Positions 1 to 64,000 of a stretch of 64,000 nucleotides of DNA are shown here, piece after piece. A program made the translations under genes and the position numbers. Positions within the stretch are counted from its first letter, which is position 1, and each line of letters begins with the position of its first letter. Where the stretch lies: IMG/VR virus record IMGVR_UViG_3300020433_000671, positions 11,491-75,490 of that record; one strand, given 5' to 3'. The notes beneath the pieces were generated by a model, which did not search any database, was not told where the DNA came from, and saw only the letters and a program-made list of their open reading frames with translations. This DNA comes from a virus.

Positions 1-1219
1 TTTTCATCAGAGATGCAGTTTTCTTCTGCAACTCTTTTCTAATCTGAACTATCTTATCGTTTGCTTTAGTTTTTTCAAGACCAATTTGCTGACGAGTCAT
101 CTGTTGTTTCATCTGCTGATCAGTATTCTCTTCGACGTTACGCATATGCTTCATACGCTTATCCATAAAGAACTTACCAGCTTCACCAGGCATAATTCTC
201 TCAATAGAAATATCTCCTCTGTAACGATAGTTAATAAGAAGACGAAGTTTCATACGAAGTTCGGCAGGATTACTTGCATATACAACTGTCTCACCAACCT
301 CAGGAAGTTTTACTTTATATTGAAAGAGACGACTCCTGACTTCCATTCCCTCTTGTAATTTATTACCAGGCATCACTAGTTTATCAGCGTCCTTTTTCTT
401 AAGTTTTTTTCTAAACCTCATGACTGGATCATATCCTGCAACTGGTCCTGTTGCATCTGCTTTACTACTAAATCCAGGTTTACCAGGTGTGCTACCTGTG
501 GTCATCAACTCTTCTTTTTTAAACTTTCCTGGTGTAGGTTTGTGTCCTGATCCAACGTAACCATCCTTTACATCTTTTACATGAGACTTTCTAAATTCTT
601 TCTTACTCTCACCTTTATCTTTGAGACTGTAGATAGATGACTTAGTTAACTTACCACTCTTTCTTCCACCTTTTGCTTGGTAAGCAATGTTGGGTGAATA
701 TTCTTTTAATAGATCGCTAGTACAACTACACATATGTTCTATACCCTCGTTCATTCGGTTGTCATAAAAACTTGGTAATGGATCTTTCTGTATTCTTTTA
801 GCATATTCTTTCTTTGCAACAGCATCCGTTGTTGGAATTTTACCTTCAACTAGATCTCTTACAAATCCCATTGTAGCAGCATTTGCATATAGACTACCAC
901 ATCTTGCGGTAATAGTTTCCTTTAATCCATCGTAAATAATACTACCAGTAACATGACCAAGTGTATCTAGTTTATCACTAGGAACTTTTATTTTCATAAC
1001 AGTATACACATAGTCTCTATGTGGTCCTGGAAAAGCATGTGGGATACTCTCGTCAAGAATGAATGTTTCCATCTCACCCTTTCCAAATGAACCAAGTGTA
1101 TTCCACTTCAACATGGTCTGAGTTACTTCATCTGGTTGACCATACTCTTCTATAAGTTTTTCAGCATATTTCTTTGCGTCTTTATGCTTCCAATTTTTTA
1201 GCGAATCCTTTGAGTTCAT
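1..1219 (-). CDS. Hypothetical modular Lys-rich protein, 3'-truncated by the window edge (not in ORF track)
   Basis: Hand translation from ATG at 1219 (TGATG overlap with the upstream stop) gives MNSKDSLKNWKHKDAKKYAEKLIEEYG..., open to position 1. Internal MNE/LKE/LQE/VEE junctions separate basic modules. Confidence 0.8.
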   Translation of the reverse strand, partial: MNSKDSLKNWKHKDAKKYAEKLIEEYGQPDEVTQTMLKWNTLGSFGKGEMETFILDESIPHAFPGPHRDYVYTVMKIKVPSDKLDTLGHVTGSIIYDGLKETITARCGSLYANAATMGFVRDLVEGKIPTTDAVAKKEYAKRIQKDPLPSFYDNRMNEGIEHMCSCTSDLLKEYSPNIAYQAKGGRKSGKLTKSSIYSLKDKGESKKEFRKSHVKDVKDGYVGSGHKPTPGKFKKEELMTTGSTPGKPGFSSKADATGPVAGYDPVMRFRKKLKKKDADKLVMPGNKLQEGMEVRSRLFQYKVKLPEVGETVVYASNPAELRMKLRLLINYRYRGDISIERIMPGEAGKFFMDKRMKHMRNVEENTDQQMKQQMTRQQIGLEKTKANDKIVQIRKELQKKTASLMK

Positions 1220-1581
1220 CAGAGTTTCTCCAGTTCTTCTTGCAAATCAGGATCCACCTCTAAAGATGGCATCATTCCTATAGGATATTTATTCAAGTAA
1301 AGTAGTAGAGTTTTTATCAAACTCCAATACTCTCTTTCCATCTTAAAAAAAATTAAGGGTGTTGCTGCTTCACCAAAAACATTATAAAGTATGATTAAAT
1401 GATTGATAAGAAGATGAGTTCTTAAAGAACCCCCTCGAACATAACGTTTCAATAATCTTTTAAGATACTTGAAACGTTTCATATCTTCATCAAAATCCTC
1501 CCTCGTCATAGAGGAAGGATTTTCATAATGTTTGATGGCGAAAAGAATGTAATTAGAGTCATTCAGTTCGTCAATTAACAT
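1219..1581 (-). CDS. Conserved hypothetical protein of T4-like phages
   Basis: 120-aa ORF with the recurrent marine T4-like pattern LFAIKHYENP...DMKRFKYLKRLL...HLIILYNVFG; coupled to its neighbours. Confidence 0.8.
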   Translation of the reverse strand: MLIDELNDSNYILFAIKHYENPSSMTREDFDEDMKRFKYLKRLLKRYVRGGSLRTHLLINHLIILYNVFGEAATPLIFFKMEREYWSLIKTLLLYLNKYPIGMMPSLEVDPDLQEELEKL

Positions 1582-2165
1582 TAGCTACCAAATGTGAGTG
1601 TTGCTACGTCGGATATAACTTCTGGAGCACCATTGTTGGAGTTAACTTTAACTCTGTACTGGTTACCATCGTTTGCTGCAGTCTGTCCTGAAAGAACAAG
1701 GTTTGTGCTAGTTGCACCAGATACATTAGAGAATCTACCTGTACTTGCAGTACGTTTCTGCCATTGGAAGGTTGCTGTACCACTGTTGGTTACAGATGCT
1801 ACCACTGCGAATGTTGCTGCACCACTTGAAGTTGTCTTGTCTGTATTGTTTGTAGACAAAGTAATAGTGTTTGCTGCATCTGCTGCGATAGTATCATCAC
1901 TTAGCGTCTCATCAGCATTTGCTTCTGGATTAGTGAGAAACATAAGATGCTCTGCACGATGACGAGTTGCACCAGATACATCAGTATATGTATGATACGC
2001 CCACCAACCAGGTGCTGTAATACCACGACTTTTATTTGCTGCTAACGCTGCTTCTGTTTCGTCACAAAAGACGATAGTTTTTGTAACCGACCCACCGCTA
2101 TTACCAATAGTTAGACCGACAGCAGTCTGGTTAGCAGTGGAGTCAACTCTTCCGTATAAAGACAT
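1581..2165 (-). CDS. Putative virion structural protein with C-terminal Ig-like domain (Hoc-like decoration protein)
   Basis: The C-terminal half has an Ig-like signature (ATFAVVA...TFQWQK...NDGNQYRVKV...ATLT). A TATAAATA late promoter lies at 2193-2200. Confidence 0.7.
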   Translation of the reverse strand: MSLYGRVDSTANQTAVGLTIGNSGGSVTKTIVFCDETEAALAANKSRGITAPGWWAYHTYTDVSGATRHRAEHLMFLTNPEANADETLSDDTIAADAANTITLSTNNTDKTTSSGAATFAVVASVTNSGTATFQWQKRTASTGRFSNVSGATSTNLVLSGQTAANDGNQYRVKVNSNNGAPEVISDVATLTFGS

Positions 2166-2203
2166 GTTTCTCCGACGTGTATTCTGTATGATTATTTATA
2201 AAG

Positions 2204-2395
2204 TTAACTTTCTAGCAGTGCTTTCTCAAGTGCCTCAACTAGTTTGTCATCTACTTTATTGCCTGATTTAGCAGCAGCTTTCTTGAGTAATCCGATAACA
2301 AACACCTTTAGTTTGTCCTCTAGGTCCTCAGGGATTTTATCTACCGCTTTGTTAATAATGTCAATAGCGATAGGGAGTAAAAATTTAGTGATCAT
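2204..2395 (-). CDS. Small hypothetical amphipathic helical protein
   Basis: 63-aa ORF on the coding strand that fills the gap between neighbours. Confidence 0.65.
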   Translation of the reverse strand: MITKFLLPIAIDIINKAVDKIPEDLEDKLKVFVIGLLKKAAAKSGNKVDDKLVEALEKALLES

Positions 2396-2429
2396 AATTT
2401 TGTACCAAGGTAGGTACTCTATATATGCG

Positions 2430-3539
2430 TTAACACTTCCACTTTCTAAGTGCTAATGCTTTACGAGTTGGTCTACCTTTTTCATCTTTCATCGGTCCTT
2501 TAACTCCACTCATACGAGCACAAAAAGATCTCTTTCTAGGACCACCTTCTGGTTGTGGTCGTTTTAAATCAGAACCAGGATTCTCACGTTCGTAAGACTT
2601 TCTACCTTTCTCATTCAAACCACCAGTCTTATTCTTACCTTCCTTGCGTTGCCATGCAGCAGACTTCTCTTGTATTTTTTCTAACTGATCTAATGCTTCA
2701 CTCGACCAATATACATGTGTTTCTGTTTCCTCTCTTTTATATGCAGGTACTTTAGCACCTTTCACACCACGACGTGCTTTGTGTTCTTCTCTACGTTTTT
2801 CAATAGTCTTGCCTCTCTTACCCTCAGGGTCAAACATGCCAGGATCACCATGACCAGGACCCATTCTTCTATAATTTCTGATAGATGCTTTACCGTAATC
2901 ACTACGACCTTTATCTACCTTTGCCTCTGGTAGTACTTCTTCATTTTTAGGACGGCAATCAGGAACTAACTTACCACCTTTCATCTTCATACCTACTTTC
3001 TTATGAGTTTTCCAACATTCTGCTTGAAAATCAGAAAAAGATTTACGTCCTTCAAACTCTTCTTTCTTACTACTATTACCCCAGTTTGCAGCACCAACTT
3101 TACGACACTTAACTAATGCACCTGATGCATAAGCACTTGGCCATACTGAATATCTTGACTTAACCTTATGGTAACAGGCATCTTTACTACCACTACCTTT
3201 ACCTTTTTTATCCTTGGTTTCGGAGATTTGAGTTTCTTCTTTCATTTTTTTCTTGGGTTTGTCAGTTGAAACATAAGTTGGTTTTGCAGCACCTGATTTA
3301 GATTGTTGATTAGGATCTGCTTTCTTTTTGCGACGAGCAGCAGATAATCTTTCTGACTTGCTCATGCTTGCTCTCTTTGCTGAGGACACACATTTAGGAG
3401 TTCCCTCACCTGGTTCATCACTTGCACAAGTTCCACCAGTTACTACGTTAACCCAACCACCTTTACCATCCTTGGATTTAGAACCCTTGAACCATTTGTG
3501 GAGTGAACCTTCGTCGATTAGCTGGTGAAAATTTTTCAT
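2430..3539 (-). CDS. Lys-rich modular putative internal head polyprotein
   Basis: Start at 3539 (ATGA overlap). N-terminus MKNFHQLIDE resembles the T4 capsid-targeting sequence. Basic Cys/Trp modules are separated by acidic xxE linkers. Confidence 0.7.
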   Translation of the reverse strand: MKNFHQLIDEGSLHKWFKGSKSKDGKGGWVNVVTGGTCASDEPGEGTPKCVSSAKRASMSKSERLSAARRKKKADPNQQSKSGAAKPTYVSTDKPKKKMKEETQISETKDKKGKGSGSKDACYHKVKSRYSVWPSAYASGALVKCRKVGAANWGNSSKKEEFEGRKSFSDFQAECWKTHKKVGMKMKGGKLVPDCRPKNEEVLPEAKVDKGRSDYGKASIRNYRRMGPGHGDPGMFDPEGKRGKTIEKRREEHKARRGVKGAKVPAYKREETETHVYWSSEALDQLEKIQEKSAAWQRKEGKNKTGGLNEKGRKSYERENPGSDLKRPQPEGGPRKRSFCARMSGVKGPMKDEKGRPTRKALALRKWKC

Positions 3540-3754
3540 GACCACGTTTTACCCATATCTTCTATAGTGCAGTTGGCGATAGGAGAGTCGCTGATTAATG
3601 TTTTAAATACATATTCAGTCATAACAGAATTCTGGTATAACATCTGAGAAGAGTAAGTTTTACCTTTAAAATCTTCTCTAACAGCGTCTGCTTCTGCATT
3701 ATTAGTAGCATAACCATTACCAATAAGAAATTGTCTTGCTTCTGTGGGTGTCAT
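3536..3754 (-). CDS. Hypothetical protein
   Basis: 72-aa ORF with ATGA overlaps at both ends. Confidence 0.7.
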   Translation of the reverse strand: MTPTEARQFLIGNGYATNNAEADAVREDFKGKTYSSQMLYQNSVMTEYVFKTLISDSPIANCTIEDMGKTWS

Positions 3755-4566
3755 GATCCTAATCCTCTACCTTTATCGTAGTTGTCTTTTCCACCATACC
3801 TTGCCATGGTATTAACATAATCTTGAGAAGATTTAAATCCTCTCTTCTTAGCATCAGCAGCAGTTTGTTTTTTAACATCTGCTGCTTTCTTATACTTACC
3901 AGTACCTGCAGTAGATTTTTGACCCTTTACTTTCTTTTGTTGTCTGCTGCCACCTGTCATGACTGCACCTTTACCATGTTCTTTCCTGATTTTATCAAGA
4001 ACGAATGACAATGCAGCATCCTTAGGTTTGTTCCCAGATGGTTTTTTAGTTCCACCCTTATCGTAACCCGTTTCTTTTTTAAGTCGGGTTGCTTCATGGA
4101 ATTGTCCAAAGGTCAAGATCGAATTTTCAGTGCTCTCTTTTGTGCTTTTTTCTGAAACTTCTTCTTGACTGTCATAGGTTTTAGATTCAAAGTGAGGGTT
4201 TTTCATTTGCGGACCTTTCATAAGCTCTTTACGAGCCTTCTCATTATTTTTTTGACGTTTTTTAAAGTCCGTCTCTAAGTATGTATCATCTTTTTTCTTT
4301 CCTTCTTCTACTTCTTTTTTCTTTCCATAAGTTATACAAGGATCTTGTCCACATCCACAATTTTTTGGTTTCTTTTCTTCATGTACATATCCCAATTTCT
4401 TGTACTTGTCATGGTCAGCCATACTGTTGGCTTTATACTTCTTCCCAGTCTTCTTATCAATCATGATGTGAGGTTTAAACTCTTTCTCCATCACATCTGT
4501 AACTTTAGGATTGATCTTAACTCCTGTCTTCTTTTTTTCGTTTAGTTCTTTAAAACTAAGCATCAT
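3751..4566 (-). CDS. Lys-rich modular putative internal head polyprotein
   Basis: Likely start MMLSFKELNE, after a GAGG RBS. Contains an internal CTS-like ILTFGQFHE and basic modules. Confidence 0.7.
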   Translation of the reverse strand: MMLSFKELNEKKKTGVKINPKVTDVMEKEFKPHIMIDKKTGKKYKANSMADHDKYKKLGYVHEEKKPKNCGCGQDPCITYGKKKEVEEGKKKDDTYLETDFKKRQKNNEKARKELMKGPQMKNPHFESKTYDSQEEVSEKSTKESTENSILTFGQFHEATRLKKETGYDKGGTKKPSGNKPKDAALSFVLDKIRKEHGKGAVMTGGSRQQKKVKGQKSTAGTGKYKKAADVKKQTAADAKKRGFKSSQDYVNTMARYGGKDNYDKGRGLGS

Positions 4567-5263
4567 CCTCTGCCTCGTCGTGAATAACATGCTCATGCAT
4601 GCCTCCCTCCAAGATTTCTAGTTTAGAAACTGGAACATGTTTTTCAATACCATGCTCAAAGAAAACGTCATAGTGTTGTACTACACCATTCTCATCAAGG
4701 TCATGCATTCCTTTGATACAATTACCAACACCAAACTCCTCATGTTTTACTTTTGATGCACAGTCATGCTTTTTCTTTTTCTTACTACCATATCCTTCAC
4801 CCATCTCTTCTTTCTTCTTCTTCTTTTTCTTCATATCACCATCATGTGATCCTCCACAATTTTCTCCAAGAACCTCCAAGTTCTTATCGTAGTTAACATA
4901 ATGCTCGTGTGGACCTTCTTGAATAATTTCTAATTCTTCTACAGGCACATTCTCCATAATAAAATTACCATCAGTAATATCATAATGAGTTACAGTACCA
5001 TCTTCCAATAGTGTATGTGCTTCTGGAATTACATCATACTCTCTGTCTTCCATCTTAACTTTAGACGCACAAAGGTGAGTCTTCTTACCCATCGCCTTAG
5101 CAATAGTCTTACGACGATTCAATAGATAAGAATCACTCTTATCTTTATCACCATCATTATCCATGTCACCATCTTCTTTACCGACAGGATCTAATTTTTT
5201 CTTTTCATACATTTGCACTTGTTTCAGTGCTTCCGAAAAATCGGGTAGTTCTCTAAGATTCAT
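4556..5263 (-). CDS. Hypothetical protein with a duplicated His/Cys domain and a DxDxDG loop
   Basis: Two copies of H-x-CASKVK...H-x-L-x-E-x-G-x-V-x-HYD...VPV-x-x-LEI...HEH, plus DGDMDNDGDKD. Confidence 0.75.
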   Translation of the reverse strand: MNLRELPDFSEALKQVQMYEKKKLDPVGKEDGDMDNDGDKDKSDSYLLNRRKTIAKAMGKKTHLCASKVKMEDREYDVIPEAHTLLEDGTVTHYDITDGNFIMENVPVEELEIIQEGPHEHYVNYDKNLEVLGENCGGSHDGDMKKKKKKKEEMGEGYGSKKKKKHDCASKVKHEEFGVGNCIKGMHDLDENGVVQHYDVFFEHGIEKHVPVSKLEILEGGMHEHVIHDEAEDDA

Positions 5264-5267
5264 GGTA

Positions 5268-6422
5268 CTATCTGTCCTTGTCCCTTTTATTTAGCTTACG
5301 AATGAATTCACCTGGTGTTAATCTTTTCATATAATTGGCAAGTTTATCTGTACCAATCTCACCAGCAGGTTTATAATTAAAAAACTTAAGTTTATTTATT
5401 TCCACTAAGTCTTTTAACCAAGTACGAAAAAGATGATCAGACTCATCAATAGAGATGACGTAATTGCTACCACGACTAACAACTTTAGAAATGACTCCTG
5501 TATTATCGTTCTCGACATAAGATCCCACCTTAAATAAATTTGAATTGAAATATGCTTCACGAAGACCTTGAGGATCTAACTTAGGAGCAATCTCATACAG
5601 ATCGTATGATGCTTCAGCAAAATCATCAAACTCTTCTACTTGCATTGCTTGACGTAAAGTTGTATATAACTTTTCCGTGCCATCTTTACCTAAACTTTTT
5701 GTCATTCCTCGTTTAAAGGAATCAAAATCATCTTCTGCTGCTGCCTTACGAAGTTTAGATGCAGACATACCTTCTACACCTTCACCATCTGGGTCTCTTG
5801 CTCCCGCAGAAACTACATTGATCTCATCAAATGTGTATAGATCTCCATTGTATTTCTGTGCAAGACTATTAAACTCACTAACTCTATCACCACCCACTAC
5901 CAAATTAACTGTGCTATATCCCTCAGAGTCAAGAGTGCTAAGAACATCAAAGATAGTTCTCATATCTTCATTGTTTTGAATAGCATTAGCATGATCAGGA
6001 TATGCTTGCTTCATGAATCCAATTTTAGTTCCTGCATCAAGAGGATTCTTCTTAGGATCTTCAGATCTAGATGGATATATTCTATACTCTCCTCCACTAG
6101 ATTTTGCCTGTTGAGCAACTCTATTTAAAAGTTTCTCATGTCCAACAGTAGGTGGATTAAATCTTCCAAATGTAACAGATATGCTACCTTGATCGACCTG
6201 ACCCTCGCCAGCTCCCGTTTCTTCTCCTCCATTTTGCTGTGTTTGTGCTGCTGCCTGTTGACCAGACACCTTTACTAGTTTACCGTCCTTAGAAATGTGG
6301 GTGACGTTGCCATTTACATCGGCATACTTACCATACCCTACATGCTTAAGTTTTAATTTCTCTGCTTCTTTTGCAGCGAAGGATCTTTCGGCTTCAGTTA
6401 GGAAAGCACTGAACTTTTTCAT
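5268..6422 (-). CDS. HxGH-family nucleotidyltransferase (cytidylyltransferase/NMNAT-like)
   Basis: FGRFNPPTVGH (T/HxGH motif), VVGGDR and GMSASKLR. N-terminus is MKKFSAFLTE. Confidence 0.85.
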   Translation of the reverse strand: MKKFSAFLTEAERSFAAKEAEKLKLKHVGYGKYADVNGNVTHISKDGKLVKVSGQQAAAQTQQNGGEETGAGEGQVDQGSISVTFGRFNPPTVGHEKLLNRVAQQAKSSGGEYRIYPSRSEDPKKNPLDAGTKIGFMKQAYPDHANAIQNNEDMRTIFDVLSTLDSEGYSTVNLVVGGDRVSEFNSLAQKYNGDLYTFDEINVVSAGARDPDGEGVEGMSASKLRKAAAEDDFDSFKRGMTKSLGKDGTEKLYTTLRQAMQVEEFDDFAEASYDLYEIAPKLDPQGLREAYFNSNLFKVGSYVENDNTGVISKVVSRGSNYVISIDESDHLFRTWLKDLVEINKLKFFNYKPAGEIGTDKLANYMKRLTPGEFIRKLNKRDKDR

Positions 6423-7323
6423 TCTGCCAATTCTTACTAAGGTTAAAGTTTGCTCTACTAAAAGTTAGTCTATCCACTATCTTGTAAGGATTGGTTGAAA
6501 CCGTAACGAACCCCTCATGTTGAGAAAGTTCTCCATCGATGTAACATTCAACATTTCCATTTACAACAATAGCACCGAGTAGACGCTGTTTCAGTTGGAA
6601 GATTTTATGCCATACCTTAAAGGTACTTACATTTACTTCTCCCTTATATTTAGCATCTAACGTATCATACATTTTTTGAGGATGCGGAAGTTTGCCTTGT
6701 CTTACGAATGAATTGATATGTTTTGCTATCTCAGTGCGGGATTGTGGAACCTTTGCAACCATGAGTGTAGGTAGTATCTTTGCTAGATGTCTCCATCCCA
6801 AGGGTGGTTCTACAGTAGCATTGTTAGTATCAACAAAGTAGCAACTAGAAGTGCTATCAAGACTAACTCCTATCTTACCTTCAGCAGTAGAACTGAGTTC
6901 TGTATACTCTGTATGTGGTGCTAGAATAATTTTTTCAGAAATCTTATGACCAAACTTATACTGAATAGTATTAGGACAATAAACATTCCCCCCACCGACA
7001 CCGATCCAATCAGCTTGGATAATACGATTGATGCGAGGAAGGTTATCAAGACATAACCTAAGAATGTCAGAGACAGTGCCTTGATGATTCTTATCAATGT
7101 CTTCATGACTGTAATTGATTTTGATTTTACGTTTGTTGAAGACGGACTTGGTGCCCACAAAGAACTTACCATTCTCAGGATTAGTACCAAACACTATGGC
7201 AGGAGCACCATCCCATTTGACAGACAGTCTAGTAACTGTCACAAGTTCTTTGATGGCATCTATTGCAACCTTACGTCCTTGAAGGATTGAATCTTCTGGG
7301 TGTTCAAGGTGTTTGTTGGGCAT
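6394..7323 (-). CDS. Conserved phage protein with ATP-dependent ligase-like nucleotidyltransferase motifs
   Basis: Start re-assigned to MPNKHLEH (7323), downstream of TATAAT. Motifs KWDG, HEGFV and YKIVDR. Confidence 0.7.
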   Translation of the reverse strand: MPNKHLEHPEDSILQGRKVAIDAIKELVTVTRLSVKWDGAPAIVFGTNPENGKFFVGTKSVFNKRKIKINYSHEDIDKNHQGTVSDILRLCLDNLPRINRIIQADWIGVGGGNVYCPNTIQYKFGHKISEKIILAPHTEYTELSSTAEGKIGVSLDSTSSCYFVDTNNATVEPPLGWRHLAKILPTLMVAKVPQSRTEIAKHINSFVRQGKLPHPQKMYDTLDAKYKGEVNVSTFKVWHKIFQLKQRLLGAIVVNGNVECYIDGELSQHEGFVTVSTNPYKIVDRLTFSRANFNLSKNWQNEKVQCFPN

Positions 7324-7345
7324 CTCAACCGTTTCTGATACCCAT

Positions 7346-7400
7346 ATTATACTACATCCACACGCTGTTTTGGGTTTCATTGTGCCACTTTTCTTACTGG
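7346..7400 (-). promoter_or_regulatory. Early promoter with upstream bipartite motif
   Basis: CCAGT-AAGAA-AAGTGGCAC ... TATAAT, upstream of 7323. Confidence 0.6.
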
Positions 7401-8788
7401 AGTTTCCAATACACAGACGACTTATCTGACTGTGAAGATGCGTACAAATATATTTCTTTTATGATCTGGTCAGAATCTTTATGAGAGGATACCCAATCTA
7501 AAAATTTTAATCCAGTATATTTACTATACTTCCATGCTTGTTCTGCTGTTTTAATCCATGCCATGTCAGTTCCTTTATTCTTTAAACCCTTTGCTTTATA
7601 TTTCACCAGTAACTTATATATTTCCTCATCTAACTTATTAGTCTTAGCTTTACTCCAAGTATCTGTTGCACCATACTCAGGTAGTGTGCCAAACTTACCA
7701 TCCTTTAATAATTCTTGTACTTTCTTACCTTGTATTTTACCTTGTGCAGCAGATTTACCTTTCAATTCTAACTTCCAATCACCTTTTGTAGGACCACCAA
7801 AGTTTCTTGCTTGAAATTTTTCAAAATTACCTGTGCCATAGTACACATAAACATCCATGGGATGACTATCACCTTTCCTACCATTATCGAATGTCAAATC
7901 ATACTTTACAAAAGATGCTTTTTCGTTTGCTTTTCTTTCAGAGGGAGGTCTATCATTTAACAATTTCATATTAGGTCTACCTTCAATTTTTTTCAAAGAT
8001 ATACCAACTAACTCCCCCTCTGCTCTCAATTGTAATAGAGCATTGTTTAAACAATCAATAGTAGTTTCTTTATCAAGATGTTTTTTTACTTTGGTCTTAT
8101 CTTTCACCATCCATATATCAGAAGGATTCCATTTATCTTCTGATGATAAGTTAGTTTGATTCTTCACTCTATTGAATGCATTCTTAACTGCACCATCATC
8201 AATAATAGAATCACCTCTAACAAATGTCCATCCTTTACCACCTACCTTACCAAATATTGTATTAGCACCTGCCCAAGATGATTCTTGCCAATCTTTTCCT
8301 AGTGAAATAATTTCACTTAACTTAGCAGTTACATCACAATATCTCATACCACATTTAAAATCCTCTTCAGTAAACGCTTTTTTCTTTTCTATATTAGGAC
8401 AGTAATATCTCATAGCAGCATAGACACATTGTGCAGATTCTACTAGTGCAGTTTGTGCAGCACCACCACCAGATCCTTTACTATTTTCTGGTTTAACTTC
8501 TATTCTAATAACTTGTTTTTCTCTTATCGGAATATCTAAGGCAGTGCCTTTTGTATTAGTTGTAATTCCTGGATATTTTTCATCTAATGCACCTTTTATA
8601 TTTTCAACTGCTGCAAGTCTTTTTGTTTGAGGAACAAAAACTTTTAATGCTATCTGAACTTTCTTGGTTGAATCCTTGTCCTCTACATTCTTAACATCAA
8701 ATAGGTAATAAGAATAATCATCACCCCCCAATGCCTGCATTACATCTTCAAAAGCAGTTCTGTTTATTGGGGGTATTGTTATTGCCAT
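7394..8788 (-). CDS. Putative PD-(D/E)xK-like endonuclease
   Basis: 464 aa with LVESAQC...DKWNPSDIW...GISLKK. A late promoter lies upstream. Confidence 0.55.
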   Translation of the reverse strand: MAITIPPINRTAFEDVMQALGGDDYSYYLFDVKNVEDKDSTKKVQIALKVFVPQTKRLAAVENIKGALDEKYPGITTNTKGTALDIPIREKQVIRIEVKPENSKGSGGGAAQTALVESAQCVYAAMRYYCPNIEKKKAFTEEDFKCGMRYCDVTAKLSEIISLGKDWQESSWAGANTIFGKVGGKGWTFVRGDSIIDDGAVKNAFNRVKNQTNLSSEDKWNPSDIWMVKDKTKVKKHLDKETTIDCLNNALLQLRAEGELVGISLKKIEGRPNMKLLNDRPPSERKANEKASFVKYDLTFDNGRKGDSHPMDVYVYYGTGNFEKFQARNFGGPTKGDWKLELKGKSAAQGKIQGKKVQELLKDGKFGTLPEYGATDTWSKAKTNKLDEEIYKLLVKYKAKGLKNKGTDMAWIKTAEQAWKYSKYTGLKFLDWVSSHKDSDQIIKEIYLYASSQSDKSSVYWKLQ

Positions 8789-8808
8789 TAGTCAGACACA
8801 GGTCTCCA

Positions 8809-9018
8809 CTAATATTTATTGTCTATATTATCATCTAATGCTTGTTCTGCATGTTCCAGTATAGGAACTATATGTATGATATTATCAATGTTAGCCATCA
8901 TATCCGCAATGTGCTTTGCAATGTATGGTTTTTCAGTACGTGCTGCAAATGATAATGCGTTACGTAGGTTCTGTTGTGCTTCCTTTAATGAAGTCTCTAC
9001 TTGTTGGGATAGTGCCAT
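8809..9018 (-). CDS. Conserved cyanophage hypothetical protein
   Basis: Likely start MALSQQVETSLKEAQQNLRNALSFAAR. Confidence 0.7.
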   Translation of the reverse strand: MALSQQVETSLKEAQQNLRNALSFAARTEKPYIAKHIADMMANIDNIIHIVPILEHAEQALDDNIDNKY

Positions 9019-9187
9019 GATTGTCATTCCAATGTCTAATGTTACCTGCAACAATAAAACAGTTAGTGACTACTAACTGTATAAAAATAAAAGTTCTGAT
9101 AACGCAGATAATGTCATCATACTTTTTTGTTGTTTCATCTTGAAAAGATCCGAGTGCATACTTCCAGATCTTCCATGCCTCACTCAT
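8960..9187 (-). CDS. Small membrane protein (cyanophage conserved hypothetical)
   Basis: WKIWKYALGSF...IRTFIFIQLVVTNCFIVAGNIRHW, with one hydrophobic segment. Confidence 0.7.
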   Translation of the reverse strand: MSEAWKIWKYALGSFQDETTKKYDDIICVIRTFIFIQLVVTNCFIVAGNIRHWNDNHGTIPTSRDFIKGSTTEPT

Positions 9188-9261
9188 ACCCAGTACTTAT
9201 ATAATGTAAATATTACAAAGATTAGTACGATGGTAGCGATAGCACCCATTACATAAATCAA
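9184..9261 (-). CDS. 25-aa single-TM microprotein (not in ORF track)
   Basis: TTG start overlaps the mazG stop, with AAGGAGG RBS 7 nt upstream. MIYVMGAIATIVLIFVIFTLYKYWV; its stop overlaps the next ATG. Confidence 0.55.
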   Translation of the reverse strand: MIYVMGAIATIVLIFVIFTLYKYWV

Positions 9262-9680
9262 ATGTCTCCCTCCTTACGGTTTTCTGAATGATGAACGTCA
9301 AATTCTCCAAGAGGATATCTTGACTTCAACTTTTCTACATTCATTTCAATAATTTCATCGATTGTAGTGTCAAGTGACATACATGCTTGTGCAACATACC
9401 ACATGATATCTCCAAGTTCCCTCTTCATATGAAAGATGTTATCTTCATTTACAGGTTTACCTTGGAAAACAATCTTCTTTACTACCTCAGTAAACTCACC
9501 ACCCTCTGCACATATACCAAGAGCAGCAGTTAGAAGTCTATGAACAGGAAGTCCATCACCACTTTCTTCTGATTGAATCTCAAAACATCTAGAATTAAAC
9601 TCATCATAATTCTTAGATGCTTCAGACGTTACTGCATTAACGAATTCCATATAGGCATCCGTATTTACTCGCTTAGTCAT
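9258..9680 (-). CDS. mazG: MazG nucleoside triphosphate pyrophosphohydrolase
   Basis: AEGGEFTEVVKK...RELGDIMWY...NVEKLKSRYP; sits after g41 as in cyanomyoviruses. Confidence 0.92.
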   Translation of the reverse strand: MTKRVNTDAYMEFVNAVTSEASKNYDEFNSRCFEIQSEESGDGLPVHRLLTAALGICAEGGEFTEVVKKIVFQGKPVNEDNIFHMKRELGDIMWYVAQACMSLDTTIDEIIEMNVEKLKSRYPLGEFDVHHSENRKEGDI

Positions 9681-11043
9681 ACTTTAAATCTTGAAAAGTT
9701 TTCTTTGGTGTAAATTTATTTACCAAATCAATCTCAGGTTCACCAGAATCAACTAGATCTTTCTGAGCATCATCAATATCATACAACCTCATCTTTGATC
9801 TGTCAATACCTATACAAAATCTTTTATAAGAAGTAGGATCGTTGTATCTATTTTTCAATTGCTTTACCATGATTTGATTCATATCTTCCAACTCTTCTGT
9901 AGAAATAAGGGCAAACATAAGATCAGCAGTAGCAGGCAATCCAAAAGATTCAGAGGTGTCAGTGAGATCAACATCGCTACTACCGTAACCGCTACGAGTA
10001 GTTTGAGTGGCAGATATAATCGGAACGTTCGCCTCAACTGCGAGACCCCGTAATTCTTCTGCAATTGCTTTGACATAAGTGTAACTGTTAACAATGGATC
10101 CTTTGTACCTTTGAGAGGCACAAATGTTTAAATAATCTACAAATATAATATCAGGTTTAACAGATCTTTTGAGGGCAAGATCATTGATAAGAGATTTAAA
10201 GTGTCCAACATGTGCAGACGCAGTAGGATACTCTTTAATAATTAATTTACCTTGAGTTTTTTTAGCAAGACTTGCAATCTTTTTTTCAAACATTATCTTC
10301 GGAAAATCCGAAAGTTTTTGAATGGGGATGTTGAGTAAATTTGCATCAATGCGTTCAGCGATTTTTTCCTCCGCCATTTCCAACGTGATGTAAAGGACAT
10401 TTTTACCTTGAAGAAGGGCTGAGGAGGCACAGTGACACATAAACAAAGACTTGCCCACACCAGTACCAGCGAGTGCAATATTGAGAGTCTTGTTAGGAAG
10501 ACCACCCTTCGTAATTTTATTGAAGAGAGATAGATCGAAAGGGATCTTATCTTCTTTACGATGATAGAAATCATACCTTGCTTCTGCATCTGAGACATAA
10601 TCATGTCCTACGTGCTGATCAAATGATACTCCAAGTGCTTCGGATAAAATTTGTGGAATAGCACCCTTATCTTTCTTAGAATCTTGACCATCAGCAATCT
10701 TAACACTCTCCATGAGAGATAGGTAGATTGCACGTTCTTGACACCACTTCTCAGTAGCATCTATCAACCAATCATGATCTGAAATATCATTAGAAAGAGT
10801 ATTTAGAACACCAATAACATCTTTAAATTGTTCCTCGGTTAAATCAGTTCTCTCCTGACACTCAATTCCTAAAGCATTAAGAGAAGGTAACGCATCATAT
10901 TGACTAACATACTCATGTATCTCTAAGAAAATAATCTTATATTCACGAGCAGTAAAATACTCTGACTTGAGAAAAGGTAATACTTTTCTTGTATACTTTT
11001 CACTGTATACTAGATTGCTAAGAATAGTTACTTCTAGATTCAT
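9673..11043 (-). CDS. g41: Replicative DNA helicase gp41
   Basis: Walker A AGTGVGKS, YITLEM, IIFVDYL, ATQTTR and KQLKNRY. Confidence 0.95.
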   Translation of the reverse strand: MNLEVTILSNLVYSEKYTRKVLPFLKSEYFTAREYKIIFLEIHEYVSQYDALPSLNALGIECQERTDLTEEQFKDVIGVLNTLSNDISDHDWLIDATEKWCQERAIYLSLMESVKIADGQDSKKDKGAIPQILSEALGVSFDQHVGHDYVSDAEARYDFYHRKEDKIPFDLSLFNKITKGGLPNKTLNIALAGTGVGKSLFMCHCASSALLQGKNVLYITLEMAEEKIAERIDANLLNIPIQKLSDFPKIMFEKKIASLAKKTQGKLIIKEYPTASAHVGHFKSLINDLALKRSVKPDIIFVDYLNICASQRYKGSIVNSYTYVKAIAEELRGLAVEANVPIISATQTTRSGYGSSDVDLTDTSESFGLPATADLMFALISTEELEDMNQIMVKQLKNRYNDPTSYKRFCIGIDRSKMRLYDIDDAQKDLVDSGEPEIDLVNKFTPKKTFQDLKYD

Positions 11044-11663
11044 TACATGTAGTGAAGATAAGATCCAACAATATATTTTGTGCCTTTGGTAACTGGACGA
11101 CCAGCATGACGGTACATCCAGTTTGGAGGGAACATCAATATTCTAGCACACTTTGGATCAATTGCATGATTAATTTTTGGAAACTCTGTAGTTCCACCTT
11201 CCTCAACATCATTCAAGTATAAGAAACATACTAAAAATCTACGAGCAGAATTGTGGTCTCCAACGTCAACATGATCTGCAAATTCATCAGTAGAATTTTC
11301 ACGATATTTTTTAATCCTATACTCTTCAAATGAATATTTGGCAGGAAAGTCTGGACCTAGATCAACTTCATCTACATACCTACCAACAGATTCAATAAAA
11401 TGATATTGAATTTGTTTTTGTATACCCATCCATGCAACATCTCTTGCTGCATACCGTTTAGATATATTCATCTCGGTAAACGTAGGTCTTTGTGATCTAT
11501 CGATGTATTCTTGATGCTCTTCTTGTGAATTAAATAATTCTATTATTTCTTCACAGAGTTCTTTATCGCAAATATCATCATAAGTTTTAATATAATCTGT
11601 AAGTCTTGTAAGAGAGGGTTTAACTAAATCTGATAATGAGACATTTAAAGGACTAACTTCCAT
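11043..11663 (-). CDS. 2OG-Fe(II) oxygenase (prolyl-4-hydroxylase-like)
   Basis: HVD...[15 protein letters not shown]...HAGRPV...KY (HxD...H facial triad). Confidence 0.9.
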
Positions 11664-12663
11664 AACAAAACTCCTCTGCAGCAATTTCATCAAGTGCTTG
11701 CATCACTTCAGTGGTAAAATATGTTTCTGGTTCCTTAAGTATTTGTTTTGCATATACTTTTTTACCATTCATCTCATATCTACCTGCTACATTTTTCCAG
11801 AGTCCACCCTTCTCACCTAATTCTAACAATCCATAGTACTTGTCAAGACCTTTGTCAAAAAACAGACGTGTTTCAATTTGAGAATTTTCTTTAGTTAGTC
11901 TGGATTTGTGCGTTTTGCATTTGATAATATTTCCAACAATCTCCGTACCATCCTTTTCCTTCTTTTTTGATAGATATACAATTGTTGATGAAGCATACTT
12001 AAGTCCACTTCCACCTCCCATTTCTTTCGTAGGCACATAAGAACCAATCACATCATATGTATGATTAGTGACGAGCATTGGAACATTTGCTTTACCTAAT
12101 TTTAACGTTAATACACGAAAAGCACCCTTAATAAGTTGACTTTTAGTCATGTCACGTACCTGTTTATCTGCCGCAACATCTTGAATTTCTTTCTCTGTAG
12201 AAAGCATACCCAAAGAATCTAAAACAAACATTAAAGGTTGACGCTTTTCTTCAGATTGTTCTTCATATTTGTCTAAGATTCTACATGCTTGTGTTCTAAA
12301 CTGTTCAATAGTAGAAACAGGAACAATCATCATGCGATCAGATGGAATACCACGATCCTCAATCATCTGCTTAGATATAGCAGACTCAGATTCAAAATAA
12401 ATTACTCCAGCATCGGGATTAGATTCAAGGAAATGCTGAACAATCCCAAGACAAAAGAAAGTCTTGCCAGTAGAAGACTCACCAGCGATAGCGGTAATTT
12501 TATTTGAGGGAACTCCACCATAAATTGAACCGCTAACCAAAGCATTGAAAATATGACTACCAGTGTCAATGAAACTAGCAGTGTCTCCTGCTGAGACACC
12601 ATCACTAACAAGTCCTGCATACTCATTGCCAATCTCCTTTGCTACATCTGTTAGAAAACTCAT
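11653..12663 (-). CDS. uvsX: RecA-like recombinase UvsX
   Basis: [23 protein letters not shown] and [11 protein letters not shown]. Confidence 0.95.
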
Positions 12664-12812
12664 GGACTTTTTTTAAATAATTTTGTAATGTAATTAGAAC
12701 GTTTCATGGCACGTTCAAACCATTCTGCTTCTGATTTGTCGAAGAACTCTTTTTCATCTGGCACTGCACCAGCACCGAAAGCTTTTTGATATTCAACAAT
12801 GTATGTGGTCAT
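12660..12812 (-). CDS. 50-aa hypothetical protein (not in ORF track)
   Basis: [50 protein letters not shown], with ATGA overlaps to both g43 and uvsX. Confidence 0.7.
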
Positions 12813-15295
12813 CCGAATAAAAATTCAAGGTTAGCAACTTTTTCTGGCTTCCATCCGATTGTATCCATAATAACTTTAATTGGTTCAAGAAAACTCTTGT
12901 TAAATTGTAAGTCATAATCCACCTGTTTGTCAAGTCCAAACTCACGAGGAAAAGTGTTCAAGAAACTGATTACATTTTCTCCGATTTTGTTGGGTGTTTT
13001 TAGATATACAAATTTAATCTTTTCGCCATCCTGTATTAAGGGATACTTATGTTTTAATTTGTTCTTCTTATTATGAAAGTTATAGAGCAATGCTCCTCTA
13101 ACATGAATAGGTGTTCCTTTTGAATAAAGGGTAGCAGGATGTGCCCATTTATTTAGATTATTACATCCTCTCGGAAATGAGATATCTTCAATAGGTAATG
13201 ATGTAAACTCTTCCCTAAAATTAGCAATAAATTTCTGTGCTGCATCTTCATCTTTGTTCATAATTACAGACATACAATCTCTAATTGCTGTGCGACAAGC
13301 AGCAGGAGTAGAAGACTTAACTGCCTCAATACCCATCATCTTAAGTTTAGGTTTCTCATAACGAACACCTTCACTATCCCACACATTAAGAATGTAACGT
13401 TTCTTAGCAGTCCATATACCCTTATTGGCAATGTTCTCCCTTTTCATGAACATCTTTTGCTCATAAGCACCTACGTACTCGGCCAATTCTTCGTAAGAAC
13501 TCGTAATATACTTCTCAAGTTCCATCTCACAGACCTTATTAAGGAACGAGACAATGCTCTTATCAGTTTTCTCTCTGCCCTTGTATACAGTGTCGACCAA
13601 AGGACCGAGATTGAGGTAGATACTATCAGTATCACTAGCAATAACATAATCTTCCTCCTCTGTTTTAAGTATTTTATTCAAATAAGTATTCATTTTGTTT
13701 TCAATCCAACGAATACTTACTTGTCCACTAAGTGTGATCGCTTCAGCGTTCGCAAGATTGTAGTACCTGAAGTATTGGTTACCGATAGCACCGTAGGCAG
13801 AATTAAGTTGAATCTTTCTTGCCATTTGGATGTTGTTGAACTTTGAGATATCTCTCTTGAGTTGCTCTGTTGGTTTCTTTTCATTTTCCTGTTTGGCGAT
13901 AAGCATCTTCTTCTTATAGATTGTTCGCTCATCGTAAATTTTTTGCATGATTTTTGGTAGGAATCCATGAATATCCTTACGGTATTGAGCACCGTTAGCA
14001 CATGTTGCGAACTCAGGATCAATCTCTACATCTTGATTTAAGATCCTTTCAACGCTCGCACTGGGATGTCTAGTCTCCCTGAGGGTTTCTGGGGAGATAT
14101 TGTACTGCATAATAAGATGAGGATACAGACTATTGAGGTCAAAACTGACAACCCAATCATACTTTCCTGGAATCGGTTCTTTGACATAAGCACCTGCGTA
14201 TTTTTCATCTTTTTTAGATCCCTTACGGGGTGGAACAACAATGTTCTTCTCACGTAGGTAATTGTAAATAATGGTATCCCACATACGAACCTGTGAATAC
14301 ACATCCTCAAAGTTTACCTTAGCATCATAAGACATAGTGATTGCTAGTTCTAGCAACTTCATCTTGTCTTCAAGACGGTCAATCAACTCAACGTCTTGGA
14401 TGTTGTATTCCATGAACTTCTGCCAATCAGATGTATAGAAGTCCTTAAAGTTTTCATACTCACTGTGATCAACCTTACGTTGTCCTAATTCGACAAAAGC
14501 AATGTGATCAAGTCTGTAGGATTCTTGGTTACTATAAGTAAACTTACGGTAAAGGTCAAGGTAGTCAAGAATGTTGACCCCACTAATATCATAAGCATAG
14601 TTTTTACGTCCTTGGACATATACTTCCCTCTCATTTGCACGGTTCCATGGTGACAGACTCTTCATCCATTTCTCACCAAGGACTCTGTTTACACGTCTAG
14701 CAATGTATGGTACGTCATACAAATTAACATTCCATCCTGTAAGAATATCTGGAGTATTTTCAACCCACCAACCAAGAAAATGATTTAACATTTCTTTTTC
14801 ATTCCAAAAGATGTGAGTCTCTAGACCTTCTGGTGCTTCAAATTCACGAGTTGCCCAACAATAATACTTCTTAGTCACCATATCCTTAATGGTGATTGAT
14901 AACATTTCTTCTGCTGCCTCTTCTACATTAGGGAATCCATTTTCGCATTGAACCTCAATGTCCATTGCATAGATTTTCATCTGATTGATACTGTAATCAA
15001 TCTCATTAGGAAACTCTTGGGTAATAAACTGATATACAAATCGCTCATACCCATGTACTTTAAACCCATCAACATTCTCATACTGTGAGATAAACTCTCT
15101 TGCCTCTCGTGAAGATTCAAACTTAACTGGACGGACGTTATCTCCTTCAAGTGTTTTGTACTTCTCTTCTTTATTTGAAGTTACGAATAAAGTAGGACTA
15201 AAATGGGTACGAGATTGAACTCTTTGTCCATCTTCGTACCCACGATATAGAATTGTATTACCTGCAAGTTGAACGTTGGTGTAGAACCTACTCAT
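12809..15295 (-). CDS. g43: Family B DNA polymerase gp43
   Basis: Exonuclease DIE and YNIQD; polymerase SFDLNSLYP, KIQLNSAYG and SDTDS. Likely start MSRFYTNV. Confidence 0.97.
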   Translation of the reverse strand: MSRFYTNVQLAGNTILYRGYEDGQRVQSRTHFSPTLFVTSNKEEKYKTLEGDNVRPVKFESSREAREFISQYENVDGFKVHGYERFVYQFITQEFPNEIDYSINQMKIYAMDIEVQCENGFPNVEEAAEEMLSITIKDMVTKKYYCWATREFEAPEGLETHIFWNEKEMLNHFLGWWVENTPDILTGWNVNLYDVPYIARRVNRVLGEKWMKSLSPWNRANEREVYVQGRKNYAYDISGVNILDYLDLYRKFTYSNQESYRLDHIAFVELGQRKVDHSEYENFKDFYTSDWQKFMEYNIQDVELIDRLEDKMKLLELAITMSYDAKVNFEDVYSQVRMWDTIIYNYLREKNIVVPPRKGSKKDEKYAGAYVKEPIPGKYDWVVSFDLNSLYPHLIMQYNISPETLRETRHPSASVERILNQDVEIDPEFATCANGAQYRKDIHGFLPKIMQKIYDERTIYKKKMLIAKQENEKKPTEQLKRDISKFNNIQMARKIQLNSAYGAIGNQYFRYYNLANAEAITLSGQVSIRWIENKMNTYLNKILKTEEEDYVIASDTDSIYLNLGPLVDTVYKGREKTDKSIVSFLNKVCEMELEKYITSSYEELAEYVGAYEQKMFMKRENIANKGIWTAKKRYILNVWDSEGVRYEKPKLKMMGIEAVKSSTPAACRTAIRDCMSVIMNKDEDAAQKFIANFREEFTSLPIEDISFPRGCNNLNKWAHPATLYSKGTPIHVRGALLYNFHNKKNKLKHKYPLIQDGEKIKFVYLKTPNKIGENVISFLNTFPREFGLDKQVDYDLQFNKSFLEPIKVIMDTIGWKPEKVANLEFLFG

Positions 15296-15548
15296 TCGCT
15301 GCGTTATACTCCTTGGTAATTTGTTCTGATGCATCCACTATAGTCAAAACTGAGTCAGATGTCAAGAACAAATCACGTTGTGAAGCAAATGCAGGAAAAG
15401 GTGATAGAACTCCTTCAGGTGAAATACTAAAACATTTTTCAACTAATATCGATGGTTCTTCATCTAACTCAGTTACTTGACCGATTAAATATTCACTCCT
15501 GTTTGTCATCAACAGGACTTTCAGATTCGTTTCCATTGGTTGCTCCAA
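15288..15548 (-). CDS. Hypothetical small beta protein (Sm-like family member, inferred)
   Basis: LKVLLMTNRSEYLIGQV...LSPFPAF; similar to 15493-15858. Confidence 0.7.
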   Translation of the reverse strand: MEQPMETNLKVLLMTNRSEYLIGQVTELDEEPSILVEKCFSISPEGVLSPFPAFASQRDLFLTSDSVLTIVDASEQITKEYNAANE

Positions 15549-15858
15549 CTAGTTGATTGTATTTTGAGACTACATCATCATGTGTTTCATAAGCACTAAT
15601 GATTTCATCATAACGAACAATTATCTTTTGTTCTTTTGAAAGAGGTGCATAAGGTTCCATCGTAATTTCAGGATTACTGAGTTTATGGATGTTACCATCA
15701 TCATCCTCAACACTCATTGCATCAGAAACCCAAACAGTATATGGTTTGATTAACTGATAACCAAGGATTTTTTTATCTGGATCTCCTTCTTGACTAATTT
15801 CACGGATGTCACAAATAACATCTTCACCTCCTCTTGTTCTTACGACCCTTACGCTCAT
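15493..15858 (-). CDS. Hypothetical small beta protein (Sm-like family member, inferred)
   Basis: Likely start MSVRVVRTRGGEDVICDI after an AGGAGG RBS; contains MEPYAPL. Confidence 0.75.
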   Translation of the reverse strand: MSVRVVRTRGGEDVICDIREISQEGDPDKKILGYQLIKPYTVWVSDAMSVEDDDGNIHKLSNPEITMEPYAPLSKEQKIIVRYDEIISAYETHDDVVSKYNQLVGATNGNESESPVDDKQE

Positions 15859-16054
15859 AGTCCCTCCTTTCAATTTCGTGTACTGCTCCCTTGATAACAT
15901 CCTTAAGGATTCTATCTTCGGGTATATTTTTTTGTTCTGCGATGGGTCTAACAATTCGCAGAAGTTCTTCAGTATAACCTGAAGGCACCTCTAATGTCAA
16001 GAGGTCTGATTCCCCACTGTAACTATTTGGTTTGCAATTTAAATAGACATTCAT
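15824..16054 (-). CDS. Conserved cyanophage hypothetical protein
   Basis: GGAGG RBS followed by MNVYLNCKPNSY... Confidence 0.7.
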   Translation of the reverse strand: MNVYLNCKPNSYSGESDLLTLEVPSGYTEELLRIVRPIAEQKNIPEDRILKDVIKGAVHEIERRDYERKGRKNKRR

Positions 16055-16068
16055 CATATCCTCCAAAT

Positions 16069-16092
16069 AAAAAGAGACCCAACGGGTCTCTT
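16069..16092 (-). terminator. Rho-independent terminator
   Basis: AAGAGACCC-GTT-GGGTCTCTT followed by a T-run on the minus strand. Confidence 0.8.
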
Positions 16093-16111
16093 CTGTTGTA
16101 CATTATATATG

Positions 16112-16297
16112 CTAATAATCATCACTTGTCTGTGACTCCACCCATTCAGCATTGTTTTTACAGTATGCATCAGCATCTATTTGCATATGCCAGTGGGTGA
16201 CAGTATGAAGAGTCTGTATTAAGACCATCAGACCTAGTAAGACCACAGGTCCTGACCACAGTGGATGCACCATTATCTCACCTGGTGTTCGTTTCAT
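16112..16297 (-). CDS. Small membrane protein
   Basis: 61 aa with one TM segment; TTGACA-17-TAATAT promoter upstream (16355-16327). Confidence 0.65.
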   Translation of the reverse strand: MKRTPGEIMVHPLWSGPVVLLGLMVLIQTLHTVTHWHMQIDADAYCKNNAEWVESQTSDDY

Positions 16298-16351
16298 ACT
16301 CTAACATAAACTTTTTTATATAGAGCATATTAGACTTATTTTAATCCGATG

Positions 16352-16486
16352 TCAATTACAATACATTAAACATGATTGATTTGTCGGATGATCATCACAT
16401 TCTTTTTCCCAAAAAGATTTTTTGGGAACTCTTTTGATATCTGACTTAGCGTCTTTGATGACGCTGAAAGGAGTAGTGAGTTTCAT
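16352..16486 (-). CDS. 44-aa CP12 C-terminus-like microprotein (not in ORF track)
   Basis: GGAGG RBS and ATGA overlap with hsp20. MKLTTPFSVIKDAKSDIKRVPKKSFWEKECDDHPTNQSCLMYCN (C-x8-C-x2-Y). Confidence 0.7.
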   Translation of the reverse strand: MKLTTPFSVIKDAKSDIKRVPKKSFWEKECDDHPTNQSCLMYCN

Positions 16487-16923
16487 GATGCACCTCCTAG
16501 GTAATCTTTACGTGAGTGATGTTCTGGTATTACTTTTCCTAACTCCACGGTGAGGAGTCCATCTTCAAAAACGACCTGTCGAACTTCGCAATCTTCGCTG
16601 AGTTGCCAAGTGCGTTTGAACGAACGTTGTGCCAAGCCCCTGTGCTGATATGTTGCATCTGTTTCTTTATCTTCTTTGATGCCTTCAACATGTAATTTTC
16701 CAAACTCCGTGAAGACTTTAACCTCTCCCTTCTTGAAGCCTGCCAGTGCGACTTCCAATCTTGACTCATGATTATTCAACTGCACCAAGTTATATGGTGG
16801 GTAATTAGATTGGGAATCCGCCTCCCAAAATCTATTTAGATAATCATCCATTCCTATGCTGTTCTTAGTAATCTTGTCCAATAATTCTGGAAGATTCGCA
16901 GCATGATACCTTGTTAAGTTCAT
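16483..16923 (-). CDS. hsp20: Small heat shock protein (Hsp20/IbpA family)
   Basis: NYPPYNL, LEVALAGF, HRGLAQRSF and FEDGLLTVEL. Confidence 0.95.
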   Translation of the reverse strand: MNLTRYHAANLPELLDKITKNSIGMDDYLNRFWEADSQSNYPPYNLVQLNNHESRLEVALAGFKKGEVKVFTEFGKLHVEGIKEDKETDATYQHRGLAQRSFKRTWQLSEDCEVRQVVFEDGLLTVELGKVIPEHHSRKDYLGGAS

Positions 16924-16931
16924 AGTTTTGC

Positions 16932-16986
16932 CTCCTTTAAAAGCGAGTTTTAGTTGTGTGTCCCTTACGGCGACACTATTATTTAA
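16932..16986 (-). promoter_or_regulatory. hsp20 5' leader: TAAATA promoter, GNRA hairpin and ROSE-like SD-sequestering hairpin
   Basis: GUGUCG-CC-GUAA-GG-GACAC, then CUCGCU-UUUA-AAGGAG (UCGCU opposite AGGA with a bulged G). Confidence 0.65.
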
Positions 16987-17079
16987 TCATACATTATAGA
17001 AATCTTAAATGGTATACGCCGTACATTTATCATACGGATATAAACACCTATATAGTCTTAGGTAACAATGTCAAGTGGC

Positions 17080-17580
17080 ATGAAAAAATTTATTCCTTTT
17101 ATTATGCTTGCATCGGTTGGTGCTTTGATAAACCCAGTAAGGGCAGACATTACATCTAGATTTGCTTCAAGTGTACAACTAAGTGTTGGAGGTGCTCATA
17201 CAACAGCTGAGAGAATTGGATCTTCGTATTCAATTTCTGGTTCTAATATTGACACTACCGATGGAACAACTGCTGGTACAGTGTCTGCTGGCACTATAGC
17301 ATCAGGTGTTTATTCGCCTGGAACTATTGCAGCAACACAGGACACTGCTGGTGCAGCATTCAGCTTCACTCAGTCATACACTCAAGCTGACGCTATTCCA
17401 GGTAATGCTGTAACAGTTGGTGCATCACAAAACTTTGGTGATATATCAAGTGTTGCTGCTGGTACTACTGGTGATCTTGCTGGTCAAGTTACTAGTGCTC
17501 ACACTTTTGCTAGTGTCTCTGCTGGTGGTGCTAATACTACAGCTACAACTCAGTTCGTAACAGAGCTAACTATAAAATAG
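17080..17580 (+). CDS. Secreted Thr/Ser/Gly/Ala-rich beta protein (subunit A of the envelope locus)
   Basis: Sec signal MKKFIPFIMLASVGALINPVRA; contains GAAFSFTQSY. Confidence 0.8.
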   Translation: MKKFIPFIMLASVGALINPVRADITSRFASSVQLSVGGAHTTAERIGSSYSISGSNIDTTDGTTAGTVSAGTIASGVYSPGTIAATQDTAGAAFSFTQSYTQADAIPGNAVTVGASQNFGDISSVAAGTTGDLAGQVTSAHTFASVSAGGANTTATTQFVTELTIK

Positions 17581-17590
17581 GTGATTAAGG

Positions 17591-18055
17591 ATGAATAAAT
17601 TTATCCTATTATTCTTATTATTAATTCCGTCTAAAACTCTTGCAGTGCCTGTGGTCCCCAATTTCCAACAGGGAAGTATGACTAGCCATACAGAAACTGA
17701 AAGCACTATAACGGAAACCATAAATTCAGTAGATTATAGAACAGGATGGGAATACAGCGTGACTGGGGTAGGCGTTTCCAACAATGGAGAGCCACTCAAC
17801 CCCAATGTGAATACATCAACAGTGACTATAGATCCAAGCGTAGGATCAGGAGAGGGAGCAATCACAGGGAGCGTAACATCTTCCTTCGATGCTTTAGATC
17901 TCTCCAGTCAAAGCAAGTACACAATGACAACTCCAGGTGCAGCGTTTCAATTTACCCAGAGTTATCAAGGACCAGGTATGACAAATCAAACTCTCATACA
18001 GAGAACAACAGTAATAGAGTCCGTCACGGACACAACAAGCGTGTTTACCCAATAA
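17591..18055 (+). CDS. Secreted Thr-rich beta protein (subunit B, paralogue of A)
   Basis: Sec signal MNKFILLFLLLIPSKTLA; contains GAAFQFTQSY. Confidence 0.8.
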   Translation: MNKFILLFLLLIPSKTLAVPVVPNFQQGSMTSHTETESTITETINSVDYRTGWEYSVTGVGVSNNGEPLNPNVNTSTVTIDPSVGSGEGAITGSVTSSFDALDLSSQSKYTMTTPGAAFQFTQSYQGPGMTNQTLIQRTTVIESVTDTTSVFTQ

Positions 18056-19074
18056 AAGCATTATGTCTATCTGCTCTGAGTGTGGTCATTACTGCCCCTG
18101 TGAATGCACAAGGTGTAGGGGGTGTGAGTGCAACCGCAAATCCAATCGCTAATAGTTCGGGCTCGGTCACGAACCAGGCAATACAAGTTTTACAAGGTCC
18201 ATACGTAACTAACACCTATGGTGGTGGTGTATCGTGTCAGGGTACGACCCTCAATATGACACCATACATCCAATTTGCTGACTCAAGGAAAGACCCTTGG
18301 GAAGATTTCTATAACGAACCACAATACAATACTACTGATATCAGTGGTACAATGACTCCTACCTATGTTACTGTCAAGAATTATCCTTGGGAGGATTGGT
18401 ACGATGATAGAACTTATACTAATGCTGCTGGTGAAGAAGTAAGGTGGTTCCCAGATGGATCAGACATTACTATCATTGAAGATATAGATGGTCCTAATGG
18501 TGTACCAGATATAGTTGACACTGGTGGAGAGATGACCCCATCATGGTTTAAACCTGTGCGTACAGACATGAAGGCAAATCAAAGTTTTAACGTAGGTCTT
18601 TCTGCTACACTTTCTATACCATTGAACAGAGGTATGCAAAGGAGGTGTAGAGAGGCAGCAGAGGCACAGACAGCATCTGTTGTGCAGTTGACTGCTAATA
18701 AAAGATTAGACTTTGAGATTGCTCGTCTTAAAAATTGTGGTGAACTCATGAAGGCTGGTATCATGTTCCATCCTAAATCACCCTATGCATCTATATGTGC
18801 TGACGTAGTTGTTACTGCACCTGGTGGACAAATTATTCCACACGAACACCAGATACCTCAACCAAAATGGACTAACCCTTCTTCTTCAGAGGGGGTAGAC
18901 CTTTCTTCTCTCGGTAACGGTTCGTCTGTATCTCCGATAAAGTTGGACGGTAAGGTTTCTTCCCAAGAATCTTCTGAACTTTCGCAATCGTCTTCTTCAC
19001 AACAGGTTTCACAACCTTCAGGAGCAGATCTGCTAGGGGTTTGGCAAATAGGGCACTCGCTGTCGCCACAGTAG
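18052..19074 (+). CDS. Secreted putative outer-membrane protein (subunit C); probable ATA start
   Basis: The signal-like IKALCLSALSVVITAPVNA begins at ATA 18052, overlapping the TAA of B. Amphipathic NVGLSATLSIPL is followed by helices with Cys residues. Confidence 0.7.
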   Translation: MKALCLSALSVVITAPVNAQGVGGVSATANPIANSSGSVTNQAIQVLQGPYVTNTYGGGVSCQGTTLNMTPYIQFADSRKDPWEDFYNEPQYNTTDISGTMTPTYVTVKNYPWEDWYDDRTYTNAAGEEVRWFPDGSDITIIEDIDGPNGVPDIVDTGGEMTPSWFKPVRTDMKANQSFNVGLSATLSIPLNRGMQRRCREAAEAQTASVVQLTANKRLDFEIARLKNCGELMKAGIMFHPKSPYASICADVVVTAPGGQIIPHEHQIPQPKWTNPSSSEGVDLSSLGNGSSVSPIKLDGKVSSQESSELSQSSSSQQVSQPSGADLLGVWQIGHSLSPQ

Positions 19075-19774
19075 CAATTGTCGCAGTGGTTGTTACCACT
19101 CCTACTGATGGTAGGTACTGATCCATGATAGGGACAGGTTCCCAGATAGTCTCACAAATTTTACCATCAGGTGTTAGTTTATATTCTTTTACTTGCTCAT
19201 CACCTTTCTGATTTCTATCACCTATACGTCTTGCATTCTTAGGAGGACATTCGACTTCTTTAGGAATCTGACCATCTGTAGGTGGTGGGGGAGGTGGTGA
19301 TGGTGCCTCTATAGGTTCTTGTTCTTGTGTATCAACACCTTCATCACCTTTTTCTGGTTCGGTATTAATTGTTTGCCAAAATAATTCTCTAGCATCATAG
19401 TCTGCTGGTAAGTATGAAGGCATACCAGCATCACATAATGTAGTAGTTGCTTTAGGATCATCATTCACAAGGTTTTTATTCCTTGATGGATCCTTCTTAG
19501 CATTCTCTTTGTGTACTTCTACACAACCAGGCATATTAACAATAGGTGTACCAGCATTAACAGTGACTGGTACATCTATTGGTACTGCTTGTGGGGGATT
19601 AACTAACCACTCACGTGTTTCACGTATATTAATATCCCTTATATCAGCAACAAAATTATCACGAATACCTATGGTCTCAGTGCCAATCAAAGGTATTCCT
19701 GTTCCGTTGACTGTTATGTCAGGTATATCAAGTCCACGGATAGTAATATTAGGTACATTATGAATAGGATCCAT
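18872..19774 (-). CDS. Pro-rich protein with a C-terminal hydrophobic segment and basic tail
   Basis: PSPPPPPP linker, Cys pairs, VVTTTATIATVATASALFA, then a Lys-rich tail. Confidence 0.75.
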   Translation of the reverse strand: MDPIHNVPNITIRGLDIPDITVNGTGIPLIGTETIGIRDNFVADIRDINIRETREWLVNPPQAVPIDVPVTVNAGTPIVNMPGCVEVHKENAKKDPSRNKNLVNDDPKATTTLCDAGMPSYLPADYDARELFWQTINTEPEKGDEGVDTQEQEPIEAPSPPPPPPTDGQIPKEVECPPKNARRIGDRNQKGDEQVKEYKLTPDGKICETIWEPVPIMDQYLPSVGVVTTTATIATVATASALFAKPLADLLLKVVKPVVKKTIAKVQKILGKKPYRPTLSEIQTNRYREKKGLPPLKKKG

Positions 19775-19789
19775 AGGTAAGTATCCATT

Positions 19790-20047
19790 TTATTTTGGAG
19801 GTAACTCCTTCTTATAATCTTTAGGATCTTTCAATCCTTTAACAGGACCACTAGTTTCTGGCCAAGCATTTATTAGTTGTAAATATACTTCTTCTCTAAC
19901 GATTTGTCTAATCTTTTCTATCTTAGCATCCTCTCTCTTCTGAGGACCACCAGTTTGTTGGTCGATGACATGATTGCCACCGACAAACGCACCAGTTCCT
20001 ACAACTGCTGCTGCTGTTACTCCTGATGTGATCTTTTGTACGTCCAT
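19790..20047 (-). CDS. Small protein with an N-terminal hydrophobic segment
   Basis: GVTAAAVVGTGAFVGG; TAATG overlap with the upstream gene. Confidence 0.7.
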   Translation of the reverse strand: MDVQKITSGVTAAAVVGTGAFVGGNHVIDQQTGGPQKREDAKIEKIRQIVREEVYLQLINAWPETSGPVKGLKDPKDYKKELPPK

Positions 20048-20655
20048 TAACAACCCTTAAGATCTGCTGCCATGTTACCACCAAGTTCAGCACCTTGATT
20101 ACCACCAAACATTGTTACCCAACCAGCAGCAAGCCAACCAACAAAAGGTATACCACTAACGGCAGGTGCAACAGCAGTACCAACGCCACTACCAACGAGA
20201 CGACCAGTCTGTTCTCCACCACCTCTTGCTTTGATACAAGCGATTGTTTTTTCTGAGAGTTTTCCGTCTGGGTTTGCAGATGCTTGGACTGCAAGTGCTG
20301 ATGGATCAATCCATGCTGTATTGGTTGATACTGGTCCTCCATGGTGTGCTGCACCATCGGCAGTAAATTCAATAACTTGTTTGGTAGTATTATTAGCGAG
20401 TCCCAGAAAGCCGCCTTTACTTTTTTTATCAATGGTAGTAATCATAGTCTTAGGATCGTTAGCTCTGTAACGTACACTATAACCATCTTCACTAACATTT
20501 GCTTCATATGAAGTGTATGCTCCTACTGGTATATTCAAACTAGGAAGTTTAGATGAATCTCTCCTAGCAAGCATACCAATCATACCTATATGAGATATAC
20601 CTATGACTCCACCCAATCCAAGGGCAAACCATTTTGTTAAATTAATTTTATCCAT
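20047..20655 (-). CDS. Membrane protein with a C-terminal glycine zipper
   Basis: N-terminal TM FALGLGGVIGISHIGMIGML; GRLVGSGVG...GWLAAGWVTMFGGNQGAELGG (GxxxG repeats). Confidence 0.75.
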   Translation of the reverse strand: MDKINLTKWFALGLGGVIGISHIGMIGMLARRDSSKLPSLNIPVGAYTSYEANVSEDGYSVRYRANDPKTMITTIDKKSKGGFLGLANNTTKQVIEFTADGAAHHGGPVSTNTAWIDPSALAVQASANPDGKLSEKTIACIKARGGGEQTGRLVGSGVGTAVAPAVSGIPFVGWLAAGWVTMFGGNQGAELGGNMAADLKGC

Positions 20656-20670
20656 AACGATACTCGTAAT

Positions 20671-20913
20671 TTAAAAAGGTGAACTTGGAACAGGAAGTCC
20701 CATACTAGCACCATCAGTAGAGGGAATTTCAGGAAGTCCTACATCACCTGAAAGAGCACCGCCAACAAGACCGCCAGCAAGACCACCTAGTGCTTTCTCT
20801 TTTATGTTTTCTATGATTGCATCCTTGCGTACATAAACGTAGCCAGCAGTGCCAACAACGGCAAGAGATACAACAGCAGACGCAACAGCGAGTACATTAA
20901 TTACTTTTTGCAT
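20671..20913 (-). CDS. Small signal-anchored membrane protein
   Basis: Likely start MQKVINVLAVASAVVSLAVVGTAGYVY. Confidence 0.75.
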   Translation of the reverse strand: MQKVINVLAVASAVVSLAVVGTAGYVYVRKDAIIENIKEKALGGLAGGLVGGALSGDVGLPEIPSTDGASMGLPVPSSPF

Positions 20914-20917
20914 GATT

Positions 20918-21352
20918 TTAAATTTCGTAAGTTTTCTTTTCTTTGCTATTAGGATCAACCGCAATGATTTTTAATGGTGCTTGCTCAATACGAATAGTTT
21001 GAGTAGGACCACCGTTTCCTCCATTTCCACCACCATTACCATTAGTCATCTTCATAGTACCATCTCCCTTCTTAGAAGCGGTCTGGATTCCGAAGCTAGC
21101 TAGCACCCCTGTAAAAACCGAAGCTATGAAAGTTGGATCGATTTTCTGTTGTGGTACACCTGGTATGGCGACGTAGTTTAAAGTCAAGATTCCTCCAGAC
21201 CAGGCAAGAACAGTAATGCGAACAAATGTACTAATGATTGCTGCTTGTTCATCAGCGTCTGGAAGTATAGCATCCTTAGCTTTGCCAAAGAAACCTTTTT
21301 TCTTTTCTTCTGGTTGTTCTTCAACAACCTCATTTTTAATCTCTTCGGGCAT
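20918..21352 (-). CDS. Two-TM membrane protein (holin-like topology, inferred)
   Basis: FVRITVLAWSGGILTLNYV and DPTFIASVFTGVLASFGI, with charged termini. Confidence 0.75.
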   Translation of the reverse strand: MPEEIKNEVVEEQPEEKKKGFFGKAKDAILPDADEQAAIISTFVRITVLAWSGGILTLNYVAIPGVPQQKIDPTFIASVFTGVLASFGIQTASKKGDGTMKMTNGNGGGNGGNGGPTQTIRIEQAPLKIIAVDPNSKEKKTYEI

Positions 21353-21380
21353 GAAAAGTATCTGTAACTATATTATATAT

Positions 21381-21806
21381 CTATTCAGAAGACTGCCTTT
21401 TTTTACCGATATTATATTTGGATTCAAGAGTCCATTCACCCTTTTCTTTGTATGCAATAACTTTAATTTGACTTAGAGGTGCAGCTTGTGTAACAGTGTC
21501 TTCCTTTACAATTTCTACTAGACCCCAATCAGATAAAAGTTTAATTATACGATTTCGACGTTGAACATCATTCTCAGATAGATTTGCTTTCTTACCATCA
21601 AGTGCGAAGAGTTCTTTAAAATGTACTATGTAATACTGTCCTTTTTTATGAAGGATGTGACATGATTGAAATAATTTTTTTTCTTTTCTGGATGCAACTC
21701 CAATACGTGTAAGAGTCTCACGAACTTTAAGGAAATCATCAGGTTCCTTTAAGTTCACCTCCACCATATCATTCTTTGTCCATTGAACCTCTTTAAGTTC
21801 ACTCAT
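21381..21806 (-). CDS. regA: Translational repressor RegA
   Basis: DFLKVRETLTRIGVAS, QSCHILHK and YYIVHFKELF. Confidence 0.96.
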   Translation of the reverse strand: MSELKEVQWTKNDMVEVNLKEPDDFLKVRETLTRIGVASRKEKKLFQSCHILHKKGQYYIVHFKELFALDGKKANLSENDVQRRNRIIKLLSDWGLVEIVKEDTVTQAAPLSQIKVIAYKEKGEWTLESKYNIGKKRQSSE

Positions 21807-22207
21807 AGTTTCTTACCTCCTTTATTCAGTTTCTCTTTAATGTAATTTAATTGCTTTGGAGTTAAGATCCTTAAGGCTTGAATTGCTTTATCACTACTAT
21901 AACCATAGTATTTTTTCACAAGGTCAAGATCTTTCACCGTTTCTTTTTTACCCCAAGGAGAAAATCTCTTTCGGGATCTGACGGTATTTATAAAGAAATC
22001 ATACTGAAGTTTCTTATCTAAGTTAGGATATTGATTCATCTCATTTGCATACATCACAGTATCAATATGATGTGACATACACTTATTGATTACAAAAGGA
22101 GAATAATTTTTTTCCCAATCAGGATCTTCATCCTCCATCAAATTTTTCTTTGTCACATTGATACTGTTTAGATAATCCTTTAAAGGATACCGATCATCAT
22201 ATGGCAT
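21803..22207 (-). CDS. g62: Clamp loader small subunit gp62
   Basis: YLNSIN...YANEMN...LQYDF...YYGYS; sits upstream of regA. Confidence 0.92.
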   Translation of the reverse strand: MPYDDRYPLKDYLNSINVTKKNLMEDEDPDWEKNYSPFVINKCMSHHIDTVMYANEMNQYPNLDKKLQYDFFINTVRSRKRFSPWGKKETVKDLDLVKKYYGYSSDKAIQALRILTPKQLNYIKEKLNKGGKKL

Positions 22208-23024
22208 AGTTTGTTAAAATAAGTTCTTTACGTTGTTCCTGATCTTTCATATAATCACCTACTGATCTCATGGTATATGTGTGATCATACTCGTAAGGTG
22301 TCCATTCCTTAAAACGTTCTTTTATTAATTGAGAAGAATTATATGATATCATCATAGGAGAAGTATAACCATCACACCATTCAGAAAACTCATCATGATT
22401 AAATCCTTTATGCATGGCACCTTTTTTACCATATAGAGAAGATTTTATTTCATAAGGAGGATCTAAGTACATGAATATATCCCTATCATCACATAACATT
22501 CTTTCATAAGAAAGATTTGTTATAGTCCAATTTTGTATCAACTCTGAATACTCAGGTAATTTCTCTATTCCTCGTAAACTGAAATTGGAGTTTGATGCTT
22601 GGGATGAAAAGGATGAGGACTCTGTGAGACCAGAAAAAGAGCACTTGTTAATAATATAAAAATAACAGGCACGACTAATGTCGGATTGTTTTTCATCGTT
22701 AAGAAGTTCTTTACTTTCCAAAAAAAGTTCTTTTGCTTTTTCTGGAGTTGCATATGCTGTTTTAAAAGTTTTGAGTCTGGTCGTAATTTCATTACCATTA
22801 TCCTGTAGTTGTTGCCAAAAATTAACTAGAGGTACATATAGGTCATTGACCCATATCTCTAGATGAGGATATGCCTGTGTCATATAAAGAGCAACAGACC
22901 CACCACCAAGAAAAGGTTCACGATATTCTTTATACTTATTCATATCTGGTAAAAACTGTGCTATTTTTTTAACAGCACGAGACTTCCCACCAGGATAACG
23001 AAGAGGTGTTTTCAAAGAGGTCAT
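22197..23024 (-). CDS. dam: DNA adenine methyltransferase (Dam-like)
   Basis: LRYPGGKS, EPFLGGGSV and YLDPPY. Confidence 0.92.
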   Translation of the reverse strand: MTSLKTPLRYPGGKSRAVKKIAQFLPDMNKYKEYREPFLGGGSVALYMTQAYPHLEIWVNDLYVPLVNFWQQLQDNGNEITTRLKTFKTAYATPEKAKELFLESKELLNDEKQSDISRACYFYIINKCSFSGLTESSSFSSQASNSNFSLRGIEKLPEYSELIQNWTITNLSYERMLCDDRDIFMYLDPPYEIKSSLYGKKGAMHKGFNHDEFSEWCDGYTSPMMISYNSSQLIKERFKEWTPYEYDHTYTMRSVGDYMKDQEQRKELILTNYAI

Positions 23025-23311
23025 AAAATCAATTGCTTGTCAGGAGTAATAATATTATTACCAAATATTTTTTCATACTGCTTAACTACCTGAGGTGCAA
23101 CTGCAACAGAATAGATAACATGTTTCATATCCAAAGCAATCTCAGGAAATTCTGGATCAATAACAGTTGCCCATGGAGCAAATCCTACTTGATCTTGATG
23201 AGGAATAACAACTAAACCATTCTTAACTGTCAAAATACCATTCTTCCAATCTACAACTTCAGCAACAATTTCTTCACCAGTTATCAGACGTATTAATTTT
23301 ATATCAATCAT
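23021..23311 (-). CDS. Hypothetical small beta protein (Sm-like family member, inferred)
   Basis: IKLIRLITGEEIVAEV...VGFAPW. Confidence 0.75.
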   Translation of the reverse strand: MIDIKLIRLITGEEIVAEVVDWKNGILTVKNGLVVIPHQDQVGFAPWATVIDPEFPEIALDMKHVIYSVAVAPQVVKQYEKIFGNNIITPDKQLIL

Positions 23312-23313
23312 GT

Positions 23314-23538
23314 TTATATACCTTGATCTTTAGTTCTTTCAAAAAATTCTTTCATCGATGATGAAACATCTGGTGGTTCAGGATCTTTAATACCCTTAAT
23401 TTTTTTCCAATTATTATACATTGCTTGCATATGCCATGATTGAGCAAGACTCTTAGGACCATTTTCTAACAACTCAAGTTCTTTCTTGTTAGTTGTATAT
23501 GATTTGTACTCCTCTCTCCACTTAGTATTTTCTGTCAT
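23314..23538 (-). CDS. Conserved cyanophage hypothetical protein
   Basis: WREEYK...LLENGPKSLAQSW. Confidence 0.75.
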   Translation of the reverse strand: MTENTKWREEYKSYTTNKKELELLENGPKSLAQSWHMQAMYNNWKKIKGIKDPEPPDVSSSMKEFFERTKDQGI

Positions 23539-24077
23539 GATGTAATGTCCTCCAATTTGAATAGTGAAACAAACTCTAGTTCATTATTATACCATACTTT
23601 ATGATTTTCCATCCTATCAACAATAGTAACCACTCTATTGACAATATATCCTGCATCACGTAGCACATTGACTGCCTTGATTGCACTACTGCCTGTTGTA
23701 GTTACATCTTCTAATACTGTAACGATTGAACCTTTAGGTGGTTTGTTACCTTCAATAACTTCTTTTGTACCATATCCTTTAGGATTTTTCCTAACAATAA
23801 GAGCATCAATATGCCCACCCTTATAGTATGCTCTCTGTGCAACACCACAAACCAATGGATCAGCACCCAAAGTAAGACCACCAACTGCTACTGACTTAGG
23901 ATCTACTTCCTTAATCATTAGTGATGATAACAATGCATTACCCTCACATGAAAGAGTTACAGGTTTACAATTAATATAATGCTCCGACTTTTTGCCTGAA
24001 GACAATACATAATCACCTTTTTTATATGCTCTTTCTTTCAGTAGGTTGAGCAATGTTGCTTTGTTTACATCAGTCAT
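23535..24077 (-). CDS. pyrE: Orotate phosphoribosyltransferase
   Basis: LSSGKKSEHY, VRKNPKGYGT and the PRPP-binding motif VLEDVTTTGSS. Confidence 0.92.
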   Translation of the reverse strand: MTDVNKATLLNLLKERAYKKGDYVLSSGKKSEHYINCKPVTLSCEGNALLSSLMIKEVDPKSVAVGGLTLGADPLVCGVAQRAYYKGGHIDALIVRKNPKGYGTKEVIEGNKPPKGSIVTVLEDVTTTGSSAIKAVNVLRDAGYIVNRVVTIVDRMENHKVWYNNELEFVSLFKLEDITS

Positions 24078-25018
24078 TTAAAATTACACTCCAACATTAA
24101 TTGCGTTAAACAGGCAAGAAGATTAATCTCCTGATCTACTACGAAAGCAGACTTATACTGATACTCTGCAATAATAAGCACAGCAGCAGCAACACTAGGA
24201 CCGTCCATCACAGATGACAGATTGTCATACAATTTACGCATTATAGAAACAGGATCACTATCAAGATTTTGAGTAACCCATTTTTTTACATCATTAAATT
24301 TCTTATTCTTTAATGCGTCTACTAATGTATCTATCTTGGTATCACCTAACGTTGCAAGGATTCCAGTATCGATATCACCTGTAGAACTGTATCTTTGGAG
24401 TTCGTTGAGGACTCTTCTGAAATCTGGGAAGTATTTTTGTACGACTGTGGCAACCACTTTGTCATTGAACCGTACCTTCTCTTTGGACAAGATGTCTCTG
24501 CATCTCTCAAAGAACTCTGCCGCCAGAACTTGTTTAGTTTTTCCACGGACATTGAAATCTATTACTGTTGTTCTACTATGTAACGGTTCTATGATTTTAT
24601 TCTTAAAGTTACACGTGAATATGAACCTACAGTTTTTTTGAAACTCTTCAATCGATGCCCTGAGGAGTAATTGAACATCCGCCGTCGTATTGTCTGCTTC
24701 ATCAATAATGAGAACCTTATGACGAGATGTAGATGTAAGAGAAACAGTAGCAGCAAAGGTCTTTGCCTGATTGCGTACAGTGTCCAAGAATCTACCCTCA
24801 TCAGACCCATTAATGACATAACTATCTACCCCTAATTCATTACATAGTGCTTTAGCTATAGTAGTTTTTCCGATACCCGCAGTTCCAGAGAGCAAGAGAT
24901 TTGGAATCTCACCTTGCTCTACAAAACCTTTGAAAGTATCTTTCACATTTGTAGGAAGTATGCAGTCCTCAACTTTCTGAGGTCTGTACTTCTCTACCCA
25001 TAAAAAATCATTAGGCAT
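24074..25018 (-). CDS. g44: Clamp loader ATPase gp44
   Basis: LWVEKYRP, GTAGIGKTT, IIDEAD and LHSR. Confidence 0.95.
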   Translation of the reverse strand: MPNDFLWVEKYRPQKVEDCILPTNVKDTFKGFVEQGEIPNLLLSGTAGIGKTTIAKALCNELGVDSYVINGSDEGRFLDTVRNQAKTFAATVSLTSTSRHKVLIIDEADNTTADVQLLLRASIEEFQKNCRFIFTCNFKNKIIEPLHSRTTVIDFNVRGKTKQVLAAEFFERCRDILSKEKVRFNDKVVATVVQKYFPDFRRVLNELQRYSSTGDIDTGILATLGDTKIDTLVDALKNKKFNDVKKWVTQNLDSDPVSIMRKLYDNLSSVMDGPSVAAAVLIIAEYQYKSAFVVDQEINLLACLTQLMLECNFK

Positions 25019-25670
25019 TCGGTTCCAAAGCAATAAAGTATTTGATGCCACTACCTTGGAAGAGGGCAACATTTTGTTTACTAATGGTTACATTGTAATC
25101 ACCAGCAAGTAGTTTCAAGTTTTCAACTTTGAAACAATAGCAGAAATCATCATCACTAGCACCAACATGAACTGAGTAACTATTAGAAGTATCATTCTTT
25201 TTATCAGTTACACATAAACTCATTTCAGTGCCATCCCCATAAAGACATAGGTCTGGTAATTGATAAACCATGGCAGCACGTTGTAGTTGCTGCAAAACAC
25301 CTGCCTCTAGACGGAACTTAACATCCACAGAAGGAATACTAATCTCTTTTTCTGGAGGTTGAGTAATAATATCAGGATCAGCATAGAAGAAACGAGTCTT
25401 AGACTTGCCACGCTTATCACTTACAGTGACGTAATTTGTGTCTGAAGTATCAATCTTTGGTTGGTCAAAAAGAGATAACCCTCCAAGGAACACTCCCAAG
25501 TCGTAGATAGAAATCTGCGAATCAAACTGTTCTTCGACATCTGCAATAGCAAGTATGTTCTTATTAATACTAAGAGTTGAAATTTGATTGCCAGGTTTAA
25601 TGACAATAGATTTGTTAATAGAACAAAAGTTCTTAAGTACTTCAATTGTTGGTTTGGTAATTACTGTCAT
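25011..25670 (-). CDS. g45: Sliding clamp gp45
   Basis: LKNFCSINKSI...IYDL...FKVENLK...YFIALE. Confidence 0.93.
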   Translation of the reverse strand: MTVITKPTIEVLKNFCSINKSIVIKPGNQISTLSINKNILAIADVEEQFDSQISIYDLGVFLGGLSLFDQPKIDTSDTNYVTVSDKRGKSKTRFFYADPDIITQPPEKEISIPSVDVKFRLEAGVLQQLQRAAMVYQLPDLCLYGDGTEMSLCVTDKKNDTSNSYSVHVGASDDDFCYCFKVENLKLLAGDYNVTISKQNVALFQGSGIKYFIALEPNA

Positions 25671-25982
25671 TTACTTGTCATAATCAACGGTGAATGCGGT
25701 TGCTCCAGTTTGAGCAGCGTTTGCTTTTGCTTGTTTGTCATTAAAGTGACAAAGGAGCACAGCATAATGGATAATCTTAATAATATCCTTTCGTGCTGAA
25801 CCCTTTCTGTCATACCTTGAGGCATATTTCAAAATATTAGACCTACAGAATGCCTCTGCGTCACCTACAGAATCAATCAAGTCCAGTGTCTGAACATTGT
25901 TTGAAGAGTAGTGCCCACCGTAAGTCTGACTAATGTAATCAGAGACCTCTTTCAAGATCTCATCTTCATTGTACTTCTTCAT
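25671..25982 (-). CDS. DUF3310-like (T7 gp1.7-related) protein
   Basis: TYGGHY...FCRSNILKYASRYDRKG...DIIKIIHYA. Confidence 0.75.
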   Translation of the reverse strand: MKKYNEDEILKEVSDYISQTYGGHYSSNNVQTLDLIDSVGDAEAFCRSNILKYASRYDRKGSARKDIIKIIHYAVLLCHFNDKQAKANAAQTGATAFTVDYDK

Positions 25983-25988
25983 AATATA

Positions 25989-27056
25989 TCAATTATCCTC
26001 ATTAGTATACTCTGAATCTTCGCCTGCGTCAACCTTTGTATAAAGATCTAAGAAAGATTGTTTAGTATCATCATCAAATCGATTAACACATTTAGTGATA
26101 GAATCCAAACGATTTCCAAAGATATCATATGCTTGAACAATGTGAACCAAACGACGAGTGGTAACAACCTCATCTACACCACCATCAAAGAAAGTCTTAC
26201 GAATAATACCTGCCCACTTGACTAGGTTATCAGCAAACTCTTTTTCACAACCAGCATTAATAAGAATCTTATTTTCAATGTTAGCAGATGGATAATCTTG
26301 CTCAAAAGTTACTGGGAATCTTTCAAGGAATGCTTCATTAAGAATATTAGTCCCAACAAAACGACCATCATCACTTCCTTTACCTTTAGTGTTTGCAGTT
26401 GCGATAACAGTAAATCCTTTAGATGGTTGTACATACTTACCAATTTTTTTAAGGAAGACACCTTTACCTTCAAGTACAGACTGAAGACACAAGATCTTGT
26501 TAGATGCTAGGTCAATCTCATCAAGAAGTAAAACTGCACCACGCTCAAGTGCCTCTATCACAGGACCATTATGCCAAACAGTATCACCATTAACAAGACG
26601 GAAACCACCGATGAGATCATCCTCATCTGTTTCAATTGTAATATTGACACGAATTAACTCTCTCTTTGCTACTGCACATGCCTGTTCAACCGACATAGTT
26701 TTGCCATTACCAGAGAGTCCAGTAATGAAGATAGGATAAAACTTACGAGAAGAAATTACTTTACGTACATTATTGAAGTTACCAAAAGGAACATAAGAAT
26801 CTTCTTTTAAAGGAATATAATTTGCAGAAGAATTTGCAGAAGGTGCTTCATATGCTTTTTCAATTTGTTCAGCAGTCAAATTCCATTTGCCAACACCTGT
26901 TTTATAAGACTTCAAACGTTTACAAGCAGTGGCATAAGATAGTTTCAATTGACTTGCTGCCTCACGGATGTTCTTACATCCAACCTCGTCTCCAACGTGC
27001 TCAGAAAGATACTGCACGAGTTGCTCAGTTGTAACAGGGTTTGGGGCAAATGTCAT
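25989..27056 (-). CDS. cobS: MoxR-type AAA+ ATPase (phage 'CobS')
   Basis: GLSGNGKT, LLLDEID, TANTKGKG and NEAFLERF. Confidence 0.9.
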   Translation of the reverse strand: MTFAPNPVTTEQLVQYLSEHVGDEVGCKNIREAASQLKLSYATACKRLKSYKTGVGKWNLTAEQIEKAYEAPSANSSANYIPLKEDSYVPFGNFNNVRKVISSRKFYPIFITGLSGNGKTMSVEQACAVAKRELIRVNITIETDEDDLIGGFRLVNGDTVWHNGPVIEALERGAVLLLDEIDLASNKILCLQSVLEGKGVFLKKIGKYVQPSKGFTVIATANTKGKGSDDGRFVGTNILNEAFLERFPVTFEQDYPSANIENKILINAGCEKEFADNLVKWAGIIRKTFFDGGVDEVVTTRRLVHIVQAYDIFGNRLDSITKCVNRFDDDTKQSFLDLYTKVDAGEDSEYTNEDN

Positions 27057-27082
27057 AGGGTTCCTTTGTTGTCTATACAGAT

Positions 27083-27141
27083 AGTATAACAGAAAACCCC
27101 TCCGAATGGAAGGGGCAAGTGGACACTTATTTAACTGTCAC
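27083..27141 (-). promoter_or_regulatory. Early promoter with upstream bipartite motif and an embedded terminator-like hairpin
   Basis: GTGACAGT-TAAAT-AAGTGTCCAC, then a CCCC..GGGG-TTTT hairpin and TATACT. Confidence 0.6.
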
Positions 27142-27648
27142 CCAATCTGGTTTTCGGGATGGGTCACGTAGATAATTAGATGCAACCCAAGGTTTGCTGG
27201 CAATATAATTTTTGTAAGCAGTAAAAGTGTCATAGCTTGTGTTATATTTAAACTCATCAGGACCTGCAAAAGCGAATGATTTGGGTAAAGTAGGTTTTTG
27301 TAACGGAATTATATTTGCTGCTTCTTCTAGTGTTTGCTGACAACTATGTATCTTACTGTATCTATGTGTGTATTCTTGACACAATGCTAGACCATGAGTC
27401 AGTAACCACCATGCATTAGTAAGACATTCATTTGCCCATGCAGTACAAGGATGATTTCGAAATGCACCTTTTTCTGTCTTGTATGGTTGACCATCAAGAC
27501 GATGTAGTTCACCATATCCATGACCCCATTTGTCAGAGCAAACAATAGAAAGCATCTGACAAGTTTCTAGTGGCATTTTGACAATATGTTTGTCAGGTAA
27601 TACTTGAGCAGATACGTAGGGTGATGGGTCAGTAACAAAGATGTTCAT
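27127..27648 (-). CDS. Pyrimidine-dimer DNA glycosylase-like protein
   Basis: MNIF...DKHIVKMPLETCQML...NHPCTAW...EYTHRY. Confidence 0.7.
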   Translation of the reverse strand: MNIFVTDPSPYVSAQVLPDKHIVKMPLETCQMLSIVCSDKWGHGYGELHRLDGQPYKTEKGAFRNHPCTAWANECLTNAWWLLTHGLALCQEYTHRYSKIHSCQQTLEEAANIIPLQKPTLPKSFAFAGPDEFKYNTSYDTFTAYKNYIASKPWVASNYLRDPSRKPDWVTVK

Positions 27649-28106
27649 TCATTAGACCTCCATTGTTTTCTCATTCTAACATAAGTATCATTTTTTGCAA
27701 CGATGTCACGAACCTTCTTAAATATAGTAGCAGACTTAGCAAAATCACAAGTAGCATGATCTGGCTCTTGGGGTCTTACATTTCCTTCTTCATCATATTT
27801 CTTACCTGTGTGATGATTGGCATATCTTCTTGAACGAGTAAAACCCATTTCCAAAAATTTACGACACATATCCATACCGATGAAATCTTTTTCATCTCGG
27901 TAGTCAAGATACATGCCGAAGATATGATTAGAAGACTCTACTGCAATCTCTGGTGTCTTAAATCTCCAATGAGCACATATATCGTTAGTATAAGGGCGAA
28001 CCAGTAGAACTCCTTGCTCTCCCCTTCCAATACGATAAAGTTTGCGAGTTTCTTCATCTGTAAAGTCAAGAGATTTATAATCGAGGTCATAATTAAATTC
28101 CTTCAT
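27645..28106 (-). CDS. DUF4385-like protein
   Basis: YRIGRGEQGVL...HWRFKTP...GMDMCRKFLEMGFTRSRRYANH. Confidence 0.8.
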   Translation of the reverse strand: MKEFNYDLDYKSLDFTDEETRKLYRIGRGEQGVLLVRPYTNDICAHWRFKTPEIAVESSNHIFGMYLDYRDEKDFIGMDMCRKFLEMGFTRSRRYANHHTGKKYDEEGNVRPQEPDHATCDFAKSATIFKKVRDIVAKNDTYVRMRKQWRSNE

Positions 28107-28246
28107 TCTAGTACTGCTGTTACCCCCATTATAGTTGCATTAGGGTTTCTTGCCAAAGCAACTTCTTTGGCATCTTCATAGTCTGTAGCAATAACAATCT
28201 CTTCAAAGATTGTACCTGCTTTGAATAGTGATACTTTACATTTCAT
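28103..28246 (-). CDS. 47-aa hypothetical protein (not in ORF track)
   Basis: MKCKVSLFKAGTIFEEIVIATDYEDAKEVALARNPNATIMGVTAVLE, with ATGA overlaps at both ends. Confidence 0.75.
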   Translation of the reverse strand: MKCKVSLFKAGTIFEEIVIATDYEDAKEVALARNPNATIMGVTAVLE

Positions 28247-30399
28247 GCGATTTGCTCAATGAATGCATTGAGGATAGTTTTGTTGTTCATTTTAGAACTC
28301 ATGTGTTTTTTGAACGCACGAGTTAGTTCTGCCTTGGTAGCAACTTCTGATTTTTGTTTTACCTCAAGATCTTGGGTGCCTGCACCATTGTTTTTATCTG
28401 GCATAAAGAATGCTTCAGTAAAACCTGCTTTCTCTTTGATGGAAGCAAAACGTTCTTTTCTCCATTGCTTGTCAATAGCATCATATTCTGCCATGTCTCT
28501 GCAGAGATCACGAACAAGTCTGCTCAATTCTTGTTTGCTGCACAAACGAATACCAACCCAATTATAGTCAGTGATCTCACGATAGTATGATACTATTTCT
28601 TTTGTAGTATCATAAGGATGACTTGAGATCTTACGAGTGTAACCAGTTTTAGGATCACGAAGGAAGAATACATTGTTACGAGAATGGCAGAGATAAGAGC
28701 AATGAGTTTCACCAGCACGATACCCATGATCATCAGGAAACTTGTGAACATAACTCATAGGATTTGATTCACCATCAGTCAAACAAATAACATTGACTTT
28801 ACTAACACCCTCAAGTTTCTTTAGGTCGGAAACAATATTGCGAGTGCAATAGATTGCTTCTGCTAGGGGAGTACCACCAAGAGTATAAGGAGTGTAGTAG
28901 GAAAGTCTCCAACCATTCATGGCAAATGCCTGAAGATATACTAGTTGCAAAGATCTCTCTAGTGATTGCTTGTTCTGACGAGAAGAGAAGAACTCAAACA
29001 AACGGAAGTCATCAGTTAGAGCAAGTTCGTTTTCTTTTTGATCTGCAGCAACTTTTTCCATTCCATCACCTCCATAATATGAACTGAATCCAGATTGGAA
29101 AGCATATACTCTGAAAGGAATACCAGACTTCTGACAGAACCAAACTAGATTGTAAGTTTGCTTTAGAGTATCAAGTAACTGAGACTGCATAGAACCAGAC
29201 CAGTCAAGGAACATTACCAAACCATGATTCTTACCTTCAGGGATAACAGTAACTTTCTTAAAGATATCATCATTGTATTTGTAAGTGTGTAGTTTGTTAG
29301 TGTTGATGACACCAGTCTTAGCAGTTGCAGCACGACGATACTCATCTGCTGATTTTTTCATCTCAAACTGTTTGCAAAGATAGTTTACAGTTTTTTGAGA
29401 ATCTTTTTTGAAAGTATTGTAATGATCTACACCATACTCAATATTACTAACATCATGTTTGTCATTTTCATAAAAATGATTGTATAGATTTTCTTGAATC
29501 TCTTTGTGAGGAATAACATAATCCTCAACCTTAGGATCGGGAACAGTAAGATATACCCACTCTTTACCATTGTCATCAACCAAACTCTCAAGTGCTTCAG
29601 CAAATGCTCTGTCTGTAACACTCTCAGTCTCATCAGGGGTGCCTGTCTGTCCACCAATCTGATCCTCATACATTTTATCTTCTAACTCATCCAACATTTC
29701 ATCTGTGATCTCAGGTTTGTTTGAGTTACCTTCTCCTTGATCTTGGTCAAGATCCTGATCATCACCATCACTATCGATATCAAACTGACTATCAAAATTA
29801 GAACCTGTTTGATCATCAAGATCTTGATTCAAAGGAATCTCAGGCAACTCATCTAATTCTTTCTTACTCTGTTTATCAGCACAGTACTCATAAAGTTTTT
29901 CTGCAAGATCAATAACATCTTCAAAGGTCTTAGTTGTCTCTGTACGGTTAACCCATACTCTTTCTTCATCATTGAAAGGAATATTTGGATTACCTTTGAA
30001 GTAAAGATTGATACGATCAATCAAAGATAGATCTAGAGGATCTTCACCCTTCACACCAAAGAAATCATCATCCCACAATTCACGATAACCTTCAAAGAAA
30101 GACTTACGAAGACCAGGATATGTAACTTTCATCATACGCTCAATACGAGCATCTTCTAGAACATTGATAAAATCCTTTGGAGCAGAACCAAAATCTTTGT
30201 TTGGTGTATAGAGAGCGTGACCTACCTCGTGTCCTACTAGGAGGTCGTAGACGGTATTAGAAGCGGTTTTCCAAATGGGAAGAATCAACAAACGCTTTTC
30301 AACATCAAAGCAAGCAGTGCTGACATTACGGTGCTCAACAGTAAGATTTTCAGTTGCCAACAGTTTGGCGAGAGTTCCTTTGACTTCCTGTGTGTTCAT
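28243..30399 (-). CDS. HExxH metallopeptidase-like plus vWA domain protein (CobT-like MoxR partner)
   Basis: HEVGH...EDARIE; acidic linker; MIDAS motifs DWSGS, GGTP and LTDGE. Confidence 0.85.
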   Translation of the reverse strand: MNTQEVKGTLAKLLATENLTVEHRNVSTACFDVEKRLLILPIWKTASNTVYDLLVGHEVGHALYTPNKDFGSAPKDFINVLEDARIERMMKVTYPGLRKSFFEGYRELWDDDFFGVKGEDPLDLSLIDRINLYFKGNPNIPFNDEERVWVNRTETTKTFEDVIDLAEKLYEYCADKQSKKELDELPEIPLNQDLDDQTGSNFDSQFDIDSDGDDQDLDQDQGEGNSNKPEITDEMLDELEDKMYEDQIGGQTGTPDETESVTDRAFAEALESLVDDNGKEWVYLTVPDPKVEDYVIPHKEIQENLYNHFYENDKHDVSNIEYGVDHYNTFKKDSQKTVNYLCKQFEMKKSADEYRRAATAKTGVINTNKLHTYKYNDDIFKKVTVIPEGKNHGLVMFLDWSGSMQSQLLDTLKQTYNLVWFCQKSGIPFRVYAFQSGFSSYYGGDGMEKVAADQKENELALTDDFRLFEFFSSRQNKQSLERSLQLVYLQAFAMNGWRLSYYTPYTLGGTPLAEAIYCTRNIVSDLKKLEGVSKVNVICLTDGESNPMSYVHKFPDDHGYRAGETHCSYLCHSRNNVFFLRDPKTGYTRKISSHPYDTTKEIVSYYREITDYNWVGIRLCSKQELSRLVRDLCRDMAEYDAIDKQWRKERFASIKEKAGFTEAFFMPDKNNGAGTQDLEVKQKSEVATKAELTRAFKKHMSSKMNNKTILNAFIEQIA

Positions 30400-30422
30400 C
30401 CAATTCCCTTGATTACTCTTTT

Positions 30423-30479
30423 ATTATAACAGGCGAAGGTCGGAATGTGCAAGTCTTGGGACAGTTTCTTTACTGGCAC
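30423..30479 (-). promoter_or_regulatory. Early sigma70-like promoter with upstream bipartite motif
   Basis: GTGCCAGT-AAAGA-AACTGTCC, TTGCAC, 18 nt, TATAAT. Confidence 0.7.
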
Positions 30480-30482
30480 ATA

Positions 30483-30722
30483 TCATGATATCAATCCTTT
30501 ATTAGTTAGATAATGAAGAGTATCTTTTAATCCACCAACATGCTCTGTGCCAATGGTAATCTGAGGATAAGATGCATCACAACCAAACTCAGCTTGAAAT
30601 TGAGTATTGTTAAAATCATCATCAAGATAATATGTAACTAAAGAATCAAATTGAACAGACTTCAAAAGTTGTTCAACTCTTTCGCATTCAATGTTTCTAT
30701 CGCTGTAGATGATTGCTTTCAT
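30483..30722 (-). CDS. Glutaredoxin-like protein lacking CxxC
   Basis: AIIYS...EC...SYPQITIG...HVGG. Confidence 0.75.
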   Translation of the reverse strand: MKAIIYSDRNIECERVEQLLKSVQFDSLVTYYLDDDFNNTQFQAEFGCDASYPQITIGTEHVGGLKDTLHYLTNKGLIS

Positions 30723-30866
30723 TTATCCCTCTATATCGTATTCTATTCCAATGTGTTTACACAACCTTCCTCTATAATTCTGCCTACTCTGTGTCATCTT
30801 ACCACCCAAAAGGATTGTAAGTTCCTCTATACGTTTAATAATTCTTTCCTTTCTTTCTTCATTCAT
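30723..30866 (-). CDS. 47-aa hypothetical protein (not in ORF track)
   Basis: MNEERKERIIKRIEELTILLGGKMTQSRQNYRGRLCKHIGIEYDIEG; fills the gap exactly. Confidence 0.65.
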   Translation of the reverse strand: MNEERKERIIKRIEELTILLGGKMTQSRQNYRGRLCKHIGIEYDIEG

Positions 30867-31123
30867 TAGTCTAATGAACCTAGGTCGTTGTGTCTAACTG
30901 GTTTATGATCTTTAAATTTATCATGGTTACCATCACCAGGCATTTTACCAAAAGCAACATACTCTATTGCTTGCATGGAACCTTCAAGTCTAGTTAAATC
31001 TCTTTCTAACTTAACATATTCATCATACAATGGTTGTAGTTCTTGCTTTCTTACCTGCAATTGCATAGAACGTTTTGTAAAACGTTGAATTAGTTGTTCA
31101 GGACTTTCAGTTTTTTTAGTCAT
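30866..31123 (-). CDS. Hypothetical coiled-coil protein
   Basis: 85-aa ORF on the coding strand. Confidence 0.7.
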   Translation of the reverse strand: MTKKTESPEQLIQRFTKRSMQLQVRKQELQPLYDEYVKLERDLTRLEGSMQAIEYVAFGKMPGDGNHDKFKDHKPVRHNDLGSLD

Positions 31124-31138
31124 TTTGTTAGAAAATAA

Positions 31139-31438
31139 TTAATCACGTTGTCGCCAGTCATCAGACCGTTCCTCGTGAAACCAGTCTACCACATCTTCTG
31201 GATTTTGGAAACCCCTGATATGTTTACTTGAATCGGGGTCTCCAATATTCAAGTTATTCAAAAAAGAATCGTTTGGGTTAGTAGATAATCTTCTTGCTTG
31301 ATTTAACATACCTCTTGCACTTGTATTTGCTTTCGCTAGTTTTTGTGCCCATATCATATCATCTATTCCAACCTCAGTTCCTGATGCAATAGATTTACAA
31401 ATGCCTTCTAAACGAAGACGATATTGGGTAGATAACAT
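31139..31438 (-). CDS. Conserved cyanophage hypothetical protein
   Basis: MLSTQYRLRLEGIC...DMIWAQKLAKAN...DDWRQRD. Confidence 0.8.
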   Translation of the reverse strand: MLSTQYRLRLEGICKSIASGTEVGIDDMIWAQKLAKANTSARGMLNQARRLSTNPNDSFLNNLNIGDPDSSKHIRGFQNPEDVVDWFHEERSDDWRQRD

Positions 31439-31464
31439 TTGTTAATGTGTAGTATTACTAATAG

Positions 31465-31740
31465 TTATACACTTAAAATTTCCTTCATAATAAAGTCTTT
31501 AGATAAGACAGGTTTTCCAAACAAATCTAATTGTAGATTTGATGCATCACGTGTTACCTTATTTTTGTCTTTGCGAGTGTGCTCCCAATAGAATGTGTTG
31601 TCTTCTCTTTGATAAAACCAACTGGTGTCATGTGAGGATAATAAAAACACACTGTAGAGGTGTGGATAAGTCTTCTTGGGTTTCTTTTCATAGACCACAC
31701 CCATAGGAGTCTTATAAAAATTAGGATGTTCGTACTTCAA
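31465..31740 (-). CDS. Hypothetical protein
   Basis: 91-aa ORF on the coding strand. Confidence 0.65.
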   Translation of the reverse strand: MKYEHPNFYKTPMGVVYEKKPKKTYPHLYSVFLLSSHDTSWFYQREDNTFYWEHTRKDKNKVTRDASNLQLDLFGKPVLSKDFIMKEILSV

Positions 31741-31746
31741 TTTTAT

Positions 31747-33468
31747 TTAGGATTCGTCAGACATTTTTGAGAAATCGTTGACTTTCTCAAACTTTAAAGT
31801 TCTTGAGAATTTGTCTACTAGTATATCACCCTTATGAGAAATCACAAAGACATTTGTTCCATCTCCAAGACTTCTTAATATTTGAAGAAGTTCTCCAGTA
31901 CCAGAAGAATCGAGTGAACTATCAAAGACTTCATCAAGAATAAGAAGATTAGTAGCAACACTATTCTTCATCCTAGCAACTTCTCTCCATGTAAACAGTA
32001 GTGCTAAGTCAATCTTTTGTTTTTCACCCTCAGAGAATGATGCATAAGAAAACTCATCACGAAAACGACTTTTGATAACTTCATTAAATTCTTCATCCAA
32101 TGTAAAGTTAACAAAAAATTCCATGGACTGAAGGTATTTGTTAATTAATTGATTGAATATAGGAACATATTTTTTAATAATCTGACTCTTGATACCAGAG
32201 TCTTTTAATAAAGAAGATACAACGTGAAACTCATCTAACTTTTGATTGACTGCAGCACAATCTTTTTCAGTTGTTTTATACTCAGAAACATAGTCCTTTA
32301 AAGTTTTTTCTTCCTGATCAATATTAGGATTGCTTTGTTGAAGTTCAAGAATCTGTTTAGATATTTCAAGATTTTCCATTTCAAGACGAACAATCTCTCG
32401 TTCTTGTGCAGTAGCATCACTACGAACTTCATATAATTTTGCAGAAGTTTCCTCTATCTTAGTGACAACACTTACTGCCTCAGTAATATCTTCAGTAAAT
32501 GCTTCAATCTCGGTAGCAAGTGTTTTTCCAGTATCAGTTAAAGTATCAACTTGATTTTTCTTAAAAGAATTACTAATGTTTTGTGTACATGTAGGACACA
32601 CATCGTGACTCTTAAAAAATTTAAGATTGTTTGCAATTAATTTAAGTTCAGATTTTTTATCTGCTTGTCCTTGACGAAGTTTACGAACAAATTTTTTATG
32701 AACTTCTACATCTCCCACCTCTTTTTCAAGAACATCAATTTGATTTTGAAGATCAATATGATTAGATTTTACATTTTCAATATTTTTACAATTTTTATTA
32801 TAACGATTACGTTTTTCTTCTTGACGATTTTTGTTAACTTGTTGTAATGAGTCAAGTAACTTTTGTTGACTTTCTACTTTTTCTTTAGTAAGACGAAGCA
32901 TATGTCCACAATCATTACTTTGACTTTGTGCTGAACGAACTCTATCCTTCAGCAAAGCATTCATGTTTGAGAAGATCTGGATGTCCAGTAGATCTTCGAT
33001 AACTTCTCTCCTGACACTTCCCCCAAGTTGCATGAAGGGGACAAATGTGGATGAACCAAGTATGACGACTTGGGTAAAACTTTTGTAGTTGAGTTTGAGA
33101 ACTGATTGCTCCAAGTATTTCTGCGTGTCTTTGGCAGCAGCGTCTTGGTCAACCATCTTATTGTTCTTGTAAACCTCAAAGATATTGGGTTTTGCTCCTC
33201 TAAAAACTCTGTATTCATCTTTGCCTATGGAAAAACATACTTCAACTTTTAATCCTTTTTCATTAATACTATTTACTAATTGTCCACGATTAATTTTTCT
33301 AAATGGTTTATTAAACAGTGCGAAACAAAGAGCATCTAACATAGTAGATTTGCCTGCACCATTAGACCCCACAATTAATGTTGAGGGTGTCTCACAAAAA
33401 TCAATTTCAGTCCACTGGTCTCCTGTTGATAAGAAGTTTTTCCAGCGAATAGTTTCAAATGTAATCAT
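31747..33468 (-). CDS. g46: Recombination endonuclease subunit gp46 (SbcC/Rad50-like)
   Basis: GSNGAGKS, zinc hook CPTC, FSEGEK, LILDEVFD and ISH. Confidence 0.96.
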   Translation of the reverse strand: MITFETIRWKNFLSTGDQWTEIDFCETPSTLIVGSNGAGKSTMLDALCFALFNKPFRKINRGQLVNSINEKGLKVEVCFSIGKDEYRVFRGAKPNIFEVYKNNKMVDQDAAAKDTQKYLEQSVLKLNYKSFTQVVILGSSTFVPFMQLGGSVRREVIEDLLDIQIFSNMNALLKDRVRSAQSQSNDCGHMLRLTKEKVESQQKLLDSLQQVNKNRQEEKRNRYNKNCKNIENVKSNHIDLQNQIDVLEKEVGDVEVHKKFVRKLRQGQADKKSELKLIANNLKFFKSHDVCPTCTQNISNSFKKNQVDTLTDTGKTLATEIEAFTEDITEAVSVVTKIEETSAKLYEVRSDATAQEREIVRLEMENLEISKQILELQQSNPNIDQEEKTLKDYVSEYKTTEKDCAAVNQKLDEFHVVSSLLKDSGIKSQIIKKYVPIFNQLINKYLQSMEFFVNFTLDEEFNEVIKSRFRDEFSYASFSEGEKQKIDLALLFTWREVARMKNSVATNLLILDEVFDSSLDSSGTGELLQILRSLGDGTNVFVISHKGDILVDKFSRTLKFEKVNDFSKMSDES

Positions 33469-33719
33469 TAAGGTGGGATAATAAGATCGTCTTTTTTAAC
33501 AATGAAATAAGTGTATCCATATGTGTTACAATTTATAGAAATAACAGCAGGATCACACTCAATAATTTCTAGAGTATCCTTATAATTTTCTGCTTCTAAT
33601 TGTCCAGCATATCGTTCAGCATCATCTCTATCCTCAAATACAGTCACTGTTTTTTTACGGTCTTTGCTTTTTATAGCATAGATACCACCAGATTTTATAT
33701 CTGATAAAACAAATGCCAT
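33468..33719 (-). CDS. Hypothetical protein (DUF3110-like)
   Basis: GGIYA...VFEDRDDAERYA...LIIPP; lies between g47 and g46. Confidence 0.7.
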   Translation of the reverse strand: MAFVLSDIKSGGIYAIKSKDRKKTVTVFEDRDDAERYAGQLEAENYKDTLEIIECDPAVISINCNTYGYTYFIVKKDDLIIPP

Positions 33720-34753
33720 CAGATTTCTGCTGCCTCCATATACAATGACCTCATAACAGTTTTAATGTTTGATTTGTTAACCTTAAGATCTATTCCATCT
33801 ATGTAGTTATCAAGAAGAGTCATTGTATCTTCGGTTTCCAACAGTCCTGAACCTTTTTCTACTTCTACACTTAAGTCTTCAATGATTTTCAAATCACCAA
33901 GACCCATGTCTTGAAGTTGACTAACAACATAATCAAATTTTGAATAGTCACCTTTGTCTTCTACAATGAGTTTGACGAAGGTTCCTTTAACTTCGTCTTC
34001 ATTCGGTAGTACAACTCCACCATTATAATACAACTTATGAAAAGTGTCAAAGGGATTTCTATGGAAAGTACATCGTAGAGTGTCTGTGTTAAAGACATGA
34101 AAGCCTCTTTTAGTGCCGTAATCATTCCAGTAAAGTTGATAGGGGTTTCCAAGATATGTAACATTTTTCTTAGTAGATTTCATGTGATAATGACCACTAA
34201 ACACTTTCTTAAATTTAGAAAAATATTTAACATCCATACCATTTGTCATAACATGACCAGGATGTGCCTCAAAACCATTAAGTTCTAAATGACCCATGCA
34301 GACATCAGCAGAACTTTCTGTAACAGCTCGTAGAGAATCCTCATAGTTTTCATCACATATCCAAGGTAAAAGGAGTATGGGAAGACCGTCAAGAATAAGT
34401 GTAGTGGGTTCTGTATATGAAATTATGTTTTCATATTCTCCAAGTAATTCAGTTGGAGCATTAACTCTTAAAGTGTTTTTATAATAAATGTCATGGTTGC
34501 CTATAAGAGTATGCATTTTAACATTCCTCTCTTTAAGAGGATCAAACCACATCTCTTTTGCTGCATCTAATGACATAAAATTAATAGATCTACGTTTATC
34601 AAACGTATCACCTAGATTAATTATAGTATCAATTTTGTTTGCATCCACAAAAGGAATTACAACTTCATTGTAATATTTTTTGTAATGATCAATAAAATAT
34701 TGATTATCATTACGTACACCGAAATGCTGATCGGTTATCAATAAGACTTTCAT
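33719..34753 (-). CDS. g47: Recombination endonuclease subunit gp47 (SbcD/Mre11-like)
   Basis: TDQHFG, LGDTFD, GNHD and SGHYH. Confidence 0.96.
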   Translation of the reverse strand: MKVLLITDQHFGVRNDNQYFIDHYKKYYNEVVIPFVDANKIDTIINLGDTFDKRRSINFMSLDAAKEMWFDPLKERNVKMHTLIGNHDIYYKNTLRVNAPTELLGEYENIISYTEPTTLILDGLPILLLPWICDENYEDSLRAVTESSADVCMGHLELNGFEAHPGHVMTNGMDVKYFSKFKKVFSGHYHMKSTKKNVTYLGNPYQLYWNDYGTKRGFHVFNTDTLRCTFHRNPFDTFHKLYYNGGVVLPNEDEVKGTFVKLIVEDKGDYSKFDYVVSQLQDMGLGDLKIIEDLSVEVEKGSGLLETEDTMTLLDNYIDGIDLKVNKSNIKTVMRSLYMEAAEI

Positions 34754-34756
34754 TTA

Positions 34757-35290
34757 CTATCTTTTTTGATTCATTTCAACACGAGTCTTGATCTGATTAT
34801 ACCCAGAATCAGTATCTCCGTCAACTGTGAATACATGATCGTAACCTGACTTCTCTAAAATTTTATCTTTAATATCTAACTGACGTTTTTCTTTAGCAAT
34901 ACGACGTAAGAATGCATAATAAACTATTTGTGTAAAATAAGCAAATGGATTCTTAGACTTTGTTGGATTAAAATTATCGATATATTGTATACAATTTTCT
35001 ATACCATCACAAATCATGTCATCCTTATACATGTAATTAATAAAGTTCGGTCTATACGACAAATGTGTAGCAATCTTTAAAAAACAACTTCCAATATAAT
35101 TTCCTACTCTAGGTCTACTTTTACTCTTCCAACCCTTTAAAGCAGCAAACTGCTCATCAGGATCCATATCAGAAAGACCTTCAATCTCCTTTACGGCAGC
35201 ATTATACACCTTTTCTTTATACTTGATGATAGCAGCAAGAAACTCTTGGTTATCAACGTAGTGCTGTTTTTGTTTTTTTATCTTTTTCAT
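34757..35290 (-). CDS. g55: Late-transcription sigma factor gp55
   Basis: HYVDN...KIATHLSYRPNF...DMICDGIENC...NPFAYFTQI. Confidence 0.94.
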   Translation of the reverse strand: MKKIKKQKQHYVDNQEFLAAIIKYKEKVYNAAVKEIEGLSDMDPDEQFAALKGWKSKSRPRVGNYIGSCFLKIATHLSYRPNFINYMYKDDMICDGIENCIQYIDNFNPTKSKNPFAYFTQIVYYAFLRRIAKEKRQLDIKDKILEKSGYDHVFTVDGDTDSGYNQIKTRVEMNQKR

Positions 35291-35310
35291 AAGTGTCTTG
35301 CTTTGTATAT

Positions 35311-35339
35311 ATTATAACAGGGCTTGACACGTTTGTCAA
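35311..35339 (-). promoter_or_regulatory. Consensus sigma70 promoter for g55
   Basis: TTGACA-17 nt-TATAAT. Confidence 0.85.
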
Positions 35340-35379
35340 TTTGATGTACACTAACCGTGTAAGGGTTCAGGGAAAGGTT

Positions 35380-35820
35380 CTATTTATCAATAGGATCAAA
35401 TTTATAGATCTTTTCAAATAAATTTCTTGCCTCGTCAATTTTTCCTAGATAACCCATCTCAGGTTGTGGATTAATTTTTTGAGTGTCTTTTTTGTTTTTT
35501 CCTTTATTCTCTTGTTGAATGAATGCTTCGTACATAAATGTAATTTCTTTACTCATTGAAGAGACTGTTACAACGTCTTTCTCTCTTAGAATATAAAAAT
35601 CTTCGTCAGAAAATTGCATCCATTTTGCAAATCCTACGCCCCGAACGTTGCGACCACTATCATCTTTATTTTGCATAACTACTGTAGAAACAGGATTTTG
35701 AACAAAACAAAGTGTTTCCCCATTGTCTTCTGTAAGAACTGCTTTACCTAGCACTTCCTCTCCACTAACGAGTTTAAAAACTCCGTAAAATTCTTCTTCA
35801 TGTTTTGCGTAACTAATCAT
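35380..35820 (-). CDS. Conserved hypothetical protein (Sm-like family member, inferred)
   Basis: FYGVFKLVSGEEVLG...GFAKWM...MGYLGKIDEAR. Confidence 0.8.
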   Translation of the reverse strand: MISYAKHEEEFYGVFKLVSGEEVLGKAVLTEDNGETLCFVQNPVSTVVMQNKDDSGRNVRGVGFAKWMQFSDEDFYILREKDVVTVSSMSKEITFMYEAFIQQENKGKNKKDTQKINPQPEMGYLGKIDEARNLFEKIYKFDPIDK

Positions 35821-37297
35821 TGGATTTTAGTTTTACATCTATGAGTTCATAATTAAAGTTTTCTTGATTGTAGATTTTGATTCTCTCTCTTAAATGATTT
35901 AGTGTGTAATTATTTCCACGATCTGTAGAGATATCATCCGCAATATCATATAGTGTTGCTACTTCTTTTCCCCTATACTGTCGAAGTACCCTCCCGATAG
36001 ACTGAAGGTTTCTGACTCTTGACTTGCTTGGGGAGGCGAATATAAGGTTATGTAACCTTTTAATGTTAACACCAGTACTAAAAGTCCCATAAGAGGCGAC
36101 AATAATGCCATTGTTTTCAGGAGTTTCATTTTCAATTAACCTCCGTATTTCTTCACGATCATCAACATCAACTCCTCCATAAACTAAATGTACTGGTCTA
36201 TCAGTGTAATTATTTATCATATTATATAAAGGAAGACCGTGCTTCTCCACGTAATTGAATAGCACTAGAGTGTTTCCCTTCAAATCACACGCTAAATTGC
36301 GGATAAATTTATTACGTTGTTCATGTTCACAGAGGTAATCCATCTCTTCTTGATACCCTTCAAAGATTTGCTCACTGTGTTTAAGTACAATAATTTGCAC
36401 TTTTAATCTAGAGACATGACCTTTTTTCATTAGATCAGATGTTTTAGTAACCTTTGAACATCTACCAAACACACCTTCTAATACCAACTGATTAGTATCA
36501 GAACCATCTAATGTACCAGTAAACCCAATACGATACTTACAACTATGCAACTTAGACATCAATCTGGTTAGTGATTTTGCTTTAAACAGATGTGCTTCAT
36601 CACCAATTACAACATCAAACTTATCAAAAAATTTCCGTGGTTCTTTATATAAGGATTGCCAAGTTGATATAACTACATCATGGTCTGTATATTTTTCTTC
36701 ACCAGCATAAATTTTATGACAATGGTAATCAGTGTTCCAACCGTACTGTGTAAAATCTTTATACATTTGTTCTACAAGAGATGTGGTTGGCACTATAATA
36801 AGTACATTCCTTTTAACGTTTACATGAAAACGAACTAATGCGTATATCATCAAAGATTTACCACTGGCAGTTGGCGACAATAGGAGTCGTCTGTTGTATT
36901 TCAGGGATTCATATATTGCTGAATATTGGTAATCCCGAACCTTCAACCCCGAAGGAAGACCCAATGCTTGAACAAATCCAACTACAGACTCAGGAGTTAT
37001 TAATTCGTTCTGATCCTTGGGATGTCCAAAGTATTGAGATTCCTCGAACTGATAATGATATCCTCTTTCCTTTGCCCAGTCAGTTAGATAATCTACTAAA
37101 CCGCAATAAATTTCCCCAGTAGCAGGTGAGTATAACCGTACCTTACCGTCCCAACCTTTATATCTCCTCGTCTTTTGCATATATTTTGCCGAGGGTATTT
37201 CAAAGGTAAAAAATTCTGCTGCCTCTTTATGAAGATGAGGTTCTGCTTTCACCTTTAAATAAACTTCGTTCTTTTTCTGAATAATTAAATCAGACAT
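35813..37297 (-). CDS. uvsW: RNA-DNA/DNA helicase UvsW
   Basis: SPTASGKS, DEAH, TGT and QSIGRVLR. Confidence 0.95.
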   Translation of the reverse strand: MSDLIIQKKNEVYLKVKAEPHLHKEAAEFFTFEIPSAKYMQKTRRYKGWDGKVRLYSPATGEIYCGLVDYLTDWAKERGYHYQFEESQYFGHPKDQNELITPESVVGFVQALGLPSGLKVRDYQYSAIYESLKYNRRLLLSPTASGKSLMIYALVRFHVNVKRNVLIIVPTTSLVEQMYKDFTQYGWNTDYHCHKIYAGEEKYTDHDVVISTWQSLYKEPRKFFDKFDVVIGDEAHLFKAKSLTRLMSKLHSCKYRIGFTGTLDGSDTNQLVLEGVFGRCSKVTKTSDLMKKGHVSRLKVQIIVLKHSEQIFEGYQEEMDYLCEHEQRNKFIRNLACDLKGNTLVLFNYVEKHGLPLYNMINNYTDRPVHLVYGGVDVDDREEIRRLIENETPENNGIIVASYGTFSTGVNIKRLHNLIFASPSKSRVRNLQSIGRVLRQYRGKEVATLYDIADDISTDRGNNYTLNHLRERIKIYNQENFNYELIDVKLKSND

Positions 37298-37886
37298 AAG
37301 GAGGTCCAGTAAACCAACATACAATAGATTTTCTAATACCTGATGTTACAGGACGAACTCTGTGCCATTGTGTGCTAGAGAAAAAAATTGCTTCACCCTT
37401 TTTAAGACGAAAAGTTTGATATCTTGGTTCAGTGCCTGGTTTAAATGTTTCCAAATCAAACTCTCCACCTTCATACTCATCAGGTTCATTCATAAACAAA
37501 CTCATACTAATTTTTCTAACCATTGGACCTTGTGGTGAGTCGACAAAATGGGGATGTTGATCAACATGCCAATCATAAAAACCACCTTCGGGATACATAC
37601 CAAATTGAACTGGTTCAACATCATTAACATTTAAGAACCATTTAGCATCACGATTAATCCTACGCACTAGTTTCATCAATTCAAAATTTAATTTATAATC
37701 TCTAAGCCACACTTGTTGTGATGATCTCATAGATTTATCTTTTACTCCATCATGAGTATTATTTTTATCAACTACGATAGTACTTTCTTGCCAATCTAAT
37801 TTTGTATTTGCTATTGCACGTCTAACTGCATTTAAAATATGAAGAGGAAATGTAATTTGAATGTAGGGAGCACCATATTTAATCAT
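37290..37886 (-). CDS. 2OG-Fe(II) oxygenase (PKHD-type)
   Basis: YDWHVD, RKISMS, YEGGEF and HRVRPVTSGIRKSIV. Confidence 0.9.
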   Translation of the reverse strand: MIKYGAPYIQITFPLHILNAVRRAIANTKLDWQESTIVVDKNNTHDGVKDKSMRSSQQVWLRDYKLNFELMKLVRRINRDAKWFLNVNDVEPVQFGMYPEGGFYDWHVDQHPHFVDSPQGPMVRKISMSLFMNEPDEYEGGEFDLETFKPGTEPRYQTFRLKKGEAIFFSSTQWHRVRPVTSGIRKSIVCWFTGPPYV

Positions 37887-37892
37887 AATTAA

Positions 37893-38321
37893 TTACATAC
37901 CAGATTGAAATCTTTTCCACTCAATTGCATTCTTGATATGATAAGTACGACTATTAATTTGTCGCATAATACTATCAAGATAATATACAACTTGATCTAT
38001 ATATTCAATTTTGTATTGTAGTTTTTGTACGTCTTCGTCTGCTTCAATAAACATTGAGATCTCTTCTTTTGTAGTGAGTTTGAGATCAAATGGTAGTTCT
38101 TTATATACCTTCGCAGGTGCTTTTCCTTTGTAGTATAACCACTTTTCTTTAACAAGACGTTTCATCTCAATCTCTCTTTCCTTTTTCATTAGAGAGAATT
38201 TATTATAAAATTCCATATATTTCATATGGAGTTGTGGAATTGCTAGAGAGTCATTGTCATGTTGATCTTCATCCAGTTTGGAATCAGCATTCCACATTTC
38301 CTGCAATGTTTCTAAATTCAT
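37893..38321 (-). CDS. uvsY: Recombination mediator UvsY
   Basis: IPQLHMKY...WLYYKGKA...IKNAIEW. Confidence 0.92.
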   Translation of the reverse strand: MNLETLQEMWNADSKLDEDQHDNDSLAIPQLHMKYMEFYNKFSLMKKEREIEMKRLVKEKWLYYKGKAPAKVYKELPFDLKLTTKEEISMFIEADEDVQKLQYKIEYIDQVVYYLDSIMRQINSRTYHIKNAIEWKRFQSGM

Positions 38322-38341
38322 AATATAGAAAAATCAATAAG

Positions 38342-38890
38342 TTATCTTTTTGTTTGTGTGTTTGTATTTCTTATTTCGTATAGTGTATATCTAAATATCG
38401 CTGTTGAAGTGAAGTAATCATTATCACCACCAGTAACATCAAATGGTAGTGATGTCAAACTCACAGGAAACATGTCTTTAAATACAACATCGAAATTTGC
38501 AATGTTATTGTTGTTCAATACTTGTAATGTAGCATCTGAAAATCTAGGATCTTCTGAAGGACTCTCTGCAAATCTGTCTAACCAAACTCTTCTTTCTTTA
38601 AACTCTTGAGGAGTTCCTAATGCTCTCATCCAATTATGGATTTGCATATAATTTCTTAGATCTTCATCAACAATAAACTCCATAGAAAATTCACTATAAC
38701 GCATATTCCCTTCAACTGGAATGGGAACCATACCTCTAGTTGGTATTTCAACTTGTCCTAATTGCACCGTAGGAATTTCTGCTTTTTGGCACAAGAAAGA
38801 AACCTTTCGTGCTTTATCCAAAATGAATAAAAATCCTATTGGAGAAAGAAAGTTTCTATTTGTTAATTGGTCTTCGTACCAGTTTGCCAT
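38342..38890 (-). CDS. g3: Tail completion/sheath stabiliser gp3
   Basis: NRNFLSPIGF, FIVDEDLRNY, SDATL and FPVSL. Confidence 0.88.
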   Translation of the reverse strand: MANWYEDQLTNRNFLSPIGFLFILDKARKVSFLCQKAEIPTVQLGQVEIPTRGMVPIPVEGNMRYSEFSMEFIVDEDLRNYMQIHNWMRALGTPQEFKERRVWLDRFAESPSEDPRFSDATLQVLNNNNIANFDVVFKDMFPVSLTSLPFDVTGGDNDYFTSTAIFRYTLYEIRNTNTQTKR

Positions 38891-38928
38891 TAGACTATTC
38901 TTGTTCCAATAATATTTATGCACCCAAT

Positions 38929-38954
38929 AAAAAAGGACTCCTTAGAGTCCTTTT
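38929..38954 (-). terminator. Rho-independent terminator (possibly bidirectional)
   Basis: AAAAAAGGACTC-CTTA-GAGTCCTTTT. Confidence 0.8.
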
Positions 38955-38973
38955 ATAGTCTTTCTTTTTATTG

Positions 38974-39141
38974 TTAGTAAAGAATTTGTTTACAGATTCT
39001 TTTACAACTTGGTTGATCTGCTTCGCATTCAATCAGACATTCATAGTAATCATCTAATTTTTGGTCATCTTGACTAATGGCATAGTTGCCGTAACTATGA
39101 TTCCATGATGCCATGTTATTATACGAAACGATATTATGCAT
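38974..39141 (-). CDS. 55-aa Cx3Cx6Cx3C microprotein (not in ORF track)
   Basis: GGGAG RBS; MHNIVSYNNMASWNHSYGNYAISQDDQKLDDYYECLIECEADQPSCKRICKQILY; has its own promoter and terminator. Confidence 0.8.
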   Translation of the reverse strand: MHNIVSYNNMASWNHSYGNYAISQDDQKLDDYYECLIECEADQPSCKRICKQILY

Positions 39142-39241
39142 ACTTGTTCTCCCTTTAACTTAACTCATAATATAGACAAGTTTCAGTGCATCTTGTTGTT
39201 CCTCTCTTGCGTGTAGGTTGCCCTGACTGCTATTATTTATA
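39142..39241 (-). promoter_or_regulatory. Late promoter plus structured leader with a Met-His-stop mini-ORF
   Basis: TATAAATA at 39241-39234; AGG-GCAA-CCT; GAGAGGA-8 nt-ATG CAC TGA inside an ACAAG/CTTGT stem. Confidence 0.6.
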
Positions 39242-39287
39242 TTGACACTGCATGGATTTTAACAAAAATAAATGCCTATTTTTGCAT

Positions 39288-39316
39288 AAAAAAAGAGACC
39301 CTTTTGGGGTCTCTTT
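39288..39316 (-). terminator. Terminator after g23
   Basis: AAAGAGACC...GGTCTCTTT with a T-run on the minus strand. Confidence 0.85.
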
Positions 39317-39335
39317 AGATTGTATGTAATTGGAA

Positions 39336-40724
39336 TTACATGATGTTTGCAACTTGTGTACGTCTGTAGTACTTGTTAGCATTTGCTGTAAGAGCACCAG
39401 ATCCCTGAGTAAGACCGCCTGAGAATGGGTTAGAAACCATACCGTAACGAGTCTTGAATCCAATCTTGGGTTGGAATGTATCTGGGTTAATCGCTCTGAC
39501 TTGCTGCAATGGCACGTAAGGGCAATAGAACAATCCAGCGTCATAAGGAGAAGTTCCTTTGTATCCTGCAACATAGAAGTGCTTATCAGCAACGTTAGCA
39601 GAATATGGGTCAACGTAAACTCTGATCTTACCGTTAAGAGTACCAACGAGAGTAGAGGAAGTATCGTCTACATTTGTTAATGCGTTGTTACCTTGTAGAG
39701 CAGGTGTGTAATCTAGAACACCAGCCATACCTAGAGCAGAAGCAACGTCTGCAGAGCAGATCAAGATGTTGCCCTTCCCACGACGAGTTTGCTGACCGAT
39801 AGCGTTTGCGTCTCTTTCAATTTGGAATAGAAGTCCTTTGAATTTCTCAACTGACCATCTACCATTTGAGTCAACATCAAGGTCGAAGATACCAGCGTTA
39901 GCAGTATTGTTTTGAGCACCAGCAACAGCGTTTGTGTAGATAGTTCTAACAACTTCTCTGTTGATTTCAGCAAGAATCTCTGTTGAGAGAATGTTGCTTA
40001 GCTCTGTCTCGGCATCAAGACCATGAATTGCTTTCAAGTCCTGAGCAAGCTCAATACTGTACTCTGCTTTTAGAGCACGTGCTCTGGCAGTAACAGTTAC
40101 CTTCTCAATACTGAATCCCATCTCACGGAATTCATTGTTTGATACTGAATCATCTAGTGCTTCAACCGTAGCGGTTGTCATACCTTCAGCATCACCAGTC
40201 TTCTCGTAAGTACCAGCAGGTGAATCGTTAAGAAGTCCTGGGTTAGCACCTTCAGCGTCGTTAACACCAGAAGAAGAAGCAGTAGGATCGTAGTTTGACA
40301 ATCCTTCTCCCTTTCCACCAGAGAAACCAGCGTTAGGCTCATTAAAGAATGCCTCACGGAAGTCGCTGTTAGCAGGTCTACGCTCGGAACCGTAGGCAGT
40401 TCTCATTGCGAAGATAAGTCCAGTAGGACCAGTCATTGGCTGAACGCCAGCGATATCATATGCAATAAGTTGTGGCATTGAACGTCTGATTAGACTGATC
40501 AATACTGGATCATAACCTGCAACACCGCCAGTAGCTGCGTTTGCTTGGGTATAACCTGTTGTTTGCAGAGTTTCGTTAAGGACTTGTCCTTCTTCGATCT
40601 GTGCTTTTTCTTGGTTCTCAAGAAGTTGTGCGACTACGCCACGCTTATGTGAATCGGTGATCTCTGGAAGAGCTTCGTGATTCAGAACGGGTGCCCACTT
40701 TTCTTGGAGGTTTTTAATAGACAT
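39336..40724 (-). CDS. g23: Major capsid protein gp23
   Basis: EKWAPVL, DPVLISLIRR, GVQPMTGPTGLIFAMR, ELAQDLKAIHGLDAE and GFKTRYG. Confidence 0.98.
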   Translation of the reverse strand: MSIKNLQEKWAPVLNHEALPEITDSHKRGVVAQLLENQEKAQIEEGQVLNETLQTTGYTQANAATGGVAGYDPVLISLIRRSMPQLIAYDIAGVQPMTGPTGLIFAMRTAYGSERRPANSDFREAFFNEPNAGFSGGKGEGLSNYDPTASSSGVNDAEGANPGLLNDSPAGTYEKTGDAEGMTTATVEALDDSVSNNEFREMGFSIEKVTVTARARALKAEYSIELAQDLKAIHGLDAETELSNILSTEILAEINREVVRTIYTNAVAGAQNNTANAGIFDLDVDSNGRWSVEKFKGLLFQIERDANAIGQQTRRGKGNILICSADVASALGMAGVLDYTPALQGNNALTNVDDTSSTLVGTLNGKIRVYVDPYSANVADKHFYVAGYKGTSPYDAGLFYCPYVPLQQVRAINPDTFQPKIGFKTRYGMVSNPFSGGLTQGSGALTANANKYYRRTQVANIM

Positions 40725-40756
40725 TTGTCTCTGTAAAAGTAGTTTTTATTAATAAA

Positions 40757-41782
40757 TTATTTGGACCAACGAGCGATTGCATCTACGTACTTAGACATAG
40801 CACCGCTAGTTGTGCTTTCGACAAGGGGTTCAGAACTTTCTTCGGTGGGTTCTGTTGCTGATTCAGCAACTTCAGCCTTCCTAGTGAAATATGATTCCTT
40901 GATCGTATTGACCTTATTTCTAAAGTCTTCTTCAGTTTCAAACTCAACACCCTCTGCGAGAGAAGCAAGCTTCTCTTTTTGGGTCTCAGCGAGTCCCACT
41001 GCACATTCGTTCACAATTTCCATTTTAACAAACTCTCCAATACGCTTGTTCAAAGCAACATTAGAATCGATTTGCTCGTTGAGTTTAGCTTCCATATCAT
41101 CTAACTCACCTGCCATACCATCAAGCAGGTTGAACTTCTCCTCAGGCACTGTAAAGTTGTGCTCTAAGAAGAGACCTTTTAGACCGTTGAAGAACGATTC
41201 TGCCATCTCGGTCTTAATGCCATGCTCGATCTGAAGGGAATTTTCCTTCATCCACTGATCGGCGGCATAAGAGAGATAATCGTCTACCTTCTCGGCCAAA
41301 TCTGTTTGAATCTTTTCAACTTCTTCAGTCAGGGCAGATTCATATGCCTCTTGCAACGCTGCTGCTTCTTTGTTAACACGGCTTGTTACAGCTGCTTCAA
41401 AGATTGTTGCTGCTTTTACTCGGAACTCTTCTGAGAGTTCTTCACCAGCGACAAGAGCGTCAACATCTTCAGTAAAGTCGAGGTCGGTTTCAGCGATTGT
41501 TTCTTCTTCGCCATCTTCTACCTCCTCCATTTTAGCAGATGCATCACTTGGTTTTGTGGAAGGAACAGGTGCTCTACCTACTGCAGCAGCAGCAGATTTA
41601 CCTGCATTCTTGGTGCCTTTTGCACCTTCCATGGAATCCGAGGTGACATCAATTACCTTTTTTGCCCCACCTTTTGAAGTATCGATCTTCTCAGCAGGTT
41701 TTGCATCTTTGGTAACGACATTAGAACCTTCGGTCACTTCTTCCATGTTATCTAACTCTTTATCGAGTGAGGTCTCAGCCAT
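40757..41782 (-). CDS. g22: Prohead scaffolding protein gp22
   Basis: Acidic; LSEEFRVKAATIFEAAV and IKESYF. Confidence 0.93.
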   Translation of the reverse strand: MAETSLDKELDNMEEVTEGSNVVTKDAKPAEKIDTSKGGAKKVIDVTSDSMEGAKGTKNAGKSAAAAVGRAPVPSTKPSDASAKMEEVEDGEEETIAETDLDFTEDVDALVAGEELSEEFRVKAATIFEAAVTSRVNKEAAALQEAYESALTEEVEKIQTDLAEKVDDYLSYAADQWMKENSLQIEHGIKTEMAESFFNGLKGLFLEHNFTVPEEKFNLLDGMAGELDDMEAKLNEQIDSNVALNKRIGEFVKMEIVNECAVGLAETQKEKLASLAEGVEFETEEDFRNKVNTIKESYFTRKAEVAESATEPTEESSEPLVESTTSGAMSKYVDAIARWSK

Positions 41783-41820
41783 TTTTTGAACTCCGTGTAA
41801 GCTTTAGCGTTATCTTTATT

Positions 41821-41828
41821 TATTTATA
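41821..41828 (-). promoter_or_regulatory. T4-type late promoter upstream of g22 (others at 2193, 8813, 38913, 39234, 44488, 47491, 51594, 62516)
   Basis: TATAAATA/ATAAATA immediately upstream of structural genes. Confidence 0.85.
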
Positions 41829-41830
41829 AA

Positions 41831-42475
41831 TCACAAACTCTTTAAAAATGCTGCAAATGCGGAGATTTTACGCTCTTGCAGATTAATTAGAGTTGCTTCA
41901 TCAATTTCTTGTTTGATTTGAGCAACAGCAGACTCTTTAAGTATGCCATTCTCCCAAACCCATTCTTTTCCTTCCATGATTCCATTTACAAATGCATCTG
42001 GAGCTGAAGGATCTGCTACAATATCAGCAGCAGTGGCAAGCATGAAATCATCACATACAACATTGCAGTTAGATTCCTTCTTGATTGATCCCATACCTCT
42101 GGAAGAAACTCCAAGTCTTACACCCTCATCGAGTAAAGATTTTGCAATTTTTCCGTTTGGTGTATCAAGTATCTTTGCTCTACCGATGAAGTTATTTCCA
42201 TCTTCTTTCAAAGATTGTATCTTATGTGAAACCCTATCTAAATTAATAGAAGGTCCGTCAGGGTGACCTAACTCACCAAGAGCACGACCAGATTTGATAT
42301 AAGACTCATCATATTTAGCAACTTCACGTGCTAATGTTCTTTGAGGATACATTCTTCCATTACGGTTTTTAATTTCCGCTTGCAAGAACACACCTTCAAT
42401 ATAGTAATTTTTCTTACCTTCTTTCTCTTCCGTTAGAAATTGAACGTCTGTAAGTTCTTCAGCTATCAGTCTCAT
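41831..42475 (-). CDS. g21: Prohead protease gp21
   Basis: NRNGRMY, ALGELGHP, GVSSRGMGS and DIVADPSAP. Confidence 0.96.
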   Translation of the reverse strand: MRLIAEELTDVQFLTEEKEGKKNYYIEGVFLQAEIKNRNGRMYPQRTLAREVAKYDESYIKSGRALGELGHPDGPSINLDRVSHKIQSLKEDGNNFIGRAKILDTPNGKIAKSLLDEGVRLGVSSRGMGSIKKESNCNVVCDDFMLATAADIVADPSAPDAFVNGIMEGKEWVWENGILKESAVAQIKQEIDEATLINLQERKISAFAAFLKSL

Positions 42476-42821
42476 CTTTTGGTTCCTCTGTGGTTTCAGG
42501 TTCCTCTGTGGGTGTTTCAGTTTCAGCAGTAGGTTGTTCTACTTCATTTGGATCAGGATCTGAAGGAAGTCTGATACCAGAGGTATCAACATCTGTCACT
42601 TCAGCATCACCTATCGCATCAACAGATTTTTCTATTTCATCAGCACTTGCTTGAGCAGTATCATCTAACTCAAAACCCATTGCTTTTGCAAATTCAAGTT
42701 TTCTTGCTTGAATTGCATCATATGTAGAAGAAGACAAAGCATCATTCATTGAATCGATTGCTTTTGCTTTTTCATCACCAAAAATTTGTTGAACGATTTG
42801 TTTAGCAATATCACTAGGCAT
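42459..42821 (-). CDS. Acidic prohead core protein (gp67/68 position)
   Basis: Lies between g20 and g21; acidic tail. Confidence 0.65.
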   Translation of the reverse strand: MPSDIAKQIVQQIFGDEKAKAIDSMNDALSSSTYDAIQARKLEFAKAMGFELDDTAQASADEIEKSVDAIGDAEVTDVDTSGIRLPSDPDPNEVEQPTAETETPTEEPETTEEPKDETDS

Positions 42822-42853
42822 AATAAGTTCCCACTGTAGTATTATTTAGTAGT

Positions 42854-44458
42854 TTAAAATTCTCCCCGCTTTTGATCCGCAGGATCAACGCCAGAATCAT
42901 TAGGTGCTACCTCAGCAGGTGGTGCTCCATCCTGCTGTTCACCGCCTGCTTCCATCGCTGCTAATTCGTTAGGATCTTGTATGATACCTGAATCCATTTC
43001 AGAATCAATTTGTTTGTCAATCTCTTTCATTTCTTCTGTAGTTTGCTTTAGAACTTGACGACGCATATATTCAACAGAGAAATATTTACCAACAAAGGGA
43101 TCCATAAGATTGACTTGATTCATACGCTCGTTACGAATTTCAATCTCTTTGAGTTCAGTAAAGTAATTGTCAGCAATATAATCAAATTGGATATGAGTCT
43201 TCATATCATCCCACTCTTCAAGAGTTATAACACCCTTAAGAACTAATTGAGCTTTCAGAAGATCCATGAAAAGTTCAGAGAATCTTTTGCGAAGACGTGC
43301 AATAAATTTCTGGAACTTAACTTCATCACGAGTAATTTCTGCAGCACGACCAATGTTAAAAGTCGTTTCTGTTTCTAGACGTGAACTAGGTACGTTAAGT
43401 GCTTTGTATAATTTTTTCTGGAAATATTTTACATCCTCAAGTTCTCCAAGATTTTGTCCACCTGGAAGTGTAGAGATTTCTGTTCCCCTACCACCTTCTC
43501 TACGTGGTAACCAGAAGTCCTCTAACATAGACATGAACTTCTTGTCATCCTTGATCTCACCAGTGTTTGCGTCATAGACCATTTTATTTCTATAACGACT
43601 CATCACTTCACGGAGATACTGTTCCGCTTTATTCTTAGGTAAGTTACCTACATCAATGTAAAAAATTCTTCTTTCTGGTGCTCTTGATAAACGGTAGATA
43701 ACAAGAGAATCTTCAATCATTCTTAACTGATTGACTGCCTTAATCGCCTTATGTAAGTGACTAAGAGTCATGTTCTTATTGAGATCCTGTATACCAGAAT
43801 GACAATATGTAATAGAATCAGTAGTAATCTTCATACCCTGATTCGTAGAGTTCTTCAAACCTTTAGGGTTATACAAGAAGTACTCTGCTGATTTCTGTGT
43901 TAATTGAGTATTAAGATCTGCACCACGCAATTGCTCTGGACGCTTGTTCTCATACTCAGTTACCTTGCGAATCTTACGAGGATCGATGTAACGAAGTTCA
44001 AGAAGACCTGCATCAGGTTTTTTAGGGTCAATTACTTTATGATAAAAAAGTCTTCCATCAACATACCATCTACGGAAGATCTCATATGAACGATTTTCAA
44101 AATCAAGAAGACGTAAGACTTCATCAAATTCTTCTCTCATTAATGTTTTAATTTTATCCGACACCTTCAGGTTGGAAAGTTCCAACTCAACTGGTACATC
44201 ATCAAAATTTCCACATATTGTTTCGTTGACAATATCGTCAACTGCACTATCGCATTCAGGATTTAAAACCATCTCCCTATATCGGGTGATAAGTTCATAA
44301 TCGTTGCGAATTGTTCCGTCAAAATCAACAGAATAACCATAGTATCCGCCACCAACTACGGGTTGCGAACCATCCATGTTATCTTTTTGAACAAAAGAAG
44401 GTCCCCTAGGAACCTTCTTCGCTCTTTCAAGACTATATCCGAAGAGCTGATTTGCCAT
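42854..44458 (-). CDS. g20: Portal protein gp20
   Basis: YRLSRAPERRIFYIDVGNLP and EDFWLPRREGGRGTEI. Confidence 0.98.
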   Translation of the reverse strand: MANQLFGYSLERAKKVPRGPSFVQKDNMDGSQPVVGGGYYGYSVDFDGTIRNDYELITRYREMVLNPECDSAVDDIVNETICGNFDDVPVELELSNLKVSDKIKTLMREEFDEVLRLLDFENRSYEIFRRWYVDGRLFYHKVIDPKKPDAGLLELRYIDPRKIRKVTEYENKRPEQLRGADLNTQLTQKSAEYFLYNPKGLKNSTNQGMKITTDSITYCHSGIQDLNKNMTLSHLHKAIKAVNQLRMIEDSLVIYRLSRAPERRIFYIDVGNLPKNKAEQYLREVMSRYRNKMVYDANTGEIKDDKKFMSMLEDFWLPRREGGRGTEISTLPGGQNLGELEDVKYFQKKLYKALNVPSSRLETETTFNIGRAAEITRDEVKFQKFIARLRKRFSELFMDLLKAQLVLKGVITLEEWDDMKTHIQFDYIADNYFTELKEIEIRNERMNQVNLMDPFVGKYFSVEYMRRQVLKQTTEEMKEIDKQIDSEMDSGIIQDPNELAAMEAGGEQQDGAPPAEVAPNDSGVDPADQKRGEF

Positions 44459-44493
44459 TATATTTCTAGATTAAATTGGTCCTGATCTATTTA

Positions 44494-45081
44494 TCAGTCA
44501 TTGGAAGTAGGTGATAAAGGAGTCCAGTATTGTGTCTGGAGTTCAACTGTAAATTCTTCAATCGCATCATTGTTACCGAAATCAAGATCGATAGCAGCAA
44601 TGTTACTTGGGAATACATTGTAGAACCTATAAGATTTAAGCACCTGAGGTTTTTCACCATCTTTGATATCACGTGCTAACTGATGGACACTCATATCAGC
44701 GAAGTAACCTGTGCTGTCATCTTGATCACCAAGTCCTGCAGCAGAAGTAAAGTTCTCGTTGAATGCTTGAATGCTACTTGCCCAAAGTTCAAATGCATTA
44801 CGAAGAGCAAAATTGCTATCGTTTTGTATGGTAATTGTCCAAGGTTCGAATGTTCTGTCTCCTGCAATCTTTAAAACACGACCTCTGAAAGGAACCTCAA
44901 TAACTCCAATCTGAGAAGAAGGAAGATTTGCTGCACGAACAGTAAACTTTCCAAGATTTACAAGACTTGCATTATTAATAATTCCTGAAGGGAACGCAAG
45001 GTCTACTTGAAATAAATTAGGACGAGCAAAGTCTGAAGCGACATTTGCTTTAAAATCGTCAATAGTACCTCTTTTTGCCAT
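44494..45081 (-). CDS. g19: Tail tube protein gp19
   Basis: ARPNLFQV, FRGRVLKIAGDRTFEPW and IEEFTV. Confidence 0.95.
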   Translation of the reverse strand: MAKRGTIDDFKANVASDFARPNLFQVDLAFPSGIINNASLVNLGKFTVRAANLPSSQIGVIEVPFRGRVLKIAGDRTFEPWTITIQNDSNFALRNAFELWASSIQAFNENFTSAAGLGDQDDSTGYFADMSVHQLARDIKDGEKPQVLKSYRFYNVFPSNIAAIDLDFGNNDAIEEFTVELQTQYWTPLSPTSND

Positions 45082-45136
45082 GGTTATTGAATCCAATCTC
45101 TTTCTTTAATATTTAGAATAATTCATATTTTCATGC

Positions 45137-45166
45137 AAAAAAAGAGACCCCCAAAGGGATCTCTTT
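45137..45166 (-). terminator. Terminator after g18
   Basis: AAAGAGATCCC-TTTG-GGGGTCTCTTTTTTT on the minus strand. Confidence 0.8.
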
Positions 45167-45194
45167 GTCTATTTTGTATGGACAGATGTATTTA

Positions 45195-47444
45195 TTAACT
45201 TGCTACTTCCGTGAATGCAACACCAGTTCTGGTTGCAGTAAATGTAAGAGTAATGTAGTTAATTGTACGTGTTGGTTTCACGAAGATTTCTGCGTAAAAT
45301 TCACCACGATCAACTGCCTCAGGTGGGTTGTTATCCTCATCACACTTAACCAAGAAGTCTGTCACACCACGACGACCTTGAACTTCACGAAGATAAGGTT
45401 CAACAATATTGAGGAATAGTGAACGCTGTGCAGCATCGTTTTGCTCAAAGAGTTGAGACTTAGCAGCACCAGAGATAACTCTCTCAATTGTTAGGAACAG
45501 ACGACGTACGTTGATTCTATCAAATGCGGATGCAAATCCTTGTGCTGTCTTATCACCAAATAGAACTACACCTTGACCAGGGAAAGAAACTACAGGGTTA
45601 ACACGAGCAGCATACAAGCGATCACGTTGAGTCTTGTTAGGAGTATATGTAAGTTTAATTGCATTCCTCAAAATACCACGTTGGAAACCTGCGGGTGAGA
45701 ACCATGGTTCAGCAGTTTCGGTGGTTTGTAAGCAAAGACCAGCAATGTCACCGTTAGTTGGAATGTAACGATATACGTCGTTATACTTGTCGTAGATATA
45801 CTTGTATCCAGAATCAAATACAACGTAATTACTGGAAGGTAGTGTATTAAAGAAATTAATAATGTTATTGGTAATTGTGTTTGAATTGCTTATACCAATG
45901 ACGTTACCACGACGAGGAGATACAAATAACATGCAATCTCTACGTTCTTCAACAATATTTGTTAAAGCGGTAATCTTAGCAAGTGCCTCAGCATCTGTAG
46001 CACCAGAAGGACCAGTTAAAATAAAGTCGATTGTCTGTGACTCAGGATCTTCAAGTAGTTCGTATGCAGTAGTAACATCAGTATTACTGACACTATAAAC
46101 ACCACCACTTGTTGCATAATCAGCACCTGAACCAAGTCTATAGTAGAATGTTGAGTTATTCTTAGAACCTAGAGTTGTACGACCTGCAGGATAATCAGTA
46201 GATCCATCTGAAGAACGTAGTAAGTTAAACTGACGATTAGCTGCGGAAACACCCCAAGTACCAGTAGAACCAGATGCACCTGCGTTAAATACTCCTAACT
46301 CATGCTCACCCCAGTAAACATACTCGGAACGTGCCTTTAGAACATTTACGTAGTAGTTTGTTTCACCAACAGAAGTCTTAGCATCAGATGCTTTAGAAAG
46401 ACCAATGAAACGCTCAAGTAAAGCACCAGTCGTACCAGTAATCTTACCATCAATATCAACTACAACAACATGTAGTTCGTCACGGAATCCTCCTTGCTCT
46501 GTAGCAAACTTAGAAGTTTCAGGACGTGGAGCAACGCTTACCCACTTTACACCAGGTAGATACTCACGCTCATCATACTCATCACGAACTGCAGTTATTG
46601 CAACAGCAGTTGAGTTTGTATCAGTAACGCTATCTGCAGCAGCAAAACTAATACTATCCTTATTGAGACCAATATACAAACGACGTTCGATAGTAGTATC
46701 AATAGCAGCAGTATTTGTTCCCTGAGTAATTACTTGATTGTCTGAGAGAATACCAGTAACACCGCCAGAAGGAAGACCGATTTCTAGTTTCTTATTGGCA
46801 GGATCCCATGCGAGAACATTTACTGTTTCATCAGAACCACCAATACTAATTGTAGTTGCAGAACCAACTGCAAAATCACCAACAACAGTGTCTACAGTAA
46901 GAACAATGCTATACTTGAAGACTTTACCAGCAGCACCAGAAGCGGCAGATACTGCTTCATCAGCAACAAACTCATGTTCGTTACCTGAACCAGGAGCAGG
47001 AAGAACAGCAATTTGATCAGCACCAGCATCAGTTACAAAAATACCTATTGAGTTGCCTTTACTTCCAGGAGTTTTTGCTGCCCAAGTAAAATTATTATTT
47101 GCAGTCTCGTAGTTTGTTTCGTAGTCATCAAAATTTTTGATGAGAGGTGCAGTTCCTGTATCAACAGCATTCTTCAATGAAGATGAAGTTACACGAACAG
47201 TTTTAAGAACACCACCATAGGAAAGGAACTGAGAAGCAGTAAACCAAAACTCGTAGTTGTTTTCATTTGGTTTACCAAATACATCCGTAAGTTGTCTTTC
47301 GTTAGCAATAGTTACGATTTCTTCAACTGGACCTTGTTCAAACGGTGCCGCAAGAACGCCAACATTTGCGGTAGATAGCGTGGTAATAGTGGTCAGGTCT
47401 CTTTCCTGAACTACTACACCTGGCGATGATTGATTTGCTGCCAT
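45195..47444 (-). CDS. g18: Tail sheath protein gp18
   Basis: SPGVVVQERD, PWFSPAG, GDKT and FDRINVRRLF. Confidence 0.97.
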   Translation of the reverse strand: MAANQSSPGVVVQERDLTTITTLSTANVGVLAAPFEQGPVEEIVTIANERQLTDVFGKPNENNYEFWFTASQFLSYGGVLKTVRVTSSSLKNAVDTGTAPLIKNFDDYETNYETANNNFTWAAKTPGSKGNSIGIFVTDAGADQIAVLPAPGSGNEHEFVADEAVSAASGAAGKVFKYSIVLTVDTVVGDFAVGSATTISIGGSDETVNVLAWDPANKKLEIGLPSGGVTGILSDNQVITQGTNTAAIDTTIERRLYIGLNKDSISFAAADSVTDTNSTAVAITAVRDEYDEREYLPGVKWVSVAPRPETSKFATEQGGFRDELHVVVVDIDGKITGTTGALLERFIGLSKASDAKTSVGETNYYVNVLKARSEYVYWGEHELGVFNAGASGSTGTWGVSAANRQFNLLRSSDGSTDYPAGRTTLGSKNNSTFYYRLGSGADYATSGGVYSVSNTDVTTAYELLEDPESQTIDFILTGPSGATDAEALAKITALTNIVEERRDCMLFVSPRRGNVIGISNSNTITNNIINFFNTLPSSNYVVFDSGYKYIYDKYNDVYRYIPTNGDIAGLCLQTTETAEPWFSPAGFQRGILRNAIKLTYTPNKTQRDRLYAARVNPVVSFPGQGVVLFGDKTAQGFASAFDRINVRRLFLTIERVISGAAKSQLFEQNDAAQRSLFLNIVEPYLREVQGRRGVTDFLVKCDEDNNPPEAVDRGEFYAEIFVKPTRTINYITLTFTATRTGVAFTEVAS

Positions 47445-47509
47445 GTTTAAATACTCCTAGAAAATGATGTCAACATCGGTTGTCTAAGATTATTTATATT
47501 TTTGAAACG

Positions 47510-49162
47510 TTACCTAAACTCCCACATATATGAACTATCTCCGTATTCCGCAATCTCCCATCTCTCCCCTTGTGCATCAATAATATGATCATCCTCTAAT
47601 CCATCTGATACAAATCCGAAGGGTGCCATATCTTGTTCAATATTTTCTCTTTGATCATCATAAATTCTTTGTCTCACATCATTGTCATGCATCTCTTTAA
47701 AATATTCTTGCATTGCCATCCACGAGAATATAACAAGGCACATAGCGAGGTCATCATTACATCCATCCTCTGCGGCAAAAGATTGCCCCTTGACTATAAA
47801 GGTAGTTAACTCTGAAATAGTATCGTAATCTTTAATTATTAATTTATCTTCTTCCAATAGTGCTTTAAGATTAGAGCAACCAACCGCTTTGACAGCAGTA
47901 CTCATTTTTACACCAAGTTGTGTTTTCTTACCTGAGAATCCCTGTCCTAATTGTTGACCTGCTCTCCCTCTCATAGCAACCTGTAGTAAGTTTTCATACT
48001 CAAGATCAAATTGAATGATATCTGCAACTTGACCACCAATATCATTTACCTCACATAATACATAAGCATTGTTATAATTTTTTGCTACATCTACTATAAT
48101 ATTAGGAAATATAATAGGTTTGATATCATTATTTCTATACTTAGCAACCATTTCATATGGCACGGTTGTAGTGTCTATGACACAAAACGCTGAATAGTCT
48201 TGACTTACACCACGAGAAACATCAACAGTTATGATATAATTATGATCTTTTTCTACGTGTTTATATATCGATAGACCTCTATTTTGTTGAATAGGATCTT
48301 CATAAGGCATAGACCTTAACTTACTAGGACTAATCAATGTATCAACAGATCCTAAGAACTCACATTCAAACTCAACCTTGAATTGTGATTCTGATGTATT
48401 AGCAATGGTTTGTTCCTTCCATGCTGCATCTCTACCAGGAACTTCAGACCAATGAACTTCCGTTGGTACATATTCATTTTTCTTTCTTTCTGCATCATGC
48501 CAAAGTTTATAGAACATATTCATCCCGTGAGGGGTAGAAATGATGATAACCTTGGTAGATTTACCAGATGAGATAGTAGGATATACAGAACTAAAGAACT
48601 GATCAGCGATATGATTCGGAACGAATGCGAATTCATCAAGAAATATAATATTAAACGACATCCCCCGCACAGCACTAGATGAAGTAGAAGCAGCCATGAT
48701 TTTACTTCCGTTTTCCAATTCCAAACTACCTCGGTTCCATTGGAGGATTCCTTGTTGGAGCCATTTTGGGAGATTTTCATAAGATAATTGTAGTCTTTGC
48801 AGCATCTCACGAGAAGTTGCTGCTTTGTTTGCTAGGATTGCGACATTAACATTCGCATTAAAAAGAACATACCACAACAGATAAGAAGTCACAATAGTTG
48901 ACTTACCTGACTGACGTGGTAACTTTGCTATATTGAATCTATTTAAATGAAATTTTTCTACCATTTCCTCTTGGAAATGATACATGTCAAAAGGAATCAA
49001 ACCACTATCAAGAGAAACAATCTTGATATAAGTTTGAATAAAATATACAGGATCCTCAGAACACTTAATATACTCCTGAACTTCTTCAGGACTAAACTGA
49101 GTGGCAACGTTTGCTTTCTTTAAATTTGGATTACCAAGATATTGTTCTTGATTCGTATTCAT
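47510..49162 (-). CDS. g17: Terminase large subunit gp17
   Basis: PRQSGKST, FLDEFAF, ISTPHG, VDVSRG and NDDLAM. Confidence 0.97.
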   Translation of the reverse strand: MNTNQEQYLGNPNLKKANVATQFSPEEVQEYIKCSEDPVYFIQTYIKIVSLDSGLIPFDMYHFQEEMVEKFHLNRFNIAKLPRQSGKSTIVTSYLLWYVLFNANVNVAILANKAATSREMLQRLQLSYENLPKWLQQGILQWNRGSLELENGSKIMAASTSSSAVRGMSFNIIFLDEFAFVPNHIADQFFSSVYPTISSGKSTKVIIISTPHGMNMFYKLWHDAERKKNEYVPTEVHWSEVPGRDAAWKEQTIANTSESQFKVEFECEFLGSVDTLISPSKLRSMPYEDPIQQNRGLSIYKHVEKDHNYIITVDVSRGVSQDYSAFCVIDTTTVPYEMVAKYRNNDIKPIIFPNIIVDVAKNYNNAYVLCEVNDIGGQVADIIQFDLEYENLLQVAMRGRAGQQLGQGFSGKKTQLGVKMSTAVKAVGCSNLKALLEEDKLIIKDYDTISELTTFIVKGQSFAAEDGCNDDLAMCLVIFSWMAMQEYFKEMHDNDVRQRIYDDQRENIEQDMAPFGFVSDGLEDDHIIDAQGERWEIAEYGDSSYMWEFR

Positions 49163-49426
49163 TTATTCTGGTCTGTATTCTTGAGATTTGTATGCTGTAT
49201 AATCTGGTGCAAGATTAGATTTTTTAAAATATTTGTTTATAACATCTACTTGATCTTGATATTTAGCAATGATATTTAACTCAGTTTCAATTGCTTCGGT
49301 AATATCAGAGTGTTCTCCTATACCTGCAGGATTAGTAAGATATACCTCTACATTAGCAACATGTTTTTGGATATCTCCTTGTGCATGTGCTAGAAGTGCT
49401 CTAATTAATTGTTCTCTCATACTCAT
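49163..49426 (-). CDS. Conserved cyanophage hypothetical protein
   Basis: HAQGDIQKHVANVEVYL...GIGEHSD. Confidence 0.8.
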   Translation of the reverse strand: MSMREQLIRALLAHAQGDIQKHVANVEVYLTNPAGIGEHSDITEAIETELNIIAKYQDQVDVINKYFKKSNLAPDYTAYKSQEYRPE

Positions 49427-49430
49427 AAAT

Positions 49431-49892
49431 TTACTCCATTAATGTACCACGTGATCTGCGAAGAACTCGTAGTTCTTCAAAATCTTTTTGTTTTGTACCA
49501 CCATCGTATGGCCAAGCGTATCCCTCACCAATCATTTGTTCGTTGAGAGATACATTATCATCACCAACGTACAACCAACCAAGTAACCGACCATACTTAC
49601 CAACCCCACCCTTAAGTTCAGTCCTAATAGTGAGTTCGTCGTCTCCCTTAATAGCAGCATTGAGTTTTTCTTTTAACCAATTAGTAGCATCTATTCCCAA
49701 TGCCTTCTCTTCCAAGTTCCTTGTTCTTTTCTCTGGCGTATCAACGCCTGCAATTCTAACTCTTTCTTTCTTGTATAGATCAAAACCGAGATCGATAGTA
49801 ACGTCAATAGTGTCACCATCAAGCACCTTGTTTATTTTTGTCACTCGGAAATTGTAACAACTCTTTCGTGACGGTGGTGTCATTGCTCCCAT
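49431..49892 (-). CDS. Thermonuclease (staphylococcal nuclease-like)
   Basis: VLDGDTI, RVRIAGVDTPE, GKYGRLL and GYAWPY. Confidence 0.88.
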   Translation of the reverse strand: MGAMTPPSRKSCYNFRVTKINKVLDGDTIDVTIDLGFDLYKKERVRIAGVDTPEKRTRNLEEKALGIDATNWLKEKLNAAIKGDDELTIRTELKGGVGKYGRLLGWLYVGDDNVSLNEQMIGEGYAWPYDGGTKQKDFEELRVLRRSRGTLME

Positions 49893-49992
49893 CTTTCATC
49901 TCCATAAATGACATCTTTAGTATATAGTAGATGTACCAAGAGACGATTACGACAAGTATTGCGACCATAATAACAACACTCCAAACCACCAT
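49819..49992 (-). CDS. 57-aa single-TM protein (not in ORF track)
   Basis: MVVWSVVIMVAILVVIVSWYIYYILKMSFMEMKD...; overlaps the nuclease start. Confidence 0.55.
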   Translation of the reverse strand: MVVWSVVIMVAILVVIVSWYIYYILKMSFMEMKDGSNDTTVTKELLQFPSDKNKQGA

Positions 49993-50094
49993 TTGACCAA
50001 AACTTATCGTACATGAATATGTATGGTAATTACCACACGCACTTTTTATTCTAGGTAGTTATACTTATACATAGTAATAAATACTTAGACAATC

Positions 50095-50202
50095 ATGAAA
50101 ACATACTTAACCGCAATGTCAATCTTCGCTACAGTTATTACTGCGGTAGCATTTGCACCACAGTTAGCATACGCAGGTCAAGTATCATACTTCACTCTAT
50201 AA
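50095..50202 (+). CDS. 35-aa signal-peptide-like microprotein (not in ORF track)
   Basis: AATAAATA promoter-like site upstream; MKTYLTAMSIFATVITAVAFAPQLAYAGQVSYFTL. Confidence 0.5.
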   Translation: MKTYLTAMSIFATVITAVAFAPQLAYAGQVSYFTL

Positions 50203-50398
50203 GTGACCCTTTTTGTCTAACGTAATCTAATCCTGATTCGTTAGTAACCATATCAATAAAAGAAGGATGCTCCCTGAGATAGGGTACATCCTCCTTACTG
50301 TTTTGAATTGCTTCGTATGAGTTTGCAGCGTACTCACAAATTTCGTGGTGATGCTGTTCAGCATCGTGATACCCAATGGTATAGTGACTTAGGGGCAT
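50192..50398 (-). CDS. Conserved cyanobacterial/cyanophage small protein
   Basis: HYTIGYHD...EICEYA...EDVPYL.EHP. Confidence 0.75.
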   Translation of the reverse strand: MPLSHYTIGYHDAEQHHHEICEYAANSYEAIQNSKEDVPYLREHPSFIDMVTNESGLDYVRQKGSLIE

Positions 50399-50481
50399 GA
50401 TCTTTCAATCCCATAGTTATGTACATGTATTTATTATAGCACATAAGTAAAATTACGCAAATGTGTGTGTATTCTACTACA

Positions 50482-50742
50482 TCACTTTTCTCCAAATACC
50501 ATGTCTTCAACAGTTGATTCTCGAATACCTAAATGCTCACAAATAAGTTTATCAATAGCAGCATACGTATCAGATAAAATAATATGAGAACGACTTTTGA
50601 TTGCTATTTCATCAATGTCATCACTTGAGACAAGTGTTCCCATCACACATTTTTCAGCAAAAGCACGATAACCAGACATTTTTTTAATTCGTTCTTCAAC
50701 GATTTTATTTAAATTGATAGTCACTTTGATGTCTGTATCCAT
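50482..50742 (-). CDS. Hypothetical protein
   Basis: 86 aa; GGAG RBS. Confidence 0.65.
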   Translation of the reverse strand: MDTDIKVTINLNKIVEERIKKMSGYRAFAEKCVMGTLVSSDDIDEIAIKSRSHIILSDTYAAIDKLICEHLGIRESTVEDMVFGEK

Positions 50743-50760
50743 TAGTAATGATCTCCTATT

Positions 50761-50982
50761 TCAATCATCATCAGATAACTGTTTGAATACTAAGAGTGGT
50801 TCATCAACTCCCTCCATTTCTGGATGTTGTTTATAAGCTCTCATTGCGTCATTATAATTTCTTACTGGTCGTTTGTCAAACTCTTCTAGTGTAGATGTTG
50901 TCATTTTCCACATAAAAGCAAAGGTTGCTCCAAACAGACCAACAAAAAAACACAGGTATATGAATACTGTTATATCATTCAT
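50761..50982 (-). CDS. DUF2973-like small membrane protein
   Basis: N-terminal TM followed by HPEM...EPLLVF. Confidence 0.7.
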   Translation of the reverse strand: MNDITVFIYLCFFVGLFGATFAFMWKMTTSTLEEFDKRPVRNYNDAMRAYKQHPEMEGVDEPLLVFKQLSDDD

Positions 50983-51332
50983 CTTCTTAATATTTTTTGA
51001 ATTGGAACTTGTTTTATCTTATCAATAATATCAGTTTCTATTCTGTCTAGTATATTTACATCTAAATGCATGAATGGTGGAATGATACCAAGCATTCTAA
51101 GTAATCCATCTACAAACAATGCAAGTGTGGTAAATCCAAGAATCATACTAATGACAGTGGCATCACGATTATGTTTTGCCATAGACTCTTCATCTATACG
51201 TCTTGCCTCATCGATAGCTGTTTTGACAGCAGCATCAATCAAGAGATTAACTTCTTGTTTAGTGTAAGTATTTCTTGGAGAATTTGTCGTTACTGATGTA
51301 ACAGGAAAGTCCCGTATTAAAGTTTTAATCAT
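50979..51332 (-). CDS. Membrane hypothetical protein
   Basis: HNRDATVISMILGFTTLALFVDGLLRMLGIIPPF. Confidence 0.75.
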   Translation of the reverse strand: MIKTLIRDFPVTSVTTNSPRNTYTKQEVNLLIDAAVKTAIDEARRIDEESMAKHNRDATVISMILGFTTLALFVDGLLRMLGIIPPFMHLDVNILDRIETDIIDKIKQVPIQKILRR

Positions 51333-51359
51333 GATTGTTGCTTTTCTATATGTATTATA

Positions 51360-51521
51360 TCACATCATTTCGTAATTGTGTGACAATGGTCGTTTACCCA
51401 TTTTTTCTTGATGTTCTCTATCTAACTCGTATAATTTACTCATCATCTTTTGTTTCTTTTCAATGTCGTCAAGTTTCTTTTGAACGTCCCTAATTTCGGA
51501 CTCAATCGATCTATCGGTCAT
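51360..51521 (-). CDS. 53-aa coiled-coil protein (not in ORF track)
   Basis: MTDRSIESEIRDVQKKLDDIEKKQKMMSKLYELDREHQEKMGKRPLSHNYEMM; late promoter at 51594-51601. Confidence 0.65.
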   Translation of the reverse strand: MTDRSIESEIRDVQKKLDDIEKKQKMMSKLYELDREHQEKMGKRPLSHNYEMM

Positions 51522-51603
51522 TTAAATTTTTAAATACTGCTCTCAAACCTCCTTGCCTAAAACTACACAACAAGTTGTTGATTTGAGTAAAAGTATTTAT
51601 AAT

Positions 51604-52509
51604 TTAAGATTTCTTCATTTTTGCTTTCGCCTTTGCTTCATCCTGTTTTTTTAAGTAACTTTTAAGTTGCTTTAATTTAATATCACGAATCAGTTTAGAA
51701 CGTTTGCTAAGATATGGAGGGTTAGTTTTTTGGATAGCTTTGATTGCCATATCACCAATACCCTCTTCTATTTCATTCTCTTCATTTGCCTTAACACAGT
51801 TTGGATATCTCTTTCCAAACATAGTTTTCATACCTTTCTTCTTATATCCTTTCCAACATTTTTCATCAAGGGTTTCTTCGTTACCTTCTTTTACACTTTT
51901 AGGTTTCTTATCAGGAACAAATTTGACTGGTTTTGATACTGTGCCACCTGTTTTTTTGTCAAGCACTGCAACTCTAGGTGGTGTAGATTCCATGTTCTTG
52001 AAATCTTTATGAGTTCCCTTTAACTTTTTATATGACATCCTTGCATAAGATGTATTCTTAGGCATTGATATTTCATTTACATCTTCAACTTCTTCTTTCT
52101 TTGTTTTTTTCTTAACATTCTTTTTGTAGTATTCAGTCTTCTTTGGATCAGCACCTAAGAAATAATCCATAGAGGAACCTGATTTATCATACTTAATTTT
52201 TTCTTCTACTGAACTAGGTGTACCATCTCCATGCTCAATAGGATTACCTTTAGCATCTTTCTGATGATGTTCTTTCCTCAAACCTAAACGACCCAAGAGA
52301 GATTTTTTCTTAGGTGATTTATATCCGTGACGTTTGGCATAATCCATATAGGATTCTCCCTTTCTCAACTTTTTAGGATCAGATTTTGGTTTGGATGCAG
52401 CAGCACGATCTTCACGAGCACGTTGATTTGCACCAGGACCACCTAACTTTCGATCCTTATCAGGATCGGGATGCCAGTAGTCTCCTCTTTCGTTAATCAT
52501 TTTATCCAT
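51604..52509 (-). CDS. Lys-rich modular putative internal head polyprotein
   Basis: INE/VEE/VNE/LDE/IEE junctions; shares the CWK...C module with 2430-3539. Confidence 0.7.
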   Translation of the reverse strand: MDKMINERGDYWHPDPDKDRKLGGPGANQRAREDRAAASKPKSDPKKLRKGESYMDYAKRHGYKSPKKKSLLGRLGLRKEHHQKDAKGNPIEHGDGTPSSVEEKIKYDKSGSSMDYFLGADPKKTEYYKKNVKKKTKKEEVEDVNEISMPKNTSYARMSYKKLKGTHKDFKNMESTPPRVAVLDKKTGGTVSKPVKFVPDKKPKSVKEGNEETLDEKCWKGYKKKGMKTMFGKRYPNCVKANEENEIEEGIGDMAIKAIQKTNPPYLSKRSKLIRDIKLKQLKSYLKKQDEAKAKAKMKKS

Positions 52510-53401
52510 AATGGTATGCTGCTTTGTTAGTTTTACCTAATTTACCCTTTCTAACTTTCGTTCCAGAAGTTTCTCCCATTCCAGAAGGGTTTTTTCCTGG
52601 TTTTGCCTTGCCTACATTGGCAGACTTATTTGGTTTTTTATTTTCAGTATCATGCAATCTAGCAGGTTTACCTGCTTTTTTAGTGATAACTGACTCCTGA
52701 CCATGTTTACGACCTAATCGTCGCATGACTTTACCGAAACGTCTCTTGCTCATACCTTTACCTGGTGAGGTTTGGTATGAGACTTCACGTCCAGTTCCTT
52801 CACCTGATGAATATTTATATTCTCCCACTCCTTTCTTGTAACCAATACCTTTTTTCTTGAGATCTTTCTCAAGATTTTTTCTGCTTTCTCTATTTTTCTT
52901 CTCGTCAGTTCCCCGATCTGCAGAAATATTTCCAGTGGTTTTAGATTTTGCTTTAGAAAGCATCCTTGCAGTAGGATTACCCTCAACAAGTTTGATAAAA
53001 TCCTTGTAATACATTCCTTCTTTTTTCATAGGTAAACCCTTGTGCTTTGTTTTAGCAAAATCTTTTACGTCTGAACGCTTGGCGGTGGCAGCAACTTTGG
53101 CAACCTCAGGCGAGGGATTTTCCATTTCCCCTTTCTGAGCCGCTCGAACCATTCCGAAAAATCTTTGTTGTTTTTTGGATACTGCTTTTTCATTGATGCC
53201 TCCAAACACATCATTGTATGTAGGTGGCATTTTTTGCATTTCACCCATTGCCATTTTATTTGCAGTTTTATGCATGACTTCTTTATCACGCTTGCCGTAT
53301 AGTTTAGACCAACGTTGTTTACCCTTCATCATACCTCTAATATATTTTCTAGCGGTTTGATTAATTGCGGGTGGAATGTCAGACTTAAAACCTTCAGCCA
53401 T
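52502..53401 (-). CDS. Lys-rich modular putative internal head polyprotein
   Basis: Three modules separated by GGINE and YYKDFIKLVE. Confidence 0.7.
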   Translation of the reverse strand: MAEGFKSDIPPAINQTARKYIRGMMKGKQRWSKLYGKRDKEVMHKTANKMAMGEMQKMPPTYNDVFGGINEKAVSKKQQRFFGMVRAAQKGEMENPSPEVAKVAATAKRSDVKDFAKTKHKGLPMKKEGMYYKDFIKLVEGNPTARMLSKAKSKTTGNISADRGTDEKKNRESRKNLEKDLKKKGIGYKKGVGEYKYSSGEGTGREVSYQTSPGKGMSKRRFGKVMRRLGRKHGQESVITKKAGKPARLHDTENKKPNKSANVGKAKPGKNPSGMGETSGTKVRKGKLGKTNKAAYHYG

Positions 53402-53402
53402 G

Positions 53403-53939
53403 TTAACCGCCGACTACTTGTACTTCTTCAACAATAACTGCACTAGTAGCAGCTGTTATCTTAACAGCACGTAAAATTCTTGCTTTAGAACCAGATGACC
53501 AAGTGTAATCAGCACTAGCACCAGAAGAATCTACGTCAGTAGTTAGTATATTATTTGTTGAAATTGCAGTTATTTTTTTACCAGCAGTTCCAGCAGAGAG
53601 ATAGTTACTATCAATTGTTGGAGATGTGCCATCATCAATAATAGCAATAAAATCTCCCACAGAAAATGGGTGATTTGCAGATGTATCTTGAATATGTTCA
53701 CCAACAAAATAATCAGCAGTTGCATCATCAACCGCTTTAACTATTTTTGCTTGTCCAGGTTTACTACCCTTGATAAGGATAAATTCATTCTGCACTAAAG
53801 TTATTGCAGGACCATCATTGAAGGAAACAGTGGCAGCACCTGCTGTAGAACCAACTCTATAATATCCTGTCTGTACCGTTTGAAATTCAGAAGCACCTGC
53901 TGCTACCGAATTAGTACTTAATACGTTAAGAACTGTCAT
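53403..53939 (-). CDS. Conserved hypothetical protein downstream of g16 (probable virion protein)
   Basis: 178-aa beta-rich ORF ending in EEVQVVGG. Confidence 0.65.
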   Translation of the reverse strand: MTVLNVLSTNSVAAGASEFQTVQTGYYRVGSTAGAATVSFNDGPAITLVQNEFILIKGSKPGQAKIVKAVDDATADYFVGEHIQDTSANHPFSVGDFIAIIDDGTSPTIDSNYLSAGTAGKKITAISTNNILTTDVDSSGASADYTWSSGSKARILRAVKITAATSAVIVEEVQVVGG

Positions 53940-53945
53940 GTCTTG

Positions 53946-54377
53946 TTATTTCGTGTCGTTATTATTTATCTCCTTTTGTTTCTTTAACATTTTTTGTAAA
54001 TCTGCAGTGCTACCAACAAACATTGTGTTATTAACAGTAGATGGTCCTGACTTTTTATCTTCAGCATCCAACTCTTTCATTTTCTTTTGCAAGTCAATAA
54101 GTTTGTCAGCAGTATCTGCTACGTTTTTAATAAGTTGGCCTGCCACCTCATAAGCTCTAGGATGATCGCTTGCTCTCGCAACGTCAAGTATGCCATCTAC
54201 TGCCTCCTGTCCTTTCATTACCAAGTTATGTAGTTGAGCACGACTAACCTCATAGTCTTGCTTCACATCATTTTCTTCAGATTTTTTTAATTGCGGTTTT
54301 ACCTTTTCAACATGCTTTTTAAGTTCAGAAGGTTCTGCTCCAAAAGCATTATCGAGACCAGAGAAAGGATTTGTCAT
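53946..54377 (-). CDS. g16: Terminase small subunit gp16
   Basis: DYEVSR, HPRAYEVAGQLIK and FVGSTADLQK. Confidence 0.94.
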   Translation of the reverse strand: MTNPFSGLDNAFGAEPSELKKHVEKVKPQLKKSEENDVKQDYEVSRAQLHNLVMKGQEAVDGILDVARASDHPRAYEVAGQLIKNVADTADKLIDLQKKMKELDAEDKKSGPSTVNNTMFVGSTADLQKMLKKQKEINNNDTK

Positions 54378-55162
54378 GATATTGTTTCATCAGCTCCACT
54401 TATAGGATTGCGTTTCTTCTGATCTGTAAAGTCTTCATCAACAACACCAAATCCAAAATCATCATCAGCATCTGCTGTGATAGGATCTGGTTGAATTGTG
54501 TAACGAACTTGTCTTGGTGCAGAAGTTGTGTTTGTATCTGTATAGTAATCTGTAATAACTTTCTTGATAGTCTTGGAATCAGTAACAGGACCGTATAGAT
54601 AAGTTTTTGCAGTAAATTGCAAAGTGTATATTATTGCTCTACGAGTTTGAAAATTATTTTCATAATCATCTTCATAGTCAACACTAGTTAAGATAACAGG
54701 AACATCCTTTGTTTCACTTACCTCAGGGACTAATTTAACTGCTAAGTTAAAGTGTGGTTGAAAGAAAGGAAGAATCTGTTCAAGAATCTGAAGACCATCT
54801 TCCTGATTCTTAGAAATGATTGCTAATTCAAATGAAAGATTATAAGGAACAGGCATGAAAACACTCTTGTTCTCATCAGTATCTTTAGCAAATTTAATTT
54901 TTTGAGTTGGAGAAACTTTTCTTTGTGGATCATATTGAATACCATTAATCTCAAAAGAGATTCTTGGTAAAGTAATTTGTACCCTTTTATTGGTAGGATC
55001 TGGTACTTGATCCAATCTTGCTAAGAATTTTTGTTTTGGACCATATGCCAAAGGGACTTTTTGTACCTCTGTTGAACGACGAAGTTCAATATTGTTGAAC
55101 AACGTACCAAACGCTACAACGGTTCTTCTAAAAATTTCGTGATATGAATATGTGCCTAACAT
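54374..55162 (-). CDS. g15: Tail sheath stabiliser/completion protein gp15
   Basis: FGTLFNNI, VPLAYGPKQK and QILEQILPFFQP. Confidence 0.94.
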   Translation of the reverse strand: MLGTYSYHEIFRRTVVAFGTLFNNIELRRSTEVQKVPLAYGPKQKFLARLDQVPDPTNKRVQITLPRISFEINGIQYDPQRKVSPTQKIKFAKDTDENKSVFMPVPYNLSFELAIISKNQEDGLQILEQILPFFQPHFNLAVKLVPEVSETKDVPVILTSVDYEDDYENNFQTRRAIIYTLQFTAKTYLYGPVTDSKTIKKVITDYYTDTNTTSAPRQVRYTIQPDPITADADDDFGFGVVDEDFTDQKKRNPISGADETIS

Positions 55163-56088
55163 CAGATTGTAGTATCAGTAGTGGAACCAACAGAACCGAA
55201 GGGATTACCTTCTGTAAAATCGATAATATCGTCATCGGCAGTTTCAAAACCAAAGTTTTGATCAACACTGTCAGCAGTATTAACGTTATTTAGGGTATTA
55301 TAAGAAGCGGATGTCCAAGCAGCACCAGAAGTTTGTCCAGTTACAGTTTCTGGTATGGTAAAGATACCAGATCTATTAAAGACTTGTAGTTGTCTGTCAG
55401 TAGAATTCCATGCTTTGACTTCAGCAGTTACATTAGATGTGCCACCAGCAACTACCTCCCCAACAGTAAAGTCTCCACTACCACCAGCAGCAAAGTTAAC
55501 TGTGATAGCATTAGCAAATGCTGCTTCAATACCATCAATCTCTGCAACCCCAGTGTCAAGTGCCTCATCTGCATACTGGAAGAGTTCACACTGACATTCC
55601 CAAACATATCCTTTTCCTAGTTGATAGAATGGTCTTTCTGCTTCTACAAATTGAATCTCAAATAAATGTTTTGTAGAAGGGAACCAAATTAGATCACCTT
55701 CATTAGGACGACCTTCAACATTTAATACTGCATTATCATCTACAGCAGATGTAAACTTCTCTCTAGAGAAAACAAACGTTGTCTTATCTTCAATACGAAC
55801 ACCAAACTTACTAAGAAGTTCTCCTTGACCTTCCCAACCTTCTACGTTATTTACATATGCACGAATTGCAAGTGCTTGTGTAAATCTACTATTTTCAACC
55901 TCACCTAAAATAGTGTCTCTATTTACATATGTTCTAGGTAGATAGAAAATATCTTGACCATATATTTCAATGCTCTCTACAATTAAATTTTCTATAAAAG
56001 TTTGTTCTTGAGTTGAACCATTTGCTTTTAGAAGATTTGTATGATCTCTAAAAACAAAATCTGATGCTGGAGAATTAGTAAATGCCAT
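55162..56088 (-). CDS. g14: Neck protein gp14
   Basis: ESIEIYGQDIFYLPR, RPNEGDLI, FYQLGK and DFTEGNPFG. Confidence 0.93.
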   Translation of the reverse strand: MAFTNSPASDFVFRDHTNLLKANGSTQEQTFIENLIVESIEIYGQDIFYLPRTYVNRDTILGEVENSRFTQALAIRAYVNNVEGWEGQGELLSKFGVRIEDKTTFVFSREKFTSAVDDNAVLNVEGRPNEGDLIWFPSTKHLFEIQFVEAERPFYQLGKGYVWECQCELFQYADEALDTGVAEIDGIEAAFANAITVNFAAGGSGDFTVGEVVAGGTSNVTAEVKAWNSTDRQLQVFNRSGIFTIPETVTGQTSGAAWTSASYNTLNNVNTADSVDQNFGFETADDDIIDFTEGNPFGSVGSTTDTTI

Positions 56089-56089
56089 G

Positions 56090-56896
56090 TTAACCTATTA
56101 AATCCATAGGAGGAATTTCGTATGTTTCACGAACTGTTGATTCAAGATTTTTCTTGAATTCACTTGCGTCTTCAAGAATCTGACGACCATTGAGTGTAAC
56201 TCCACCTAGCATTTGAATGCCATCATACTTACTTAAGTTACGACCCCACTGTTGTTGGAATAATGCTTCCACATAATCTTTTAACCAGTTATCATTATAC
56301 ATCGCTGTATATGTATCTGGATCTTGACGCATTAATACTTCAACTAAGATAAAATCATCTGCTTGTAACTCATTCCAATCCATATCAATGTATAATCTTG
56401 CCTGATGCTCATTGAATCTAATCCTACGAGCACCATTATTGTTGGTAACCCAATCCAAAGTCTCAAGATACTGAGAAGTCATATAATAGTGAAGGATTTG
56501 ACCATGAGTCATTGAGTAAATATCATTTAAGAAAATTTGATATTTAATATTAAAAATATTTCCAGGAATAATACTAGAAGCACCAATCTGAGTAAACACT
56601 CTGTTGACACTCATTACACCAGGAGGAAGAGAGACATACTCTTGACCTTCAAACCAATCAGTAGAACCAATTTGAGAAGTTGCTTTTGCAGCAGTTTTGA
56701 TAGCGTCAGTTACTTCAATCTTAATTAAAGATTTATAACTGCCATTATAGTGATACTCTTGGTAATAATCGATTGCCTCTTCAATAAGATCATCAAGTTG
56801 TGTCTGAGCAACGTTGATATCGATTGTAGGAAATCCTAATCTACGAAGAGCATAATCTCTTAATTCGGTTTTATTTGCTGGTTTAGTTGCTGACAT
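56090..56896 (-). CDS. g13: Neck protein gp13
   Basis: LRRLGFPTIDINV and QWGRNLSKY...GGVTLNG. Confidence 0.94.
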   Translation of the reverse strand: MSATKPANKTELRDYALRRLGFPTIDINVAQTQLDDLIEEAIDYYQEYHYNGSYKSLIKIEVTDAIKTAAKATSQIGSTDWFEGQEYVSLPPGVMSVNRVFTQIGASSIIPGNIFNIKYQIFLNDIYSMTHGQILHYYMTSQYLETLDWVTNNNGARRIRFNEHQARLYIDMDWNELQADDFILVEVLMRQDPDTYTAMYNDNWLKDYVEALFQQQWGRNLSKYDGIQMLGGVTLNGRQILEDASEFKKNLESTVRETYEIPPMDLIG

Positions 56897-56902
56897 TTTT
56901 TA

Positions 56903-59900
56903 TCAAGAGAATGATTGAACGGTGAGAGTAGTAACATCATTTGCACTGATGACTTCTCCTTTTTTGAAGAATCCATCAACAGTGTCAACGGTAATTTGAT
57001 TAGAACCAAGGGCGGTGATAACACCTGTGGTGCCACTAGTAGCACCAGTAACAGTTGAACCAACCTCCATTGTAGTAACGTCAGTTAGTTGTAGGGTTGC
57101 GTTAGTAGCAACAGTGGAGATATCCACGGAACCACCAGCACCACCTGACTGAACAATAGTAATTGTCTCACCAGCGACATATCCAGTACCACCATCATTA
57201 ATGGTGACATTGGTGATTGCACCAGCAGATGCAGTTATATCTACAACCAGAGTTGCAGATCCAGAACCACCTGTTGTTGCAAGAGCAGTTCCAGTTGTAT
57301 ATCCAGAACCACCAGTTATACTTCCTAGATTTAATGTTAATACTTTACCTGCATTAGGGTTAGTAATGGTCACAGTGTCATTTAGAGTATAAGCAGATCC
57401 ACCTGCGTTTACTTCAACAGAAGTGATAACACCACTAGCAACAGTTGTATTTACAGTTAGAGAAGATCCAGTTCCACCAGCAGTGGCAACACCATTTGCA
57501 GCAGTAAATCCACCGCCGCCACCATTAGTGACAACTGCAACAACACCAGCACCAGGTGTAGGATCTCCAGAGAGAGCTAGTGTTAGAGTTGTAGAAGATG
57601 CCAAGTTGTTTAACATTGCACTGAGTTGTTCAAAAGCATTGTCAAGTTTTTCTTGTACTCTTGCCTCTGTATAATATTGATTAGTTCCTTCAGCAAGATC
57701 AGATGTAGTCTTGCTAGAAAGATCAAGATTAGCACCAGTTGCAGCAGCAACTTTTAAGTCTGCTCTACCATCAGCACGAGTGTTTGTAAAGTAGAGATTA
57801 GTGCTACCTTCTGTTAATGCATCAGTGTCATGGTTTGCAATACTAGAGACAGTACCAGTTACATCACCAGTTACATCTCCTTCCACATTACCAGTTACAT
57901 TTCCAGTTAGTGATGCTGTGATAACACCAGCAGCAAAGTTACCAGATCCATCACGTAAAACTAAGTTGTTAGCAGCATTCGTATCTGAAGAAGCAACGTT
58001 GATTGTTGTATTACCAGCAACACCATCAGCATTAGTGAGTGTAATACCAGAAGACGCTGTAACTGCAAGTGTACGTTGTGCGTAGGTGTTTGCAGCAGTT
58101 CTTACGACATAACCAGTACCTGACATTGCAGCAAGTGCAGTAATATCAGCATCATCATATGTTGTAGTGATAGTTACATCAGCAGATCCATTAAATGAAA
58201 CGTTACCATTGACAACACCATCAACAGTAATTGTCCTTGCAGTTTCAAGAGTTGTTGCTGTAGATGCGTTACCTGTTAACGCTGCAGTGATAGTTCCTGC
58301 AGCAAAGTTTCCAGATGCATCACGATTAACAACTGTAGATCCTGTATTGGCACTTGCAGTTGTCATTCCATCTAGCAAGTCAACGTTCAAGTTTGCAACT
58401 TTAGTAGTTGAAGCAATAGAGAATGGAGCACCAGTTGATTTATTAGAAACAATTTGACCATCAACTGTTAAAGCACCATCGATGTTAGCGTCGTTATCAA
58501 CATCAAGTGCAGTGCCAGCAGCAGTAAGATTTAAACTACCAGCACGAAGAGAACCATCTGTTCCAGCATGAACTTCTGATGTGTTTGTTGAATCTGTTAA
58601 GAATGCGAACTGGTTGGCGGATCTATCATATCCGAAGAACCCAATTTTAGCAGAGCCGTCGTGATAACGGAACTCAACACCACGATCCTTACCATCGTTA
58701 GACGCTGGTGCTGTGTCACCACCCACAGTAATAATAGGGTCATCGAGAGTTGTAACCGTAGAATTGACAGTAGTTGTTGTTCCATTGACTGTAAGATTTC
58801 CTGTAACTGTGAGGTCAGATGATGCAGTTACGTTACCTGCAACATCCAATGTTCCTTGAATATCAGTGTTACCATTATCAGTATCTACTGTAAATTTATC
58901 AGCACCAGATCCATTTTGAATAGCAAATTCTTTATTATCAGCAGTAATAGTAACATCATCATGAGTTACTAAAGCACCAGAAATATCTGCAGAGTTGTTA
59001 AGATCTAATGTACCAGTTAATTCTGTATTGCCATATACTCTTGTCCCGCCACCAACTGCTAAGTTCTTAGCTGTGCCAATACCACCAGAAAATCTTGCAG
59101 AACCATCAGCAGCATATGATCCTGTTAGAGTTTGCTCTGTGTTGTTAGTGAATGTATTAACACCAGATGTTCCAAATGTATCATTAATCTGTGTAGCATC
59201 ACCAACGGTTAATGTACCAATGATATTTGTATTACCATTGTCTGTGTCAACTTCAAACTTTGCAACAGCAGAACCATTTCTTACAGATAATAGTTCATTT
59301 GCAGCATCAACAATTAGAGAATCGTTTATAGTTGTTTGACCTTCAACAACCAGAGTACCATCAGTTGCTACGTTACCTGTGGAAGAGGCAACAGTAAACT
59401 TATCAGTTGTACCTGATCTAACTGCAAAGTTATTATCAACATCTACAGTTCCATTGAACTCAGAGTTGTTTGATACAGTTAGTGTGCCACCAAGCGTTGT
59501 ATTATTATCAACATTAAGTGTTGAATTTAATTCAGTATGACCATCAGCAGTTAAAGTTCCTTCAATATTAGTATTACCAGTTACATTATCAACGAAGAAC
59601 TTATCAGTCGTTCCGTTTCTAACTGCAAAATCTGCATCAACATCAACTGTGCCATCAAATTCAGAAGCACCTGCAACATCAAGAGTTCCTTGAATATCGG
59701 TATTACCGTTTGCACCAAGAACAGAGAACTTAACAGTATCACTGTTATTCTTTTTACCAACAAATAATCCCTCACCACTTCCTGTAGCACCAACATGTAA
59801 GTTCTGGTTAACACCTGCACCACCAAAGACTCTCAAGTTAGAAGTATTGGAGTTTGAGAATGTTGGATTAAATGCAGAGAAAGAACCAGTTCTTAGTTTA

Positions 59901-62479
59901 AATCGAACAGATAGATAGTTTCTTAGACCAAAATTCTCAGTTGCGTCTTCTTGTTGGTTAAAGTCACCATTTAGGAATACGTTACCATTGAATAATACGT
60001 CCTTATCAAAGTATGCACCACCATCTACTCTTAATGCACCATAGTCATTATTTTGAATTGAGTGAGGAGCACCAGATAGAATATCAGGTTCATCTGTGCT
60101 TTCTAGATGAACTAAACCAGAAATATTTGCATTGTTATTAAGATCAAGAGCACCAGTAAGAGTTGTGCCTTGAGTCACTCCAAGAGTACCTGCGATAGAT
60201 GTGTTACCAGTAGCAGCGACAACGTTAAACTTGTTAGTATTAACATCAACATTACCTTCTACAGCAAGAACACCACCCATCGTGACATTACCTGATGTAG
60301 ATTGTAATTCAATCTTAGTAGTTCCAGAACCGTTGTTTAATTGTAAGGTTTTAGAAGCACCTTGTAATACTACATTATCATCAAACCTACTTGTACCATG
60401 AGTACGGAAGTTTGTATCAATATCTACTGAACCACCAATATTAACATCATCTCCGATACCTGCACCACCTGCTACTACCAAATCTCCAGTAGTATTAGAT
60501 GTTGAGTTAGTATTTGTGGTAAGTTTTAAATTACCAGCGATGATTCCTCCATCTGTTCCAGAGAATACTTCTGAGGTATTTGTGGCATCGTAGAGGAATG
60601 TAAACGCTCCTGAATGTCCTCCAAGATCTGTGGCCGAATCATCATAACCAAAGAATCCAATTCTTGCCTGAGAGTCAAAGTATCTGAATTCAATTCCTCT
60701 ATCCTTACCGTCATCTGACGCTGGAGCAGTATCACCACCAAGAGTGATAATAGGATCATCAACCGTAGTAACGGTTGAATTAACTGTTGTAGTTGTGCCA
60801 TCGACTTGAAGATCACCACGAATAGTTACTTTACCACTAACATCTCTGTCATCATTAGGATCAATTAATATATCTCCTGTAGCACCAATGTGATCCGCTT
60901 GGAATCTCATTGTTTCTATATGTACCTTACCTGCAGCATCAGTAGCATTGATAGTAACTTTATCCTCTGCACCAATAATTAAATGACTTTCGCCAGTTCC
61001 TAAGTTGGTTGCAAAAAGACTAAGTGATCTATCAGATGAAGAATCCTGTGTAGTCTGGATGGTTAAATTACCATCACCAGTTTTATCTAATGTTTGTGCA
61101 ACTGCACCATCAAGCACAATATCTGGATCACTGATTAATGTCTTTACATTAATATCAACCTCTCCAGCACCAGCATCGCCAGTATTATTAGCACCGAAGA
61201 GAAGATTGCCTGAAGTATCATTTACCTTAACGTAATTTAATTTATTGAATCCTCTATATCCTGTAGTTGCGGTAAGTTCTTGATCTAAATCAAAATGTTC
61301 TACTGCGTTACCGTCAGCAAAGGATACTCTACTATTTTGTAATTGATCATTATCAATAGAACCAAGAGCCATTGTAACATGACCACCTGCAGTTACATCA
61401 AAATCTTCTTGATCGAATGAAGCAAGTCCTTTTTGTGGTGATAATGCAGCACCAAGATGTCTCCATGATCCAGCATCACTTGTATCTGAATGAGTAGGAG
61501 CACCAGCACCAGCAGCAATATCTGCTATTGCTTGATATAGTTTTGATGCGTTAGTGATTTGATCACCACGAACATAAGTAGTTCCTGCATTATACGCTGC
61601 TGCAGTTGTTCCTTGTGTAGCAGTAGCGATGGGTACATTTGTCGCAGATGTTAAACGACCTCTATCATCAACTGAAAACTTAACTGCGTTTACAGTTTCA
61701 GTTCCAAAAGGTTCGCTATTACTACCAACGGCAGATACTGATGTTAGTGATTCAGTGTTGTAATCACCATCAACTACTGTAGTAGTTGCAAGATCTAAAG
61801 TGGGATTACCAGCAAGACCACCACCATTGTTTACATTAATTTTACCTGCAGTTCCCGTAATAGTACGGGTTGCCATTGTGTTTGAAGCAGTTCTAGAAAT
61901 AAAACCTGTAGTAGTAAGACCTGCTAAGGCAACTAAATCTAAATCATACGCTTGTGCAGATGAACCTTCTACAGTTCCATTTAAATTATAATCAGCAAGA
62001 GTTGTTGGATTTGAAGCATTGATAACTCTACCTTTAGCATCAACAGTTACTTTAGTATAAGTTCCTGTGGCAGTATCAGTATTATCGTGATGAGGTAAAG
62101 TTGATAATAAATTTAAACCTACTGAAATAGAAATATTTTCAGACCCATCAAAAATTTGAGAACCACCAGCATCACCAATTAATTGTATTTGCCTAGAACT
62201 TGCTAATCTAGATGCAGTAGAAGCATTACCTATAATTGTGGCAGTAATTGTTGCAGCAGAAAAATTACCGTCATTATCTCTTTGAACTAGAGTATTTGCC
62301 GTGTTTGAGGTTGATTCGATTGGGCGTTCATATCTAAGGGTATTCCACGGGGTGACACCATCACCTATCTTAAAACGACCTGTATCAAGTTCGATACCAA
62401 GTTCGCCTTGAGCGAGGATAGGGTTAGAGTTTTGCCATTCTTGCCCATTACCACGTCTTAATTGAATTCTATTTGCCAT
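56903..62479 (-). CDS. Large fibre-like virion protein with internal repeats
   Basis: N-terminal RIQLRRG...NPILAQGELGIELDTGRFKIGDG attachment-type domain. G/T/N/D-rich beta repeats and duplicated domains; late promoter upstream. Confidence 0.8.
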   Translation of the reverse strand: MANRIQLRRGNGQEWQNSNPILAQGELGIELDTGRFKIGDGVTPWNTLRYERPIESTSNTANTLVQRDNDGNFSAATITATIIGNASTASRLASSRQIQLIGDAGGSQIFDGSENISISVGLNLLSTLPHHDNTDTATGTYTKVTVDAKGRVINASNPTTLADYNLNGTVEGSSAQAYDLDLVALAGLTTTGFISRTASNTMATRTITGTAGKINVNNGGGLAGNPTLDLATTTVVDGDYNTESLTSVSAVGSNSEPFGTETVNAVKFSVDDRGRLTSATNVPIATATQGTTAAAYNAGTTYVRGDQITNASKLYQAIADIAAGAGAPTHSDTSDAGSWRHLGAALSPQKGLASFDQEDFDVTAGGHVTMALGSIDNDQLQNSRVSFADGNAVEHFDLDQELTATTGYRGFNKLNYVKVNDTSGNLLFGANNTGDAGAGEVDINVKTLISDPDIVLDGAVAQTLDKTGDGNLTIQTTQDSSSDRSLSLFATNLGTGESHLIIGAEDKVTINATDAAGKVHIETMRFQADHIGATGDILIDPNDDRDVSGKVTIRGDLQVDGTTTTVNSTVTTVDDPIITLGGDTAPASDDGKDRGIEFRYFDSQARIGFFGYDDSATDLGGHSGAFTFLYDATNTSEVFSGTDGGIIAGNLKLTTNTNSTSNTTGDLVVAGGAGIGDDVNIGGSVDIDTNFRTHGTSRFDDNVVLQGASKTLQLNNGSGTTKIELQSTSGNVTMGGVLAVEGNVDVNTNKFNVVAATGNTSIAGTLGVTQGTTLTGALDLNNNANISGLVHLESTDEPDILSGAPHSIQNNDYGALRVDGGAYFDKDVLFNGNVFLNGDFNQQEDATENFGLRNYLSVRFKLRTGSFSAFNPTFSNSNTSNLRVFGGAGVNQNLHVGATGSGEGLFVGKKNNSDTVKFSVLGANGNTDIQGTLDVAGASEFDGTVDVDADFAVRNGTTDKFFVDNVTGNTNIEGTLTADGHTELNSTLNVDNNTTLGGTLTVSNNSEFNGTVDVDNNFAVRSGTTDKFTVASSTGNVATDGTLVVEGQTTINDSLIVDAANELLSVRNGSAVAKFEVDTDNGNTNIIGTLTVGDATQINDTFGTSGVNTFTNNTEQTLTGSYAADGSARFSGGIGTAKNLAVGGGTRVYGNTELTGTLDLNNSADISGALVTHDDVTITADNKEFAIQNGSGADKFTVDTDNGNTDIQGTLDVAGNVTASSDLTVTGNLTVNGTTTTVNSTVTTLDDPIITVGGDTAPASNDGKDRGVEFRYHDGSAKIGFFGYDRSANQFAFLTDSTNTSEVHAGTDGSLRAGSLNLTAAGTALDVDNDANIDGALTVDGQIVSNKSTGAPFSIASTTKVANLNVDLLDGMTTASANTGSTVVNRDASGNFAAGTITAALTGNASTATTLETARTITVDGVVNGNVSFNGSADVTITTTYDDADITALAAMSGTGYVVRTAANTYAQRTLAVTASSGITLTNADGVAGNTTINVASSDTNAANNLVLRDGSGNFAAGVITASLTGNVTGNVEGDVTGDVTGTVSSIANHDTDALTEGSTNLYFTNTRADGRADLKVAAATGANLDLSSKTTSDLAEGTNQYYTEARVQEKLDNAFEQLSAMLNNLASSTTLTLALSGDPTPGAGVVAVVTNGGGGGFTAANGVATAGGTGSSLTVNTTVASGVITSVEVNAGGSAYTLNDTVTITNPNAGKVLTLNLGSITGGSGYTTGTALATTGGSGSATLVVDITASAGAITNVTINDGGTGYVAGETITIVQSGGAGGSVDISTVATNATLQLTDVTTMEVGSTVTGATSGTTGVITALGSNQITVDTVDGFFKKGEVISANDVTTLTVQSFS

Positions 62480-62528
62480 TTTTTACGACAACTCTATGAG
62501 AACATGCTTCCAAGTTATTTATGCCATT

Positions 62529-62552
62529 AAAAAAAGGGGCAGTAACTGCCCC
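62529..62552 (-). terminator. Rho-independent terminator
   Basis: GGGGCAG-TTA-CTGCCCC-TTTTTTT on the minus strand. Confidence 0.85.
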
Positions 62553-62561
62553 ATATATTTA

Positions 62562-62804
62562 TTATACAGTTTCAAGGTTATCTACAACCTCTTCATCTGG
62601 AGAAGATCCACTTGGGGGATTTTCACTATAATACTCCAACGCTTCAATAGCACCTTGCAGTTTTAGAGCAACTATCTCATTTTGTTTAATTTTTTCTGAT
62701 AATTGCTTATTTTCTTCTACTGCAGCATTAAAACGCTCCCTAAATTGTTGGAGCATTGTTTCTTGAGACACCTTCTCTACAGGTGCTGTTGCATCATCTG
62801 TCAT
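62562..62804 (-). CDS. Small coiled-coil hypothetical protein
   Basis: ALKLQGAIEALEY. Confidence 0.75.
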   Translation of the reverse strand: MTDDATAPVEKVSQETMLQQFRERFNAAVEENKQLSEKIKQNEIVALKLQGAIEALEYYSENPPSGSSPDEEVVDNLETV

Positions 62805-63043
62805 TTTTTGTTTTGGACTAACGTTAGTAAAAGTGTTTTTATTTCACTCATCTCTGATTTTAACTCAGAAACCTCATTTTGTAAAGCTCGCTTTTCTGCT
62901 GCTTCTTTTTGCCTCTTATTGTAAGATGCCATGTATTTATCATACTCATCATCATTACCACATACTATGGCATTGGAATCAGGATCTCTGTAGAGACCCT
63001 CCTTTCCTTCAACTGGGATTAATCCTTCATATTCATTCATCAT
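62801..63043 (-). CDS. Conserved T4-like hypothetical protein
   Basis: VEGKEGLYRD...AIV...ELKSEMSEIKTLL. Confidence 0.8.
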   Translation of the reverse strand: MMNEYEGLIPVEGKEGLYRDPDSNAIVCGNDDEYDKYMASYNKRQKEAAEKRALQNEVSELKSEMSEIKTLLLTLVQNKK

Positions 63044-63311
63044 AATATTCTCCCAATTCTGGTTCTATTTTTATTTGAACTTTTTTATCTTTCCCCCTTG
63101 TCATTCTATACATTTTTTCATACCTAGTTACTATCTCTTCAGCGTCTTTCTCAAAGTCAGGTGTTGATTCGTGACGTGAAGCATAAGCATCTGCTATTTC
63201 TTCTTCAGGTCTGGGGTTTTCATAACCTAGTTCTCTTCTCATGTCATCATGAAGTCTTTCTGTAGGAGTTTTATCTTTTGCCACTGGCCAATTATCGTAA
63301 GGGTGTGTCAT
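63033..63311 (-). CDS. Hypothetical protein
   Basis: 92-aa ORF, translationally coupled. Confidence 0.65.
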   Translation of the reverse strand: MTHPYDNWPVAKDKTPTERLHDDMRRELGYENPRPEEEIADAYASRHESTPDFEKDAEEIVTRYEKMYRMTRGKDKKVQIKIEPELGEYYDE

Positions 63312-64000
63312 TAGGTTGCAAGTGCGATAGCACGTAAATCTGAAATCAAAGGAATTCTTGCTTGGTTAGAAGATCTTAGAACTATCTTAAGTTGGAATGC
63401 ATTAAAGTTTAAACCACTTACTTCATAGTAATAATCCTTCCAAAGAACTTCTTCACTAGGAGAATCATCATACTGAAGAGGTTTATCCATTTGTGTCCAA
63501 CCGATAGAATCGATGTCATCATTAGTACCAGTGCTAAATGCTCTGTAGTAAAGTCTAACATCTGCCTCTGGTGGACGGGACATTTGGAAATCAACTCTAA
63601 TTGATCTAGACTCTCTAATTAAACGAGCAAGTCTTGTAATATACACAGCATCATTCTGATCACCTAGTGGTAGAAGAGAAACATCTTGTGAAGTATCAAT
63701 TGCACTTTGTTGACCGTATGGAGAAGAACCACCTGGCCAAGCATTAATTCTATTAGTTGTTGTGATCAAAGAACATCTATCTAAATCAACAACAGGAGAA
63801 AGTGTTGATTTTGTGGTAGACAGATCAATAAGCATAGTTAATGATTTTTGACCATCTAATTTAGCATTTTCATTAACTTCTGAACAAATCATTTTAGGAT
63901 CTGGGAAGAAGTTTAGATCGTTCAATGTTATTGCTTCATAAGTACCATCATTAACGAAAGATGATTGATCAACGTTAGCACTTCCATTACCAATAGATGT
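63311..64000 (-). CDS. C-terminal part of a large virion structural protein (DUF4815/VrlC-like), 5'-truncated
   Basis: Frame is open to the window end; LSPVVDL...FQLKIVLRS...P.I.DLRAIALA C-terminus. Confidence 0.8.
   Translation of the reverse strand, partial: TSIGNGSANVDQSSFVNDGTYEAITLNDLNFFPDPKMICSEVNENAKLDGQKSLTMLIDLSTTKSTLSPVVDLDRCSLITTTNRINAWPGGSSPYGQQSAIDTSQDVSLLPLGDQNDAVYITRLARLIRESRSIRVDFQMSRPPEADVRLYYRAFSTGTNDDIDSIGWTQMDKPLQYDDSPSEEVLWKDYYYEVSGLNFNAFQLKIVLRSSNQARIPLISDLRAIALAT

Follow-up and report, generated by a model that had tools for sequence, protein, structure and literature searches.

T4-like capsid-targeting leaders and recurrent Glu-ended module junctions in a family of basic proteins of a marine T4-like cyanomyovirus: candidate prohead cargo

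The window analyzed here, a 64,000-nucleotide stretch of a contig from a T4-like cyanomyovirus most closely related to P-SSM7, encodes a family of basic modular proteins (genes A, B, C and E and further members, Table 1). With a probability of about 0.68, we consider the A, B, C and E family to be cargo of the prohead core, tagged, cut by a gp21-type protease including between the modules, and ejected together with the DNA. In the proposed mechanism, a leader of about 10 residues (aromatic at position 4, F/L at 7, I/L at 8, Glu at 10) would bind the assembling scaffold core like the T4 capsid targeting sequence, and the protein bearing it would thereby be incorporated into the prohead. A gp21-type serine protease (Peptidase_S77) would cut after the Glu of a hydrophobic-x-Glu motif (h-x-E), removing the leader, and would probably also cut between modules, either at another such motif or where the entire tag is repeated. 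The freed pieces, corresponding to small Lys-rich modules with Cys pairs (DUF6321 for instance), an HxGH nucleotidyltransferase and a SAM-lyase-fold domain, would stay associated with the DNA in the head and accompany it into the host.

Table 1. Features of the cargo family and of the head genes in the window. A slash marks a cut position (predicted, except in T4), here and in the text.
Feature	Coordinates	Strand	Remarks
First ORF, 419 aa, runs off the window	1..1219	-	240-aa uncharacterised N-terminal domain and GC426-type virion protein
Gene E	2430..3539	-	four to five Cys-pair basic modules and terminal DUF6321 (T4-GC119 family)
Gene E internal tag KSFSDFQAE	3018-3044	-	residues 166-174
Gene E leader MKNFHQLIDE	3510-3539	-	ATG at 3539
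Gene C, basic protein	3751..4563	-	25% K+R; leader MLSFKELNE at 4537-4563
Gene C internal tag ILTFGQFHE	4093-4119	-	residues 149-157
Gene B, variable modular protein	4556..5263	-	leader at 5204-5263
Gene B His/Cys-rich repeats (two)	4901-5077 and 4589-4768	-	
Gene A, HxGH-type nucleotidyltransferase ('cytidyltransferase', T4-GC190)	5268..6422	-	CTP_transf_like, phrog_395
Gene A internal tag-like EFDDFAE	5613-5633	-	
Gene A leader MKKFSAFLTE	6393-6422	-	ORF start at 6422
Predicted gp23 maturation site QVLNE/T	40572..40586	-	gp23 residues 47-51
gp21-type prohead protease	41831..42475	-	begins MRLIAE/ELTDVQFLTE/E
Further family member	51604..52509	-	26% K+R; 7-residue leader MDKMINE/
CW...C module common to E and ORF 51604..52509	51796-51858	-	
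Further family member	52502..53401	-	basic N-terminal modules, internal tag MYYKDFIKLVE/, SAM-lyase-fold domain
SAM-lyase-fold domain of ORF 52502..53401	52505-53020	-	PF23780, fold match

The capsid targeting sequence of T4 is MKTYQEFIAE (PMC8442874), in which targeting depends on residues 4 and 7 and processing on residues 8 and 10 (PMC9026906). Within 4 kb of the minus strand, genes A, C and E open with MKKFSAFLTE, MLSFKELNE and MKNFHQLIDE. The leaders of A and E, and that of the P-SSM7 orthologue of E (MKTYSQFIEE), agree with the T4 tag at positions 4, 7, 8 and 10; the leader of C is one residue shorter. In gene A, the stretch FSAFLTE/AE is almost identical to the T4 gp23 site FGSFLTE/AE. 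A reading of the same DNA made from its letters and open reading frames (the sequence-only reading) had already claimed T4-like leaders on three genes, and the claim holds, the leaders being conserved across 80 related contigs with position 9 variable. Two of its details were amended: the additional upstream M in its MMLSFKELNE is not conserved, and the three genes, described as consecutive, are close but not strictly adjacent, B (4556-5263) and a 208-nt insertion (3536-3754) intervening. The leader of A is so constrained that only position 9 varies among 80 loci, and gp154 of phage S-CREM2, which begins with MKNFSSFLTE, keeps 8 of its 10 residues with a catalytic part just 34% identical. Dual coding was discarded as the reason for this conservation, because in many relatives the upstream gene stops before the ATG of A and the leader is still kept. 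Gene B has its own leader of 17 to 20 residues, ending with h-x-E followed by KK; this leader, M-N-L-x-x-L-P-D-M-S...h-x-E/KK, is kept in 62 loci despite total lengths ranging from 98 to 708 aa.

On the whole 75.5-kb contig, the leader pattern was found at 7 of 1578 candidate starts, 3 of which are the starts of A, C and E. In a separate comparison, its frequency was 0.7-3% on the coding strand versus 0-0.17% in non-coding frames. A search of the literature outside subscription journals returned no mention of a capsid targeting sequence in cyanophages, nor of DUF6321.

The phage also encodes the head-assembly genes that such a tag would call for: a gp21-type prohead protease (Peptidase_S77, 119 bits; phrog_207, 2e-89) and a gp22 scaffold core (phrog_237, 1e-131). 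The major capsid protein gp23 carries (L/I)-x-E at the site homologous to that matured in T4, where a precursor of 521 residues yields a mature chain of 456: T4 GSFLTE65/A66 and VLNE51/T of this phage align column for column, which bears out the earlier assignment of the signature QVLNE to the gp23 site. Upstream of this site aromatic residues are absent, which counts against our preferred explanation. In the first ORF, residues 244-406 match phrog_696 (2e-77), and the N-terminus of the GC426 part (window positions 419-454) resembles the start of mature gp23, blastp aligning KKEE/LMTTG...AGYDPVM with VLNE/TLQTTG...AGYDPVL (E = 1e-4). Elsewhere, Peptidase_S77 was detected on 3 of 5 long contigs carrying E-family genes. 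On fragments only 5-36% complete, the counts were 2 of 5 with a tagged stand-alone DUF6321, 0 of 5 with a leaderless one and 0 of 5 with a tagged SAM lyase. Late-promoter motifs (NATAAATA) are missing immediately ahead of A, B, C and E; those closest to these genes are at 8820 and 2200.

Packaging of the cargo proteins is well supported through relatives. Mass spectrometry of purified S-SM1 virions detected GC190, GC1454, GC1455, GC119, GC425 and GC426; published cyanophage virion proteomes report peptide counts only, and these were 25 for the A orthologue, 10 for the B orthologue SSM1_191, 7 for the C orthologue SSM1_192, 13 for the GC119 protein (E family) and 17 for GC426. The proposal that the products of these ORFs are packaged thus agrees with the presence of A, B, C and E-family orthologues in virions. 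In S-CREM2 virions, mass spectrometry identified five proteins that carry a leader, a cytidylyltransferase and a SAM hydrolase among them. Searching the S-CREM2 genome with the leader pattern, 5 of 10 matches are the starts of virion-detected proteins, and no leader was found on tail or baseplate proteins. Virion detection by itself does not prove a position in the capsid interior, which we infer.

The leaders are borne by unrelated proteins. Gene A matched Pfam CTP_transf_like (PF01467) with 24.3 bits for a cut-off of 21 and phrog_395 with 4e-121, and it carries the (T/H)xGH motif of HxGH nucleotidyltransferases as TVGH at residues 92-95; all NCBIfam models scored under their cut-offs. In gene E, residues 303-369 match DUF6321 (PF19846) at 84.4 bits (cut-off 28.5), and hits to 11 PHROG families fall on different parts of the protein. 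The AlphaFold model of E contains folded blocks at 10-78, 119-156, 168-200 and 280-369 separated by disordered linkers. Searching the PDB by sequence with A, E or the SAM-lyase-like domain gave no match, and Foldseek with the whole E model gave nothing significant against the PDB; the alpha-defensin likeness in its best rows was discounted (E-value above 1, a 25-residue hairpin only).

The ORF at 51604..52509 has phrog_727, 11470, 22379 and 38880 in common with B and E, and its first module sits internally behind KKDLNE/ in the GC119 polyprotein of S-SM1. The C-terminal domain of the ORF at 52502..53401 can be assigned to the phage SAM lyases by profile and fold. PF23780 scored marginally on this ORF itself (28.8 bits for a cut-off of 28) and is matched by 48 of 49 homologues (best 3e-22). 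The AlphaFold model (pLDDT 87.5) superimposes on the T3 SAM lyase with a Z of 14.0 and an rmsd of 2.7 A over 129-134 residues, and the alignment shows no substitution at Glu79 or Gln108. Stand-alone homologues open with tags such as MKTYQEFMLE, which suggests that a SAM-lyase-fold enzyme would be delivered ready-made.

Tag-like segments recur inside the proteins. Those pointed out by the sequence-only reading were located in E (KSFSDFQAE) and C (ILTFGQFHE), and a third copy, EFDDFAE, was found in A. Across 86 proteins of the family, 18 tag cores were counted, versus 0.3 +/- 0.5 in shuffles. Ahead of four module types, h-x-E is present in 62-97% of unique contexts, which are not phylogenetically independent, versus 8-25% in the background (p < 1e-12). 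The residue preceding the junction Glu and the sequence upstream vary, and h-x-E stays; three positions ahead of the predicted cut the junctions have V, I, M or L, a wider choice than in T4, which prefers L or I. Starts of local similarity between homologues peak at h-x-E sites, and module boundaries in homologues coincide with x-x-E sites as had been anticipated. In C, the sites after residues 9, 26, 138 and 157 are conserved in 100%, 100%, 97% and 70% of 41 homologues; the VEE linker, also proposed as a module delimiter, is only weakly conserved (33%). In E, junctions are predicted after residues 10, 107, 174, 205 and 291. Together, the conserved junctions of A, B, C and E would yield roughly 16 pieces, compared with the two dozen or so peptides that the sequence-only reading expected from its ORFs.

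Stand-alone genes delimit the same modules. Those of DUF6321 begin either at the residue following the predicted cut (MAKSAAW...) or with a tag (MKTFQDFQE/SAW...), and in another phage a gene starting with MKNFQEFQE/ATRLKKE corresponds to the module downstream of the internal tag of C. The conserved Glu could be a component of the module folds; leaderless stand-alone modules, which lack this Glu, speak against it. Raw h-x-E counts per protein are only mildly enriched in E (p = 0.005) and B (p = 0.003) and not significantly in A, so it is conservation and position that carry the argument.

These counts bear on whether the motif is an accident of Lys/Glu-rich composition. For A and some proteins nearby, raw counts are those of shuffles, as such an accident would have it, but the position-specific enrichment, the conservation and the stand-alone starts go beyond composition, and the shuffles and background windows contradict this explanation, to which we give hardly any credit. 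It is also quite improbable that abundant late DNA-binding or metabolic proteins merely co-purify with virions, the motif having another purpose and its T4 likeness being coincidental. Being very basic (25% K+R), the proteins could adhere to DNA or capsids, carry-over of abundant proteins is named as possible by the S-CREM2 authors themselves, and one S-CREM2 pattern match falls at the expected position of the small terminase gene, whose product was undetected in virions. Against this, the likeness falls on exactly the four positions important in T4, the pattern is nearly missing from non-coding frames, the same tag is found on unrelated cargo (nucleotidyltransferase, kinase, SAM lyase, small basic modules), and tagged proteins were recovered in two independent virion preparations.

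A more serious competitor, still unlikely in our view, accepts packaging through the N-terminal tag and restricts trimming to that tag as in T4 IPI-III. The internal sites would then be relics of cassette fusion with little or no cleavage, and the proteins would act as intact multi-domain chains. T4 internal proteins indeed undergo a single cut, at the tag, and are not divided further (PMC8442874). The same modules occur both fused and as separate leader-bearing genes, implying frequent fusion and fission, and some junctions lie at helix ends, two of those predicted in the E model being there and not in disordered linkers. Yet relics should decay, whereas h-x-E persists at 62-97% of junctions and the four sites of C remain 70-100% conserved; moreover, gp21 relatives in phiKZ-like phages cut head proteins at several sites (PMC5694885). 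We thus favour cleavage between modules as well as at the leader.

The closest known system is that of T4 IPI, IPII, IPIII and Alt, which share with the present family an N-terminal tag of ten residues that agrees at the key positions and has an (I/L)-x-E end, borne by basic fast-changing proteins and an enzyme, as well as homologous gp21, gp22 and gp23 and cargo found in virions (here via relatives). In contrast with T4, the mature parts have no sequence similarity to the T4 proteins, the tag or the h-x-E end recurs inside long proteins between shuffled modules, and the cargo includes modules of wide conservation (DUF6321 and one resembling DUF5872) as well as an HxGH nucleotidyltransferase and a SAM-lyase fold. 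In phiKZ, 201phi2-1 and SPN3US, gp21-related proteases recognise a short motif in many head and inner-body/ejection proteins and cleave behind its Glu, in some proteins at more than one site (PMC5694885), but the motif is (S/A/G)-x-E or A-x-E, mostly long propeptides are removed, a T4-type decapeptide tag was not reported and the proteins are unrelated in sequence to those described here. Finally, the SAM lyases of T3 and of phage Svi3-3, which are anti-restriction enzymes, have the same fold as the C-terminal domain of ORF 52502-53401. The T3 enzyme is made after infection from an early gene, whereas the predicted domain stands here behind basic modules and a tag.

The idea that the peptides act as host-takeover or anti-defence effectors gains support for the enzyme cargo alone, namely the HxGH nucleotidyltransferase and the SAM-lyase-fold domain, the latter encoded away from the genes for which the idea had been put forward. 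More broadly, and as a tentative view that we hold at somewhat less than even odds, marine T4-like phages may rely on a transferable code of tagging and cutting, in which K-(T/S)-(F/Y)-x-x-F-x-x-E, at the N-terminus or inside a polyprotein, would send any module that follows it into the head, to be freed there by the head protease. Particles would then inject shuffled cationic Cys-pair peptides and ready-made enzymes (nucleotidyltransferase, SAM lyase and, in relatives, kinase) before any phage gene expression, chiefly against host defences.

Few viruses in the sea are as abundant as the cyanomyoviruses. To our knowledge, nobody could explain why 'non-structural' enzymes and hypothetical proteins recur in their virion proteomes; the tag probably accounts for them, since a recognisable tag would explain how such proteins enter the particle. 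It would also provide a simple sequence rule to find packaged, and probably injected, proteins in thousands of genomes of uncultured T4-like phages, and it gives a lead on the role of widespread uncharacterised domains, DUF6321 among them. It further suggests that enzymes such as the SAM lyase are delivered ready-made, as an anti-defence measure.

The stretch analysed is part of a 75.5-kb viral contig (G+C ~37%). The closest relative of the 64-kb window is the Prochlorococcus phage P-SSM7, parts of the region being 85% identical between the two. Nearly every gene is carried by the minus strand, and the window encodes T4-type gp23, gp22, gp21 and gp20 together with a sheath protein, a terminase and replication genes. 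The region of genes A to E is flanked by a helicase/polymerase block on one side and by primase and nrdA genes on the other, and cyanomyoviruses keep the same gene order there.

Features of the A to E region, listed in minus-strand order
Feature	Coordinates	Strand	Placement
Ligase-like DUF6267 gene	6394-7380	minus	first
A, 'cytidyltransferase'	5268-6422	minus	after the DUF6267 gene
B	4556-5263	minus	after A
C	3751-4563	minus	after B
Unique 208-nt insertion	3536-3754		between C and E
E	2430-3539	minus	after the insertion
63-aa gene			after E, before the Ig-like head protein
Ig-like head protein	1581-2165		after the 63-aa gene
DUF7207	1219-1581		after the Ig-like head protein
GC426-type protein with N-terminal extension	1-1219		last

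In the DUF6267 protein, a KWDG motif resembles ligase motif I; the gene for this protein shares 29 nt with the start of gene A. Since phrog_455 (764 positions) spans both proteins, fused forms exist, in which the tag of A would be internal. The insertion contains a 72-aa ORF with a homologue in none of the fetched loci; it is absent from the closest related locus compared, where C and E overlap.

The sequence-only reading had claimed gene starts similar to the T4 capsid targeting sequence, and these proved real: MKKFSAFLTE for A, MLSFKELNE for C and MKNFHQLIDE for E. In the T4 tag, MKTYQEFIAE (PMC8442874), targeting is governed by residues 4 and 7 and processing by residues 8 and 10 (PMC9026906). 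The cyanophage leaders agree with it at exactly positions 4, 7, 8 and 10, and the P-SSM7 orthologue of E starts MKTYSQFIEE. Of 1578 candidate starts in the whole contig, the leader pattern fits 7, including those of A, C and E. Across 80 related loci from IMG/VR, A and C retain their leaders, with free variation at position 9 (8 in C). The leader of B is longer, conserved, and ends with a hydrophobic-x-Glu motif (h-x-E) followed by KK. Our literature search, which covered sources outside the subscription journals, returned no paper on cyanophage capsid targeting sequences, nor on DUF6321.

Relatives of these proteins are present in virions. The T4-GC clusters detected in purified S-SM1 virions include GC190 (the A family, 25 peptides), GC1454 (10), GC1455 (7), GC119 (the E family, 13), GC425 (17) and GC426 (17) (Sullivan et al. 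2010, Table S8, PMC3037559). SSM1_190, SSM1_191, SSM1_192 and SSM1_197 were confirmed as orthologues of A, B, C and the first ORF (1-1219), respectively; among annotated gene starts of the whole S-SM1 genome, only SSM1_190 and SSM1_192 fit the leader pattern. The proteins listed for virions of the distant cluster C phage S-CREM2 include several hypothetical ones besides a SAM hydrolase, a kinase and a cytidylyltransferase (PMC10665884); their N-termini read MKDFDSFLEE, MKRFDAFLTE, MKNFSSFLTE, MKDLHSFLTE and MQTFSMFFSE. Genome-wide, the pattern fits 10 of 1279 S-CREM2 candidate starts, 5 of the 10 being these virion-detected proteins, and no tail, baseplate or fibre protein of this phage carries the leader. 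Among 15 neighbouring genes the tag was found on 4 of 6 detected and 0 of 9 undetected proteins (one-sided Fisher ~0.01, calculated by hand). In S-CREM2, the virion protein that the annotation calls a Cas9-like nuclease (4705-7314 of locus L300) has its tag, FASFMAE/ (a slash marks a cut, predicted except in T4), at residues 19-25 instead of the N-terminus; either its start was mis-called or its leader is longer.

The gp21 of the window is a Peptidase_S77 (119 bits) starting MRLIAE/ELTDVQFLTE/E. The predicted gp23 maturation site said to bear the same signature was recovered by alignment, VLNE51/T falling onto T4 FLTE65/A66 (T4 gp23: precursor 521 residues, mature chain 456). FSAFLTE/AE of gene A and the T4 gp23 site FGSFLTE/AE differ at 2 of 9 positions.

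The main rival explanation is that cleavage is limited to the tag. T4 internal proteins receive one cut only, so that multi-site cutting here would depart from T4; gp21 relatives of phiKZ-like phages are closer to it. The claim that module boundaries fall at xxE sites was borne out by three lines of evidence. For four module types defined by conserved cores, 65%, 97%, 62% and 87% of the unique contexts have h-x-E just upstream of the module, against 8-25% in random windows of the same proteins (p between 3e-13 and 7e-26). When 87 proteins of the family were compared all against all, local similarity began most often at h-x-E sites (129 starts at the Glu versus about 25-35 ten residues off). 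Finally, stand-alone DUF6321 genes occur in two forms, leaderless, starting MAKSAAW... at exactly the first residue past the predicted cut, or with the tag only (MKTFQDFQE/SAW..., MTFDEFVTE/ASAAW...). The full tag core, [KRSTMNG]-[ST]-[FY]-x-x-F-x(1,2)-E, is present 18 times versus 0.3 +/- 0.5 in shuffles, every occurrence directly preceding a module start. Sites after residues 9, 26, 138 and 157 of C are conserved at 100%, 100%, 97% and 70%.

Different segments of E match 11 PHROG families, and its AlphaFold model consists of folded blocks separated by disordered linkers, with two junctions in linkers and the rest at block edges. The S-SM1 GC119 protein unites in one 495-aa chain modules split here over E, 51604-52509 and 52502-53401; the module behind the 7-residue leader MDKMINE/ in the window is internal in that chain, behind KKDLNE/.

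Several modules have features of their own. A C-x19-C module beginning CW is found in two proteins 49 kb apart (2955-3017, 51796-51858) and is modelled as a beta-hairpin, for which the PDB gave no similar structures beyond alpha-defensin rows that fell short of significance. B contains a poly-Lys run and two ~60-aa repeats with H-x-C...H-E-H spacing, which may, judging from sequence, form a metal-binding module; its Asp-rich loop is weakly like a dockerin/EF-hand calcium loop (Pfam E = 0.046). The first ORF extends to contig position 11453 and fuses an uncharacterised 240-aa N-terminal domain to a GC426-type virion protein. At its start the GC426 part is similar to the mature gp23 N-terminus (AGYDPV motif; E = 1e-4 in blastp), as though it imitated the gp23 N-arm, and in S-CREM2 gp160 the same gp23-like arm is joined to E-family modules.

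Enzymes are among the tagged proteins. A, an HxGH nucleotidyltransferase, has a second tag-like motif ahead of its C-terminal module. Outside the range 1-6422 of the sequence-only observation, the C-terminal domain of ORF 52502-53401 reaches the Pfam SAM-lyase cut-off. Superposing its model (pLDDT 87.5) on T3 SAM lyase aligns 129-134 residues at Z 14.0 and rmsd 2.7 A, compared with Z 8 for the next unrelated chain. The SAM-lyase family is matched by 48 of 49 homologues. The domain is preceded by MYYKDFIKLVE/, disordered in the model, and most stand-alone homologues start with a tag, in one case MKTYQEFMLE. Relatives of that protein lie on T4-like myovirus fragments, adjoining homologues of window genes. 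A gene at 53403-53939, with the small terminase gene on one side and the basic modular pair 51604-52509 and 52502-53401 on the other, encodes a conserved, acidic-to-neutral 178-aa protein of the uncharacterised family phrog_682.

That cytidyltransferases and kinases turn up repeatedly in cyanophage virions, and may enter the cell, was already remarked by the S-CREM2 authors, who gave no mechanism (PMC10665884). We favour, with a probability of about two in three for the whole, a mechanism in which the tag loads these proteins into the head as cargo and in which, as we infer, they are cleaved, reside inside the capsid and are ejected.

Follow-up and report, generated by a model that had tools for sequence, protein, structure and literature searches.

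A late, phage-only module of envelope-directed genes in marine cyanophages is a candidate non-canonical lysis or envelope-disruption module

We analysed a 64,000-nucleotide stretch of a viral genome (IMG/VR record IMGVR_UViG_3300020433_000671, positions 11,491 to 75,490), hereafter the window, which belongs to a T4-like cyanomyovirus and is 83% identical to P-SSM7. A previous sequence-only reading had proposed eight consecutive envelope genes at positions 17,080 to 21,352, and all eight are present there in the list of open reading frames (ORFs; Table 1). Among the non-overlapping ORFs of at least 120 amino acids in the window, 54 of 56 lie on the minus strand; the plus-strand pair is A and C, and B sits within the frame of C. 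A-B-C is the sole plus-strand unit in the window, correctly recognised earlier as the main plus-strand operon, and H-G-F-E-D converges on it. The further claim that all eight products carry a Sec signal or transmembrane (TM) segments was confirmed in part. Kyte-Doolittle scans (KD19 scores) support such segments in A, B, F, G and H; D is borderline (1.55), E is weak, and the signal-like segment of C is real but not N-terminal.

Table 1. Genes and sequence features of the module in the window.
Feature	Position	Strand	Description
Late-promoter-like element CTATATAG	17048..17055	+	Upstream of gene A
Gene A (T4-GC237, phrog_564)	17080..17580	+	Exported Thr/Ser/Gly/Ala-rich protein (predicted)
Gene B (T4-GC236, Pfam DUF6322, phrog_650)	17591..18055	+	Exported protein (predicted)
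Gene C (T4-GC235, phrog_848/1755, Syn9 gp165)	17746..19074	+	442-codon ORF
C basic pre-sequence	17746-18054	+	103-codon extension overlapping gene B
C signal-like hydrophobic and AXA region	18055-18111	+	KALCLSALSVVITAPVNA/QG
C exported domain (predicted)	from 18112	+	Four invariant Cys (alignment)
Gene D (T4-GC234, phrog_570)	18872..19774	-	3' end overlaps that of C by 203 nt
Gene E (T4-GC231, phrog_22018)	19790..20047	-	Small accessory protein; weakly hydrophobic N-terminus, KD19 1.39
Gene F (T4-GC219, phrog_605, Syn9 gp163)	20047..20655	-	N-terminal TM, periplasmic domain (predicted), C-terminal glycine-zipper segment
Gene G (T4-GC713, phrog_33185/568)	20671..20913	-	Single N-terminal TM segment and Gly-rich stretch
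Gene H (T4-GC218, Pfam DUF6450, Syn9 gp161, P-SSP7 PSSP7_043)	20918..21352	-	Holin-like, two TM segments
Late-promoter-like element ATATATAATATAG	21368..21380	-	Upstream of H; heads the tightly coupled unit H-G-F-E-D

Genes A and B both encode signal-like N-termini, with a basic region, a hydrophobic region and an AXA-type site (MKKFIPFIMLASVGALINPVRA/D with VRA/D in A, MNKFILLFLLLIPSKTLA/VP with TLA/V in B). Gene A, for which an alternative ATG lies at 17,068, matched phrog_564 (E = 3e-61) and, weakly, the families of B (DUF6322, E = 0.013; phrog_650, E = 0.0099); A is a distant paralogue of B. B itself matched DUF6322 (E = 1.7e-36), is unannotated in P-SSM7, and has PSSP7_044 as its orthologue in podovirus P-SSP7. 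Its AF2 model (pLDDT 62) has long terminal strands at residues 9-41 and 101-135, and no fold could be assigned from it (best structural match, Z 3.0). Among the pre-sequences, lipobox-like motifs occurred in none of the 56 from A, one of the 62 from B and three of the 65 from C, which indicates that the module contains no lipoprotein.

Read in the -1 frame, the last approximately 105 codons of B also specify the N-terminal extension of C, and the opening ATG of the C ORF arises from a Trp codon within B. At the signal segment of C, there is no ATG, GTG or TTG in the window, P-SSM7 or P-SSM2. Every locus tested keeps the extension frame free of stops for about 100-105 codons, a length over which about 4.5 stops would be expected (median P(open) per locus, 0.0025), and the frame holds a single ATG across loci. 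An ATA start for C was rejected, as it fails across relatives. Divergent relatives of C have an ordinary Met and signal peptide. The mature N-terminus of C is invariant over approximately 35 residues in the alignment, which suggests a tight protein contact. The earlier idea that C is a TolC- or CsgG-like outer-membrane channel gained no support: C matched no outer-membrane family in Pfam at E <= 1, its AlphaFold model is poor (pLDDT 52), and the best structural matches of the model are single long helices (Z <= 4.4).

The converging unit begins with H, which matched DUF6450 (E = 1.2e-33). H has a charged N-terminus, two hydrophobic segments (KD19 1.64 and 1.52) and, in the alignment, an invariant Arg in TM1 together with invariant Trp and Asp. 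G has an N-terminal TM segment (KD19 2.24) and has counterparts in Syn9 gp162 and P-HM2 PHM2_192; some G relatives are annotated 'plasmid stability'. The N-terminal TM and C-terminal glycine-zipper segments of F score 1.73 and 1.49, and F is coupled to E through TAATG. E is absent from Syn9 and podoviruses. D consists of a variable N-terminus, a conserved Cys-containing domain (conserved cysteines in the alignment), a Pro-rich linker, a C-terminal Thr/Ala-rich anchor and a cationic amphipathic tail (muH 0.61, charge +3 to +7). Residues 213-269 of D also match phrog_9426, the family of podovirus PSSP7_042.

The TATATA-like elements upstream of A and H had been read as a special, non-late promoter class, which the relatives contradict. 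At the corresponding distance from the start codon, CTAAATA or TATAAATA occurs in most orthologous loci, and TAAATA was found upstream of A in 34 of 47 loci and upstream of H in 29 of 46. The elements in the window are therefore late-promoter variants. Orthologous loci have no late-type element before D, E or, mostly, G. In P-HM2, the orthologues of A, D, G and H are expressed late, B late/middle and C middle, and genes 29-51 of P-SSP7 are late.

Families A, B, C, D and H travel together in hundreds of cyanomyoviruses. Across 80 IMG/VR myovirus loci, A-B-C facing D was invariant, E, G and H were usually next, and F was patchy by BLAST, confirming the co-conservation expected from the sequence-only reading. 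In P-HM2 the module stays together at another place in the genome. T7-like cyanopodoviruses carry a compact D'-H-B-C cassette, complete in 68 of 80 loci and with fewer parts in the remaining 12; they lack A and their H is 39-48% identical to that of the window. The P-SSP7 and NATL1A-7 cassettes are flanked by the tail-fibre genes on one side and terS/terL on the other, which is where T7 has genes 17.5, 18.5 and 18.7. In a third phage type, H-A-B-C faces D, F and G, with tail-fibre and chaperone genes alongside (F was found in locus L280). The module is not universal, being absent from S-PM2, Syn5, P60 and P-SS2. The H family comprises 437 phage records, cyanophages without exception. A search of 185,579 species genomes returned only 13 loci, all in MAG or SAG contigs or one isolate-assembly contig, and the four whose gene content we read (L089, L094, L096 and L098) resemble phage DNA. 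These genomes yielded no convincing cellular homologue, and the module is phage-only. The same genes are already catalogued as conserved cyanophage hypotheticals, under T4-GC 218, 219, 231 and 234-237 (Sullivan et al. 2010, PMC3037559), Pfam DUF6322 and DUF6450, and Syn9 gp161-gp167. The literature examined did not group them as one module, drew no link from them to lysis or the podovirus cassette, and did not discuss the overprinting of B and C.

Two alternatives were weighed here. The products might form a trans-envelope secretion or surface-fibre apparatus, with A and B as polymerising subunits, C as an outer-membrane channel and D-H as an inner-membrane platform. The paralogy of A and B, the resemblance of B's low-confidence predicted terminal β-strands (33-35 residues) to oligomeric barrels or fibres, and the invariant start of mature C would all fit. 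However, Pfam, a PDB sequence profile and fold searches (Z <= 4.4) revealed no likeness to TolC, secretins, CsgG, ushers or pilins, the module has no ATPase or other energy source, podoviruses make do without A, and a surface structure built late has no obvious benefit on a cell soon to be destroyed, which makes such a machine distinctly unlikely. Close to the module in P-SSM7 and P-SSM2 are pstS and DUF680 genes, and exported products could conceivably serve as porin-like or binding proteins that boost nutrient import during infection, as neighbouring pstS does. We consider this highly improbable, as P-HM2 has its auxiliary metabolic genes in the middle class, unlike the mostly late module genes, auxiliary genes usually derive from hosts whereas this module has no host homologue, and no porin or binding-protein family was matched.

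None of T4-GC 218, 219, 231 and 234-237 occurs in the virion proteomes of S-SM1, S-PM2 or Syn9. Together with the coherence and co-conservation of the module, this supports the earlier proposal that the products act at the envelope of the infected cell and not in the virion. Absence from virions would also fit a membrane-associated helper of tail-fibre or virion assembly that is not incorporated in the particle, as would late expression, the position of the cassette directly after tail-fibre genes in T7-like phages and, in locus L278, an adjoining tail-assembly-chaperone gene. Such a role is very unlikely: virions of tailed phages are built in the cytoplasm, out of reach of Sec-exported proteins with conserved cysteines; T4-like genomes have the module in a replication neighbourhood (regA, gp62, gp43), a long way from the fibre genes; and S-PM2 builds similar virions without it.

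According to Sullivan 2005, T7 lysis genes 17.5, 18.5 and 18.7 are missing from the slot that the cyanopodovirus cassette occupies, and module-carrying phages are listed as spanin-less. Six peptidoglycan-hydrolase Pfam families were absent from P-SSM7, P-SSM2, P-HM2, P-SSP7 and NATL1A-7. Among nine cyanomyoviruses, the module and T4-type lysozyme are mutually exclusive: P-SSM7, P-SSM2, P-HM2 and Syn9 carry the module without such a lysozyme, and S-PM2, S-CAM7, ACG-2014f, S-CREM1 and S-SRM01 have the lysozyme and neither H nor C. Because the lysozyme-positive myoviruses may be a single clade, one event could explain this pattern. Three hydrolase families were tested in the module-less phages Syn5, P60 and P-SS2 (PF00959, PF01510 and PF01464), and all three are absent there too; a lack of known lysis genes is therefore not confined to carriers.

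Late envelope remodelling apart from lysis, for example masking or removal of receptors to block superinfection and spare progeny from loss on debris, would be compatible with the envelope-directed character of every product in Kyte-Doolittle scans, with the absence of the families from virions, and with a module common to unrelated phages of the same hosts, as expected for a host-surface function. We regard it as unlikely, since receptor masking predicts neither the exclusion with lysozyme nor the T7 lysis slot. Known exclusion or masking genes (T4 imm, T4 sp, T5 llp) are single, small and early, whereas this module is late and has seven to eight genes, and PADLOC gave no hits.

Among known lysis systems, spanins (lambda Rz/Rz1, T7 gp18.5/18.7, T4 PseT.3/PseT.2) resemble the module in being late, non-virion envelope proteins with an inner-membrane-anchored partner crossing the periplasm (predicted for D, via its Pro-rich linker) and conserved cysteines on exported partners. 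The podovirus cassette occupies the genome slot of T7 18.5/18.7. Partner genes that share DNA in different frames, as B and C do, are a rare architecture and a hallmark of Rz/Rz1; with its proposed start codon buried in B, C would be genetically locked to B as Rz1 is to Rz. In contrast to spanins, the module has no sequence similarity to them, no exported lipoprotein, a C-terminal anchor in D instead of an N-terminal type II TM domain, and five to eight genes where spanins have two; the frame of C relative to B is -1 and not +1, and the overlap joins two exported proteins. H resembles class II holins or pinholins (phage 21 S21, and T7 gp17.5 as positional counterpart): it is small (about 85-170 amino acids) and late, has two Gly/Ala/Ser/Thr-rich TM segments, charged termini and a glycine-zipper-like second helix, and in podoviruses sits in the T7 holin neighbourhood. 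Unlike them, H shows no homology, is unusually conserved across phage families with invariant residues, and has no adjoining endolysin gene. The phiKT gp28 'disruptin' is a cationic peptide for spanin-less outer-membrane disruption (bioRxiv 10.1101/515445). The strongly cationic amphipathic helix of D, which ends its most conserved part (the entire podovirus D'), is of the same physico-chemical type; by comparison, D is much larger, has no sequence similarity, and tethers its helix behind a hydrophobic anchor, where the positive-inside rule would place it in the cytoplasm.

The sequence-only reading, partly supported overall, had offered three roles. We found no positive evidence for surface-filament secretion or superinfection exclusion and favour the third, a non-canonical lysis or spanin system, because expression is late, the podovirus cassette sits in the T7 lysis slot, known lysis genes are absent, and T4-type lysozyme and the module are mutually exclusive. 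We give about an even chance to the module being a non-canonical lysis or envelope-disruption module. Several observations speak against it: H is far more conserved than usual holins, the exported proteins include no lipoprotein, the anchor of D is C-terminal and borderline while its 215-residue N-terminal part has no signal peptide for export, C is classed as middle in P-HM2, and some cyanophages do without the module altogether.

As a lysis cassette, the module would open the host inner membrane, wall and outer membrane to let progeny out. The two convergent late units would come on with the structural genes, as shown for orthologues and suggested in the window by the late-type motifs. A, B and C would be exported by Sec to the periplasm or outer membrane. 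H may act with G and F as a holin-like inner-membrane trigger. D, probably held in the inner membrane by its anchor and cationic tail, would span the periplasm through its linker and, together with C, A and B, link to or disrupt the outer layers in a spanin-like manner. No component resembles a peptidoglycan hydrolase, and the models of B and C yielded no fold; peptidoglycan could be attacked by a module hydrolase of unrecognised fold or by host autolysins. The module is the best current candidate for the missing route by which abundant marine cyanophages burst their hosts.

The 5.5 kb around the module, by which we mean three plus-strand genes for exported proteins (A, B and C) and five minus-strand genes converging on them (H, G, F, E and D), shares 83% identity with the T4-like cyanomyovirus P-SSM7, a Prochlorococcus phage, and matched 110 cyanophage records. 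The IMG/VR record holding the window is a 75-kb fragment with an estimated completeness of 42%, so genome-wide statements rest on complete relatives. A plus-strand operon met by five minus-strand genes had been proposed from the sequence, and all eight ORFs were found as described. When non-overlapping ORFs of 120 aa or more are counted, 54 of 56 in the window lie on the minus strand, so A-B-C is its only plus-strand unit. The eight-gene observation stands, with corrections to the start of C, to the hydrophobicity of D and E, which is borderline, and to the promoter class. For gene A, two in-frame ATGs come into question, at 17068 and 17080. Its orthologues start with MK(K/R)F and a late-type motif lies just 12 nt before the ATG at 17068, which makes 17080 the likelier start. 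Elsewhere in the window, a 44-aa ORF at 16352-16486 is present, for which a CP12-like identity and coupling to hsp20 have been proposed from sequence, and the hsp20 leader (16924-16986) is a candidate ROSE-like thermometer.

Genes of the module (window coordinates) and of the corresponding cassette in podovirus P-SSP7
Gene	Position	Strand	Description
A	17080 (or 17068) to 17580	+	ORF
B	17591-18055	+	ORF, DUF6322
C	17746-19074	+	ORF
D	19774-18872	-	ORF
E	20047-19790	-	ORF
F	20655-20047	-	ORF
G	20913-20671	-	ORF
H	21352-20918	-	ORF, DUF6450
PSSP7_042			P-SSP7 cassette; phrog_9426, a family also matched by the anchor region of D
PSSP7_043			P-SSP7 cassette; DUF6450, equivalent to H
PSSP7_044			P-SSP7 cassette; phrog_650, equivalent to B
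PSSP7_045			P-SSP7 cassette; phrog_1755/848, equivalent to C

That these genes belong together was borne out by synteny: the module is co-conserved, with A-B-C facing D invariant in 80 IMG/VR loci. The Syn9 counterparts (gp167 to gp161) are likewise flanked by hsp20 and regA, and in P-HM2 the block of A-D plus G and H adjoins hli and psbA instead. The T7-like phages P-SSP7 and NATL1A-7 carry a co-linear four-gene cassette, with tail-fibre genes on one side and terminase on the other, and all four cassette genes were present in 68 of 80 further podovirus loci. In a third type of contig, H-A-B-C faces D, F and G, and the neighbours are a tail-assembly-chaperone gene and an Mtd_N fibre gene. H was found in 437 phage records and C in 426, exclusively from cyanophages. 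A scan of 185,579 species genomes of prokaryotes detected only 13 loci, all of which lie on MAG or SAG contigs or on one isolate-assembly contig, and the four that were read had phage gene content. A 188-kb contig filed under the flavobacterial isolate Nonlabens xiamenensis 1Q3 (L096) and a contig filed under the archaeal MAG Euryarchaeota TMED129 (L094) contain T4-like cyanophage genes, namely hsp20, regA, dam and the whole module, while the contigs from a Prochlorococcus single-cell assembly (L092) and a Synechococcus MAG (L095) are 189-194 kb long, the size of a cyanomyovirus genome. We attribute these four to contamination, mis-binning or infected cells and do not regard them as host genes.

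All eight proteins matched PHROGs of unknown function, and G also matched phrog_568, annotated as 'plasmid stability'. Among them, only B and H have Pfam families. B matched DUF6322 (PF19847, gathering threshold 30.6 bits) with 125.2 bits (E=1.7e-36). The match of A to this family stayed under the threshold (16.5 bits, E=0.013), which identifies A as a distant paralogue of B. H matched DUF6450 (PF20048, gathering threshold 25 bits) with 115.1 bits (E=1.2e-33), as did PSSP7_043 with 111 bits. The P-SSM7 and P-SSM2 counterparts are hypothetical proteins that fall, from A to H, into clusters T4-GC 237, 236, 235, 234, 231, 219, 713 and 218.

Envelope signals were scored by hydropathy scans (KD19). 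The sequence-only reading had assigned a Sec signal or transmembrane segments to all eight proteins, and this holds for A, B, C, F, G and H. A and B have basic, hydrophobic and AXA regions of the textbook type, and transmembrane segments are clear in F, G and H, with two in H (KD19 1.64 and 1.52). The Thr/Ala-rich C-terminal segment of D is borderline (1.55), and the hydrophobicity of E is weak (1.39). The anchor segment of D is followed by a cationic amphipathic helix (muH 0.61, charge up to +7). Divergent relatives of C, drawn from a profile search of 1.84 billion proteins, start with an ordinary Met, signal peptide and AXA site, indicating that the hydrophobic segment of C truly serves as an export signal. 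Four cysteines are invariant in C, and D has three plus one that is nearly invariant, a conservation that fits an oxidising compartment.

The start of C lies inside B. In the window, P-SSM7 and P-SSM2, the signal segment of C begins without an ATG, GTG or TTG. The reading frame of C is always -1 relative to B, and across this myovirus clade (53 unique junctions) it is stop-free for about 99-118 codons ahead of the B stop. The single canonical start in this open frame is an ATG 96-107 codons upstream of the B stop, formed from a conserved Trp codon of B (GGA TGG giving ATG G). Synonymous-codon shuffles of B predicted 4.5 stops in the overlap, while none was observed in 39 of 39 loci (median probability of an open frame per locus 0.0025). 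The control regions, paralogue A and the initial ~50 codons of B read in that same frame, contained 7.5-7.7 stops per 100 codons. This depletion shows that the B/C overlap is translated. The podovirus overlap is shorter, 18-37 codons, and in 60 unique T7-like junctions every start of C is also built on a Trp codon of B. The -22 ATG of the podoviruses gives a classic 31-residue signal peptide, and in the third phage type the start of C overlaps the B stop as ATGA. The resulting pre-sequence of the window's C is 103 residues long and basic (net charge +15), and is presumably removed between VNA and QG.

Two other routes to C were considered. An ATA start over the TAA of B was rejected because relatives carry ATA, GTA, AGT or other triplets at this site, the hydrophobic core of the P-SSP7 signal begins 10 codons before the B stop, and podoviruses always show an ATG, GTG or TTG 22 or 37 codons upstream of that stop. 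A programmed -1 frameshift from B to C was rejected as the main route, as no X_XXY_YYZ slippery site was seen on reading the junction sequences. Moreover, the open frame always begins 2-15 codons ahead of a start codon, which fits independent initiation of C. With starts of C inside B across lineages, neither the restart nor the frameshift is needed, and a B-C fusion may occur as a minor product beside independently initiated C. GenBank mis-models the gene pair. In P-SSM7, gene B is missing from the annotation (L001 4089-4553) because the long C ORF was called, and in P-SSM2 (L002 6462) and P-SSP7 (L083 3821) C is annotated from an internal codon, so its signal peptide is lost. At the other end of the gene, C and D share 203 nt of their opposing 3' ends (18872-19074), where the variable Ser/Gln/Pro-rich tail of C is antisense to the most conserved part of D, its anchor and cationic tail. 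This C tail is missing from podovirus and some Synechococcus-phage proteins, so it may be a by-product of an open antisense frame instead of a functional domain. Whatever the module does, B/C clearly exemplifies conserved overprinting in nature, with a Trp codon of one gene supplying the start of the other.

A T4-type late promoter is characterised by a TATAAATA-like element some 10 nt ahead of the point where the transcript begins. The TATATA elements noted earlier ahead of the two units are present, but they are probably variants of the late promoter and not a separate class: CTATATAG and ATATATAATATAG stand where most orthologous loci hold CTAAATA or TATAAATA. With the distance to the start codon unchanged, TAAATA lies upstream of A in 34 of 47 and upstream of H in 29 of 46 orthologous loci. 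The late motif is missing before D and E, and mostly before G; these genes are closely coupled to the one that precedes them. The picture suggested by these motifs is one of two convergent late units. RNA-seq of P-HM2 placed the orthologues of A, D, G and H in the late class, that of B in late/middle and that of C in middle; auxiliary metabolic genes were middle in that study. Genes 29-51 of P-SSP7 are late according to Lindell 2007, in the part quoted in PMC7885011. In S-SM1, S-PM2 and Syn9, the virion proteomes did not contain any of the module families.

Many cyanophages, including P-SSM7, P-SSM2, P-SSP7 and Syn9, have been listed as spanin-less (Kongari 2018), and T7 genes 3.5, 17.5 and 18.5 are missing from P-SSP7 (Sullivan 2005). 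We scored six peptidoglycan-hydrolase families (T4 lysozyme, amidase_2, M23, SLT, M15_4 and NlpC/P60) and found none of them in five complete module-bearing genomes. The eight module proteins had no peptidoglycan-hydrolase Pfam match, and PF00959 was not found in the window's 75-kb record. No lysozyme adjoined the module in the loci examined; we found mutual exclusion instead. S-PM2 is without H, B and C; its T4-type lysozyme is encoded close to a 'lipoprotein precursor' gene, and lysozymes of this type occur in 65 Synechococcus-phage records. H and C were also missing in the four further lysozyme lineages tested (S-CAM7, ACG-2014f, S-CREM1 and S-SRM01). Conversely, P-SSM7, P-SSM2, P-HM2 and Syn9 have the module and are missing the lysozyme. 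Five genomes therefore carry only the lysozyme, four only the module and none both, although the lysozyme carriers may be a single clade. Syn5, P60 and P-SS2 have neither the module nor the three hydrolase families scored in them (PF00959, PF01510 and PF01464); a T7-type amidase replacing the module in the podoviruses Syn5 and P60 was considered and dropped on this account.

The S-PM2 'putative lysin' p157 is annotated with 72 aa, and its lysozyme match lies in a 169-aa open frame. It is followed by the 'lipoprotein precursor' p160 and small ORFs, and this S-PM2 region (L190 3035-5730) may represent a lysis cluster of the classical kind in a phage listed as spanin-less (Kongari 2018). In S-CREM1 and ACG-2014f, the lysozyme forms the C-terminal part of a ~400-aa protein.

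Timing, genome position and lysozyme exclusivity together bear on what the module does. Lysis, surface filaments and superinfection exclusion had all been suggested from the sequence, and of these lysis emerges as the most likely. Receptor masking and a secretion or fibre machine are less consistent with the three lines of evidence, as are an assembly helper and nutrient uptake. We regard a non-canonical lysis or envelope-disruption module as the leading interpretation, and give it an even chance of being correct. The holin-like role would fall to H, and the spanin-like role to D and C, joined by A and B.

Compared with known lysis proteins, the match is partial. Holins are small late membrane proteins with at least one TMD and a charged hydrophilic C-terminus, and H, with two predicted hydrophobic segments, charged ends and a late orthologue, resembles them in these features. 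Holins also make lethal lesions in the membrane and thereby free or activate an endolysin. Its second helix is Gly/Ala/Ser-rich. H of the window is 39-48% identical to H of T7-like loci, a conservation far above that usual for holins, which hints at a specific partner or activity. In the alignment of H proteins, an Arg inside the first transmembrane segment is invariant, as are a Trp, a Ser, a Tyr and an Asp. Two-component spanins are needed to disrupt the outer membrane at lysis. The o-spanins are outer-membrane lipoproteins having a lipobox with Cys at +1, whereas A, B and C have AXA-type cleavage sites, and lipobox-like motifs were found in 0/56 A, 1/62 B and 3/65 C pre-sequences. The i-spanins are type II inner-membrane proteins that combine an N-terminal transmembrane domain with a periplasmic coiled coil, but the sole hydrophobic segment of D is C-terminal, and C, with a predicted 42-residue helix, has a cleavable-type signal. 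B and C do share with two-component spanins the overlap of partner genes in different frames, albeit in frame -1 instead of +1. Spanins might be substituted by an inner-membrane protein with a C-terminal anchor acting together with an outer-membrane protein (Kongari 2018).

TolC-like, secretin-like and pilin-like folds, and the outer-membrane channel that the sequence-only reading saw in C, found no support in Pfam, PDB profiles or fold searches with low-confidence models. C had no Pfam match at E <= 1, to the TolC/OEP family or any other, and no PDB profile match. Pfam, NCBIfam and PADLOC, as well as PDB profiles for C, D and B, went no further than cyanophage DUFs and PHROGs without a known function, and the ESM Atlas returned only viral hypothetical clusters. 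WD40 matches to B were treated as composition or repeat artefacts, as no single stretch passes alone. AlphaFold2 predicted beta strands at 47-167 of mature C, followed by the 42-residue helix (pLDDT 52), and terminal strands of 33 and 35 residues in B (pLDDT 62, moderate to low); both models were too weak for assigning a fold. In wide VIA-align searches with these models, the best hits were not above noise: a generic long helix for C (Z 4.4) and OmpX, toxin-pore stems and an ENA fibre for B (Z 3.0).

More tentatively, and with a probability we put well below that of the general lysis reading, the module could constitute a self-contained, endolysin-independent means of opening the diderm envelope. 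Exported, beta-rich A and B would assemble with C into a structure of the periplasm and outer membrane, which D would tether to the inner membrane and H would trigger. One component would have to provide a wall-degrading activity of unrecognised fold, or else subvert host autolysins. If true, this would be a new mechanistic class of phage lysis, one that governs how a large part of all cyanophage progeny in the ocean is set free.

Prochlorococcus and Synechococcus account for much of the photosynthesis in the oceans, and lysis by viruses is a main way in which their carbon and nutrients get back to the water. Since the first genomes in 2005, most of their phages have had no identified holin, endolysin or spanin (Kongari 2018, Sullivan 2005). 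The module offers a concrete, testable gene set in hundreds of isolates from two to three unrelated phage lineages: late, not in virions, and, across the tested genomes, mutually exclusive with a classical lysozyme. Should it prove to be a lysis system, its mechanism is probably unlike the lambda, T4 and T7 paradigms, and its genes would provide markers for lysis timing in field transcriptomes.

Follow-up and report, generated by a model that had tools for sequence, protein, structure and literature searches.

Genomic context of the cassette

The stretch of DNA analysed here (the window, 64,000 nucleotides) is part of a 75.5-kb IMG/VR virus record (IMGVR_UViG_3300020433_000671). Its genes lie almost exclusively on the minus strand, and three adjacent genes, referred to below as A, B and C, form a short island on the plus strand (Table 1). 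The closest named relative is Prochlorococcus phage P-SSM7, with 83.5% nucleotide identity over the region, and the cassette is embedded among T4-like cyanomyovirus genes, namely those for DNA polymerase gp43, Hsp20, RegA and gp62. Small membrane-protein genes adjoin the cassette, and its neighbours belong to no known family.

Table 1. Features of the A-B-C cassette, with positions counted from the first base of the window
Feature	Position	Strand	Remarks
Promoter candidate, sigma-70-like (TTATCA-18-TATAGT)	17027..17056	+	upstream of A; 9/12 matches; holds CTATATAG box
Gene A, predicted exported beta-rich protein	17068..17580	+	phrog_564, T4-GC 237; likelier start ATG 17080 (MKKFIPF...)
Core of A aligning with B in hhalign	17218..17385	+	...RIGSSYSISGSNI ... 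TAGAAFSFTQSYTQ; mature residues ~21-80
Gene B, predicted exported beta-rich protein	17591..18055	+	Pfam DUF6322, phrog_650, T4-GC 236; full-length family member
Core of B aligning with A in hhalign	17732..17971	+	...YRTGWEYSVTGVGV ... TPGAAFQFTQSYQG; mature residues ~30-109
Gene C, third gene of the cassette	17746..19074	+	phrog_848, T4-GC 235; frame open back to ATG 17746 inside B

The second of the two possible starts of A is the likelier one, because most of its homologues are 164-166 aa long. All three proteins have hydrophobic N-termini which end in signal-peptidase-type sites (VRA/D in A, TLA/V in B and VNA/Q in C, the slash marking the cleavage point). The signal peptide of A ends in NPVRA/DITS, leaving a mature protein encoded by 17146-17577, and that of B ends in KTLA/VPVVPNF, leaving a mature protein encoded by 17645-18052. 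The N-terminal sequences show A and B to carry a predicted cleavable Sec-type signal peptide, and an extracytoplasmic location of both proteins is highly probable on these grounds. In the A proteins of the siphovirus clade described below, a Cys-x8-Cys pair has been gained, as would be expected in an oxidising compartment.

Distribution among cyanophages

For the analyses of protein families, we assembled a sample of 218 loci, which fall into three clades, the P-SSM7-like myoviruses, the Syn30-like myoviruses and the MED4-117-like phages. In 206 of these loci, from all three clades, A, B and C are all present and keep the same order. Approximately 400 GenBank phage records contain the cassette, all of them Synechococcus or Prochlorococcus phages or marine single-cell virus assemblies, and more than 580 IMG/VR stretches code for a relative of the MED4-117 B protein. 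In Syn9, the three genes are gp167, gp166 and gp165, and in P-SSM2 they are PSSM2_242, PSSM2_241 and PSSM2_240, corresponding to T4-GC 237, 236 and 235. The cassette is also carried by MED4-117, a lambda-like siphovirus with a genome of 38.8 kb (NC_020857, 24190-26965). Its presence in both T4-like cyanomyoviruses and a lambda-like cyanosiphovirus shows that it is transferred as a unit between phages with unrelated backbones, and, since A and B are both found in all clades, the duplication that gave rise to them predates this spread.

In MED4-117, the cassette lies beside homologues of the flanking membrane proteins, one a protein of 79 aa with two transmembrane segments and a Lys-rich tail, the other a C-terminally anchored protein of 215 aa. 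The record of this phage has no annotated endolysin, holin or spanin, and the module may belong to a lysis or envelope system that has so far escaped recognition.

A scan of 185,579 genomes, one per prokaryotic species, returned ten contigs, eight of them from metagenome-assembled genomes (MAGs) and two from a Prochlorococcus single-cell assembly and a Nonlabens isolate assembly. The labels of the MAGs include Formosa, Euryarchaeota, Gammaproteobacteria, Lewinella and Bacteroidetes, and the isolate contig is a 188-kb contig of Nonlabens xiamenensis. These contigs probably represent cyanophage DNA, either mis-binned or present as a contaminant, and no cellular homologues of the cassette were found in the scan. 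Searching the literature, we found no mention of DUF6322 or of the P-SSM2 and P-SSM7 locus tags.

The region upstream of A varies among loci. Sigma-70-like sites are no more numerous here than in shuffled sequences, and the box ACCTATAT is present in 26 of the 58 clade-1 loci. In many myovirus loci, a conserved box, ACCTATATAGT or CATATAGTA, precedes A by 10-25 bases (17040-17056 in the window), and other loci carry GCTAAATA or TATAAATA in its place. This box could be a -10 element or a variant of the T4-type late promoter; across the loci, the sigma-70-like site and the CTATATAG box are inconsistent, with some loci carrying TATAAATA, and do not single out one promoter class, early or late.

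Paralogy of A and B

It had been proposed from the sequence of the window that A and B are hidden paralogues, and the short strings on which this proposal was built are indeed found in both reading frames, with YS(I/V)(S/T)G followed by GAAFxFTQSY in the same order. Pairwise BLASTP of A against B yields a single match, the 15-residue GAAFxFTQSY block (E 3e-4), and family profiles were therefore used for the comparison, built after the signal peptides had been cut off and the sequences dereplicated. The A and B profiles align in hhalign with a probability of 90.7% (E 1.2e-6) over 59-64 columns, which contain both motifs in order and run from RIGSSYSISG to GAAFSFTQSYTQ in A and from YRTGWEYSVTG to GAAFQFTQSYQG in B. 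Deepening the B alignment to 47 sequences raises the probability to 93.5% (E 2.4e-7). Compared with a score of 42.8 for the real profiles, a reversed B profile scored 10.8 (E 0.52), and the best of 40 column-shuffled B profiles scored 14.8 (E 0.13).

Matches to curated models point in the same direction. B matches Pfam DUF6322 (PF19847) over the whole 100-position profile with 125.2 bits (E 1.7e-36; cut-off 30.6 bits). A reaches 16.5-17.6 bits against the same model (E 0.013), the upper value being obtained in a six-frame scan of its own record, and stays below the gathering cut-off. It matches phrog_650, the family of B, with an E-value of 0.0099 over the same stretch, residues 50-107. The precomputed table of the collection lists PF19847.5 for homologues of A, at a threshold which is not stated there. 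Given the significant hhalign match, the clean controls and the weak matches of A to the Pfam and PHROG models of B, we conclude that A and B are almost certainly ancient duplicates of one exported beta-rich protein, with DUF6322 representing the B branch. Because A falls below the Pfam threshold, the link between the two lies outside the curated family and holds at the superfamily level only. The proposal of paralogy is thus correct, as judged from the profiles, and is a modest advance, B being already a Pfam domain of unknown function and A its divergent sister family. C is not a third paralogue by the same kind of comparison (E 0.24 and 0.45).

Homology is detected over the N-terminal two thirds, namely residues 1-80 of mature A and 11-109 of mature B. 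Past the FTQSY motif, A is about 40 residues longer than B, and the C-terminal strands of the two proteins have no sequence alignment in the profile comparison. Hence, for the C-terminal thirds, a shared design with a terminal strand is a matter of structure prediction and not of homology.

Predicted structure and conservation

The long terminal strands that had been noticed in both proteins reappear in AlphaFold2 models. For mature B, modelled from an alignment of 47 rows (mean pLDDT 77, pTM 0.45), strands of approximately 25 residues each at 9-32 and 111-135 surround four short strands. The model of mature A is poor (pLDDT 58), with its terminal strands, 2-14 and 131-143, being the best part (pLDDT 77-81). 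In the hhalign register, the predicted order of elements common to A and B is the N-terminal strand, the YS.SG strand, a variable middle, the AFxFT strand and the C-terminal strand. Together, the analyses show A and B to share one layout. It opens with a conserved long N-terminal strand and a YS(I/V)(S/T)G strand; the middle is variable and contains insertions and deletions, and after it come a GxAFxF(T/S)(Q/E)SY strand and, at the C-terminus, another long conserved strand.

Conservation follows this layout. In B, the majority residue accounts for a fraction of 0.66-0.80 at the termini and 0.38-0.48 in the gapped middle, and A shows the same trend, so that the pattern is the reverse of that in a globular protein. 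Even in members with only 26-50% identity, B shows hardly any variation at its mature N-terminus (xPVVPNFxxG) and in its last residues (SxFxQ); F-x-Q always ends the protein, and Gln is invariably the final residue. The last residue of A is K. Judging by the secondary-structure string alone, the N-terminal strand of B should pair with the C-terminal one and, since the first enters the core and the second leaves it, the two invariant ends of B should meet at the far tip of the resulting ribbon.

Neither face of the long strands of A and B is clearly hydrophobic, both being polar; there is thus no obvious packing surface, and the lack of a hydrophobic face argues against a membrane barrel. That A and B might be small outer-membrane beta-barrels or porins is hinted at by the name 'OMP1 protein', which homologues of A bear in several GenBank records and in UniRef, by the mature size of about 140 aa, equal to that of 8-stranded barrels, and by the location of the cassette near the phosphate-uptake gene pstS in several phages. 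Yet A and B match no outer-membrane protein family in Pfam or NCBIfam, the AlphaFold2 prediction is a ribbon instead of a barrel, and the strands are not amphipathic, contain few aromatic residues and end in a non-aromatic residue in both proteins (K and Q). We therefore reject the barrel reading as scarcely credible, and the 'OMP1 protein' label of A as unsupported.

Searches with the models place the two proteins near no known fold. Foldseek against the PDB gave no matches for the A model and none at E <=0.001 for the B model, whose weak matches begin at E >=0.011, and alignment of the B model with 48,161 representative chains by VIA-align reached a best Z of 2.7, which is no fold match. In BFVD, Foldseek found only uncharacterised phage proteins for B, mostly from cyanophages or marine phages, and the ESM Atlas offered no usable match for B and, for C, only the viral clusters of the protein itself. 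The weak structural neighbours of B are mostly the pores of lysenin, anthrax PA and aerolysin, phi29-type tail tubes and spore-appendage fibres, which, as neighbours of a predicted model, indicate no more than a long two-stranded ribbon.

Searches for related families

Among sequence families, Pfam, PHROGs, NCBIfam and PADLOC assign A, B and C to three uncharacterised families only, and profile searches of PDB sequences with the three alignments returned artefacts or nothing. As for chaperone-usher pilins, no pilin, usher or chaperone families were matched in the locus by Pfam or PHROGs, and a chain of a FimD complex appeared in Foldseek at E 2.6 only; a lacking fold match does not by itself speak against this family.

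The original prediction had compared A and B, in logic, to the major and minor subunits of curli. In its strong form, this reading would make the pair a secreted amyloid, with B as the nucleator, like CsgB, and A as the polymerising subunit, like CsgA, while C would be a secretion or assembly factor. Two small secreted beta-rich paralogues do adjoin a third secreted protein, and the VPVVPNFQQG of B resembles the GVVPQYGGG of mature CsgA at the same position after the cleavage site. But A and B have no curlin repeats (no match to Pfam Curlin_rpt at E <=1) and no beta-solenoid in the AlphaFold2 prediction. The hhalign comparison of B with Escherichia coli CsgA gives a probability of 4.7% (E 0.0086), which derives from the signal peptide and the VVPNF/VVPQY likeness, so that homology to curli was rejected. 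C resembles neither CsgF (E 0.23) nor CsgG (hhalign probability 1.6%) and lacks a lipobox. A curli-like system is accordingly extremely unlikely. Of the original prediction as a whole, the paralogy at profile level and the long terminal strands, as predicted, stand; profile similarity was found and no compact globular monomer is predicted, so that neither of the two outcomes named as speaking against it was observed. A division into a major and a minor subunit of a polymer would be a hypothesis, and the analogy with curli found no homology support.

Searching 1.84 billion representative sequences with the B profile recovered 326 relatives, three of which are multi-repeat proteins with TQ ester-bond domains (E 2e-18 to 2e-15). 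These matches raise the question of whether the core of A and B is a diverged TQ-type Ig-like domain, the Thr-Gln ester-bond domain of Gram-positive adhesin stalks, which would make A and B stalk-like surface proteins. The motif xGxEYxVSG...LNPxV occurs at equivalent positions, residues 22-88 of B and 24-86 of the TQ repeat. Against this, the E-values are sums over 5-7 repeats, and designed WD40 repeat proteins in the PDB match the same profile; such whole-protein values, which range from 1e-8 to 1e-18 for the profile of this short Thr/Ser-rich beta domain against the TQ-domain adhesins and the designed WD40 proteins (PDB entry 7bie and its relatives), arise because many individually insignificant repeat matches are added up, which calls for caution in similar searches. 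A single TQ domain is matched with an hhalign probability of 5.2% (B against the repeat alignment, E 0.0075) and A matches TQ with E 0.33, so that homology is unproven. Neither A nor B matches Pfam TQ (PF18202), the catalytic motif HxDxxDxxQ and a conserved His are absent from the B alignments, and there is no such structure among the fold matches listed. Position 13 of B is Thr throughout an alignment of 24 sequences and is occupied by other residues in distant members of the deeper alignment. A TQ-type core is, on balance, very unlikely.

Gene C and its probable overlap with gene B

The signal-like segment of C begins at 18052, overlapping the stop codon of B (B/C junction at 18052-18055), and the mature protein would begin at about 18109 (VNA/QGVGGVSATANP). 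Mature C (18109-18870) has four invariant Cys residues and, towards the end of the core, an invariant PHxH; it also contains a variable insertion of 0-100 residues rich in acidic and aromatic residues. We found no relative of C in Pfam, NCBIfam or PDB sequences, and no lipobox. Its conserved core ends at about residue 250, with the PHxH motif, and a Ser-rich, poorly conserved tail follows, which overlaps by about 200 bases (18872-19074) the 3' end of a convergent minus-strand gene at 18872-19774. The overlap with the convergent gene is annotated likewise in P-SSM2 and P-SSM7.

The frame of C is -1 relative to that of B in 210 of 211 loci. At the start of its signal segment, ATG, GTG or TTG is absent in most of the 179 distinct junctions, the exception being a GTGA overlap with the stop codon of B in four of them. 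An ATA start was considered and rejected, since many loci have GTA at this position and, in two clades, the signal peptide would be only 13-14 residues long; a -1 frameshift was likewise rejected, no conserved slippery heptamer being present in the overlap. What is conserved is the openness of the -1 frame itself, which is free of stop codons for 46-121 codons back into B at every locus in the three clades. Given the amino acids of B and the local codon usage, the chance of such an open frame is approximately 1.7e-4, 0.03 and 0.02 in the three clades. Inside the overlap, a third-position T is never found where it would create a stop, and its frequency in the 5' part of B and in gene A is the expected one. 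The synonymous sites of B are variable within the overlap, indicating that the -1 frame is kept open and that its sequence is not conserved.

Each clade retains an in-frame start codon upstream of the signal segment, at -102 to -105 in clade 1 (ATG), at -54 to -58 in clade 2 (ATG) and at -45 in clade 3 (ATG in 48 of 50 loci and GTG in the other two). Because stops are kept out of the -1 frame and each clade has preserved an upstream ATG, the overlap of B and C is likely to be real, with translation of C from the upstream AUG. The product would then carry, in front of the hydrophobic segment, a leader of 45-105 residues that is basic and poorly conserved. This reading fits the annotations of Syn9 and P-SSM7. 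Across cyanophage genomes, the junction is annotated inconsistently, as overlapping genes in some and with C following B in others; in P-SSM7 (NC_015290, 3687-5185), B is not annotated and C is called from the ATG inside B (PSSM7_171, 446 aa).

Proposed role of the cassette

Taken as a whole, the best explanation in our view, to which we give about an even chance, is that A and B are exported paralogues which act as partner subunits docking through their terminal strands. During infection, A, B and C would be exported to the periplasm or outer envelope of the cyanobacterium, where A and B would dock via their conserved terminal strands, arranged side by side as an approximately 25-residue ribbon in the model of B. 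Their variable middles would stay exposed, and C would serve as an accessory or anchoring component. The product might be an open-ended polymer, a closed oligomer or a heterodimer on a target in the host envelope. Judged by itself, assembly through the terminal strands is a plausible but tentative proposal. That A and B form a true fibre or tube, as the original prediction had it, is unlikely. The full picture, in which A and B co-assemble in infected Prochlorococcus or Synechococcus as an extracytoplasmic fibre or barrel-like stalk with exposed heads, and C, made from the overlapping frame, is an assembly or anchoring factor, is more doubtful still.

Elongated single-layer beta sheets can be stable as monomers, as in OspA and the G5-E repeats of SasG. 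A and B may accordingly be paralogous but separate rod-like monomers of the periplasm or surface, which might bind or mask a component of the host envelope, for example in superinfection exclusion or receptor modification, with no polymer made by the phage. Self-assembly is not required by any of the data, the ribbon is polar on both faces, a variable middle between conserved ends resembles a surface under diversifying pressure, and the cassette lies among genes for envelope membrane proteins. On the other hand, conservation is highest at the extreme termini, which lie at the far end of the predicted ribbon, a pattern more in keeping with docking than with a free end, and the strict co-occurrence of A, B and C suggests joint action. 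We regard separate monomers as a rather improbable, if serious, alternative to partner subunits.

The cassette is found in most sequenced T4-like marine cyanophages and in the abundant MED4-117-like group, and all three of its proteins are listed as hypothetical. Recognising A and B as duplicates of one design reduces three unknowns to two, and the conserved terminal strands around a variable middle provide a concrete and testable picture of partner subunits outside the cytoplasm. If the proteins do build a structure in the host envelope, the cassette would bear on how viruses of such ecological dominance remodel the wall of the cyanobacterial cell or open it, and their co-assembly would represent a new kind of virus-built envelope structure common to unrelated cyanophage lineages. 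If there is no such structure, the outcome would be a modest refinement of annotation.

Relation to known systems

Several known systems resemble the cassette in part. With CsgA and CsgB, A and B share a logic, that of paired small secreted beta-rich paralogues, and the VVP(N/Q)(F/Y) motif directly after the signal peptide; unlike curli, they have no curlin repeats and no significant profile similarity, and the cassette contains no relatives of CsgG, CsgE or CsgF. The TQ domains of Cpe0147-type adhesins (PF18202) have the xGxEYxVSG...LNP motif at the same relative position, whereas B has conserved neither the catalytic motif nor the Thr/Gln pair, and there is no structural match among the matches listed. 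The stems of beta-pore-forming toxins (lysenin, anthrax PA and aerolysin) and the phi29-type tail tubes (phi29 and Andhra) share with the B model a very long two-stranded ribbon, which in those systems joins an oligomeric barrel. However, the comparison is limited to Z <=2.7 and Foldseek rmsd values of 20-40 A, and the ribbon of B is formed by the two termini and not by an internal hairpin, and is not amphipathic. The direct counterparts of the cassette are the catalogue entries DUF6322, PHROG 650 and 564, and T4-GC 236 and 237, which are listed without a function and whose genes follow the same A-B-C order in P-SSM2, P-SSM7 and Syn9.
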